From: a virus
Taxonomy: Duplodnaviria > Caudoviricetes
Strand: one strand, 5' to 3'
Length of the DNA: 39,268 nucleotides
IMG/VR virus record: IMGVR_UViG_3300037791_000039
Location: 1 to 39,268 of that record
Shown: in pieces, positions 1 to 39,268 of the stretch
Position numbering within the stretch: position 1 is the first letter of the stretch
How the letters are laid out: every line of letters begins with the position of its first letter
Program-made: the position numbers and the translations under genes
Notes under the pieces: generated by a model
Told to the model about the DNA's origin: nothing
Seen by the model: the letters and a program-made list of their open reading frames with translations, nothing else
The model's database searches: none

Positions 1-223
1 ATTCGTCGCCTTGAGTATCTGCTCAAATGGATTCGTATACTAACTAATGCCACCCACGGCGTGGCTGAGCGGGATGTTGCTGGCTGGTCGCGTCGATGAA
101 GATGGTGTGGACGACGGTCTGGAGATCGACCTATTTGTGGCGATGCGGGGTTGAAGACGACTGGCCTCATTTTACACCGAACGGATTAGTACTACATATG
201 CCCCCCTATCGGTCACACGGTGC

Positions 224-700
224 CTAAGCTGGCCACCAGCCGAACGGGCAGTCCTCGGCGAGGTCACGTGCCTTTTTGCTGAGGACGCAGCCACAGGTTC
301 CCTCACCAGCTTCGCGCATTGAGGCAAGCATGGGGCCGCAGGTGTGGAGATCGCCGTTTCGGTAGACAGCATGGTTGCCGGGGCATTGCCGGCAGACGGC
401 GAGCCGTGCTTCGATCTGTTCATTGCTGGCCATGTCGATACCGAGTGTGGTCTTGGCCACGCTCTTGGCTGCGTGCGAGACTGCAGTGATGACATTTAGC
501 GCTTGCTGCTTGGGGCTTGGCCTCGGAGCAGGCGTTGGGTCACCGCCACGCAGTACCTGCTTCCAGGTCTCATGCGCAAAGTACCAGGCCGTCCCTTCTT
601 CCTTAACTCGGGCTCGCTTAGCGCGATCCATCAGCGTGGGGTCGCGCCGGCGCGTGACCTGCTCGATGTATGCGATTGGGATTTTGATTTCGTCTGCCAT
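224..700 (-). CDS. Cys-rich phage protein with DUF6171-like C-terminus
   Basis: 158 aa; motif RLAVCRQCP...CGCVLSKKAR...CPFGWW; last gene of the late operon. Confidence 0.7.
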   Translation of the reverse strand: MADEIKIPIAYIEQVTRRRDPTLMDRAKRARVKEEGTAWYFAHETWKQVLRGGDPTPAPRPSPKQQALNVITAVSHAAKSVAKTTLGIDMASNEQIEARLAVCRQCPGNHAVYRNGDLHTCGPMLASMREAGEGTCGCVLSKKARDLAEDCPFGWWPA

Positions 701-720
701 TTAGCCAAGGCAGGACCCTT

Positions 721-977
721 CACGGTTGTTATCCCGCTGGCTCTTTATCCAGCGGCTCTACGGCTCTCACCGCAGGTCGGACTATCTCTTCCCTCGGTTG
801 AGGGTCGGGCGCTCGTGGAGGCGATTACTGTCCGGTCTGGACTCGGCCTCTAGTCTCTGCACCTTCCGAAGCGTTCCCGCCTCGGCTTGGCTCAGGATTG
901 CCCTCGTCTTCACGTTAGGGGTTTCCCTGAATTCACCCGATATGGCCAATGTTTGTCTAGGGCTCCTTTCTATTCAC
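721..977 (-). ncRNA. Group I intron ribozyme core, no internal ORF; 5' boundary uncertain
   Basis: Minus strand: P3 UCGGGUG(940-934)/CGCCCGA(811-805); P AAUUCAGGGAAA(933-922); Q AAUCCUGAGC(899-890); P6a CCGAGGCG-GGAA-CGCUUCGG(885-866); R GCAGAGACUA(860-851); P7.1 GAGGC/GCCUC; P8 CCCUC-AACC-GAGGG; S AAGAGAUAGUCC(790-779); P9 CUGCGGU-GAGA-GCCGUAG; P9.1 CCGCUGG/CCAGCGG; P9.0 AC(777-776)/GU(723-722) just before terminal G721. Confidence 0.92.
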
Positions 978-3357
978 AACAGTTCACGTGGACGCCGAGC
1001 ACATCTGCCCAGCCGTCAGATTCGGGGTAGGGGCTGCCGTCAGCGTACTTGTCATACGAAGACAGCCGGACATGGACGATCAGCGTGAACGATGAGCCCG
1101 GTGCGGGCAGCCCGCTTTGAACACACCCGTACAACGTGGCGAGGTCTGGGGTAAACCATGTTGAGCCGGTTTCCCATCCGCCGATTCCACAGGCGTCGTA
1201 CCAGAAGGGCTCATCATCGAGTAGCGCCCCCTGGGGTCGATCACATGCGGCGTATTGGTTCGCGTCGTATCCCGATCGAAACGGTCCGTTCGTACATGGG
1301 TTGTTGCCGAAGCTGTTAGTCACGACAACGACTTTGCCGCCGACCTCAGTGAAGCCAGTGCCATTGTGAGAGATACATGGCCAAACAAGTAAACGATGGC
1401 ACACACGGTGATCGGGTTTGCGAGCCTTGTAGTCTTCGTAGGATTCACCGGGCTGGATCGGGATATGCCCGGCCTGATTGCCTGATACGTTGACCGCTGC
1501 ACATGGCGCTGAAGTGTGGCAGTCGATACAAGGCTCGTCGGGCGGACAGTCATCCATAACCTCGGTCACGTTGACGGGGTTGATCGGCCCGCCCGGATCG
1601 CCTTCGAAGACCTTCCACCAGACACCGCTGTGCTTGACGGCTTTGCCAACGAGCGCGGCCAAGTCGGTGCGCGTCGCACCCCAGATCAATCCGGGGTCAT
1701 CGCATTGGGCCAGGAAGTAGATCGGTCCGCATTCGTCGCGCCTAAACAAGCTGCAGGCGGCGGTTGAGTTGGGTGCCCGCTTTTCTCTGGCATCAACGAT
1801 CACAACAGCAACCCCACCCACAGGCAGCGACAGCCTACCGGGGTGACGCACGCGGTAGCACTTGCCGTCGTGTTTACCCGCGATGATCTTGGTGTGTCTT
1901 GGCAGCTGCACCCACTTGTTGGTTGTGCCTTGGCCGCACTCCCAGATCCGGAACCAACGCTTTGATGGCGGCGGCGGGTTTTCGCCACCACCGGGTCCAC
2001 CACCACCGCCTCCTCCACCGGGCGGATCGGGCGGGTTCCAGCCGAAGCACTCGGCACAGGAAACAAACGCGGGACCAATGCGGTGAAGGATCTCTGCGTC
2101 GGCCGGGATGAGCGTGCTTGCTTCAAACGGATCGACCCAGACACAGAATCCCCGGTGCTCAAAGCGTGTCAGCTTGTCGGGGAGCCTGGAGTTGGGCACC
2201 CAGGTGTCGCGCCAGTTGCGAGCATTCTGTCCCGGGCACAATCGGACTGGTACACCCGAGAGTCCCGGGCAAACGGGGTTGAGTTGTCCGCCGCAAGTGC
2301 AAGCGAGGCAGGACTCGAATTGGCATCGTAGCGCGATCGATATGGCTTCGGTGGGGATGCGCGAGGCCACCGCGTTGAGATCGAGGCTGTGGCACACGCC
2401 GTCGATGCGCTGAACGATCGTGGTCAGGCCGGGGTAATCCAGCAGCAGCGCATCAATCGCTTCTTTAGTTGCCCAGTACGCAACGCCGGGGTCTTTCGCG
2501 TCTGGGCACAGAGCGAACGGAACACCGAGGTTGCAGGTGCTGCAGGGCTGGTCGTTCGACGGTCGAAGTAGTCGGGCGTCGTCGGGGATGAGAGCAGAAG
2601 GAGCGGTTTGCTTTTCGTAGCACCAGCCGCTGTATTCAAATCCATCGGGTGTGTCTGGGAGGTCTGCATCTCTGATCCACACCTCGGGCGCATCGGCCGC
2701 ATTGGGCAGTGCTTGGTCTGCCGGGCAGAGCGATTGCTTCACACCGTGGGTACAGGTGGTGCAATCGTCCTGGGGATTGCCCAGCCCGATCCAGAACGCG
2801 GGGTCCGGATTATTGACTACCGGCCCGGCGGGCACGTTGATGCAGATGCCGCCGTTATCAAAGACACCTTGCTGACCGCGCTCTGTGTCGCTGGGGACGT
2901 AGAGGTTGTTGACATCCCAGCCGCGGGCAATGGCCCTTGGTGCGTGATCGGCGCAGACGGTCGCCTTGATCCCTTTGGGCGGATCGTTGGGCCAAGGCCA
3001 CGCGCCTCCGCCGTCCCCACCACCGATTCCACCACCTGCCCCGGCCCCCGCGCCACCGCCGCCGGGGAATCCTTCACCCGCTTCTTCGCTTGCACTCTCA
3101 CAGCTGGTGCAGTCGTCCCATGGGAACGGGCCACGGTATGCATAGATGCCATCGCCTTGCGGCATGCAGATGCGGCCACCAGCCGGATCGATGGTCCAGC
3201 AGTTACGACTCGCATCGTCTTGTGTATCGAGCTCGAAGCGCTTGGCGGTAGCGGGCAGATCATCCTCATGCACGAAGACACGCAGGTCCGAGGTGTTGTT
3301 TGAACACTTGGTCGCCTCGACCCAGGTATCACAGTTTTGGCAGCGCGGCCAACTCAT
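970..3357 (-). CDS. Cys-rich repeat virion protein, putative tail fibre/receptor-binding protein (795 aa)
   Basis: Start moved to ATG 3357, which overlaps the upstream TGA (ATGA). About 7 repeats with C...C...CxxC and two Gly/Pro linkers; distal position in the tail module. Confidence 0.7.
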   Translation of the reverse strand: MSWPRCQNCDTWVEATKCSNNTSDLRVFVHEDDLPATAKRFELDTQDDASRNCWTIDPAGGRICMPQGDGIYAYRGPFPWDDCTSCESASEEAGEGFPGGGGAGAGAGGGIGGGDGGGAWPWPNDPPKGIKATVCADHAPRAIARGWDVNNLYVPSDTERGQQGVFDNGGICINVPAGPVVNNPDPAFWIGLGNPQDDCTTCTHGVKQSLCPADQALPNAADAPEVWIRDADLPDTPDGFEYSGWCYEKQTAPSALIPDDARLLRPSNDQPCSTCNLGVPFALCPDAKDPGVAYWATKEAIDALLLDYPGLTTIVQRIDGVCHSLDLNAVASRIPTEAISIALRCQFESCLACTCGGQLNPVCPGLSGVPVRLCPGQNARNWRDTWVPNSRLPDKLTRFEHRGFCVWVDPFEASTLIPADAEILHRIGPAFVSCAECFGWNPPDPPGGGGGGGGPGGGENPPPPSKRWFRIWECGQGTTNKWVQLPRHTKIIAGKHDGKCYRVRHPGRLSLPVGGVAVVIVDAREKRAPNSTAACSLFRRDECGPIYFLAQCDDPGLIWGATRTDLAALVGKAVKHSGVWWKVFEGDPGGPINPVNVTEVMDDCPPDEPCIDCHTSAPCAAVNVSGNQAGHIPIQPGESYEDYKARKPDHRVCHRLLVWPCISHNGTGFTEVGGKVVVVTNSFGNNPCTNGPFRSGYDANQYAACDRPQGALLDDEPFWYDACGIGGWETGSTWFTPDLATLYGCVQSGLPAPGSSFTLIVHVRLSSYDKYADGSPYPESDGWADVLGVHVNCCE

Positions 3358-4277
3358 GCGCCGCCTCCTTCGCAAGGACCGTCTGCGTTGTTGATGGCTT
3401 GAAAGACGTGCTCGATCGCTTGGGTCTCGCAGTTGATCTCGGGTGTGATCTGGACGACCGCCCCTGCGCCGATGGGCTGGATCGAAACCCCCGCGGGCAG
3501 GAGATCGACATTGATGCCGCAACCCTGCACGCCCGTCGCGCTGTTGTTCGCTTCGACCGTGTTGTAGGCCGTGCCAGTCAACCCGTCGGGCACGGCCGCC
3601 CAGGTGCCGGCCTGCTGATACTTCATCTGCGTAAAGGGATACGACCAACGGTTATCACCGATCGAGGTTGCCCCACCCAGTTTGCCCCAGACCCAATCAG
3701 CCCCGGGAGTTGTGCCGAGGTTCACCAGCGCCCAAACAACGGTCGATGCAGAACCGCTTCCGGGGGCACTTCCGGGGGCGTGCCAGATGATTTGGGTGCC
3801 GGGCTTGCCGGATTCGAGTTTGGTGGTGTCGCCGTCGATCACACCGGCGGTGGTGTGTTGTTCATCGAGCAGGTCGATCTGTACCGGGCAGATGCCGTTG
3901 ACGTAGGCCCGGCCGATTCCCCCTGCGGGCAAGGGGTCGAGCAGGACCGCGAAATGCCCCGCCGCTGCATGCTCGTCCTCGGTCGGCGTGACGACGGTCA
4001 GCGCGACCTGGCGCAGGAATTCGTCGAGGTGATCGCCGGGCAGGATGATCGGGGCGTTGATCCCGACGACCGCGTTGCGCGAGAGATCAGCCCCGGAGTC
4101 GTTGCGGACCAGGACGATGCCGGTCTGTTTCGTGCCGGCGGTTGCGGGCATGGGACCACGGCCACCGGCCTGCTGCTCGTAGTAAGCGCGCGTGGCATCG
4201 ACGATCTTGTTCCAGTCGTTCGCTGGGATTCGCAGCGGGCTTCCGCTTTGGACATGACGCAAGTGTGCCATCGTCAC
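3354..4277 (-). CDS. Putative tail tip/baseplate-region protein
   Basis: 307 aa; GTGA overlap with the upstream gene; second gene after the tape measure. Function from position only. Confidence 0.6.
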   Translation of the reverse strand: MTMAHLRHVQSGSPLRIPANDWNKIVDATRAYYEQQAGGRGPMPATAGTKQTGIVLVRNDSGADLSRNAVVGINAPIILPGDHLDEFLRQVALTVVTPTEDEHAAAGHFAVLLDPLPAGGIGRAYVNGICPVQIDLLDEQHTTAGVIDGDTTKLESGKPGTQIIWHAPGSAPGSGSASTVVWALVNLGTTPGADWVWGKLGGATSIGDNRWSYPFTQMKYQQAGTWAAVPDGLTGTAYNTVEANNSATGVQGCGINVDLLPAGVSIQPIGAGAVVQITPEINCETQAIEHVFQAINNADGPCEGGGA

Positions 4278-5083
4278 ACTCCTATCCCAAGTCCAGCAAA
4301 GTCCCCATCGCGATAGACCTGCTCCACGTAGGCCGCGATGGGCTTACGGATCAGCATCTTGGCGTTCGTGTCTTCGGCCTCCTGGTAGCGGACCCAGAGG
4401 TATTCCCAGCCCTTCTTCGCGATGCCCGCGATGGTGCCAACGCTCAGGCCGGTCACGTTGGGCGAGCCCGCGAAGGCGAAGCTGATCTCCCAGAGGTCTT
4501 CGGGATCGGTGCCGCGTCGCGACCCAGCCGCGCCGAGGAACAGGCATTCGCCGCCAGACAGGCCTTTGAACGCGGCGTTATTGACACGCCCCGTGAGCGA
4601 GAAGAGCGCGCTCTTATACGCCGTGGTCACGACGGTGGGTGCGAGGTGGTGCGTTTCGGAGAAGGTGTAGACCGGCGCGGTGATGTCCACGCCATCGACG
4701 CCATCCTGCGTCACACCAATCGCGCCCTTGAAGTCTGGAGCCGCGCCGCCGGGGAAGTCTGGCGCGACGTAGCTGCCTACGGTGGAGAGGGATTGGGTGA
4801 TGTGCTGGGTGCCCCCGCGCGTCTCAAAGCTGAAGCTGGATTGACCTGCCACAGGGGGAGCGCTGCCCGACCGGACATACCGCACGACCCCGAGCCACAT
4901 GCTTGGAGCAAGCTCTTCGACCTCCGCGTCGTCACGCTTGAGGTTGTTGTGAACGGTGGGTGATTCGGTTAGGAGTTCAAGGCGTGCGATGGCGTCGCTG
5001 TCGGTTCCACGGACGACGTAGGTCAGTTCTGCCGATTCATCGGAGAGCACGCGACCAAACTTTTCTTCAACGATGACAGACAA
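4274..5083 (-). CDS. Putative distal tail protein
   Basis: 269 aa; TTG start with AGGAGA RBS; immediately after the tape measure gene. Confidence 0.6.
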   Translation of the reverse strand: MSVIVEEKFGRVLSDESAELTYVVRGTDSDAIARLELLTESPTVHNNLKRDDAEVEELAPSMWLGVVRYVRSGSAPPVAGQSSFSFETRGGTQHITQSLSTVGSYVAPDFPGGAAPDFKGAIGVTQDGVDGVDITAPVYTFSETHHLAPTVVTTAYKSALFSLTGRVNNAAFKGLSGGECLFLGAAGSRRGTDPEDLWEISFAFAGSPNVTGLSVGTIAGIAKKGWEYLWVRYQEAEDTNAKMLIRKPIAAYVEQVYRDGDFAGLGIGV

Positions 5084-5094
5084 CCCGGAATCTC

Positions 5095-7092
5095 CTATGC
5101 GAAAGCAGCACCGTTGTTGCGGACTTCACGTTCGATGCGCTTGGCGATGCGGGCGGCTTCTTCGGCTGCATCAGCGGCTCGTTCGGTCGCGTCGTTAGAG
5201 AACGCCAGGCCGAGCAGCGCCGCGGGATTGAACGATCCCACCGAACGAACCCGGTCGGCTTCGCGCTGCAAGGCGTCTTCAAAACCCGACAGGTCTGGTG
5301 GCTCGGGCGCTTGTGGCACATCGTTGCCGTTGTCTTGGTCCTGGGTAGCGGCTCGGCGATCGCGTGCTTCGGCGATGGCGTCTTCCCACTCCTTGCGTGC
5401 GTCGATCAGGGCCTGCTCTGCGTCTTGCTCCGTATCACGGCGCTGTTCTTCCTGACGCTGTTGTTCGTCCTCGTACTGTTGTCCGATGACACCGAGGGTT
5501 TGCTCGTTCAGATCGTCGGCCTGTTGGCGACGGGTTTCGCGGCGCAGATTGACACCGATCACTGCCTCGCCGGTCTGCCGATCGATCTCGGCAAGCCGCT
5601 GCTCCAGCGCCCGGTCGATCTCCACATTGGCCCGGGCCGGGTTGATCGAGTCATCGAACAGGCTCTTGATGTAGTTCCACGCCTTGGTCGCCAGCGCCTT
5701 CATCCGCTCCCAGGTGGCCGAGAAGATGTTGACGAACCCGTGCCACGCGGTTGCGAGGAAGGATGTTGTTTCGATCCATGCGACCTCGAGCGCATGCCAG
5801 ACGGTCTGCAACGCCGCCAACGCACCGGTGAACGCCCCCACGAGGACATCCGCGATGAAGTGCTTGAAGCTGAGCCACAATCCCTTGATGAAGTTGACCC
5901 CTTTGACCCACTCCATCTTCAGCGTGAGCCAGAGGATCTTCGCGGCTAGCCCGATGTCGCCAGCGGCCAGTGCATCGGCGATCCCTTGGTAGGCTTTCAA
6001 CGCGGTGCCTTTGAGCGCCTGGAACTTTTCGCCGAGCCAATCGAGTGCTTGGCCCGCAACGCCTGTCGTCTGTACGAGATAGGCCCCGAGAACACCCAGC
6101 GCCGTGATCACCAGACCGATCGGGGAGACCAGGAACGCAATCGCGGTTGCGATGACTCCGAATGCTGCGCCGGCACCCGTCACGATGGAAACGAGTAGCC
6201 CGATCGCCATGCCGACCCCGGAGATCAACACCCCGAGTGTGATCAGACCGAATCCGACAGCAGCAACGACGGCCGCAACCTTCATGATTTGCACAATGAG
6301 TTCACGGTTGGCTTTGACCCAGCCGCCGACCGTGACCGCTAATCGCGTGATGGTGTCAGCCACTTTCTGCAGCAGCGGTGCCAGGGCGGCACCCACATTG
6401 AAGACCCCCATGCGGACGACCTTCCAGAGCTTGTCCAGTGCGTCGGTGAATTCTTCGGCGGCAGCAGCATCTTCTCCCGACATCGTGAGTCCCAGGCGAC
6501 GGGCTTCTTCTTGAAGCGCACTGATCCCCGCGCTGCCCTGATCGAACATTGGGATGAGGTTGGTGCCCGTTCGGCCGAACAGCGTCATCGCGATCGCGGC
6601 CTTGCGTGTGGGGTCCTCGATCTCGCCGATGCGGTCTGCCAGCAGCTTGAACTGGTCTTCGGGCGATAGGCCGTCCAGGTCGGCAAAGGTCAGACCGAGA
6701 TCGGTGAGGGCATCGACCTGTGTCGAGAGGCCCCTGCCCGCGTCGTAGATGGACCGCTGCATCTTTCTAAAGCCCATCTCCAGCGAGCCGAACTCGGTGC
6801 CGGTCTGGCTGGCAACGAACTCCATCTCGCTAAGGGCCTCCACAGAGAGCCCGGTCCGCTTGGCCATCTTGGCGACCTGGTCCCCGTATCGTCCGAAGAG
6901 CTTGGTCGCGGCGGTGAGCGGCGCGATGACCGCAGTACCCAGGCCCGCGACTTTCAGGCCCGCATTACGCACCGACTGGCCATAGGCTTTGAGCTTTCGC
7001 TCTGCCCGGCGAAGGCCGCGCACAAGCTTGCTGTCGTCGGCGAAGAGCTCGACGAAAGCGCGGCCTGCTCGGATACCTTGGCTAGAGGGCAT
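5095..7092 (-). CDS. Tail tape measure protein
   Basis: 665 aa; Ala/Gly-rich, helical, periodic aromatic residues, central hydrophobic stretch; motif AIAMTLFGRTGTNLIPM; follows the tail chaperone. Confidence 0.9.
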   Translation of the reverse strand: MPSSQGIRAGRAFVELFADDSKLVRGLRRAERKLKAYGQSVRNAGLKVAGLGTAVIAPLTAATKLFGRYGDQVAKMAKRTGLSVEALSEMEFVASQTGTEFGSLEMGFRKMQRSIYDAGRGLSTQVDALTDLGLTFADLDGLSPEDQFKLLADRIGEIEDPTRKAAIAMTLFGRTGTNLIPMFDQGSAGISALQEEARRLGLTMSGEDAAAAEEFTDALDKLWKVVRMGVFNVGAALAPLLQKVADTITRLAVTVGGWVKANRELIVQIMKVAAVVAAVGFGLITLGVLISGVGMAIGLLVSIVTGAGAAFGVIATAIAFLVSPIGLVITALGVLGAYLVQTTGVAGQALDWLGEKFQALKGTALKAYQGIADALAAGDIGLAAKILWLTLKMEWVKGVNFIKGLWLSFKHFIADVLVGAFTGALAALQTVWHALEVAWIETTSFLATAWHGFVNIFSATWERMKALATKAWNYIKSLFDDSINPARANVEIDRALEQRLAEIDRQTGEAVIGVNLRRETRRQQADDLNEQTLGVIGQQYEDEQQRQEEQRRDTEQDAEQALIDARKEWEDAIAEARDRRAATQDQDNGNDVPQAPEPPDLSGFEDALQREADRVRSVGSFNPAALLGLAFSNDATERAADAAEEAARIAKRIEREVRNNGAAFA

Positions 7093-7114
7093 GGGTCACC
7101 TGTGCCAGCGCGGC

Positions 7115-7501
7115 TTAATCACGGCGGGGACGAGGCTTGGACAGCTCGCCGAAGCGATCGAGTTCGGCATGCTTGGTCTGGATGCCTTGTCGTAGCTGTT
7201 GACGCAGCCTCTTCGCTGGCTTCTTACCCCCGTTCGCATCGGCGTAGTCTTTGAGGACGTGATCCAGCGCGGTATTGAGCTTGGTCGCGCCGGCGTGAGG
7301 CGTTTCACTCGGGACTTTCTTCTCAGCGCGCTTGATCGCGGTGATGATCGAGCCTTCCCATTGACGCCACTTCTCGTTGAAGGGGTCGATCTTGCCGAGC
7401 GTCCAGAACACGAGCACAAAGACAGAGGCCATCCCAAGCAAGAAGCCGAAGACGGAGTTCGTAAACGCGGTGAGGATGTCTGTTAGCGATTCAAGGATCA
7501 T
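7115..7501 (-). CDS. Membrane protein, LL-H-like holin candidate
   Basis: N-terminal hydrophobic helix followed by AIKRAEK...GATKLNTA and a basic C-terminus. Confidence 0.5.
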   Translation of the reverse strand: MILESLTDILTAFTNSVFGFLLGMASVFVLVFWTLGKIDPFNEKWRQWEGSIITAIKRAEKKVPSETPHAGATKLNTALDHVLKDYADANGGKKPAKRLRQQLRQGIQTKHAELDRFGELSKPRPRRD

Positions 7502-7934
7502 GTCGTTTGCCTTTCATGCCCGTCAGGGCTTCGCGGAGGAGTTGGAGATCGTCTGCCCGATACTGTTCACCTATGCCGTCCCGAGACTTGGCGGTCTTTT
7601 GGTATGGGTCGAAGTCAGAGGTCTTAAACGGTCGATGCTTCTTGGGATCACGATTGGCGTTGGCGATGACCGCACAGACAAGTGCTGTACGGGACCACTG
7701 ATCTTGGCCGTGGCCTTCTGACATCCAGAGCAGTTGGCGCAGCGTTAATTGGAAGAGGTCAGCGGTTCCGAGCCCGAGGCTTCCTGCGATTCGCCAGACA
7801 TCACCCCACGGATCGTTTCGTCGATGTTGATTGCATCGAGCTTGCTCTCGACTGCGCTCACCGCCGCGTTGATCATGGCCATCTGTTTGGCGACCGCTTT
7901 GGCCCGATCGTTGCGCCCGCGCCCTCGGAAAAAA
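7491..7934 (-). CDS. Tail assembly chaperone gpT-like segment (-1 frame extension)
   Basis: The frame of ORF 7491-7724 is open upstream to the heptamer TTTTTTC (7934-7928) and reads ...DVWRIAGSLGLGTADLFQLTLRQLLWMSEG... Confidence 0.7.
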   Translation of the reverse strand, partial: FFPRARAQRSGQSGRQTDGHDQRGGERSREQARCNQHRRNDPWGDVWRIAGSLGLGTADLFQLTLRQLLWMSEGHGQDQWSRTALVCAVIANANRDPKKHRPFKTSDFDPYQKTAKSRDGIGEQYRADDLQLLREALTGMKGKRHDP

Positions 7935-8242
7935 TCAATGAGTTCCTCGTAGAACGCCTTCTGTGCAGCGAGCAGCGTCTCACCATCGAAGCAACTGCGA
8001 ACGTCGTCTTCAGTGAGGCCTTGCTTGGCGAACTGCCCCTCCAGCATGATGCAGAGCACCTCGCCTAAGAGCATCTCGTCGGTGCCCAATAAGGTCAGGA
8101 CAGGCTCGCCATTGGCTTCGCCCTTCCGGGGGGCTTCGGGTTGGAGCAGATCGATATCGAGTCGGCTCTTGACCGCCATCGCGGTGCCGAGGTTCAGTGT
8201 CAGCGTCCAGCTTCGTCCATTTGCATCGGTAAACGTCCTCAT
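7745..8242 (-). CDS. Tail assembly chaperone gpG-like
   Basis: ATG 8242 overlaps the tail tube stop (TAATG); lies between tube and tape measure genes; contains ELIDFF. Confidence 0.8.
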   Translation of the reverse strand: MRTFTDANGRSWTLTLNLGTAMAVKSRLDIDLLQPEAPRKGEANGEPVLTLLGTDEMLLGEVLCIMLEGQFAKQGLTEDDVRSCFDGETLLAAQKAFYEELIDFFRGRGRNDRAKAVAKQMAMINAAVSAVESKLDAINIDETIRGVMSGESQEASGSEPLTSSN

Positions 8243-8709
8243 TACGCGGCCTCCAATCCGTCTTCGATCCACTCATCAAACACCGCGAGCTTGGCGGTCA
8301 CGGACACCATCACGCCTTCTTCAAGCGGTTCGCTTCGGCTGAAGTTGGTGATCGAGAAGTCCGCGAGCGGCCCCTCGCTGCCCGTCACCGCCGCGATGTC
8401 ATCCGGGCTCTTCGCACCGGTGAGCACAGCCAGGCGGATGGAACCCGCCGTGAGGTACGCGGTCTTGATGGCGTCAAAGCCGGTGTCGCCGGGCTTCCAG
8501 AGCATCTCGAATTCGGCGGTGCACTCACGCAAGGTCGGCGCGGTGGCGCGCCAACCCTGGTTGGCGCGCGTCGTCACGTCTGCCTCGCCCGCTTCGAGAC
8601 TGAGCGTCACGTCCTTGACGTTGCCCATCTCGGTGAGGGCGGACAACGCGCTTCCGGCGGTGCCCTGGTAAATCTTGGCGTTCATGCCGAGCAGGAATTC
8701 TTGCGGCAT
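8242..8709 (-). CDS. Major tail tube protein
   Basis: 155 aa; NVKDVTLSLEAGEADVTTR...GW...FSITNFSRSEPLEE pattern of siphovirus tube proteins; position. Confidence 0.85.
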   Translation of the reverse strand: MPQEFLLGMNAKIYQGTAGSALSALTEMGNVKDVTLSLEAGEADVTTRANQGWRATAPTLRECTAEFEMLWKPGDTGFDAIKTAYLTAGSIRLAVLTGAKSPDDIAAVTGSEGPLADFSITNFSRSEPLEEGVMVSVTAKLAVFDEWIEDGLEAA

Positions 8710-8739
8710 CGTGGTGTTCCTTGTGTTTGATTCCGGGGG

Positions 8740-9174
8740 TTAATTCCGGGTGATGCTGTCGCGCCACATGGCGGGCAGCTTGGGTTGTTCTTGTTTGAAG
8801 GCTGGACCCATGAAGGGTCGGCCTCGGTAGTTGGCGCGGACACGCTTGCCGCGACGCTGTAGGGTTGTGCTGCCGCCGTATTCGAGGAGCTCGGGCGCTT
8901 GGCCTCGATCGTTTTGCGAGAGACGGACCGGTCCAATGACCACGCTGCGATTCGAAGGTTCGTAGCCGAAGTAGATGAACTTCTTCAGCAGGCCGGTGTG
9001 GCTCGATGGCGGTGCCCCGGGCGCACTGACCTTCTTGCGCTTGCGGATGCTGCTCCTCGCGCCGCGGCGCACGAAGGCCCCGAATCGCGAGAGCACACGC
9101 CGCGTTCCGCGATCGACCTTGTCGCGCACGGCCTTCTTATCGAAGAACATCTTGGTGATCTCAAAACCGATCAT
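8740..9174 (-). CDS. HK97 gp10-like tail completion/neck protein
   Basis: Basic protein with LLEYGG...RPFMGPAF; start placed at ATG 9174. Confidence 0.75.
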   Translation of the reverse strand: MIGFEITKMFFDKKAVRDKVDRGTRRVLSRFGAFVRRGARSSIRKRKKVSAPGAPPSSHTGLLKKFIYFGYEPSNRSVVIGPVRLSQNDRGQAPELLEYGGSTTLQRRGKRVRANYRGRPFMGPAFKQEQPKLPAMWRDSITRN

Positions 9175-9272
9175 GGCGTGGTCTCTGACCCCGAAGGGTT
9201 TGTTCTTAAAAGTTCCCCAAACACGAAAAATGAAGTTGGGGAAAGAGCAGAAGCGGCGTTGGCCGCTCCCGA

Positions 9273-9671
9273 TCAAGTGTTGTCTTCCAATGAACCTTCA
9301 CCGGTGATGCGGTAAACGACGCCTTCACCGGCGGCGACCGCTCTCAAGTAAATCTTGCTGGCGTCATCGATCCGCACGACCACGCCGCGATAGTTGCCTT
9401 TGAGTAGTGGCATGTTCTGGCTCTCGGAATCACCAAGGAAGATTGGCTTAGTGTTCGTGGCGTTGCCGTCATCGTTGATGGGTGCAGCGACCCACACGAA
9501 TCGGCACGGCGTGGGCTCGTTGACGAGCGGCTCAGCCACGCCCGCTTGAGCCATCGACTTTGATCCACCGGTGAAGATCGATGGCGCGGTGATGTCCACC
9601 AACTGTGCGCCGTCGTCGGGGTCAACCGCGATCGTTGCCGTCTTGATCCATTGCTTGCGTGGTGTGGCCAT
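9273..9671 (-). CDS. Hypothetical late-operon protein
   Basis: 132 aa, co-oriented; family not recognised. Confidence 0.65.
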   Translation of the reverse strand: MATPRKQWIKTATIAVDPDDGAQLVDITAPSIFTGGSKSMAQAGVAEPLVNEPTPCRFVWVAAPINDDGNATNTKPIFLGDSESQNMPLLKGNYRGVVVRIDDASKIYLRAVAAGEGVVYRITGEGSLEDNT

Positions 9672-9690
9672 CAGGGGTGCTCCGATTGCG

Positions 9691-10134
9691 TTATTTCATT
9701 GCCCGATAGATCAGGGTTAAGACCGAGGTGAAGGTGCGCTGCTCGTGTAAGTGTTCCGGGGCGTAAACCGGGTCATTGGTCGTGCTGACCCAGGCGGCAA
9801 AGGCCGCCCCCTGAAGTGGGCGTTGACGCAGGTACTCGGCGATCTGATCAACGACGCCGCTAAGCGTTTGCACCTCGGTATCCATCGCGGTTCCAGCAGG
9901 CAGCTTCTTCTGGACCCCGATGTCAATCGCAAAGTCGTGCTGGCTGGCAGATCGCGTTGAGCCGGTGATCTCAACGGCCTTGGGCACTGCTGTGACCCGC
10001 AATTCGACGAGGTCTTTGAGTTCATAGACCGGCAGAAGTTTGCGCTCGGCGGTAAAAGCCTTGGTGAACGTATTGGGCGGCGCGCTGTTGAGCTCTTGCA
10101 CCACGGCGTCTGTGATCTCGGTGATCAGGCTCAT
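9691..10134 (-). CDS. Putative tail terminator protein
   Basis: ATG 10134 overlaps the upstream TGA; size and position between head closure and gp10-like genes. Confidence 0.65.
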   Translation of the reverse strand: MSLITEITDAVVQELNSAPPNTFTKAFTAERKLLPVYELKDLVELRVTAVPKAVEITGSTRSASQHDFAIDIGVQKKLPAGTAMDTEVQTLSGVVDQIAEYLRQRPLQGAAFAAWVSTTNDPVYAPEHLHEQRTFTSVLTLIYRAMK

Positions 10135-10376
10135 AGAAACACCCCCGCATCCGATAGCCACGAAAACAAGCTCGACCCCGCAGCCGTACCAGCGCCGCCC
10201 AGCAGCAGCCAGATCAGCCGGGACTGCCGTTTGCCGCTTTGCTCGAGTCGGTCCAGTCGCACCTGGATACCGGGCTTGCCGTTGCCACGGATCGCTTCGT
10301 CCAGCCGGTCTAGCTTCTTGTAGATCGCTTCGAGCGGGTTCTGATTCGGATTGAAGGAGCGGTTGTCGCTACTCAA
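10131..10376 (-). CDS. Small coiled-coil protein with C-terminal hydrophobic helix (holin/XhlA-like candidate)
   Basis: TTG 10376; KKLDRLDEAIRGNGKPG...RLDRLEQ followed by LIWLLLGGAGTAAGSSLFSWL. Confidence 0.55.
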   Translation of the reverse strand: MSSDNRSFNPNQNPLEAIYKKLDRLDEAIRGNGKPGIQVRLDRLEQSGKRQSRLIWLLLGGAGTAAGSSLFSWLSDAGVFL

Positions 10377-10734
10377 GGGATGGCCCTGTCTCTTTGGTGT
10401 GGATGCGATACGTTGTGCGACCCGGATCGGACCAGCGCCACGCGCCTTGGCCCGCAAGGTCCATCACTTCGTAGCGCTGGCCGTCGGCGACGATCGCGTC
10501 ACCGGCCTGAGGATCGAAGCCCAATTGGTTGGCCGTGATCAGGAAGTCGATCACATGGGCACGCAGGGTTGCGCCGCTGTACGACGCGTCGCCGACCTCG
10601 TAATCCGTCTTGCCCTTCGTAGCGGGCACATCGATCACTGTGTTGTCGGAGCGCTCGTAGACCACCGAGGTGGTGAGGTGCTCGCCTCGCTGCTGGGCCA
10701 GCCAACTCGCGCTGTCTTTGAGTAAGTCAGGCAT
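10369..10734 (-). CDS. Head closure/head-tail joining protein (gpFII-like)
   Basis: 121 aa; DFLI...PQAGDAIVADGQRYEV pattern; follows the capsid cement gene. Confidence 0.7.
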   Translation of the reverse strand: MPDLLKDSASWLAQQRGEHLTTSVVYERSDNTVIDVPATKGKTDYEVGDASYSGATLRAHVIDFLITANQLGFDPQAGDAIVADGQRYEVMDLAGQGAWRWSDPGRTTYRIHTKETGPSLE

Positions 10735-10737
10735 GAA

Positions 10738-11079
10738 CTACTGCTCCAGCTTCACGCGGGTGGTGGTGTCGTTGTCGCCAGCGGAGAGGGTGGTCTTGCC
10801 CAGGTACTTGTTGGCCCCGGCCTCGGCGTCTTCCTTGGCGACCTGATCGCCTTCGTCCCAGTAGACCTTTGTCCCGGCGGGGATCGCCTCGCCGACGCCT
10901 GTGGTCTTGGGAACGTCGAACACGCCGGTGGTCGCCAGTGCGCCGAGGGTGTTGGCTGGGATGTCGATCTTGGCGATGCCGATGAGATCGCCTTGAACGA
11001 TCACATCCCCTGCAATGACATCGCTTCCGGGGCTGTGGTCGATGTTGAGGCCGTCTTGGATGAACTGTGCGGTAGGCAT
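10738..11079 (-). CDS. DUF2190 family capsid cement/decoration protein
   Basis: FIQDG...GDLIGIAKIDI...GVFDVPK...GTKVYWD; directly after the capsid gene; AGGA RBS. Confidence 0.85.
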   Translation of the reverse strand: MPTAQFIQDGLNIDHSPGSDVIAGDVIVQGDLIGIAKIDIPANTLGALATTGVFDVPKTTGVGEAIPAGTKVYWDEGDQVAKEDAEAGANKYLGKTTLSAGDNDTTTRVKLEQ

Positions 11080-11112
11080 AGGAGTTGTCCTTATGTTGGT
11101 TCACGGTGCAGC

Positions 11113-11144
11113 GATTCCGGAGATTCCGGAGATTCCGGGGGGGG
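11113..11144. repeat. Tandem 9-bp repeat (GATTCCGGA)2-GATTCCGGG running into a G8 tract
   Basis: Read directly in the capsid/DUF2190 intergenic gap. Confidence 0.9.
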
Positions 11145-13184
11145 TTAGGCTTCGCCTTTGACCTTCACTGCGCCGCGGTGGTCTTGTTCTTTCACACCAA
11201 AGTCGATGTATCCACGGAACTGGATGCCGAGCGTGTTGAAGTTGGCGTCGGCTCGCTCAACGGTCGGCGTCTGCTTGCCGTTGAGGAACGCGACCTCGAC
11301 CGCCGGGACCCGGTTGGGGTCGGCGAAGAGATACCAAGCCTTGTTGCTGGCTCCCGGAATGGCAGAGTTGGACAGGTACGCCGAGGTGACCACATCGAAC
11401 TTACCCGCGTGCGGGTTGCTGGCGACCTTGGGTTTGTTGGCCGTGGTGGTTTCGTTAACGGCGGTGTCTTTCATCAGCTGCTGGGCCAGCACCTTGAGCG
11501 CCGGAGGAACGAACAGCTTCTGCGGTGCGACACTCAGCGGTCGGCCGTTGGGCTTGGTCTGTTCGAGGAAGGTCAATTCCGCAGCGGTAAGACTCTCGAT
11601 CGAGAGCGCCGTATTGGCACCGGTCAGGTAGTTCTTATTGCCCGCAGAAAAGAATCCGGCGGGATTCGAGAGCAGCAGTTCGAACACCGCCTCGGCGATC
11701 GCCTCGGCCGAGCCCATGCCCAACACCTGCGGGACCGCTGCGAACGCGCCCAGGTCATCGTTGATGATGTCCTTGCGCTCCAGCGAGAACATGATCCCGA
11801 AGGTGTCGGCCCGCTGGGTGAAGTTCTCTTCGCCAAGCTTGCCGTGTTTCAGTTCGCCGCCCTTACCCACCGGCTGGAACTTCATGTCGTCGGTCAGGCG
11901 GTAGCGGGTGTGCTCCTTAAAGTCAGAGACCGACCCGATCTTGCAGACCTGCCGCCACGCGTCCTCGACGTAGTTGAATCCGTCGAGCAGCATCTTGTGG
12001 GCCACGTTGGAGAGGATGCCCGGCAAGGACATCGTGCTGAATGCGGCTTGGAGCCAGCCGGAGGCGTCCTGTCGGTATCGCGGAAGACGCCGGCCCGCAG
12101 CGATCTCGCAGAACTCCTGGAAGCCGACGCCACGGAAACGGTCGCTGGCCTCGACGGTCTTCTCGCCGAACTGGGTCAGTGCCCGCTGGTCGGTCATGCC
12201 CGCCGCACGGCACGCGGCCGCGATGAGCACGCCTTGGTCGGGCGACTTGTCGGTCGCTCCACCTGGGCTGGGTGAGGACGGACGCGATGCACGGAGCACC
12301 TCGAGTTCGGTCTTGGTCTCGTCCCACGCCTCTTCGATCGCTTGCGCGGCGATAGCCTGATGGGCGCTGCCACAGACTTCGAGGATGCGGGATTGGCGAC
12401 GCAGTTCGCTTGCTGCCGAGGCACGCAGACGCTTGGCGGGGTCTTCATCGTCATCGCCATCGGCGACAGCGACGGATGTTTCTGTGTCTTGTTGCTGCGA
12501 GTCGAACGAAGCGCGGAGTGTCTTGGTTTGATCATCAGATAGTGCCTCGGGGTCGAAGCCACTGGCCTGGAGCCATTCGGAGAAGTCCATAGGGAGCTCC
12601 TTGTTGGGTTGTTTGGTTGGTTGATTGGCGATGAGCGCCGAGGTCTGGGTGTCTGCGCCCAGCGGAACGAAGCTGATCTCGCCGAGGAGGGATTGGCGGG
12701 CGACGTTGAGCGGGCCATCGAGCGAGCGGCCATTGACGACCACGCTCTGCCCTGCCTTGATGAAGTCCACTTTCTGGGCCTGTGCACCGATGGATGCTTG
12801 CCAGCGGAAGCCCTTGTCTGCCAGCGCGACCACACGCTGCACGCGGGGTGAGTCGCCCAGCACATCACCTGATGCCATGAGCTGGCCTTCGACGATCTCG
12901 ATGCGATCGGTCTGACCGACCAGGTCGTCCACGTCCTGTTGATGGCCGAGAAAGATAGGCTTTGCGCTATCACCGGTGTTCAGGCCAGCGAGGTCCACGA
13001 CGACCGGGTAGCGCCAGCCTGCCAGCGTCATGGGACCACCGGTGTAGGCGGTCATTGAAAAGCGACGTGGCCCCCCGGAACCCCCGGAAGTTGGGTTCGC
13101 GCCATCAGCGGATGCAGCGGCCGTGATCTCGCACGGCGCGGTGAGCGTGAGAGTCTGGGTTCCGGGGGCGGGATGCTCAGGCAT
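11145..13184 (-). CDS. Prohead protease-scaffold-major capsid fusion
   Basis: ATG 13184 with GGAGG RBS. N-terminal protease-like H...WQASIG...EISFVPLGAD, acidic linker, and C-terminal capsid with SVSDFK...TFGIMFSLERKDIINDDLGAF...DFGV. Confidence 0.9.
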   Translation of the reverse strand: MPEHPAPGTQTLTLTAPCEITAAASADGANPTSGGSGGPRRFSMTAYTGGPMTLAGWRYPVVVDLAGLNTGDSAKPIFLGHQQDVDDLVGQTDRIEIVEGQLMASGDVLGDSPRVQRVVALADKGFRWQASIGAQAQKVDFIKAGQSVVVNGRSLDGPLNVARQSLLGEISFVPLGADTQTSALIANQPTKQPNKELPMDFSEWLQASGFDPEALSDDQTKTLRASFDSQQQDTETSVAVADGDDDEDPAKRLRASAASELRRQSRILEVCGSAHQAIAAQAIEEAWDETKTELEVLRASRPSSPSPGGATDKSPDQGVLIAAACRAAGMTDQRALTQFGEKTVEASDRFRGVGFQEFCEIAAGRRLPRYRQDASGWLQAAFSTMSLPGILSNVAHKMLLDGFNYVEDAWRQVCKIGSVSDFKEHTRYRLTDDMKFQPVGKGGELKHGKLGEENFTQRADTFGIMFSLERKDIINDDLGAFAAVPQVLGMGSAEAIAEAVFELLLSNPAGFFSAGNKNYLTGANTALSIESLTAAELTFLEQTKPNGRPLSVAPQKLFVPPALKVLAQQLMKDTAVNETTTANKPKVASNPHAGKFDVVTSAYLSNSAIPGASNKAWYLFADPNRVPAVEVAFLNGKQTPTVERADANFNTLGIQFRGYIDFGVKEQDHRGAVKVKGEA

Positions 13185-14643
13185 CGTCTTCCTCCTCCAT
13201 CTCTGGATCGAGTTCCGGGGCGACACCTGCAGGCTGCGATTGGGCTTCGGTCAGGCCGAGTTCACGAACCAGAGCCACTTCCTTCGCGCGTTGGCGAAGT
13301 TCGGTCTCCCAGTCGCGCCCTTGCTTGGCATACTCGTTGGCGAGTGTGGTGGTGTGGCTAGACAGCCGCGTGGATTGTGCGTTGGCTTCCTTAGCCGGGT
13401 CCACGTGCTCGGTGCCGTCCCAGAACCACTGGTGGTCCAGCGTGTTGAAGTCGGCAGTGCGCAGCCAGCGCGGTAAGAGATCGGTGACAAGAATGGCCTC
13501 GTTGAGCCAGGCCCGGAAGATGGCATCAAGCACGTTGCAAGCGATGTGGGTCTGATCGACGCGGATCGCCTTGTAGTAAGTCTGATGATCCAGCCGACCC
13601 GAAGCGTAGTTGTAGCCCGAGCTGTTACCCGCAGCGACGTTGAACGGCATGTTCAAGCACCGTGCAATCTCGGCCAAGATCGACTTCACGAACTCAACGT
13701 GGTTCGTACTCGGGTGCTCGGCCTTGACCTGTCCGAGCTTCCAGCCCTGCGGCAACGTGGTTGCCATGCGAGCTTCGAGTTCGAACACGTCCATCGGCTC
13801 GACCGCATCCGGCTCGCCGTTGGGCGGCGCATCGGTGTAGAGCGTTAGCGCGAAGTCGGCGGCGGTCTCTGCTGCCGCGAGGACGGCCAGTCGGTATCGA
13901 CGCAGCTGCGCGAACAACGGCAGTGCAGGCGTCAGTTCGGGGATGCCCCTGCTCTGCCCCGGCCGCTCGATGCGATACAGGTGGATCACCGAGTCGGCCG
14001 ACACACGATCGCACTCGTCATCGAAACCGCCACCGCCGGGGTGCTGCTTGAGGACGTGGTAGTGCGTGGGATTGCCGAATCGGTCGTGTTCGATGCCATC
14101 GACCGCGTCGTCTTCGAAGGCGCGGCGCGACGGCGGCGTGGTGACTTGGTCGGCTTCGACCAGTCGAACGTCCAGCTGAACCGGTCCTGGGATCGAGGGG
14201 TTGCGGGTAAGTACTGCGAAGGCCTCACCGGATTCGGCGCGGGCCATCCGCATGGTGCGGAGTTTTTCAGGGAGATTGATCGCGCGGGCCCAGCGCATGA
14301 ACGCCTGCTCGACGGCAGTATTCGCGGCGGGGTCCTCGGTCAGCATCTGCAGACGCGGGCCGGTGCCGATCGTGTCGTTAGCCAAAGTGAGGACGATGCC
14401 ACGGGCATACGAGTTGTTGGCCACTTCGTAGCGCGTCCGACTTCGTAGGATCGCACGCACATCCATTGATGCGGCGGCGTCGGGGCTGAGCAGGTCCGCG
14501 TTGGCCCAGTGCCGACGGTTCTCGTCGGTCGTCTGCGCGGCGTCGAACTTGGCACGAAAGACGCGGTACGAATGGTCGTGCGACGCGTTCGCTTTGGTCT
14601 TGGACTTCCGGGGGTTCCGGGGTGATCGCCATCGCATCAGCAT
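13177..14643 (-). CDS. Portal protein, lambda family
   Basis: LRSRTRYEVANNSYARG, RPGQSRGIP, NYASGRL and VDPAKEA motifs. Confidence 0.93.
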   Translation of the reverse strand: MLMRWRSPRNPRKSKTKANASHDHSYRVFRAKFDAAQTTDENRRHWANADLLSPDAAASMDVRAILRSRTRYEVANNSYARGIVLTLANDTIGTGPRLQMLTEDPAANTAVEQAFMRWARAINLPEKLRTMRMARAESGEAFAVLTRNPSIPGPVQLDVRLVEADQVTTPPSRRAFEDDAVDGIEHDRFGNPTHYHVLKQHPGGGGFDDECDRVSADSVIHLYRIERPGQSRGIPELTPALPLFAQLRRYRLAVLAAAETAADFALTLYTDAPPNGEPDAVEPMDVFELEARMATTLPQGWKLGQVKAEHPSTNHVEFVKSILAEIARCLNMPFNVAAGNSSGYNYASGRLDHQTYYKAIRVDQTHIACNVLDAIFRAWLNEAILVTDLLPRWLRTADFNTLDHQWFWDGTEHVDPAKEANAQSTRLSSHTTTLANEYAKQGRDWETELRQRAKEVALVRELGLTEAQSQPAGVAPELDPEMEEEDDA

Positions 14644-14855
14644 TACGCGGCCCCCGGTGGAATGAGTTTGGTGGTCTTGATCCCCAGGCCCGACTTGCGC
14701 GTGGCCTGCTTAGACGCGAGATAGCGGTCCGCCGCAATCTGGTCAGCGAGGCTGTGCTGTTCGACAGACTGACCATCTACGCTCGCCTTGGCCGGGCCGG
14801 CAGCGTTGTCATGGATGCTCTGATCCAGCGGGTCGGTTGGAGTCGATTCGGGCAA
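14643..14855 (-). CDS. gpW-like head-tail adaptor
   Basis: 70 aa; ASVDGQSVEQHSL; lies between terL and portal as in lambda. Confidence 0.7.
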   Translation of the reverse strand: MPESTPTDPLDQSIHDNAAGPAKASVDGQSVEQHSLADQIAADRYLASKQATRKSGLGIKTTKLIPPGAA

Positions 14856-14880
14856 GGCGGTGTCCCAGTAAGGAGTGGTC

Positions 14881-14899
14881 CCTACGGGTCACCTATGCC
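14881..14899 (-). promoter_or_regulatory. 19-bp leader motif GGCATAGGTGACCCGTAGG upstream of the head/tail operon
   Basis: 17/19 identical to 24227-24245, same orientation, both intergenic. Confidence 0.6.
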
Positions 14900-14977
14900 G
14901 TTTAGATACGTCTGATTCAGATACTCTTCCTACAACTTCAAACCGTTCCAGATATGGAACCTCGCACGGATTGTTCG

Positions 14978-15160
14978 CTACAAGCGTTCTCTTGTTGTTA
15001 TCCGCTTACCACAGTGACGACACCTTCGGACCCGCAAGATGTGTCCTGGTCGCTGGCGTGTGTACCAGACCGGCAGGTGCCGACAGCCACATTTGGGGCA
15101 TGCCAAGCCTGGGCCGGGATCATCAGCGTCTTGCTTGGTAGATGGTTGGAACGGCTTCAT
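14978..15160 (-). CDS. Small zinc-ribbon protein (NrdR-N/Ogr-like)
   Basis: CPKCG...YTR...[16 protein letters not shown]; ATGA overlap with terL. Confidence 0.75.
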
Positions 15161-17442
15161 TTCCGGTTCGCCTGTAGTTCGGAGAGCTTGATTCGGGGTT
15201 TGCGGGGCGCACCGATCGTCTCAACGCCCAATTTCACGCCGCCCATTGACGCGGCCACGGCGCAGCCAACCAAGCAGTCGAACCAGTGGTTGTCGGGGCG
15301 GCTCGGACGGATCGCCCACTCCTGAACCATCCGACCGTGTCCTTGGGTGCGTGTCCAGAACTCAGCACCCGCAACGTGGTCGGCAAACAGTCGGTGGGCC
15401 GAGCCACGAGATGCTGTGTCGCCGAAGAGCGTCAACGCACCGCGATCACCCGGGGCTACCGCCAGTCGAGCATGAAGAAAACTCTTCCAGTAGTTCGTGT
15501 CGATCTGCACGTGCCGGAACTCACTGGTCTTCGAGACGTTGGGGACGTACCAGTGATGACCATGGCGTTCGCCGGGACGACGCCGGTAGGTGGCCATGGG
15601 CTTGTTGCCTGCCTTGATCCCCACACCCTTGGACGGCATGGCTGCGCCGGCACCGGGGAGTTTGTGGCAGACGTTGGCCACGACCCCGGGCAGGTAGCCC
15701 GAGTCGATGAGTAAGCGTTCGATGCGGATCGCGCCTTCGCCTTGCGTGTAGTCCGTGGTCAGTAGCGTTGTCGCCAACTGCTCAAGCCCCGCTTGCACCG
15801 CGCCCTCCACACCGGCCCCGGGCACCAGATCACCCATGGTCTTCTTCGCATCACGCAGCGAGAACAGCGACCGCTTTTGGTCGGGGTAGGTGCCGTAGTC
15901 GATGACGTACCCGGTGAAGTCCTCGGCCCAGGCGCACACCACGTAGAACAACACCTTGTCGTGAACGTCCACGAACGCAGTGAGGCGCGTACACTCCAGC
16001 GGCACATGCTTCCGGGGGCGGCCGTTGATGCGCTCGGCGACCTGGTCTGGGGTGAGTACGTCCTCGTCGCTCTGTTCGGCGACGGGCTCATTCTGATACT
16101 CAGCAAAGAACGCAGGCTCATCGCGTAGCTTGAGGTTTATCGCGTGCTGTAGCGCGCTGACCTCGTCGTGGTTGAAGCGAACCGGCCAGGCCACGGCGCT
16201 GCCCGCGTCCATCACCTCGCGGTGCTCTTCGTAGTACGTGGTGGCATCCGAGCCATCGTTGCCTTCACGCAGGGATTGGGCGCGGAGCTGAGCGTATTCA
16301 TCCCAGTGCTTCTCGGCCTCGGCCGACTCGGGGAACTTGTAGACCAGCTTGGTGCATTCACCTTGCCACTCGGGGTTTTTGGTCCGGTCGAGGATCTGGT
16401 CCGCGAGATCGTCGTGGTAAATCTTCGTGCAGGTCATGAAACCCGCCATCTTCACCCCCGGACCGCCAAGGCCGAGTACGTCGCCATTGAGGATCGACAG
16501 GCGGTGGCGGGTCTGCGCGGGCGAGTTGGCTGACTGTCTTGTCTGCGGATCGTCAAGGATCACAAGCGACGGGCGGATGATCGACCCGTCCATGCGCGTG
16601 TGCTGCTGGCCACGGATGTTGGAGTCCAGGCCCGCGACGGTGATGATTCCCCCGCCCCCGGAAATGCTGCTGTCTTCTGCGTAGATCGTGGGCATAACCA
16701 GCTTGTCCGCCGACCACGTGATGTAAGTCGGCTTGCCCTGGCAGAGCTGTCCGATCTGGCGACGCGCGTTGTTTTCCAGCTTGCGGATCGGATAGATCGC
16801 CTCCGGGAAGTCGGCAAGAAGAGCATCGTTGGCGAGCATCTCCCGCTTGATCGCGTCGAGCATGCTCTTGGCCTGGTCCTCGGCGCTGCCGATCAGACAG
16901 ACATAAGGGCGGTAGCCGTAGAGGATCGCCCAGAGCCCCGCGATCCTAGCGAGCGTCGTCTTGCCGCTGCCGCGCGGCATGGCGAAGGCAAACAGCCCGC
17001 CGTCAATCACCGCACGCTCGATCTTCTCGATCACACGCAGGTGGTCGTCGCTCCATTCAAGGTGGAACGCTGAAGGAAAATACTGCTCGCAGAAGCTGCG
17101 GAAGGAATGCTTGCATTGTTCACGGCGGTGCGGGTCTTCGATCGCGGGGATCGCGCCGATGTCACGACCGGCCTTGGACAGCGCACGGTTGCGTTCGGCC
17201 TCACGGAGCTTGCGTTCTTCGTAGGTAGTCGGCTGGGCCTTGGGTTTGTCGCGCTCGCGCACCAGCCACGCGACGTACTTGATCAGCGCTACCTTCCGCG
17301 GGTCACCGGCAGCGGTGATGCGCAGGCCCGCCTCATTCATCTGGCGGTGGATGGTCGTAGCGCTCACGACCGTCCCGGCCGGCGTGCTGTTAAGCAGCCG
17401 GACCAGTTCGGTCGGGGATAGCGCACGCACATCCATCGCCAT
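15157..17442 (-). CDS. terL: Terminase large subunit (gpA-like) with N-terminal extension
   Basis: Walker [10 protein letters not shown], Walker B LVILDD; nuclease acidic motifs TAFVDVH, LIDSGY, NHWFDC. Confidence 0.92.
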
Positions 17443-17669
17443 TACGCATCAACTCCTGACGCGACAGGTTGGGCGGGGTCGGCGTTCAGCCAGGCGGCGT
17501 AGTGGACAAGGTTGATCGACCCGTTCGCGTTCGTGGGCGCGCCCTGGGCCACGTGTTGGCATAGGACATCCATAGGGATACCCAGCAGGCGGGAGAGCTG
17601 TTCCTGGCCCACGGCGGCGGGATTAAGCGGGGATTCGGGGGCGTGTTGGGGGTCGTTTTCAGGGGGCAA
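17442..17669 (-). CDS. Minimal Nu1-like terminase small subunit (winged HTH)
   Basis: 75 aa; TTG with AGGAGA RBS; QLSRLLG...QGAP...YAAWL resembles the lambda Nu1 DNA-binding domain; TAATG-coupled to terL. Confidence 0.6.
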   Translation of the reverse strand: MPPENDPQHAPESPLNPAAVGQEQLSRLLGIPMDVLCQHVAQGAPTNANGSINLVHYAAWLNADPAQPVASGVDA

Positions 17670-17709
17670 AAGATTCTCCTAAATAACTGCAAATACTGGC
17701 ATTAACGCC

Positions 17710-17738
17710 TTGATGTATCTCCGAAGCTGAGGCTTAAT
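17710..17738 (+). promoter_or_regulatory. Sigma70-like promoter of the plus-strand cassette
   Basis: TTGATG-17 bp-CTTAAT, 40 bp upstream of ATG 17778. Confidence 0.4.
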
Positions 17739-17777
17739 GTGCTTGTTCCAACCGCAACCCCCAACCCCAGAAGAACC

Positions 17778-17972
17778 ATGACCAAGCCCACCAAGAACGC
17801 CCTGAAGACCATCGAACGCATCGCCCGCGACGAGCTCGACCTCGAAACCCTCGAGACCCGCAAATGGGACAGCTACGACTTCAAAGAGCACGCGGTCTGG
17901 AGCATCAAGAAGGCGCTGCTCGACGCCTACGCCGCCGGGGTCGAGGCGGGCAAAGCTTCCCGCGCCAAGTAA
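17778..17972 (+). CDS. DUF6900-like small protein
   Basis: TLETRKWDSYDFKEHAVWSIKKALLDAYAAG. Confidence 0.75.
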   Translation: MTKPTKNALKTIERIARDELDLETLETRKWDSYDFKEHAVWSIKKALLDAYAAGVEAGKASRAK

Positions 17973-17996
17973 ACCACGACCAACGAAAGGAACACC

Positions 17997-18254
17997 ATGC
18001 AGATCACCCGAATTGAACTCCACGGCGAACAAGGCTACGTCACGATCGAACGCCCGATGTTCGGCCTCGAAGTCACTATCCACAGCATCAAGCCCGGAGA
18101 CGACGGCGAACAGACCTGGACCATCAGCACACGCAGCGAGCGGCACCAAATCCTCGAGCTGGCCCAAATCATCCAGAAACGCTGCGACGGCTTCCGAGGC
18201 AGCAACAGCATGATCCACGACTACTTCTGCGAACTCCAACGCTTCATGGATTGA
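17997..18254 (+). CDS. Hypothetical protein
   Basis: 85 aa; AAGGA RBS; C-ending codon bias. Confidence 0.75.
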   Translation: MQITRIELHGEQGYVTIERPMFGLEVTIHSIKPGDDGEQTWTISTRSERHQILELAQIIQKRCDGFRGSNSMIHDYFCELQRFMD

Positions 18255-18293
18255 CCTCAAAGACCACACCAACCCCTCAGACGGAGACCACCC

Positions 18294-18512
18294 ATGGCTA
18301 CGCAACCCCAAGGACACGACGAAGCAGAACTCTTCGACCACATCCGTGAACAGTTCAGCCCCGAAGCCGTCGCCGCCATCGCGGCCTGGCTCCAGCCCGC
18401 CAGCACGAACAACCCCGAGGTCGATCGCCAGATGCAATGGTTGATCGACAAGCTCATCGAGATGCTTGGGACCGAGCAATACAACGCACTGTGTGACGAC
18501 CTGGGCCTGTGA
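18294..18512 (+). CDS. Hypothetical acidic protein
   Basis: 72 aa; GGAG RBS. Confidence 0.7.
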   Translation: MATQPQGHDEAELFDHIREQFSPEAVAAIAAWLQPASTNNPEVDRQMQWLIDKLIEMLGTEQYNALCDDLGL

Positions 18513-18526
18513 GCCCGGGTCTTTTT
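18498..18526 (+). terminator. Intrinsic terminator
   Basis: GACCTGGGC-CTGTGA-GCCCGGGTC followed by TTTTT. Confidence 0.7.
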
Positions 18527-18554
18527 CTATACCCCCTCCGAAAGGAACTGCATC

Positions 18555-19193
18555 ATGAAGAAAGACCAAGTACAGATCGGCCAGACCTACAACGCGAAGA
18601 TCACCGACAAGGTAGTGCCCGTGCGCATCGACGCCGAGCACAAGAGCGGCGGCTGGCATGGCACCAACATGACCACCAACCGGAAGGTCCACATCAAGAC
18701 GGCCCAGAAGCTTCGCAGCAAATTCACGGCCGGCACCGAGAAGCCCACGGACCGGAAGCCTGCGAAAAAGAAGCTCTCCGCTGCCGAACGCAAGGCGATG
18801 CTGGCTCAGCACAAAGCCGACCAAGAGAACGCCCGGATGCGTGATGAACGCAAGACCAACGCCAAGGGCATGACCGCCAGCGAAGAGGCCATGGCTACCA
18901 GCGCTAAGACGAAGCGGACCAAGAAGCCCAAGGACGCTCCAGCGAAGGATAAGAAGCTCAGCCTGATCGCTGCCGCCGCCGAGGTCTTGGGAAAGAAGAA
19001 AGAGCCAATGACCACCAAGGAGATGGTGGACCATGTTGTCACCGCTGGGCTCTGGACCCCCGGCGCAGGCAAGACGCCCCACGCCACGCTCTACAGCGCC
19101 ATCCTCCGCGACCTGAAGTCCGAGTTCCCACGCTTCGAGAAGGTCAATCGCGGGCAATTCACCCTGGCCCCCGGAATGAAGAAGGGAGCGTGA
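18555..19193 (+). CDS. Basic protein with C-terminal HARE-HTH winged helix
   Basis: LSLIAAAAEVL...PMTTKEMV...GKTPHATLYSAILR...RFEKVNRGQF; AAGGA RBS. Confidence 0.8.
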   Translation: MKKDQVQIGQTYNAKITDKVVPVRIDAEHKSGGWHGTNMTTNRKVHIKTAQKLRSKFTAGTEKPTDRKPAKKKLSAAERKAMLAQHKADQENARMRDERKTNAKGMTASEEAMATSAKTKRTKKPKDAPAKDKKLSLIAAAAEVLGKKKEPMTTKEMVDHVVTAGLWTPGAGKTPHATLYSAILRDLKSEFPRFEKVNRGQFTLAPGMKKGA

Positions 19194-19196
19194 CCG

Positions 19197-19547
19197 ATGC
19201 CGACCCGAAGCAGAAACCGCATCGTCACCTTTGATGTCGTCGATGACCACCTGGAGATGAAGGTCGTCTTCCCCGACACCCCGGGCCGGGACTACGTGCA
19301 TCGCTGCACCCGGGACATCTTCCGCGAGGTCGCCTTCACGATCGAAGAGCATGCGGCGGGCGGGACCACGCTCGAAGAGCTGGTCGCCGCGATGGAAGCG
19401 CCCTTCACGCAGGTCAACGTCGCGCTGGCCTTCATGAAGGAACGCGGGTGCGTCGAGGTCCGAAGGCGACGGACGTACCCCGCCTCGGACGCGGTCTACG
19501 AAGACGCCATGATCGAGTTCATGTATCTGGCTGACGCGCCGTACTGA
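19197..19547 (+). CDS. Hypothetical winged-helix-like protein
   Basis: 116 aa; TLEELVAAMEAPFTQVNVALAFMKERGCV. Confidence 0.7.
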   Translation: MPTRSRNRIVTFDVVDDHLEMKVVFPDTPGRDYVHRCTRDIFREVAFTIEEHAAGGTTLEELVAAMEAPFTQVNVALAFMKERGCVEVRRRRTYPASDAVYEDAMIEFMYLADAPY

Positions 19548-19552
19548 TCGCA

Positions 19553-20932
19553 TCAAGCACCTGCTTCCTCTACCCCGGCGCTCGCTGGGGTTTTCTCAGT
19601 CACGGCCGCGATGCGCTCTGCCTTCTTGCCGGTGAATTGCTCCCAACGTTTCACGATGACATCGCAATAGGCCTGATCCAGTTCCATGAGGAACGCACGA
19701 CGGCCTGTCTGCTCGCAACCCATCAGCGTCGAGCCCGATCCACCGAAGAGGTCCAGCACGTTGTGTCCCGCCAGCGACGAGTACTCGATCGCCCGCTTGG
19801 CCAACTCGACGGGCTTCTCGGTGAGATGAACCATCGACTGCGGATTGACCTTTTTCACGTGCCAAAGATCGGTCGCGTTGTTCGGTCCGTAGAACTTGTG
19901 GCCCGCGCCTTCCTTCCATCCGTAGAACGCGATCTCGAACGCGCCCATGAAATCCTTCCGCGTCAAGACCGGGTGCTGCTTGTCCCACACGATCCCCTGG
20001 CTGAAGTACAGCCCGGCCCGTTTGAGCGGTGCGGGGTAGTTGCCGAGGTTGGCGTATCCGCCCCAGATGTAGAAAGACCCGCCGGGCACGAGCACGCGCG
20101 AGGCGTTGCCGAACCACGCATCGAGCATTTCATCAAACGCCTCATCAGTCACGAAGTCGTTGGCGAGCGGGCGATCCTTGGCTCGCATCTGTTTGTGCGT
20201 CGGCTTGGACTTCTCCGGGTGCCGGGCGAGATCAAGTTTCTGGTGATGCCCCCCGCCCCCGGAAGCTCCTTTCTTCTCCGCCTTGGCGAACGACGAGTTG
20301 CCCGCCGCGATCGCGTTGTTGCTGCGCGGCTCGACCTTCACGTTGTAAGGCGGATCGGTGTTCACGAGGTGGATGACCTCGCCGTCGAGCAGGCGATCCA
20401 AGTCCTGAGGCTTCGACGAGTCGCCGCACAGCAAACGGTGCTTGCCCAGCACCCAGAGGTCGCCGATCTGCGTGATCGGATCGTCGGGCGGCTCGGGGAT
20501 GTCATCCTCATCCGTCAGCCCCTCACCCGTCGCGTCGCCGCTGGCCAGCAGGCGGTTGAGTTCGTCCTCGGCAAAGCCGAGCAGGCCCAGCTCGTAGTTC
20601 ATCCCTTGCAGGTCCGCGAGTTCCATCGGCAAGAGGTCGTAGTCCCACTCGGCCAATGTCGCCGTCTGGTTGTCCGCGATACGGTACGCCTTGATCTGCT
20701 CGGCCGAGAGGTCCGTCGCCACATGCACCGGCACCTTGGCCAAACCCATCTGCTTCGCCGCCTTCCATCGCGTGTGTCCGACGACGATTACGTGCTCAGC
20801 ATCCACAACAATGGGCTGGCGGAAACCGAACTCGTTCAGCGAACGCGCTACCGCTTCCACAGCGGGGTCGTTCAGGCGTGGGTTGCGGTCGTAAGGTTTA
20901 ACGTCATCGATGGGGGTCAGGGTGATCTTCAT
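19553..20932 (-). CDS. ParB-N domain fused to a beta-class N6/N4 DNA methyltransferase
   Basis: N-terminal PYDRNPR...FGFRQPIVVD...GHTR...RIADN; catalytic DPPY precedes DLFGGSGST. Confidence 0.93.
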   Translation of the reverse strand: MKITLTPIDDVKPYDRNPRLNDPAVEAVARSLNEFGFRQPIVVDAEHVIVVGHTRWKAAKQMGLAKVPVHVATDLSAEQIKAYRIADNQTATLAEWDYDLLPMELADLQGMNYELGLLGFAEDELNRLLASGDATGEGLTDEDDIPEPPDDPITQIGDLWVLGKHRLLCGDSSKPQDLDRLLDGEVIHLVNTDPPYNVKVEPRSNNAIAAGNSSFAKAEKKGASGGGGHHQKLDLARHPEKSKPTHKQMRAKDRPLANDFVTDEAFDEMLDAWFGNASRVLVPGGSFYIWGGYANLGNYPAPLKRAGLYFSQGIVWDKQHPVLTRKDFMGAFEIAFYGWKEGAGHKFYGPNNATDLWHVKKVNPQSMVHLTEKPVELAKRAIEYSSLAGHNVLDLFGGSGSTLMGCEQTGRRAFLMELDQAYCDVIVKRWEQFTGKKAERIAAVTEKTPASAGVEEAGA

Positions 20933-21202
20933 GGTTTTGTTCCTAGGGGTTTGATATTCCGGGGGTGGTGTTTTTCATCTGCAACCAACTCAAACAATCA
21001 CGGCGTCCGTTCCCGCTGCCATGGGTAGAGGTCGTAACCCCGCCAAGTACCTAATGCCTCGCCTCGCGGGATCGGCAGGCAGGCCCGTTGGCCACGGGTT
21101 GGCCCACGTTGGGCCGTGTTGCGTTGGTGGGGATAGGTCGGGGCGTTGTCGCCATCGCGTGGTGGCCGCAATACGGGCGAGATTCGGATGACGTACAGCG
21201 CG

Positions 21203-21343
21203 GTCCCTAGTAGTCCCTGGCAATCCCTAGGGACTTGGCATTGCGTGCTCGTACGTGTCGCGCGTGCGCGTGTGCGCGCGCCTGCGCACCCGCGTAGATG
21301 CAGTGGGTAGTCCCTAGGGACTGCTAGGGACTGCCAGGGACTA
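21203..21343. repeat. Putative replication origin: inverted arrays of 10-bp-period iterons
   Basis: GTCCCTAG/GTCCCTGG/ATCCCTAG at 21203, 21213, 21223; reverse copies at 21314, 21324, 21334; directly downstream of the primase-helicase gene. Confidence 0.75.
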
Positions 21344-21377
21344 GACCCGTCCGGCGTGTACGCCACAAAGCCTGTGA

Positions 21378-23846
21378 TCATTCCTCGCATGAGCCCCCCT
21401 TGATCGCAATACCCTCGTAGAAATAGCCCAGATGCTTGTTGCGGCGGCGATGCAGGCCGGGCACGGCGGCGACGAGGTCGCGGCCGAACACCGCCTTGGT
21501 CGCCGGGGTGTGCCAGCCCTCGCCCTCGATGTACGCCTTGTACGCGTCGTACATGTCGTTGACGTACGTGCGCGCCCCCGGAACTTGCTCGCAGCAATCT
21601 CGTACGAATGCGCCGACGGGAGACGACAGGTCCTCGAGCTCGCGGATCGCATCTTCTGCCGCTGCTGGCTGGATGAAGTGACCCCGCTCACGCAGGCGCT
21701 TCCATCCGTCGATTGCCCAATTCAGGATGCCCGGCAGGTCGGCGAGGAGTTTCTCGGTGAGGTTCTTGTCCTCATTACCATAGAAGGACTTGGTCATCTG
21801 CAGGATCAGGAAGCGCCCGGTCAACGCGTTGCTGGCGTCGCCGAAGCGAGGCAGCTCGTTGGTCATGAACATGAACCGCGTCGGCAGCTTCATCGTCACC
21901 GAGGTCTTGTGCTTGCGGTCGATCGTCAGGGCGTCTTCGCCCGAGATGCACAGCAAACGCTCGACGACGGTCTGGATGTTGTCACCAGAAAAGCGCGCGT
22001 CCGAGACGACGGCCAATGACTTACCGATCAAGGGCTGAAGGCCGAAATTGCCCGCCAAGCCCGAGGTCGTCGGCCCGCAGACGTTGCCTTCGCCGATGAG
22101 CTTGCCAATGACCCGGCCGATCGTGCCCTTGCCAGAGCGCCTTGGCCCCACCATCAGCATCATCTTCTGTTGGCTCGTATCGCTGACCAAGCAGTAGCCC
22201 ATCCACTCCTGGAGCAGGCGGACGCTGTCATCGTCCTCGCCAAAGACCTGCTCGAGGAACTTGAACCACGCCTCGGGCATGGTCTCGATAGGGTCCGGGT
22301 CGTAGTCCAGCGCGTTGACGCTGAAGAAGCGCGGCGTTGAAGGGTATTCCTTGCCAGTGGGCAGGTGCAGCAGCTTGCTCTTGCACGGCAGCAGCTCGTC
22401 CGGCGGTGCGAGCGCGGTGCCCGACAGCCATGACGGCGTTGGCGTGGTCGCTTCGAGATAGGCGTGGTTACAGACGGTATCGAAGGCCTGCTTGACCGTG
22501 CCGGGGTTGGCGTCGAAGTCCACCAAGATCATCTCTTGAGTGCTGCGGTCAACGATGTACTTCAGTGCGTCATGAAGCCACGGCTGGATCTGGTTGCGGA
22601 TGGCGGCATCTTCAACTTCGATGAATCGCCCGTCCCGCCAGACCATGATCATCCCGGCGAAGAAGTACAGCTTCTGCCCATCGGGGTGCGTGTAGAAGTC
22701 GCGGATGAAGGCTTCTGCAGTCGGCTGGGTGCGCTTGGCCGAGAGCACGACCCGCCCGGTCTCAGGCTCTCGCTCGCCCAATGCGATCAGCCCGCTGTTG
22801 TCCTGACCGTCCTTGCCGGGATCGCCCGTGCCGCTCTCGCCAGACAAGATGCCCGACGCCTGGGGTTGGGACCGTTGGGGCTTTCTAGGTTTCCGGGGCT
22901 GGTACTGCTTGGTCACCTTGGACAGCGCCTTATCGATCGTCATCTGCCCGTAAGTCTGCTCGCCGTGTTTTTGATCCCATTTGGGTCGCCACAACTTGCT
23001 GCCCCGAAACAGGCGGTCGAGTTGGGTTGGGTCTTTGGTATAGAAGGTCAAGGTGAAGACGACGGATGAGTCGGCTTCGCTCTGCGAGTTGAAGTGCGCG
23101 TTCCAGTCGCCGGCGTCATAGAGCGAGGCGAACTTCTGCCCGGTGCGACGCTGGCCTCGGGCCAGATCAAGGATGTCTTCGTCGGACAAGAGCGGTGCGG
23201 GGCCACTATTAGTCGGAGACACCGGTACGGGTTCAGGCTGTTCGGGCTCAAACACCTCTGCATAGAGCGCGTTGAGTTGCTCCTGGCGTTCCTCCACTTC
23301 CGCGGGCGTGCCCGTCCAGCGCCGGCCCGTCACGGTGAAATAGCGACCCTGGTCGTAGATTTCTATCTCGCCATCATCGATGCTAGTGCGGCACCGCTTG
23401 CCGGGCTTGGTGGCGCGGAGAAAGATCTTCACGCCGGTGCCCGATGGGCTGATCTCGGTGTAGCTGTCGAGAGTACGCACGATCCGTTCGGCCCAGGGCT
23501 TGAGCGCCCCGGAAGTTGGGTCGATGGCGTTGTCCAGATCGACACCACAAAACCCGTCGCCCTCGGCGAACACAAAGCCGGGCCCCGAAAGCGTGGCGTC
23601 CCCACCGATGGCATGGACCACCTCGGTAAGGGACGACCACGTGCGGCGGTCGGTGCTGCTCGCCTCTCGTCCTGACCTAGCGTCGAAGGGAATCTTTGTG
23701 GGCTTGCCGTTGCGTGTTTGATAGCGCCAGCAAACCCAATGATCACGCTGCTTTAATGCCTCGGGCACCTGAGCAAGATCGTGACTGACTGCGGGCAGGT
23801 TGTCGTTGCTTTGAACGTCGCGTTGATTCATCTGGCCGTTTTCCAT
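21378..23846 (-). CDS. Primase-polymerase fused to a P4/D5-family SF3 helicase
   Basis: GVDLD, YTEISPSGTG and EIYDQGRYFTVTG in the N-terminus; Walker A GPRRSGKGT; FMTNELP. Confidence 0.92.
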   Translation of the reverse strand: MENGQMNQRDVQSNDNLPAVSHDLAQVPEALKQRDHWVCWRYQTRNGKPTKIPFDARSGREASSTDRRTWSSLTEVVHAIGGDATLSGPGFVFAEGDGFCGVDLDNAIDPTSGALKPWAERIVRTLDSYTEISPSGTGVKIFLRATKPGKRCRTSIDDGEIEIYDQGRYFTVTGRRWTGTPAEVEERQEQLNALYAEVFEPEQPEPVPVSPTNSGPAPLLSDEDILDLARGQRRTGQKFASLYDAGDWNAHFNSQSEADSSVVFTLTFYTKDPTQLDRLFRGSKLWRPKWDQKHGEQTYGQMTIDKALSKVTKQYQPRKPRKPQRSQPQASGILSGESGTGDPGKDGQDNSGLIALGEREPETGRVVLSAKRTQPTAEAFIRDFYTHPDGQKLYFFAGMIMVWRDGRFIEVEDAAIRNQIQPWLHDALKYIVDRSTQEMILVDFDANPGTVKQAFDTVCNHAYLEATTPTPSWLSGTALAPPDELLPCKSKLLHLPTGKEYPSTPRFFSVNALDYDPDPIETMPEAWFKFLEQVFGEDDDSVRLLQEWMGYCLVSDTSQQKMMLMVGPRRSGKGTIGRVIGKLIGEGNVCGPTTSGLAGNFGLQPLIGKSLAVVSDARFSGDNIQTVVERLLCISGEDALTIDRKHKTSVTMKLPTRFMFMTNELPRFGDASNALTGRFLILQMTKSFYGNEDKNLTEKLLADLPGILNWAIDGWKRLRERGHFIQPAAAEDAIRELEDLSSPVGAFVRDCCEQVPGARTYVNDMYDAYKAYIEGEGWHTPATKAVFGRDLVAAVPGLHRRRNKHLGYFYEGIAIKGGSCEE

Positions 23847-23861
23847 GTACGGCGAACTCCG

Positions 23862-24167
23862 CTAGGTGGCGATGGCGAGTGGCTCGCGGTCTCTGGTGCT
23901 CGGCAATGCCGAGATCATGAAGGCTGTCGAGCCGAATTCCTTGATTGCGAACGAAGTGAAGATTCGAACGACCGTCTCGCTGATCTCGTCGCCGCCGTTG
24001 ATCAGCAGGCTGTGCCCGGGATCGTCACGGTGGTATGAAAAGTTCACGCGTAGTAGCGCCTCGCTGAAGAGACCCTCCGCCGCGAGGATCGCGAGGTGTA
24101 GGGTCGATTCGGCTTCATCAAGTTCGGTCGCGTCATCAAATCGAAAGTGGTAAGTAGTGGTATGCAT
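23862..24167 (-). CDS. Hypothetical protein
   Basis: 101 aa; AAGGGA RBS; first gene of the replication operon. Confidence 0.75.
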   Translation of the reverse strand: MHTTTYHFRFDDATELDEAESTLHLAILAAEGLFSEALLRVNFSYHRDDPGHSLLINGGDEISETVVRIFTSFAIKEFGSTAFMISALPSTRDREPLAIAT

Positions 24168-24226
24168 GGTGATGGTTCCCTTGGCGCTGCCCCCGCCCTC
24201 AGGGATTGAGGGGAGGACGGGGGCGG

Positions 24227-24245
24227 CCTACGGATTACCTATGCC
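24227..24245 (-). promoter_or_regulatory. 19-bp leader motif GGCATAGGTAATCCGTAGG upstream of the replication operon
   Basis: 17/19 identical to 14881-14899; 15 bp after the stop of the sigma-like gene. Confidence 0.6.
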
Positions 24246-24259
24246 TTGAGCGGCGACGA

Positions 24260-24847
24260 TCACCGGCCTTCTGGGCCAAGACCTGCATCGCTAAAGTTCT
24301 CACGCAGGTCGATGAGCCGGCGTCGCACCGTGGAGGGCGAGATGTCCCGCTGCTTCGCGGCGCTCGCAACACCCGAGTCCACGACATCTGCCAGCAGCGC
24401 CTGCTGCTCGGGCGACAGCTTCTTGATGGCGTGCGCGATCGCCTCGCGGACTTCTAAGCGGTCGCTCTCGGACTCGGGAGCACGGCCGAGGCGACGCAGT
24501 AGATCAGCCTCGCCCAAAACCGAGCCCATCGGGACACGATCACCGTCATGCTCGATCATGGTGGAGTCGAGCGAGATGTTGCGGTGCGCGAGGCGGCGCT
24601 TCTCGCGACCGCGATGACGAAGCTCCATCGCGACCCAAGTGTTGACAAGGTTGGTGATGAAGGCCTCGATGTTTCCCCGGTCGGGGTCATACAGCGGTGC
24701 TTTCTCGACGAGGTAGGCCCACATCGACTGTTGCAGGTCTTCAACCTGGCACCGAGTAAAGTCGGTGCGCCGGCAAAGCTGCTTGGCCTTGATGCGGATA
24801 AGGGTTGTGGCGTACGGGTGAGAAACGACGGGGTGGCTTGAAGCCAT
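24260..24847 (-). CDS. ECF-like sigma-70 family factor
   Basis: Region 2-like EDLQQ...YDPDRG...FI; region 4-like IKKLSPEQQ plus HTH; GGAG RBS. Confidence 0.8.
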   Translation of the reverse strand: MASSHPVVSHPYATTLIRIKAKQLCRRTDFTRCQVEDLQQSMWAYLVEKAPLYDPDRGNIEAFITNLVNTWVAMELRHRGREKRRLAHRNISLDSTMIEHDGDRVPMGSVLGEADLLRRLGRAPESESDRLEVREAIAHAIKKLSPEQQALLADVVDSGVASAAKQRDISPSTVRRRLIDLRENFSDAGLGPEGR

Positions 24848-25032
24848 GGGAAACTCCCGCCGGAGGAGTTCCCGTTCACCGAATCAAGACGCGCGTATTA
24901 CAACTGTGCTGCGGACACATGTCGCAGATCGAATCACAGTCGCGTCAGGCGACAAACGGGGAGTGCCTCTCGGCACCCCGTCTGCGCCACAACTCGTGTG
25001 TCTTTGCTACAAACCATGTGTCTTCTAAAAAA

Positions 25033-26238
25033 TCAGTCCAGAATCCACTCGATTTCTTTCTCGGGGGCATATTTCATAGTGCCGCCCGTGCTCAGATGTG
25101 CGTCCAGATGATCTGCGAGCATTGGGAGGTGCTTCCTGATCTCTTTCTTGCCGCGAGTGATGGCCGTTGACACGGACTTGCGCACCCGATCTGCGTCGGA
25201 GGCTTCGCGGGCATCGCCGCGCAGATTGAAAAGCTTCGCCATCTCCACGGTGAGATCATTCAGGTCGGATTGAAGGGCAATCTTCCTGCCCTCGTCGTTC
25301 ATCTCTTCTGCTTCATTCAGCTCTTCGCTTAAATCGCTGTATTGCTCCCGCATCTTCGCGCGACCCTCATCATCGATGGTCTCACCAGACGTACCCGACG
25401 CGTAGAGCGGATTGATCCCCGCCTCTGTTGCGAGCAAATCGACCGTCCGCAACATCCGATTCGGCTCCCGCAGAATCCTTGCGATATACCGCAGGCCAAT
25501 GGTGTTTTTGAGGTGCTTGATTTCGCTTCCGTCGAACGCGATCTCCCAGAATTCGCCTTTGCACCGGAACATGTAGTCCGGCGTGAGATCTCCTTGAAGA
25601 TGCCGGCGCATAGCGATGTCGAGCACTCTAAGATCAACGCCGATCACTGCGTCGATGTGGGTATGGCATGAAGCCAGTGGATAAACACGCGGAGGCATCT
25701 GCCCCCAGGCGTCTTCGGGCGGTGCCGCGCTTGGCACAAAAACAATCGGCGGCACAACCGATGCAGGTAGCGCGGTGATGACCGAGGATGCGTCATTGCG
25801 CTCCAGGCCGCGTGCGAGATAGACCTCGGCCCGAACACCCCGGAATTCGTGCAGGCCAAGCATGATCAACCTGTCGTTGCTCACGGACTTCACCTCGCCT
25901 GTAAGACCAGCCGACACCGCGATCGCTCTGGCCAAGGCGAGCACATCTAGCTTCCACTGCTGGCGATCACGGTCATCCACCTCCACACGCATCTCACGCG
26001 GGCAGCGGATGAAATACTGGGTCGTCCCATCCTTGCGGGTTTTGGTGATGACCCTCTCGATGTGAGGCGTGACGCAAGCCGGGCAAGGTATCCGCTCCGA
26101 ATACCCTACAGGCTTAGCAAGCCCCGTCGATTGCAAGACATGCCTCGTCGCAGCTGGCAGACGCAGCCAACCTGTGGGGGTCAGAATGGTGTCGGCTGAT
26201 TCAAACAGCTGCCATATAGGGTTGAGCGCATTAGTCAT
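25033..26238 (-). CDS. Hypothetical regulator: N-terminal Zn-ribbon-like region, C-terminal putative DNA-binding helical domain
   Basis: CPAC...CP near the N-terminus; GLRYIARILREP...RVRKSVSTAITR...LSTG at the C-terminus; ATG 26238 overlaps the upstream gene. Confidence 0.65.
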   Translation of the reverse strand: MTNALNPIWQLFESADTILTPTGWLRLPAATRHVLQSTGLAKPVGYSERIPCPACVTPHIERVITKTRKDGTTQYFIRCPREMRVEVDDRDRQQWKLDVLALARAIAVSAGLTGEVKSVSNDRLIMLGLHEFRGVRAEVYLARGLERNDASSVITALPASVVPPIVFVPSAAPPEDAWGQMPPRVYPLASCHTHIDAVIGVDLRVLDIAMRRHLQGDLTPDYMFRCKGEFWEIAFDGSEIKHLKNTIGLRYIARILREPNRMLRTVDLLATEAGINPLYASGTSGETIDDEGRAKMREQYSDLSEELNEAEEMNDEGRKIALQSDLNDLTVEMAKLFNLRGDAREASDADRVRKSVSTAITRGKKEIRKHLPMLADHLDAHLSTGGTMKYAPEKEIEWILD

Positions 26239-27406
26239 GGTCCACCCCCAGGTGCTTGAGAAGCTCTTCGCCCAGCACACGCAGGTTCTCATCGTCTTGG
26301 CTCTTGAGGTTGCAAGCCCGCGGGGTCACACGAATCGTCTGACGCCGGCCCCGGCGATCCCCCTCGCTGACGCACTGCATGTAAATCACAAACTCTTCCA
26401 CCGTCACCTGCGACCGATCGAGGTCCAGGCTCTTGAGCGCCCGGTCGAGTTGCTCCATCGCTGAGGCCCAGGTGGTCCCAATGCGGAAGCGAAACACCAA
26501 CCCCTCGACCGGGACCTCGGTCACCGGGAACACCATTAGCCGCTTCAGTTGCAGGAGGGCGATCTGCGGATCGTTGGCCGTCAATGAATAGCCGTCTTCG
26601 AGCACGTGGTTCAGATCGAAAGCCGCACGGTCGGGAGGCATCTGATCGACATCCGTCTGGGTCATCGCGCGGTAGAAACGCTTGCGCAGATCGGCCTGAA
26701 CCTTCTGCCCACCTGCCGCGATCATTTCCAGCACGCCCGTTGCTGGCGTGTAGACGAACATGATCGTGAAGGCCGTTGGGACATCCAGTGCTTCAAGCTC
26801 GTCGTCGTTGAAGACCATGAAGTTGTCGGGCCAGTCGGGCAGGTACGCGAAAAAATACTCCGCACCGTTCTGGCGGCTGTAGTGGTGGATTTCGCAAAGA
26901 TCACCGCGGAACTGATCGGCGTGGTGGTCGATGATCTCCTGCTTGAGCGCCTCGATCCGTTCGTCATTGATAATGAAGGGGCTTGTCGCGACGGTGGGCC
27001 ACTTGTGCCAGTGCCGACGCTGGGACAGTTCGTCTGCACGCGCGAAGACGATCGCCTCCTCAAACACCTCGGGGGCATTGAGGTAAGTCCAGACGACCTT
27101 GTTCATCCGCGATTTCTGCTTGCCCCAATCATCGACAAGTTCAGCGTCATACTGCCATAGCTCTTCGCGCAGCACATTCAGCCCGCAGGTCGAGGAGAAT
27201 GTCTTGCAGGTTCGAAGCAGGCGATTGATGTCGCGTTTCTTGTCGTTGCCGAGTTCCTGCAACTTGTCGAACAGCGCATCGACGCGCTTCTGCTTCTTGT
27301 CCTGAGCCCAATTGAAGTCTTGCAGCAGGGGCAAGTCTTCAAGCAGTTGCTTGCGCAGGGGTGGGCCGATCTGTCGGAGGGTTGCTTTCAAATCAAACTG
27401 GCTCAT
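26231..27406 (-). CDS. Hypothetical protein (391 aa)
   Basis: Long ORF with AAGGAG RBS; family not recognised. Confidence 0.8.
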   Translation of the reverse strand: MSQFDLKATLRQIGPPLRKQLLEDLPLLQDFNWAQDKKQKRVDALFDKLQELGNDKKRDINRLLRTCKTFSSTCGLNVLREELWQYDAELVDDWGKQKSRMNKVVWTYLNAPEVFEEAIVFARADELSQRRHWHKWPTVATSPFIINDERIEALKQEIIDHHADQFRGDLCEIHHYSRQNGAEYFFAYLPDWPDNFMVFNDDELEALDVPTAFTIMFVYTPATGVLEMIAAGGQKVQADLRKRFYRAMTQTDVDQMPPDRAAFDLNHVLEDGYSLTANDPQIALLQLKRLMVFPVTEVPVEGLVFRFRIGTTWASAMEQLDRALKSLDLDRSQVTVEEFVIYMQCVSEGDRRGRRQTIRVTPRACNLKSQDDENLRVLGEELLKHLGVDHD

Positions 27407-27479
27407 GATGAGCTCCTTGGGTGTGCTTGTGAACTAAACAGTAAACAAGCGGGTTAAAAAAAGGGCGCACACTGCTCCC

Positions 27480-28193
27480 TTAGAAAAGTTTGGGGGTGAT
27501 CTCCTCGACCAACAGTTCGAGCTTTTGCAGGCGGATTCGCATGGCCTGGGCCGAAACATGGAAGAGTTCTGCCAATGGTTTAGCGAAGACGTCCATCGCC
27601 ATGTTGCGGTCGGCTTCAAGGTTGCCGTGGTAGTTGCCGATGGGCAGGTCGCCGATTCGAACCGGGTCGTCGTTGCCACGCCACGCTTGCCACGCGTCGT
27701 ACACCATCTGGCGCGGCATGAGCAGGTAACCCGCGAACATGTCGGCTTGGATTTCTTCGCGGGGTTTTGTAGACGATCGACAGACGAACGCCGGCTCACT
27801 GTTCTTCTCGAACAGGTACATAGCTGTAGGGTCGGCGGCGAGCACGTGCTTGTGCAAACACCAGTGCCCCACCTCGTGCGCCAGCGTGAAGTTGAATCGT
27901 CCCCGCATCTTCGGGTTCTCTTCGTACTCGAGAGATTTGTCTACCTTGATCTCACGGCTGCCGAACCAAATACCGCCGAGCACATCGGGATGACCGAGTT
28001 CAGCCTGGAGGTCTGCAATGTAAAACGCGAGTTCTAATTGGAACTCGATGATGTCCTCAACAGGAATGGGCCAGGTAGCGGATTCGCCTTTGCGAGCAAA
28101 CCAGTCGCTGATCAGCTGCTGCGCCTCGTCTTCGATGTATGAGTCGGTGCGATACGGAACTCGTTCTGTGGATACGGTTCGGGCTCGTGCCAT
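27480..28193 (-). CDS. ImmA/IrrE family metallopeptidase
   Basis: RFNFTLAHEVGH and EIQADMFAGYLLMP; TAATG-coupled to the XRE gene. Confidence 0.92.
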   Translation of the reverse strand: MARARTVSTERVPYRTDSYIEDEAQQLISDWFARKGESATWPIPVEDIIEFQLELAFYIADLQAELGHPDVLGGIWFGSREIKVDKSLEYEENPKMRGRFNFTLAHEVGHWCLHKHVLAADPTAMYLFEKNSEPAFVCRSSTKPREEIQADMFAGYLLMPRQMVYDAWQAWRGNDDPVRIGDLPIGNYHGNLEADRNMAMDVFAKPLAELFHVSAQAMRIRLQKLELLVEEITPKLF

Positions 28194-28558
28194 TATTTTG
28201 TGCCCCCCGAGTTCTTCTTGCGTTCAGCTTCTTCAGCCAACTGCTTGATCTGCTCCGGCGTAAGACCCTTGACCGCGCGAAGGAGTGCAGGCAACTCGGA
28301 GTTGCTCTGAAGTATTTCCTCTGATTCTTTTGAGACGCGACCGGCAAGCGTCACCCACTCGTCTAAGTCAGCCCCAAGCAGCTTGGCCATCTTCTCGACG
28401 CGATCGGCCGTCGGTGGTGTCTTGACGTTACCCTGTTCGACCTGGGATAGGTACGTCGGGCTGACGTCGATTACGTGTGCAAACTTGCGGAGGCTATACC
28501 CTTTCGCCACGCGTGTGGCTCTTAGCAGGTCGCCGAAGGCATTATTTGATGTGGCCAT
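28193..28558 (-). CDS. XRE-family HTH repressor
   Basis: FGDLLRATR...SLRKFA...SPTYLSQVEQG. Confidence 0.9.
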   Translation of the reverse strand: MATSNNAFGDLLRATRVAKGYSLRKFAHVIDVSPTYLSQVEQGNVKTPPTADRVEKMAKLLGADLDEWVTLAGRVSKESEEILQSNSELPALLRAVKGLTPEQIKQLAEEAERKKNSGGTK

Positions 28559-28581
28559 GGTCAAAAATCCGGCCCCGGGGT

Positions 28582-28634
28582 TTGACAAGGGAGTGTTTAC
28601 CTTTTAGCTTACACCCTCATAACCGGCGGGTCAA
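28582..28634. promoter_or_regulatory. Overlapping divergent sigma70-like promoters (defence operon and repressor operon)
   Basis: Plus: TTGACA(28582)-17-TAGCTT(28605). Minus: TTGACC(28634)-17-TAAGCT(28611). Confidence 0.6.
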
Positions 28635-28681
28635 GAGCCTGCGCATGAGTGGTCCATTCGATCCTATCGAAGAGAATGCAT

Positions 28682-29737
28682 ATGGCACTTTGGCTCAACA
28701 GATCGGGAAGGCACTGCGAGCACGAAACCAAGTTCCTCGATGAGGGCCGTATTTACCTCACTTGGGGCGGGCTCCATCACAATCTTGGTCAGATCGACGC
28801 CCGTGACGGTCTGATGGCCATTCTCGAAGAGGTCTACCCCAAAGCAGGTCCGAACAAACGCAAGCAAAACTCAAATCAAATCTGGGCCTTCGCCAAACGC
28901 ATGTCCAAAGGCGACTGGGTCTGCATGCCCAGTAAACGCAAGACCATCCACATCGGCGAGATCACCAGCGACTACACGCACGATCCCAAAGCCGAGGATC
29001 CGTACCATCACTTCCGCAAGGTCAACTGGCTCGAAACCGACATCCCCCGCACCAACTTCGATCAAGACCTGCTGCATTCGCTCGGGGCCTTCTCAACCAT
29101 CTGCCAGATCAAGCGAAACGACGCCGAGGAACGCATCAGAGGCATGAAGGCCAACGGCTGGAAATCCATCGGCGTGAAAGCCAAGCCCTCGATTGATGCC
29201 GCCGACGATGAGATTGCCACCGACGAAGAAACAACCGCTCAGTTCGACCTTGAGCAGATCGCCCGCGACCAAATCGCCCGGACAATCTATGCCCAGTACA
29301 AGGGCCACGGCCTTGAGTCCCTTGTTCAAGCCATCCTACAAGCCCAAGGTTTCACCACTCACCACAGTGACAAAGGTGCAGACGGCGGCATCGACATCCT
29401 CGCCGCGCCAGGCACCCTCGGCTTCGGCACGCCACGCATCTGCGTACAGGTCAAAAGCCAAGACTCCGCCCTCGAACGCCCCGTCCTCGATCAACTCGTC
29501 GGAACCATGCAGCACGTTGGTGCTGACCATGGCCTGCTGGTCTGCTGGGGCGGCTTCAAGAAAACCGTCATCGCCGAACTCCCACGCCTCTTCTTCAAGG
29601 TTCGACTGTGGGATCAAAACGACCTGATCGATCAGTTCCTTGCCGTATACGACAAGCTCGACGAAGACCTCCAGGCCGAAATCCCACTCAAACGCGTGTG
29701 GGCCGTAGCGTCTAGCGATACTGATCAAGAAGACTAA
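28682..29737 (+). CDS. mrr: Mrr-family restriction endonuclease
   Basis: C-terminal DGGIDI...VQVK catalytic motif with GLLVCWGGF; start placed at ATG 28682. Confidence 0.85.
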   Translation: MALWLNRSGRHCEHETKFLDEGRIYLTWGGLHHNLGQIDARDGLMAILEEVYPKAGPNKRKQNSNQIWAFAKRMSKGDWVCMPSKRKTIHIGEITSDYTHDPKAEDPYHHFRKVNWLETDIPRTNFDQDLLHSLGAFSTICQIKRNDAEERIRGMKANGWKSIGVKAKPSIDAADDEIATDEETTAQFDLEQIARDQIARTIYAQYKGHGLESLVQAILQAQGFTTHHSDKGADGGIDILAAPGTLGFGTPRICVQVKSQDSALERPVLDQLVGTMQHVGADHGLLVCWGGFKKTVIAELPRLFFKVRLWDQNDLIDQFLAVYDKLDEDLQAEIPLKRVWAVASSDTDQED

Positions 29738-29782
29738 TGCACCGCCCCCAAAGACCACGCAGAAAAAAGAAAACCAACACGC

Positions 29783-31360
29783 ATGACCAGTCAAGCACAA
29801 CGAGACGCCCTACACAAAGCCATCTGGGCCATCGCCAACGATGTCCGTGGTGCTGTCGATGGATGGGACTTCAAGCAGTACGTCCTCGGCGCACTGTTCT
29901 ACCGCTTCATCAGCGAGAATTTCGCCGCCTATATCGAAGCCGATGACGAGAGCATCAACTACGCCGAACTCAACGACGACATCATCACGCCCGAGATCAA
30001 AGAGGATGCGGTCAAGACCAAGGGCTACTTCATCTACCCCAGCCAGCTCTTTGCCAACGTCACCAAGCACGCTAGCGACAACGAGAGTCTCAATACCGAC
30101 CTCGCCGCCATCTTCTCCGCCATCGAAAGCTCCGCCAACGGCTACGCTTCCGAACAGGACATCAAAGGCCTCTTCGCCGACTTCGATACCACCAGCAACC
30201 GCCTGGGTAACACCGTCGCCGACAAGAATAAACGCCTCGCCGACGTCCTCAAAGGCGTCGCCAAACTCGACTTTGGTGACTTCCACGACAACCAGATCGA
30301 TCTCTTCGGCGACGCCTACGAGTTCCTCATCGGCAAATACGCCGCCAACGCCGGCAAGTCCGGCGGCGAGTTCTTCACCCCGACTCACGTCTCCAAGCTC
30401 ATCGCACAACTCGCGATGCACAAGCAGACTAGCGTCAATAAAATCTATGACCCCGCCGCAGGCTCAGGCTCACTGCTCCTCCAAGCCAGAAAGCACTTCA
30501 AAGAGCACATCATCGAAGAAGGCTTCTTCGGCCAGGAAATCAATCATACGACCTACAACCTCGCTCGTATGAACATGTTCCTACACAACATCAATTACGA
30601 CAAGTTCAACCTTAAGCTCGGCAACACGCTCCTCGAACCCCACTTCGATAGCGATAAGCCCTTCGACGCCATCGTCTCCAATCCCCCTTACTCCGTGAAG
30701 TGGATCGGCTCGGACGACCCCACCCTGATCAACGACGACCGCTTCGCCCCCGCCGGCGTCCTCGCGCCCAAGTCCAAAGCCGACTTCGCCTTCGTCATGC
30801 ACGCCCTCAGCTACCTCTCCAGCAAGGGCCGCGCCGCCATCGTCTGCTTCCCCGGCATCTTCTACCGGGGCGGTGCCGAGCAGAAAATCCGCAAGTACCT
30901 CGTCGACAACAACTACGTCGAGACCGTCATCTCCCTCGCCCCCAACCTGTTCTACGGCACCACCATCGCCGTCAACATCCTCGTCCTCTCCAAGCACAAA
31001 ACCGAAACGACGACGCAATTCATCGACGCAAGCGGATTATTTAAAAAAGAAACCAATAACAACGCCCTCATCGACGACGACGATCCAAACAATCCCGGAC
31101 ATATCCAGCAGATCATGCAGGCCTTCGACGCCAAGGACAACGTCGACCACTTCGCCCAATCGATTAGCTTGGAGACCGTTGCCGCCAACGACTACAACCT
31201 CTCGGTGAGCAGCTATGTCGAGCCAAAAGATATGCGAGAGGCCATCGACATCACCAATCTCAACACAGAGATCAAAGGCATCGTCAAGCGGCAAGCGGAA
31301 TTGAGAACAGAGATCGACTTGATAATTGCGAAGATCGAAGAAGCAGAGGTGGAGGCATGA
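29783..31360 (+). CDS. hsdM: Type I RM methyltransferase subunit
   Basis: [21 protein letters not shown]. Confidence 0.96.
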
Positions 31361-32535
31361 GAAAAACTATGTTCTTAGACAAGATGCTTGATGGCTCTGA
31401 GGTGGGCTGGTTACCACTCGGCAAAGTGTCGGCATACGAACAACCAACCAAGTACCTCGTTAAAACGAAAAACTACGACGATGATTGGGATACTCCGGTT
31501 TTAACGGCAGGCAAGACTTTCATACTTGGATACACAAACGAGACACATGGCATTTACAAGGCTTCACAAAACCCAGTCATCATATTTGACGATTTTACGA
31601 CTGCTAATAAATGGGTTGATTTCGATTTCAAGGCGAAGTCGTCTGCAATGAAGATGATCACATCCGCAGACGAATCCAAGATCCTCATTAAATACATTTA
31701 CTACTGGCTAAACACACTGCCTAGCGAATTAATTGAAGGTGATCACAAACGCCAATGGATCAGCAATTATTCCCATAAGAAAATCCCCGTACCCTGCCCC
31801 GATGACCAAGAGAAATCACTGGCCATTCAAGCAGAGATTGTTCGGATTCTGGATACATTTACAACGCTGGAAGCGGAGCTGGAAGCGGAGCTGGAAGCGC
31901 GTCGCAAGCAGTACCAGTACTACCGCGACGCGCTGCTGACATTCGATAACGCGAGCGAAGCAAGCAAGCAAGCAACAATAGGATGGAAGACGTTGAATGA
32001 AATTTCAAATAATTTAGATTCACAACGCCGACCCATCACGAAGTCGGCACGCAAGGCCGGCAACGTTCCCTACTACGGCGCGTCGGGGATTGTCGATTAT
32101 GTAGAAGGTCATATCTTCGACGGCGACTACCTTCTGGTTTCTGAAGACGGCGCGAATCTACTCGCGCGTGTAACACCGATTGCCTTCTCAATTAGTGGAA
32201 AGAACTGGGTTAATAACCACGCCCATGTTTTGCAGTTTGGCTCTTACGCTGAGCGCAGGTTTGTTGAGTACTACCTGAACATGATTGATCTAACTCAGTT
32301 CATCAGCGGAGCAGCACAACCCAAGCTCAACAAGAAGAATCTGAATAGCATCCAAATACCCGCACCACCGCTTGAAGAACAAGCCCGCATCGTCGCCATC
32401 CTCGACAAGTTCGACGCCTTGGTGAACGACCTGACCGACGGCCTGCCCGCCGAGATCGCCGCACGGCGAAAACAGTACGAGTACTACCGCGACCAATTGC
32501 TGACCTTCCCACAAGCCGAGGAGGCGGCGGCCTAA
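31357..32535 (+). CDS. hsdS: Type I RM specificity subunit
   Basis: Two AT-richer TRDs, each followed by a conserved Q..IV.ILD.F...RRKQY.YYRD.LLTF helix. Confidence 0.95.
31867..31899 (+). repeat. 12-bp tandem repeat (CTGGAAGCGGAG) x2.75 encoding LEAE in the hsdS spacer
   Basis: Read directly from the sequence. Confidence 0.9.
31960..31975 (+). repeat. (GCAA)4 simple sequence repeat inside hsdS, just before TRD2
   Basis: Read directly from the sequence. Confidence 0.9.
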
Positions 32536-32536
32536 G

Positions 32537-33667
32537 ATGAGCCAGGCTCTTACCGACATCGCGCAACAGCTCAAGGACAGCGACAAGAAGGTCCAGTTGA
32601 TCTACGCCTTTAACGGCTCGGGCAAGACCCGGCTGTCGCGCGCGTTTAAGGAGTTGGTCGCGCCGAAGCAGACCGATGTGGATGAGCTAGAAGAGGATCA
32701 ATCCACCCGCATTAAAATTCTTTATTACAACGCCTTCACCGAAGACCTGTTCTATTGGGATAACGACCTAGAGGCGGATGTTGCGAGAAAACTGCGCATC
32801 CAGCCGAACGCGTACACCCAGTGGGCACTCGTCGAGCAGGGCCAAGACCTCAACGCGATCGGGCATTTCCAACGCTACACCGACGACAAGCTGACCCCGC
32901 GATTCAATCCCGCGTTCTCCGAAGTCACCTTCTCCTTCGAGCGAGGGGATAATCAACAGACCGACAATGTCAAAATCTCAAAGGGCGAAGAGAGCAATTT
33001 CATCTGGAGCATCTTCCACGCGGTGCTTGAGCAGGTGATAGATGTGCTCAACGTCGCCGAGCCGGGCGAACGGGAGACCGATCAGTTCGATGAGCTCGAA
33101 TACATGTTCATCGATGATCCGGTCAGCTCGCTGGACGACAACCACCTGATTCAATTGGCCGTTGACCTGGCGGCATTGATCAAGTCCAGCGATTCCAGCC
33201 TGAAGTTCATCGTGACCACACACAATCCGCTGTTTTACAACGTCCTGTTCAACGAATTGAGTAAGGCCAAGAAGTACATGCTGACCAGGGATGCTAACGG
33301 CAGCTACGAGCTAGCAGAACAGGCCACCGACTCGCCGTTCTCATACCACTTATTCTTGATGAATGAACTGGACCAAGCCATCGCCACGGGGCAGATTCAC
33401 AAATACCACTTCAACTTTCTTCGGAATATATTTGAGAAGACCTCGACGTTTCTCGGGCATAAGAAGTGGGCCGACTTACTGCCACAGGTGGAGGGGGGAG
33501 GATCGAATCCCTACGCCAATCGCATTGTCAATATCTCGAGCCACTCCAAACACGCGGGCGATGAAGTGCGCAACCTCACCGATCCGGAGAAGCAGATGGT
33601 AAAACTCCTTGTGGATCACCTCAGAAGCACCTATCGCTTCTGGCAGCCGGAGGTTGAAAATGCCTGA
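32537..33667 (+). CDS. prrC: PrrC-family anticodon nuclease (ABC ATPase plus HEPN)
   Basis: [52 protein letters not shown] and RIVNISSH; located between hsdS and hsdR as in the E. coli prr locus. Confidence 0.9.
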
Positions 33668-36600
33668 CTACACCAAGCCCATCGCGGAATCCAACAGCTT
33701 CATCGTCCTCGACAAGTACACGCGCGCGGCGGATGCGGCGGACTCCTACCAGAGCGAGCAGGATTTAGAACAGGAACTCTTACAAGATCTGCAGAGCCAG
33801 GGCTACGAGTTTGCCGCGGACATCAGAACGCCCGAAGCGATGCTGGCCAACGTTCGGATTCAGCTACAAGAACTCAACGGCATGGCGTTTAGTAATGGCG
33901 AATGGCTGCGCTTCGTTGAAACCTATCTGGACAAGCCCAGCGACACGATCGTCGACAAGACCCGCAAGATTCACGATGACTACATCAACGACTTTGTCTT
34001 TGATGATGGGCACATCCAGAACATCTACCTGGTGGACAAAAAGAACACAGCACGCAACAAGGTGCAGGTGATCTCCCAATTCGAACAGACGGGCACGCAT
34101 GCGAACCGGTACGACGTGACGATCCTGGTCAACGGGCTGCCGCTGGTGCAGGTGGAACTCAAGAAGCGTGGCGTCGCGATCCGTGAGGCCTTCAATCAGG
34201 TCCACCGCTATAGCAAAGAGAGTTTCAACAGTGACAATTCGCTATTCAAGTACCTCCAGCTCTTTGTCATCTCGAACGGGACGGATACCCGGTACTTCGC
34301 CAACACGACCCAGCGGGATAAGAACAGCTTTGACTTTACGATGCACTGGGCGAAGGCCGACAACGGACTGATCAAAGATCTCAAGGATTTCACGGCGACG
34401 TTCTTCCAGAAGAAGACGCTACTAGAGGTGCTGCTGAAGTACTCGGTCTTTGATGTCAGCGATACCCTGCTCGTCATGCGGCCCTATCAGATCGCAGCGA
34501 CCGAGCGGATCATCTGGAAGATCGCCAGCTCGTATGAAGCGAAGACCTGGAGCAAGCCCGAGGGCGGCGGCTACATCTGGCATACAACCGGGTCGGGCAA
34601 GACGCTGACCAGCTTCAAGGCGGCGCGTCTGGCGACAGAGCTTGAATTCGTTGACAAAGTCTTCTTCGTGGTGGACCGCAAGGACCTCGACTACCAGACG
34701 ATGAAGGAGTACCAGCGGTTCTCACCGGACAGCGTCAATGGCTCCGATAGCACAGCAGGACTCCGGCGAAACCTAGATAAAGAAGACAACAAGATCATCG
34801 TCACGACGATCCAGAAGCTCAACAACCTGATGAAGGGCGAGGCGGATCTCCCGGTCTATCAGAAGCAAGTCGTATTTATCTTTGACGAGTGCCACCGCAG
34901 CCAGTTCGGCGAGGCGCAGAAGAACCTTAAGAAGAAGTTCAAGCGGTATTACCAGTTTGGCTTTACGGGTACGCCGATCTTCCCCGACAACGCACTCGGT
35001 GCGGACACCACGTCGGGAGTCTTTGGTCGCGAGCTACACTCATACGTCATCACCGATGCCATCCGTGACGAGAAGGTGCTGAAGTTCAAGGTGGACTACA
35101 ACGATGTGCGTCCCCAGTTCAAGGCGATCGAGACCGAGCAGGACGAGAAGAAGCTGAGCGCAGCCGAGAACAAGAAGGCCCTGCTGCACCCTGATCGCAT
35201 CAATGAAGTCACTCAGTACATACTGAAAAACTACCGGCAGAAGACGCATCGCAATCAAGGGGGCAACACGGGCTTTAACGCCATGTTTGCCGTGAGCAGT
35301 GTCGATGCGGCCAAGTGCTACTACGAGGCGTTCAAGCAACTTCAGTCAGATACTGCCAAGCCTCTGAAGACCGCGACGATCTTTTCTTTTGCAGCAAATG
35401 AAGAGCAGAATGCGGTCGGTGAGATTGTTGATGAGAGCTTTGAAGTGTCGGCTATGGATAGTACGGCTAAGGAGTTTTTGGACGCAGCGATTGCCGATTA
35501 CAACGCCATGTTCAAGACAAACTTTGGCGTCGACAGCAATGGATTTCAGAACTACTACCGAGACCTTGCAAAGCGAGTGAAGAATCAAGACATCGACCTG
35601 CTCATCGTGGTCGGGATGTTCTTGACAGGATTTGATGCACCAACGCTCAACACGCTGTTTGTCGATAAGAACCTGCGCTATCACGGCCTGATGCAGGCCT
35701 ATTCTCGCACGAACCGTATTTACGATGCCACGAAGACTTTCGGCAATATTGTCACATTCCGTGACCTTGAGCAGGCAACGATCGACGCTATCACTCTCTT
35801 CGGCGACGCGAATACCAGAAACGTCGTCCTAGAGAAGAGCTACAAAGAGTATATGGAGGGCTTCACCGATATCGCTACGGGTGAAGCGAGACGTGGTTAT
35901 ATCGACGTAGTTGCAGAGCTTGAGCAGCGTTTCCCCGAGCCCTCTGAAATTGAGACAGAAGCCGACAAAAAGCAGTTCGTCAAGTTGTTTGGGGAGTACT
36001 TGAAGGTCGAAAACGTGCTTCAGAACTACGACGAATTCACCTCACTCAAATCGCTGCAAAGCATCGACCTTGACGATCCCGATGCTATCGAGGATTTCAA
36101 ATCTACGCACTATCTCGATGACGAGGACCTAGCAAAGCTGAAGGAAATCGATGTGCCTTCTGAGCGTGCGATCCAGGACTACCGGTCAACCTACAACGAT
36201 ATACGCGATTGGCTGAGGCGGGAGAAGGCAGCAAAGGAAAAGGAACAGTCGACAATCGATTGGGATGATGTTGTATTTGAAGTCGACTTGTTGAAATCAC
36301 AGGAGATCAATCTCGACTACATCCTTGAGTTGATCTTCGAAAACAATAAGAAGGTTAAAGACAAGTCTGAACTGGTCGATGATGTACGTCGAGTCATCCG
36401 GGCAAGTATCGGCAATCGTGCCAAGGAAAGCCTACTTGTGGATTTCATCAATCAGACCGATCTCGATCAAATTGGCGATAAAGCCAGCGTAATTGATGCG
36501 TTCTTCACCTTCGCCCAAGCCGAACAGCAGCGCGAAGCAGAAGAACTCATACAAAGCGAGGATTTGAACACCGAAGCTGCAAAGCGTTACATCGTCACCT

Positions 36601-36761
36601 CACTGAGACGGGAATTCGCCAGCGAGAATGGCACCGAGCTCAATGCGCTCCTGCCGAAGATGAGTCCGTTGAATCCGCAATATCTGAGCAAGAAGCAAAG
36701 CGTATTCCAGAAGATTGCTGCGTTTGTAGAGAAGTTCAAGGGGGTAGGTGGGAAAGTGTGA
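33660..36761 (+). CDS. hsdR: Type I RM restriction subunit (EcoR124I-like)
   Basis: [39 protein letters not shown]; ATG 33660 with GGAGG RBS. Confidence 0.96.
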
Positions 36762-37185
36762 TTAAGGCGATCCCAGCAGATCGTCCCATCTTGGTTTTCA
36801 ACACCCCCCTACGCCAAACTGCCCTCTGCTTCTCCCAGTCCATCTTAGCCACAATCTGCCGAATATAACGTTCTGTAACGATATCCCGCCCCTCGACGAT
36901 ATACGGCATGTAGAGGATTTCCTCCTGTATGTCCGGCGCAAGATGTAGCAAATTCATGATCTGTGTCATCCGGGGCTGTGAGACGTGGGCCAGTCGGGCG
37001 AGCTCGGACATGTCCCGCACCTTGCCGCTACGCAGCAATTCATCAAAGCGGATCGCCAGCGCCATGAGTTTGCTGACGCGCGGTACGCGACCTGCGGGCT
37101 CTTTCGGCTCAGGTGCCGGTCCGTCGATAGCCAGCTTGCGTTTGCCTTTGATGGCGAAGTGAATCTTCTTGGTGACGGTGGTCAT
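36736..37185 (-). CDS. Small recombinase-associated HTH-like protein
   Basis: [29 protein letters not shown]; ATGA-coupled to the recombinase; overlaps the hsdR 3' end by 26 bp. Confidence 0.75.
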
Positions 37186-38759
37186 GCGGCCTCCTCAAGG
37201 CGTTGGGTGATAAGGGTACGGATGCTTGTCGTGCGGAAGGTGACCGCCACGGTGCCTGCGTCGCCGTCATACTCGACGACCGTCAGCATGAGCTTGAGCA
37301 GGCGGGCTTGCTCGCGGGGGATTAGGCTGTCCCACAGTCCGTCAAAGTCTCCGAAGACCTTCTGGGCTTCAGCCTGGCTGACCGACTCGGCTTCGAGTTC
37401 AGCGATGGCTTGTTCCAACTCGGGCAGGCGTCGGTCGGCCTCGGCCGTCTGCTGGTTCAGGTCAGCGATACGGTTCATGGCCTCGGTCGAGGTGTTCCCA
37501 GCCTCGATCAATTGCCGCAACTCGGCGTGCTGGCGTTTGGCCTCGCGGACCAGTTCGTCGTGCTCGCGGCGTAGTTCCGACAACTCGGCTTCGATGGCGA
37601 CGTGGGCGTCCTTGAGCACCTCGGCCAGCAGGGCCTTGTCCGTGCCTAGACGGCGGACCTCATCGACCACCACACGCTCGATCTCGGCGGCGGGGAGCGT
37701 TCCCACCGTGCATGCCTGGCGACCGCTTTTGATCGCGCGGCTACATCGGTAGTAGCGATGGAACGCCTTCTTGCTGCTGCCGCTGAAGGTGTGGCACATC
37801 GCGGCCTGGCAGCACTTGCAACGCAGGAGGCCCTTCAGGATCGCGCCGTACTTGTTGCGGACCTCTGCGCCTCCCGTCCGCCCGTTGAGAGAGAGCTGGT
37901 GCTGGACCTGGTCGAACGTCTCTTGGTCGATGATCGCCTCGTGCTCGCCCTCATAGAGCTCGCCGTTGTGCTTGATCTTGCCCGTGAGCATCGGGTTGGT
38001 CAGCAGCATGTAAAGCGTGGCCTTGTCAAAGGGCCGACCTCCGAGTTTCTTACCCTTCTTGGTCACGCGACGCTTGTTGACCCAGGTCTTCTGCGAACAT
38101 GCGATCACCACCGGCAGGAGCGATCCCTTCTCAAGGTACATGCGGAAGATCTCGCGGACCCGAGCGGCCTCCCTGGCGTTGATCACTAGCTTGGGGCTGC
38201 CACCAGAGCGGTCCACGTCGTAGCCAAGGATCGGGATGCCGCCGGTCCATTTGCCTCTTCGAGCCTGTGCCGAGAGCTTGTCGCGTATGCGTTCGCCAAT
38301 GATCTCTCGCTCGAACTGGGCGAAGGACAAAAGGATATTCAGCGTGAGCCGGCCCATCGAGTGGGTCGTGTTGAAGTGCTGCGTGACCGAGACGAACGAG
38401 ACGTTGTGTTTCTCGAAGGTCTCCATGATTCGCGAGAAGTCCATCAGCGATCTGCTCAGGCGGTCCACCTTGTAGACCACCACGCAGTCGATCTTGCCGT
38501 TGGTGATGTCGCGGAGCAGGCGGTCCACGGCTGGCCGCTCCATACTCCCGCCGGAGAACCCGCCGTCGTTGTACTGGTCGGGCAGCGTAACCCAGCCCTC
38601 GGCCTTCTGGCTGGCGATGAACGCATCGGCGCTCTCTCGTTGGGCGTCGAGCGAGTTGAACTCCTGATCGAGGCCCTCCTCGCTGGACTTGCGGGTGTAG
38701 ATCGCGCAGCGGATGGTGGGTGTGGTCGTTGGGGGTTTCGTGTTCTTTTGCCTGCTCAT
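37182..38759 (-). CDS. Large serine recombinase (integrase)
   Basis: CAIYTRKS (catalytic Ser), VYKVDRLSRS, recombinase domain, Zn ribbon CKCC...YYRC...C, coiled coil. Confidence 0.95.
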   Translation of the reverse strand: MSRQKNTKPPTTTPTIRCAIYTRKSSEEGLDQEFNSLDAQRESADAFIASQKAEGWVTLPDQYNDGGFSGGSMERPAVDRLLRDITNGKIDCVVVYKVDRLSRSLMDFSRIMETFEKHNVSFVSVTQHFNTTHSMGRLTLNILLSFAQFEREIIGERIRDKLSAQARRGKWTGGIPILGYDVDRSGGSPKLVINAREAARVREIFRMYLEKGSLLPVVIACSQKTWVNKRRVTKKGKKLGGRPFDKATLYMLLTNPMLTGKIKHNGELYEGEHEAIIDQETFDQVQHQLSLNGRTGGAEVRNKYGAILKGLLRCKCCQAAMCHTFSGSSKKAFHRYYRCSRAIKSGRQACTVGTLPAAEIERVVVDEVRRLGTDKALLAEVLKDAHVAIEAELSELRREHDELVREAKRQHAELRQLIEAGNTSTEAMNRIADLNQQTAEADRRLPELEQAIAELEAESVSQAEAQKVFGDFDGLWDSLIPREQARLLKLMLTVVEYDGDAGTVAVTFRTTSIRTLITQRLEEAA

Positions 38760-39268
38760 CGCTTGCCGCCTTTCTGGAGGTTGAAGAAGCGGAAGCCATT
38801 GATGTGGCTGCCGGTCACGGCCTTGGCCACAGCGGAGAGCGTGCGGTAGACCTGCCCGTCGTATTCAAAGCCCCGGCCCGGCTCGCGAACGACGACGCGG
38901 ATGGTCTTGCCCTTGTACTGGCGAACGATGGCCGAGCCCGGGGAGGGCAGTCGGGGATCGCCCGATGGCGTGTTCGACACCTTACGGGTCACCGTCGATG
39001 CGCTGCCGGTCTGGGGAGGGCAGACCATGCCCTTGGGGGCCATGACCCGTACCTCGGCGTCGTTGGCCAGTTCAGCGGCACGCTTGCGGGCCCGCTCGGA
39101 GAGGTCGCCCTCGGCGTTGGCCTGTATCCGCCAGGCGATCTTCCGGATGAGGTAGGCCCGGTGACGGGTCCGGCAGGGTTGGCCATGCAGTTCTTCATAC
39201 CGATCGGCGAGTTCGCCGGTGGTCATAGTCTGCAAGTCGTCGATCTGTGTTGCAATGTCCGTATCCAT
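38756..39268 (-). CDS. DUF2924 domain protein
   Basis: YLIRKIAWRIQA...G...RQYKG...YRTLSAVAKAVTGSHING.RFF; ATGA-coupled to the recombinase; ATG sits at the window edge. Confidence 0.88.
   Translation of the reverse strand: MDTDIATQIDDLQTMTTGELADRYEELHGQPCRTRHRAYLIRKIAWRIQANAEGDLSERARKRAAELANDAEVRVMAPKGMVCPPQTGSASTVTRKVSNTPSGDPRLPSPGSAIVRQYKGKTIRVVVREPGRGFEYDGQVYRTLSAVAKAVTGSHINGFRFFNLQKGGKR

What the first reader, a model, noticed from the sequence alone, without database searches (positions are those of the whole stretch)
698..951. Best P1 partner lies downstream of the 3' splice site: possible natural permuted, back-splicing or mRNA-cleaving ribozyme
Seen: I find no stable P2, so the guide sequence should sit just 5' of P3, at CAUUGGCCA (951-943). 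Its best nearby partner is UGGCU|AAAUG (707-698). This gives 7 contiguous pairs with the canonical U-G wobble (U703-G947), plus 2 more pairs after a bulge, and it lies 18 nt after the terminal G721 and covers the next gene's AUG. The closest upstream alternative, GGCU|GG at 1011, is weaker (three wobbles) and would create a UAA stop. A second flank pairing exists: GGAGCCCU (966-959) with AGGGUCC (719-713). Inference: G attack at 703/702 would release a near-leaderless G-AAAUG... message for the downstream gene and unmask its start codon. A second step would circularise the 18-nt segment 720-703 or join transcripts in trans, like engineered permuted intron-exon constructs.
Basis: partly seen in the sequence, partly recalled or inferred. 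Interest (0 to 1): 0.85.

Follow-up and report, generated by a model that had tools for sequence, protein, structure and literature searches.

The report
Naturally permuted group I phage ribozyme
Between two genes of a prophage tail module sits a group I ribozyme whose two splice sites lie in reverse order, a layout kept with matching base changes across dozens of phage relatives, so it is predicted to cut the message just before the next gene's start codon and would close an 18-base RNA circle, something so far reported for group I introns only as a laboratory design.

Summary
A complete group I core (Rfam 72.5 bits) lacks P2. Its guide (947-944) pairs with GGCU at 706-703, 18 nt 3' of the terminal G721. 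It belongs to a phage family: 28 of 29 complete relatives opened this way have a guide-matched U·G site 13-77 nt downstream (shuffles: mean 7.4), against 5 of 29 upstream. The four core pairs are intact in 76 of 76 cells, with compensatory changes that arose at least twice. Six sisters are opened in loop 8 instead, like engineered permuted intron-exon constructs. The mini-exon usually forms a hairpin that brings its ends together (21 of 26; shuffles 5.5). An AUG follows the cut by 2-4 nt in 10 of 34, so leaderless-message release is recurrent, not universal. The reaction itself is inferred: my RNA contigs showed no junction. I found no paper on natural permuted group I introns. This scan already noted the same family on other DNA (e1-8689258, unreviewed).

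The parts
970..3648 (-). Upstream Cys/Pro-rich ORF of the tail module (892 aa as listed; probable start at 3357, overlapping the previous stop, about 795 aa); stop TAG 972-970
   Evidence: no PHROG or Pfam hit; an ORF with a similar N-terminus (judged by eye) in the same position in L004; start choice is inference
1011..1014 (-). Upstream GGCU, the only rival 5' splice site within 94 nt; inside the coding sequence and paired in a local hairpin in the predicted fold
963..969 (-). Shine-Dalgarno-like AAAGGAG right after the upstream stop, kept in L002 and L043 while the following spacer varies; possibly the stranded ribosome site of the downstream gene
   Evidence: interpretation is inference
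944..949 (-). Internal guide: wobble G947, core G946-C944, optional U948/U949
805..940 (-). P3 (940-934 with 811-805), P4 (930-925/897-892), P5, P6, P6a (885-866), P7 5' strand (857-851), P7.1 (850-818)
   Evidence: Rfam RF00028, 72.5 bits; helix covariation
722..804 (-). P8 (804-791), J8/7, P7 3' strand (784-779; G855-C780 guanosine-binding pair), P9.0 (777-776/723-722), P9 (775-758), P9.1 (755-734)
721..721 (-). Terminal (omega) G, 3' splice site 721/720
   Evidence: P9.0 covariation and family tail motif
703..720 (-). 18-nt mini-exon: hairpin 720-717/710-707 plus P1 strand 706-703; predicted to be circularised
   Evidence: identical in L002; no listed difference in three RNA-run contigs
702..703 (-). 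Predicted 5' splice site (U703/A702), downstream of the 3' splice site
   Evidence: U·G in 34 of 34 members with a site
869..887 (-). Lineage-specific anti-target: P6a region able to pair with 17 of the 18 exon bases
   Evidence: -28.4 kcal/mol, 4 of 4000 shuffles as good; not seen in the other 18 of 20 tested
224..700 (-). Downstream 158-aa Cys-rich ORF; AUG 2 nt after the predicted cut
   Evidence: phrog_13558, E 5e-7; homologues

Best explanation
This is a naturally circularly permuted group I ribozyme opened in loop 1: the guide and complete catalytic core come first, and the U·G splice site lies 18 nt after the terminal G, so it is predicted to back-splice rather than excise itself. SHOWN (sequence and comparison): intact core, no P2, guide directly 5' of P3, 4-bp P1 with the downstream site, exon hairpin, terminal G721. 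INFERRED step 1: free guanosine or GTP attacks U703/A702 and releases the downstream message with an added 5' G two bases before AUG. INFERRED step 2: the 3'-OH of U703 attacks G721/A720; the exon hairpin holds the ends together as the anticodon stem does for tRNA introns, giving an 18-nt circle and an upstream RNA that ends in the folded ribozyme. INFERRED purpose (about 45%): the late polycistronic transcript is split into a structurally 3'-protected upstream message and a G- or pppG-started, near-leaderless downstream message. On this reading the circle mainly makes step 1 irreversible. In this lineage the exon can instead invade P6a, an 'off' fold that may tune the timing (speculative).
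For: Rfam hit. Core helices P1, P3, P4, P6 and P7 are 100% paired, with 37 of 62 pairs showing changes on both sides; 0 of 500 shuffles reach this and slid controls give 31-37%. Downstream site in 28 of 29 loop-1-opened members against a shuffle mean of 7.4 (max 18 of 1000) and 5 of 29 upstream; the downstream site was in no search pattern. Compensatory pairs: position -2 G-C 30 / C-G 4 and position -4 A-U 1. Six members found later all have a guide-matched downstream site, three within 94 nt, two with a further guide type (GCA with UGCU), and none upstream in that register. The C-G type is not one clade (AU p=0.0019). Six loop-8-opened sisters carry a 14-nt exon. The exon stem closes its ends in 21 of 26 distinct exons against a shuffle mean of 5.5, max 13. 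AUG lies 2-4 nt after the cut in 10 of 34. An engineered construct of this layout circularises RNA (PMC10415121, section 18 read). In L004 the two genes abut with no ribozyme.
Against: No RNA product seen: three RNA-run contigs read straight through both sites and no joint was listed, and a second lay on relative L206 found nothing relevant; contigs cannot show an 18-nt circle. Members are related, so counts are not independent. With the first 29 rows the AU test did not reject one origin of the C-G switch (p=0.119); the later rejection includes long branches. L188 lacks a downstream site. L124 has 3 candidate sites and I chose one by hand. The guide part of the patterns and my own filter limited guide variety. 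The window's predicted MFE is the exon-P6a fold (-104.3 against -100.1 kcal/mol, pseudoknot not modelled). 24 of 34 members have no AUG within 4 nt, and at least two (L100b, L169) face a convergent gene.
Confidence: 0.75

Rival explanations
1. Same chemistry, different purpose: the circle or the freed ribozyme is the useful product (or the element is a tolerated hitch-hiker), and splitting the message is incidental.
For: Most members have no AUG at the cut (24 of 34). Loop-8-opened sisters cannot release a G-started downstream message at a gene start. Several exons are long, well-folded hairpins of 35-179 nt. Tandem copies occur (L101).
Against: Exon length (13-179 nt) and sequence vary freely. 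An AUG 2-4 nt after the cut recurs in about six lineages with genes that look unrelated by eye. No mobility ORF lies inside the element. The core and P1 stay intact across diverged members.
Confidence: 0.35
2. Only step 1 occurs (G-dependent cleavage or hydrolysis at U703/A702), or step 2 happens in trans between transcripts, giving exon concatemers instead of an 18-nt circle.
For: 18 nt is a tight circle, and no circle was seen in RNA. A natural group I ribozyme with alternative GTP-attack products is reported in C. difficile (passages in PMC3649979).
Against: The terminal G, P9.0 and an end-closing exon stem are conserved, and they are needed only for step 2. Loop-8-opened sisters keep the same exon design.
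Confidence: 0.12
3. The window's copy is locked off or decaying, because its exon pairs with P6a, hiding the target and breaking P6a.
For: 17 of 18 exon bases pair with 887-869 (4 of 4000 shuffles), and this is the predicted MFE.
Against: Tertiary and pseudoknot energies are not modelled. All core residues are intact. L002 keeps exon and core while the flanking spacer, P5 loop and P8 have changed. L043 changes a P6a base in a way that perfects P6a and would weaken the rival helix if its exon (cut off) is unchanged.
Confidence: 0.1
4. An ordinary cis-splicing intron using the upstream GGCU at 1011, which would put a UAA at the junction and trim 13 residues from the upstream protein.
For: The site exists and is kept in L002 and L043. 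L188 and L100b have upstream sites left from tandem neighbours.
Against: Upstream sites occur in only 5 of 29 relatives. This one lies 64 nt from the guide, in translated sequence (Gly-Trp codons) and in a predicted hairpin. Canonical relatives have P2 and a P1 hairpin with the wobble G about 30 nt before P3.
Confidence: 0.05

Closest known systems
Canonical phage group I introns (RF00028; P7.1-containing type; e.g. Bastillevirinae survey PMC11878797, passages read)
   Same: P3-P9.1 core, G-binding pair, U·G wobble, terminal G and P9.0; the nearest relatives in my trees are canonical phage introns.
   Different: No P2, no upstream exon, splice sites in reverse order, intergenic position, no homing endonuclease. 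That survey has no occurrence of 'permut' or 'intergenic'.
[quoted passage not shown] 2021, PMC8637638; summary and passages read)
   Same: Free-standing, ORF-less, reversed splice sites typically under 100 nt apart, small circle as product, function unknown.
   Different: Group I fold and guanosine chemistry, with a G-started 3' product instead of a branched RNA; found in phage intergenic gaps; two distinct opening points (loop 1 and loop 8).
Engineered ribozyme-first circularisation with Tetrahymena group I (Cui et al. 2023, PMC10415121, section 18 read) and permuted intron-exon (PIE) constructs (PIE details recalled, not read here)
   Same: Guide and core first, target U at the 3' end of the insert, two transesterifications giving a circle: the window's layout. 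The loop-8-opened sisters match the PIE logic.
   Different: Natural. It uses a 4-bp P1 and an exon hairpin in place of a long guide, P10 and antisense arms. Classic PIE constructs open P6 (recalled).
C. difficile c-di-GMP-II allosteric group I ribozyme (seen only through PMC10043782 and PMC3649979 passages; the primary papers were not held) and the lariat-capping ribozyme (passage in PMC8637638)
   Same: Group I-type chemistry used to control or shape an mRNA 5' region rather than to remove a parasite.
   Different: No aptamer was detected here (Rfam found only RF00028 in the window), and the downstream site is the conserved P1 rather than an alternative; nothing here indicates lariat chemistry.

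Membership tests
Group I ribozyme (RF00028) | P3/P7 pseudoknot core with P4, P6, P8, P9 | tested here: met
   72.5 bits against a cut-off of 50; P3, P4, P6, P7 100% paired, with covariation
Group I ribozyme (RF00028) | G-binding G-C pair in P7, terminal G with P9.0 | tested here: met
   G855-C780 in 19 of 19; P9.0 pairs in 31 and 29 of 35
Group I ribozyme (RF00028) | U·G wobble in P1 marking the 5' splice site | tested here: met
   19 of 19 in the alignment; 34 of 34 members with a site
Group I ribozyme (RF00028) | Guanosine-dependent self-splicing activity | not testable with these tools
   No reaction data; RNA contigs uninformative
Canonical cis-splicing group I intron | 5' splice site upstream of the core, exons joined into one gene | tested here: not met
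   Site downstream in 28 of 29 and upstream in 5 of 29; the flanking genes are separate and abut without it in L004
Canonical cis-splicing group I intron | Subgroup assignment (IA/IB models) | not tested
   No subgroup models were available; P7.1 and P9.1 present, P2 and P5abc absent (seen in sequence)
Mobile intron with homing endonuclease, or IStron | Nuclease or TnpB ORF within the element | tested here: not met
   The element is about 250 nt; only short ORFs with no sign of being genes overlap it
Circularly permuted self-splicing ribozyme (as defined for CP group II) | Splice sites in reverse order, short intervening exon | tested here: met
Circularly permuted self-splicing ribozyme (as defined for CP group II) | Group II domains D1-D6 and a branch A | tested here: not met
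   The fold is group I: it works like CP group II but is not a member
Circularly permuted self-splicing ribozyme (as defined for CP group II) | Small RNA circle produced | tested here: inconclusive
   No joints in contigs of 4 runs; an 18-nt circle is shorter than the 31-letter words the contigs rest on

The most novel reading that the evidence does not exclude
Phages have domesticated a permuted group I ribozyme as a protein-free mRNA processor and promoter mimic. It cuts a polycistronic late transcript, puts a GTP-derived 5' end on a near-leaderless downstream message, caps the upstream message with its own fold, and discards a tiny circle to make the cut irreversible. In this lineage an exon-P6a helix gates the reaction.
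Probability: 0.35. Interest if true: 0.92.

Novelty: new variant of a known kind. Interest (0 to 1): 0.82.

Why it matters
Reversed splice-site order in group I introns appeared in my searches only as an engineered design for making circular RNA. A natural family with two independent opening points, a 4-bp guide and exons of 13-179 nt would be the group I counterpart of CP group II ribozymes. Unlike those, it comes with a testable purpose: G-started, near-leaderless messages. It also offers compact (about 250-nt), evolved scaffolds for RNA circularisation. The element is small enough for one in vitro transcription to test it.

Tried and rejected
P10-like 966-959/719-713 pairing as a functional element: it varies in L002 and L043, I saw no counterpart elsewhere by eye, and it competes with the conserved exon hairpin. 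P1 extending over the AUG: 10 and 8 of 19. In-frame fusion of the two ORFs by ordinary splicing: any 5' exon ending in U either makes UAA or enters a short alien frame (read). A shared upstream gene family: 12 relatives' upstream proteins align with each other, but the window's does not match them (hhalign probability 0.08); PHROGs gave no hits for 11 of 11. RNA evidence: four RNA runs with small shares (0.04-0.13); contigs only, no joints; nothing on L206 except one partial contig. These do not show expression, habitat or absence of processing. Exon-core complementarity as a family trait: 0 of 300 shuffles only for the window and L002; L179, L214 and L167 marginal (0.013-0.057); the rest ordinary. 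In one search my P6a and rival-helix coordinates were off by two; one search corrects them. The canonical-intron control is loose (49 of 64 against 29 shuffled) and is used only descriptively. GTDB genomes gave 3 pattern hits: two look like protein-coding chance matches and one is P2-containing. Promoter scan of 1-1500: none found. Literature searches without a natural permuted group I intron: (open-access library only; subscription papers and supplements not seen); 'permut' is absent from PMC11835236 and PMC11878797. The primary C. difficile papers were not held.

Full report
Setting. The window is a 39.3-kb provirus record. Its minus strand carries terminase, portal, head and tape-measure genes. 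Rfam finds one RNA, a group I intron at 1007-758 on the minus strand, 72.5 bits. It lies between the stop of a long Cys/Pro-rich ORF (972-970) and a 158-aa ORF starting at 700. The host was not determined.

Observation. The core is complete: P3 940-934/811-805, P4, P5, P6, P6a, P7 with G855-C780, P7.1, P8, P9 and P9.1. G721 is the terminal G. Only 6 nt separate the guide G947 from P3, so there is no P2.

The family. Pattern scans of viral, metagenome and genome contigs gave 102 distinct cores. Of these, 38 have a guide directly 5' of P3. Three are cut off, leaving 35: 29 opened in loop 1 like the window (the window included) and 6 opened in loop 8. In the loop-8 type the order is P8 3' strand, P7, P9, terminal G, 14-nt exon, P1, P3 to P8 5' strand, which is a natural permuted intron-exon layout. 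The downstream site was in none of the patterns. The guide was partly fixed by the patterns and by my filter.

Test of the downstream P1. 28 of 29 loop-1 members have U·G plus three Watson-Crick pairs 13-77 nt after the terminal G. Shuffling the downstream 100 nt gives a mean of 7.4 (max 18 in 1000), and an upstream site within 94 nt exists in 5 of 29. L188 is the exception. L124 had three sites and I took the one left free by its exon hairpin. Position -2 is G-C in 30 and C-G in 4; position -4 is A-U in one. I aligned 19 of the 29 (exons up to 25 nt; L181, L188 and 8 long-exon members left out). The whole structure is 94.5% paired, with 37 of 62 pairs changed on both sides; no shuffle reaches this and slid controls give 31-37%. 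Six members found afterwards all have a guide-matched downstream site, at 71, 76, 76, 97, 147 and 179 nt. The last three are weak singly because the search window was long, but two of them switch guide and target together to a third type. None of the six has an upstream site in that register. Monophyly of the C-G type was not rejected on 29 rows (p 0.119) but was on 35 rows (p 0.0019, long branches included), so the switch probably arose at least twice.

The exon. The predicted fold joins exon base 1-3 to a base 3-6 before the cut in 29 of 34 exons, or 21 of 26 distinct ones, against 5.5 for shuffles. In the window this is 720-717 with 710-707, leaving 706-703 free for P1. I infer that this stem does the work of P10, or of the anticodon stem in tRNA introns (recalled analogy), and makes step 2 feasible in cis.

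Mechanism. From established group I chemistry, guanosine attacks 3' of the U in the U·G pair, and the freed U then attacks after the terminal G. With the sites reversed, the products would be a G-started downstream RNA, an 18-nt circle and an upstream RNA ending at G721. An engineered Tetrahymena construct of this layout makes circles (PMC10415121, section 18 read). These steps are inferred; I saw no product. Three RNA-run contigs span 721-698 with no listed difference and no joint, which fits precursor or DNA and cannot show a circle this small. A second lay on L206 was uninformative.

Purpose. AUG of a long ORF follows the cut by 2-3 nt in 8 of 28 and by 2 and 4 nt in 2 of the 6 later members, about six lineages. 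Leaderless translation needs an AUG at or a few bases from a phosphorylated 5' end (PMC4611024, passages), which a GTP-started product would supply (inference). In the remaining 24 the next AUG is 6-74 nt away, belongs to a very short ORF or is absent, or the next gene is convergent; loop-8 members end 9-12 nt before an AUG. So message release is one recurrent use, not the family's definition. In L004 the two genes abut through an overlapping stop-start with no ribozyme. The window keeps a Shine-Dalgarno-like stretch at 969-963, and the element has a short A-rich repeat at both ends; both fit insertion between a ribosome site and its start codon (inference).

A lineage-specific feature. The window's exon can pair 17 of 18 bases with 887-869 (-28.4 kcal/mol; 4 of 4000 shuffles), and this fold is the predicted minimum by 4 kcal/mol. 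It appears only in the window and L002 among 20 tested. It may be a switch, a trace of a template switch, or chance after multiple testing.

Comparison and novelty. It is a group I ribozyme by fold, but not a canonical intron, a homing intron or an IStron. It works like CP group II ribozymes (PMC8637638, summary and passages) without being one. Searches found only engineered permuted group I introns and natural permuted group II introns; the library lacks most subscription papers. An earlier, unreviewed note of this scan (e1-8689258) describes the same family on another genome and claims circles in RNA data. I had reached my reading before seeing it, confirmed the layout independently, and could not check the circle claim.

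Verdict. A real, conserved, apparently undescribed permuted variant of group I ribozymes: interest 0.82, confidence 0.75 in back-splicing at these sites, about 0.45 in mRNA processing as its purpose.

Noticed in passing
L129, L137, L158, L164, L168, L176 versus L110/L144, L112/L146, L121/L172, L148, L153, L165, L215: Prophage loci with apparent half-introns: the first group has a 5' exon, P1/P2 and a core that stops in P8; the second has guide, P2 and a whole core plus a coding 3' exon but no upstream exon. Possibly split or trans-splicing group I introns.
   Followed up: no
L101:1457-1952: Two permuted ribozymes in tandem in one intergenic gap, each followed by its own exon and target.
   Followed up: partly
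L188, about 130 nt upstream of P3: Remnant of a deleted first ribozyme (tail, exon, target) before a second ribozyme that has no downstream target; canonical order may be restored here.
   Followed up: partly
L070, L076, L083, L200, L209, L212: Loop-8-opened form with a 14-nt exon, always followed 9-12 nt later by a related 265-266-aa ORF.
   Followed up: partly
window 883-939, run X4 record 8: A 1657-nt RNA-run contig begins about 7 bases before the part matching 939, near the guide position, and carries a family-like P3 3' strand. Weak hint only.
   Followed up: no
L100, L142, L152, L156, L162, L169, L178, L179, L197, L198, L204, L208 upstream ORFs: Many members sit just after genes sharing a C-terminal region with no PHROG match; the window's upstream gene is not of this family.
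   Followed up: partly
window 963-969: Strong Shine-Dalgarno-like sequence kept in three relatives with no AUG at a normal distance.
   Followed up: partly
L259, exon after the terminal G: Its predicted target pairs with a stretch at the start of its own 179-nt exon, echoing the window's exon-P6a helix.
   Followed up: no

What the first reader, a model, noticed from the sequence alone, without database searches (positions are those of the whole stretch)
721..977. Intact ORF-less group I ribozyme at the junction of the last two tail-module genes
Seen: the roughly 270-nt gap between the Cys-repeat gene (stop 970) and the DUF6171-like gene (start 700) folds into a full group I core. All P3-P9 stems pair, the P/Q/R/S elements and the P7 G-binding site are present, P6a and P9 have GNRA loops, and P5 carries a CCCUAAC/GAGGG motif. 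Established: GGGCAATCCTGAGCCAA (903-887) and GGTGCAGAGACT are the conserved blocks of tRNA-Leu group I introns, and CCCUAAC/GAGGG is the IC3-type GNRA receptor. Phage group I introns usually interrupt a conserved coding region and often carry a homing endonuclease. Here the upstream gene already has its own stop, and I see no endonuclease in the window. Inference: a preserved core with no need to repair an ORF suggests an RNA-processing or regulatory role in late expression.
Basis: partly seen in the sequence, partly recalled or inferred. Interest (0 to 1): 0.9.

Follow-up and report, generated by a model that had tools for sequence, protein, structure and literature searches.

The report
Back-to-front self-splicing RNA in a prophage
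Between two late genes of this prophage sits an intact group I ribozyme that interrupts no gene and has its matching cut site behind the catalytic core instead of in front of it, so it is predicted to cut its own message two bases before the next start codon and would close the 18 bases in between into a tiny RNA circle.

Summary
The ribozyme is real: RF00028, 758-1007(-), 72.5 bits, with core helices covarying across 21 relatives. No P1 or P2 lies upstream. A guide at 947-944 sits three bases before P3 and pairs, with a U.G wobble, with 706-703, downstream of the terminal G721. The splice sites are therefore reversed: a natural group I intron opened in loop L1, enclosing an 18-nt exon. I assigned 23 of 27 complete short-linker cores to this layout; guide and target change together in seven pair types. 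Phage tmRNA introns use the same geometry with the site upstream. Predicted products: a downstream mRNA starting G-A-A-AUG, an 18-nt circle, and an upstream RNA ending in the ribozyme. None is shown; RNA runs were uninformative. In this lineage a 13-bp exon-P6a pairing outcompetes P1 in folding predictions: an off-switch or a defect. It is not a tRNA-Leu/IC3 intron. My searches found no paper on this natural class, but the scan reported it before on other DNA (e1-8689258, e1-9799634, e1-10473439, e1-8689259, e1-10042646).

The parts
970..3648 (-). Upstream gene, 892 aa, Cys-rich, own stop at 972-970; lies downstream of the tape-measure gene. Its last ~140 aa (973-1389) form a domain of an unnamed family
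   Evidence: no family hit; 24 clusters; model pLDDT 77, no fold match
963..969 (-). Shine-Dalgarno-like stretch directly after the upstream stop; no start codon at normal spacing; possibly the downstream gene's old ribosome-binding site (inferred)
   Evidence: kept in L002 and L130 with a variable 11-13-nt spacer
944..951 (-). Internal guide: wobble G947, P1 guide 947-944, P1-extension/P10 guide 949-948 (951-950 can also pair with the AUG)
941..943 (-). 3-nt linker from P1 to P3; no P2
   Evidence: same geometry in conventional tmRNA introns
779..940 (-). Catalytic core P3-P4-P5-P6-P6a-P7-P7.1-P8 with G-binding pair G855-C780
722..778 (-). P9.0 (777-776/723-722), P9 with GAGA loop, P9.1 hairpin and A/C-rich tail
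721..721 (-). Omega-G; 3' splice site between 721 and 720
   Evidence: P9.0 pairing and analogy to the ends of conventional relatives; assigned by hand
703..720 (-). 18-nt exon between the reversed splice sites: 4-bp hairpin (720-717/710-707) followed by the P1 target 706-703; predicted circle
   Evidence: identical in L002
701..703 (-). 5' splice site U703|A702 (U703.G947), two bases before the AUG
875..887 (-). P6a 5' strand, complementary over 13 bp to 715-703: alternative fold, likely inactive, specific to this lineage
224..700 (-). Downstream gene, 158 aa, small Cys-rich phage protein with no Shine-Dalgarno of its own
   Evidence: (phrog_13558)

Best explanation
[quoted passage not shown] Shown by sequence and comparison: intact covarying core; reversed splice-site order; guide and target changing together across phages; no gene repaired. 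Inferred from group I chemistry: step 1 adds G to A702 and frees a G-A-A-AUG mRNA whose start codon was buried in P1 and had no ribosome-binding site; step 2 joins U703 to A720 and leaves the upstream mRNA ending in a folded ribozyme with omega-G 3'-OH. Inferred, weakest: the purpose is to control the level or timing of the small Cys-rich protein. The 13-bp exon-P6a helix would act as an off-state or as a lock after step 1, because the core folds before the exon is transcribed.
For: RF00028 72.5 bits. Core covariation. Of 27 complete cores with a short linker (26 after dropping truncated L130, plus L307 added by hand), 23 were assigned to the permuted layout, 3 have a normal P1+P2 and 1 is a conventional P2-less intron. 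In the 23: U.G at -1 in 22 (one C-G); -2 is G-C 13, C-G 7, U-A 2, A-U 1; -4 is G-C 18, U-A 4, A-U 1; the +1 base pairs with the next guide base in 20. In a fixed 30-nt window behind the core a lineage's own guide finds a perfect site in 11 of 16 lineages, other guides in 4 of 96 trials, and the own guide in the 30 nt upstream in 0 of 16; conventional cores give 4 of 76. Close pair L255/L283 swaps A-U for C-G at -2, and the tandem copies in L256 each match their own downstream site at +1. Positive control: in L353 the same 4-bp + 3-nt geometry with an upstream site gives a tmRNA for 1 of 36 tested joins. The same order (guide, ribozyme, omega-G, cargo, NNNNNU) circularises RNA in engineered constructs (PMC10457212, passages). 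Window against L002: 11 differences in 255 nt, all in loops or pair-preserving, against 89% and 85% identity in the flanking genes.
Against: No activity data and no junction, circle or processed end seen. In 2D folding of the window P1 has probability about 0 and the exon-P6a helix about 1; the modelled active fold is -88.2 kcal/mol without P3 against an MFE of -109.0. This pairing beats 1000 of 1000 shuffles and occurs in 1 of 14 short-exon members tested. The AUG is at +3 in only 8 of 23 records (3 lineages), and 4 of 23 have no ORF start within 60 nt, so start-codon control is not the family's universal role. Short leaders lower leaderless initiation about twofold per base in Caulobacter (PMC8459731, passages). 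Splice sites and omega-G were picked by hand where several fitted, so the P10 count (20 of 22) and the permutation test (15 against 3.6) are partly circular. The fixed window was chosen after seeing the data. The guide also has four perfect sites within 200 nt upstream.
Confidence: 0.6

Rival explanations
1. Same permuted chemistry, different purpose: the useful product is the small circle or the freed guide-core-omega-G RNA. That RNA has the form of a trans-acting ribozyme and could cut or trans-splice other RNAs; the effect on the downstream gene would be incidental.
For: Exon length runs from 15 to 140 nt, and the 80- and 140-nt exons are highly structured. The distance to the next AUG varies and is absent in 4 of 23. 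L256 has two copies in tandem with no long ORF between them. P10 can form in 20 of 22 (hand-assigned), so step 2 looks maintained.
Against: A 4-5-bp guide gives little target specificity (inference). Exon sequences are not conserved between lineages. In the window the site sits two bases from an AUG that lacks a ribosome-binding site.
Confidence: 0.2
2. The family is active but this lineage's copy is trapped or decaying: the exon has become complementary to P6a, so the RNA misfolds and the downstream gene is translated by another route.
For: The 13-bp exon-P6a duplex (-24.4 kcal/mol) outweighs the P6a hairpin (-13.5) plus the P1 duplex (-9.3). The four RNA contigs over the element are unspliced.
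Against: All 11 differences from L002 are structure-compatible, including a two-sided change in P8, while the flanking genes diverge more. 2D models ignore P3 and tertiary contacts, and give low P1 probability for 5 of 13 other members as well. The RNA runs carry phage DNA.
Confidence: 0.13
3. A conventional intron with a long L1 loop, whose 5' splice site lies inside the upstream gene (nearest candidate U1011|G1010).
For: The guide has perfect sites 62, 115, 146 and 160 nt upstream. The 1011 site is also present in L002.
Against: 0 of 21 upstream sites fuse the two ORFs. The 1011 join creates an immediate stop and removes 13 residues that overlap the last predicted beta-strand of a conserved domain. 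The downstream duplex is stronger (-9.3 against -6.1 to -7.3). Upstream sites in relatives are scattered or absent.
Confidence: 0.04

Closest known systems
[quoted passage not shown]
   Same: Order guide - intact ribozyme - omega-G - cargo - target U; P1 with a G.U wobble; cargo circularised.
   Different: Laboratory designs with kilobase cargo; this one is natural, in a provirus, with a 4-bp P1, no P2, a P7.1 hairpin, an 18-nt cargo and a gene starting two bases after the site.
Circularly permuted (CP) group II ribozymes (PMC8637638, passages and first part of Discussion)
   Same: Stand-alone, ORF-less, splice sites reversed, predicted circles of 15-86 nt, function unknown.
   Different: Group II fold and branch chemistry; the product stays joined as a branched RNA. 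The group I version would sever the transcript and give a new G-started 5' end. The paper says CP group II RNAs never precisely abut an ORF.
Mushroom-coral mitochondrial intron ND5-717 (PMC6545197, abstract and Discussion)
   Same: [quoted passage not shown]
   Different: Opened in P8, joins real coding exons of an essential gene, eukaryotic organelle; here opened in L1, with a non-coding 18-nt exon and no gene repaired.
Conventional phage group I introns with P7.1 and no P2 (tested here: L353 in a two-piece tmRNA; also L307, L345, L347, L354, L356)
   Same: Same core family, same 4-bp P1 and 3-nt linker to P3.
   Different: Their U.G site is upstream and splicing restores a gene; several carry long inserts.
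Lariat-capping ribozymes (GIR1) and the Clostridioides difficile c-di-GMP-controlled group I ribozyme (PMC4167309 and PMC3984707, passages)
   Same: Group I-derived RNAs domesticated to shape the 5' region of a downstream mRNA, with conformational control.
   Different: GIR1 has a P3/P15 pseudoknot and makes a 2',5' lariat cap. The C. difficile RNA has normal splice-site order and an upstream aptamer. Neither feature is present here.

Membership tests
Group I intron (RF00028) | Covariance-model match above the gathering score | tested here: met
   72.5 bits against 50
Group I intron (RF00028) | P3-P9 core with G-binding pair in P7 and terminal omega-G | tested here: met
   omega-G assigned by P9.0 and analogy
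Group I intron (RF00028) | 5' splice site in a P1 upstream of the core | tested here: not met
   The covarying U.G site is downstream of omega-G
Group I intron (RF00028) | Excision restores an interrupted gene | tested here: not met
   0 of 21 upstream joins fuse ORFs; no tRNA or tmRNA
Group I intron (RF00028) | GTP- and Mg2+-dependent self-splicing | not testable with these tools
   Needs an in vitro assay; RNA contigs uninformative
Subgroup IC3 / tRNA-Leu introns | Inserted in a tRNA anticodon loop | tested here: not met
   ARAGORN finds 0 genes
Subgroup IC3 / tRNA-Leu introns | P2 present and no P7.1 (definition recalled, from no call) | tested here: not met
   P7.1 at 850-818 covaries (helix 7); only 3 nt lie between guide and P3
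Subgroup IC3 / tRNA-Leu introns | IC3-type GNRA receptor (CCC...GGG plus asymmetric loop; PMC2275092, passages) | tested here: met
   In P5, 920-914/905-901, but in only 2 of 21 family members and common in capsid-gene introns
Subgroups IA1-IA3 | Best score with subgroup covariance models | not testable with these tools
   Only RF00028 matched; P7.1 is IA-like (recalled); PMC11878797 (passages) says phage introns fit the scheme poorly
CP group II ribozymes | Group II domains D5-D6-D1-D4 | tested here: not met
   The only Rfam hit in the window is group I
CP group II ribozymes | Reversed splice sites around a short linker | tested here: met
   18-nt exon; 15-140 nt in 22 assigned members
Lariat-capping ribozyme (GIR1) | P3/P15 pseudoknot | tested here: not met
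   P8 runs straight into a standard J8/7, and the strand before P3 pairs behind omega-G
Lariat-capping ribozyme (GIR1) | Homing-endonuclease gene downstream | tested here: not met
   The downstream protein matches only phrog_13558
Riboswitch-controlled group I ribozyme (C. difficile type) | Aptamer upstream of the intron | tested here: not met
   No riboswitch family above threshold in the window
STS-type permuted group I layout | Guide at 5' end, target U downstream of omega-G, G.U wobble | tested here: met
   design in PMC10457212
STS-type permuted group I layout | Circular product formed | tested here: inconclusive
   No joint in 4 contig runs; an 18-nt circle is below what contigs can show

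The most novel reading that the evidence does not exclude
Phages have domesticated a natural class of back-to-front group I ribozymes as GTP-driven mRNA processors. This copy is a conformational switch: exon-P6a pairing holds it off, and the active fold cuts the late transcript, hands the downstream gene a new G-started leader, releases an 18-nt circle and leaves a ribozyme able to act on other RNAs in trans.
Probability: 0.2. Interest if true: 0.92.

Novelty: new variant of a known kind. Interest (0 to 1): 0.76.

Why it matters
A natural, stand-alone, circularly permuted group I class would be the group I counterpart of CP group II ribozymes. It would show that a layout thought to be a laboratory invention for making circular RNA evolved in phages. 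It offers compact (about 250 nt) natural scaffolds for RNA circularisation. It gives a directly testable case of a self-splicing RNA used for message processing instead of gene repair. One transcription reaction with labelled GTP decides the chemistry.

Tried and rejected
RNA evidence: four metatranscriptome runs hold only contigs. Pieces at 621-905, 716-905, 621-898 and 620-782 are unspliced and show no joint. Three runs have depth in all 30 bins of the first 20 kb, so DNA carry-over is likely and nothing follows about transcription. An RBS-joining model (963-969 brought to the AUG by normal splicing) was rejected, because a splice site three bases before P3 leaves no P1 and has no U.G. Treating the 949-944/706-701 helix as P2 with the exon hairpin as P1 was rejected, because that hairpin has no U.G and its sequence is not conserved. 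Origin: a tree of 103 cores (22 of the 23 permuted records after removing a near-duplicate, 81 others) is unresolved at the base. One origin is neither shown nor rejected (p-AU 0.16), and L276 groups with conventional introns; its omega-G could not be assigned. Upstream domain as a partner: homologous in the window, L002, L129 and L007, and the 4 viral loci found with that profile are the contigs already known to carry the ribozyme (circular). It is not clearly homologous to the L128-group domain (probability 3.6%), and other members follow unrelated genes, so it is not a universal partner. Its model had no fold match (best Z 3.6) and no useful atlas hit. L126 as a second control was dropped, because its upstream reading frame is unclear. 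Cultured phages give only partial matches to conventional introns (114 records, none covering 80%), and plasmids none. The genome scan gave 17 hits; by my motif filters only L333 and L336 repeated cores already seen. No sigma-70 promoter was found in 1-1600. No family covariance model was built. The host was not determined.

Full report
Setting. The window is an IMG/VR provirus record with terminase, portal, capsid, tail tube and tape-measure genes on the minus strand. The finding lies between an 892-aa Cys-rich gene (stop 972-970) and a 158-aa Cys-rich gene (start 700) at the end of that late run. That they are tail genes is a positional inference; neither has a named family. The host was not determined.

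A close relative, L002, scores 77 bits at the same junction. It differs at 11 of 255 positions, all in loops or pair-preserving, while the flanking genes are 89% and 85% identical. Two other relatives of the downstream gene, L003 and L004, have no ribozyme; in L004 the gene is coupled to its neighbour by an overlapping stop-start with a ribosome-binding site. Over 21 aligned family members, 50 named pairs are 93.3% paired and 31 show two-sided changes; slid structures give 30-47%.

The core carries a P7.1 hairpin and has no P1 or P2 in front of it. The 3' end is conventional and stops at G721, by P9.0 pairing and by comparison with the ends of conventional phage introns. Three bases upstream of P3 lies a strand (949-944) that pairs with 706-701, behind G721. 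Read as P1, it has U703.G947 at the top, three Watson-Crick pairs below, and a two-pair extension. The same two guide bases can pair with A720-A719 as P10. The splice sites are thus in reverse order around an 18-nt exon, and the AUG begins two bases after the 5' site. I reached this reading from the window and L007, before looking up earlier findings.

Family test. A pattern that fixes only the linker, one G/C position and P3-P4 was run on viral, metagenome and genome contigs (24, 46 and 17 stretches, many without a core). With earlier loci this gave 27 distinct cores. I dropped L130 (cut off), left out L273 (cut off, failed the filter) and added L307 by hand. Of the 27 complete cores, 23 have the permuted layout, 3 have ordinary P1+P2, and L307 is conventional without P2. 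Among the 23, position -1 is U.G in 22 and C-G in one, -2 takes four pair types, -4 takes three, and +1 pairs in 20; -3 was constrained by the pattern. Sixteen lineage representatives show seven guide/target types. Where several sites fitted I chose by eye, so the permutation result (15 observed, 3.6 expected) is partly circular. The fairer test is a fixed window 55-85 nt after P7: own guide 11 of 16, foreign guides 4 of 96, own guide in the 30 nt upstream 0 of 16, conventional cores 4 of 76. The window bounds were set after seeing the data. Two internal controls help: L255 and L283 differ by an A-U to C-G swap at -2, and the two tandem ribozymes of L256 each match their own site at +1. As a positive control for the geometry, L353 has the same 4-bp guide and 3-nt linker with the site upstream, and 1 of 36 tested joins yields a two-piece tmRNA in ARAGORN. 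Exons are 15-140 nt in the 22 members with a hand-assigned omega-G, and P10 can form in 20.

Context. The window, L002, L007 and L129 follow homologous C-terminal domains and precede small Cys-rich ORFs. The L128 group and L285 have a similar arrangement with at most weakly related proteins, and other members sit between unrelated genes. The upstream domain has 24 clusters at 50% identity and no fold match.

How it would work. By standard group I chemistry (PMC3984707, section on core features), GTP bound in P7 attacks U703|A702. This severs the transcript and gives the downstream gene a 5' end of G-A-A-AUG. In the precursor that AUG is at the end of P1 and has no Shine-Dalgarno; the only strong one nearby lies at 969-963, upstream of the ribozyme. 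U703-OH then attacks G721|A720, closing an 18-nt circle and leaving the upstream mRNA ending in a folded ribozyme. Engineered constructs with this order circularise RNA (PMC10457212, passages). I commit to message processing as the role, at 0.6 for the whole chain. The architecture alone I put near 0.9; chemistry and purpose are inferred.

Results against. Nothing catalytic is shown. Four RNA runs gave only unspliced contigs, and three look DNA-contaminated. In the window the exon pairs over 13 bp with the 5' strand of P6a; this fold dominates the 2D ensemble and abolishes P1. It beats all 1000 shuffles and is seen in 1 of 14 short-exon members tested (L002 shares the sequence). It may be a switch or a defect. 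The AUG is at +3 in only 8 of 23 records, and 4 have no nearby start. Short leaders weaken leaderless initiation (PMC8459731, passages). The guide has four perfect upstream sites, but none of 21 upstream joins fuses the ORFs, and the nearest truncates a conserved domain. The tree neither shows nor rejects a single origin.

Comparison with what is known. It works like the engineered STS constructs and parallels CP group II ribozymes (PMC8637638, passages and first part of Discussion). Natural group I back-splicing is known from coral mitochondria, but opened in P8 and joining coding exons (PMC6545197, abstract and Discussion). It fails the tests for a conventional intron, for tRNA/IC3 introns, for lariat-capping ribozymes (PMC4167309, passages) and for the riboswitch-controlled type (PMC3984707, passages). 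A 2023 list of natural circular permutations names no group I case (PMC10085705, passages), and the word 'permut' does not occur in the main text of a group I database paper or a phage intron survey (PMC11835236; PMC11878797). Searches listed no paper on natural L1-permuted phage group I ribozymes; the library lacks most subscription journals, and I read no supplements. The scan has reported this class on other genomes, two notes with claimed RNA junctions. I did not verify those junctions and do not count them as evidence.

Verdict. A real, conserved, back-to-front group I ribozyme: a new variant of a known kind, surprising and cheaply testable. Interest 0.76.

Noticed in passing
window 28649-36761 (+): The provirus carries an Mrr-type nuclease and a full type I restriction-modification cluster (M, S, an AAA protein, R) opposite to its late genes.
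   Followed up: no
window 973-1389 (-): C-terminal domain of an unnamed family with a conserved proline-aromatic-Cys-Gly-Gly-Trp motif; 24 clusters, no Pfam or fold match.
   Followed up: partly
L256 1001-1533 (-): Two permuted ribozymes in tandem, 278 nt apart, each with its own downstream site; the first site could also serve the second guide. Possibly an intermediate in how the layout arises.
   Followed up: partly
L353 about 1421-2060 (+); also L307, L345, L347, L354, L356: P2-less group I intron in the T-loop of a two-piece phage tmRNA; the tmRNA appears only after the in silico join.
   Followed up: partly
L285 about 1737 (+): The downstream ORF's only nearby start is a UUG that spans the predicted cut; adding G there would create a 5'-terminal GUG, a true leaderless start.
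   Followed up: no
L255 1157-1534 (-), L283 624-1004 (-), L271 and L274 1491-1800 (+): Members with long structured exons (140 and 80 nt), the best targets for finding circles in RNA data.
   Followed up: no
L286 1491-1741 (+): The only member with C-G instead of U.G at the predicted site, followed by repeats and no nearby ORF; may be weakened.
   Followed up: no
L035, L054, L179: Phage loci with three group I cores each within 3 kb.
   Followed up: no
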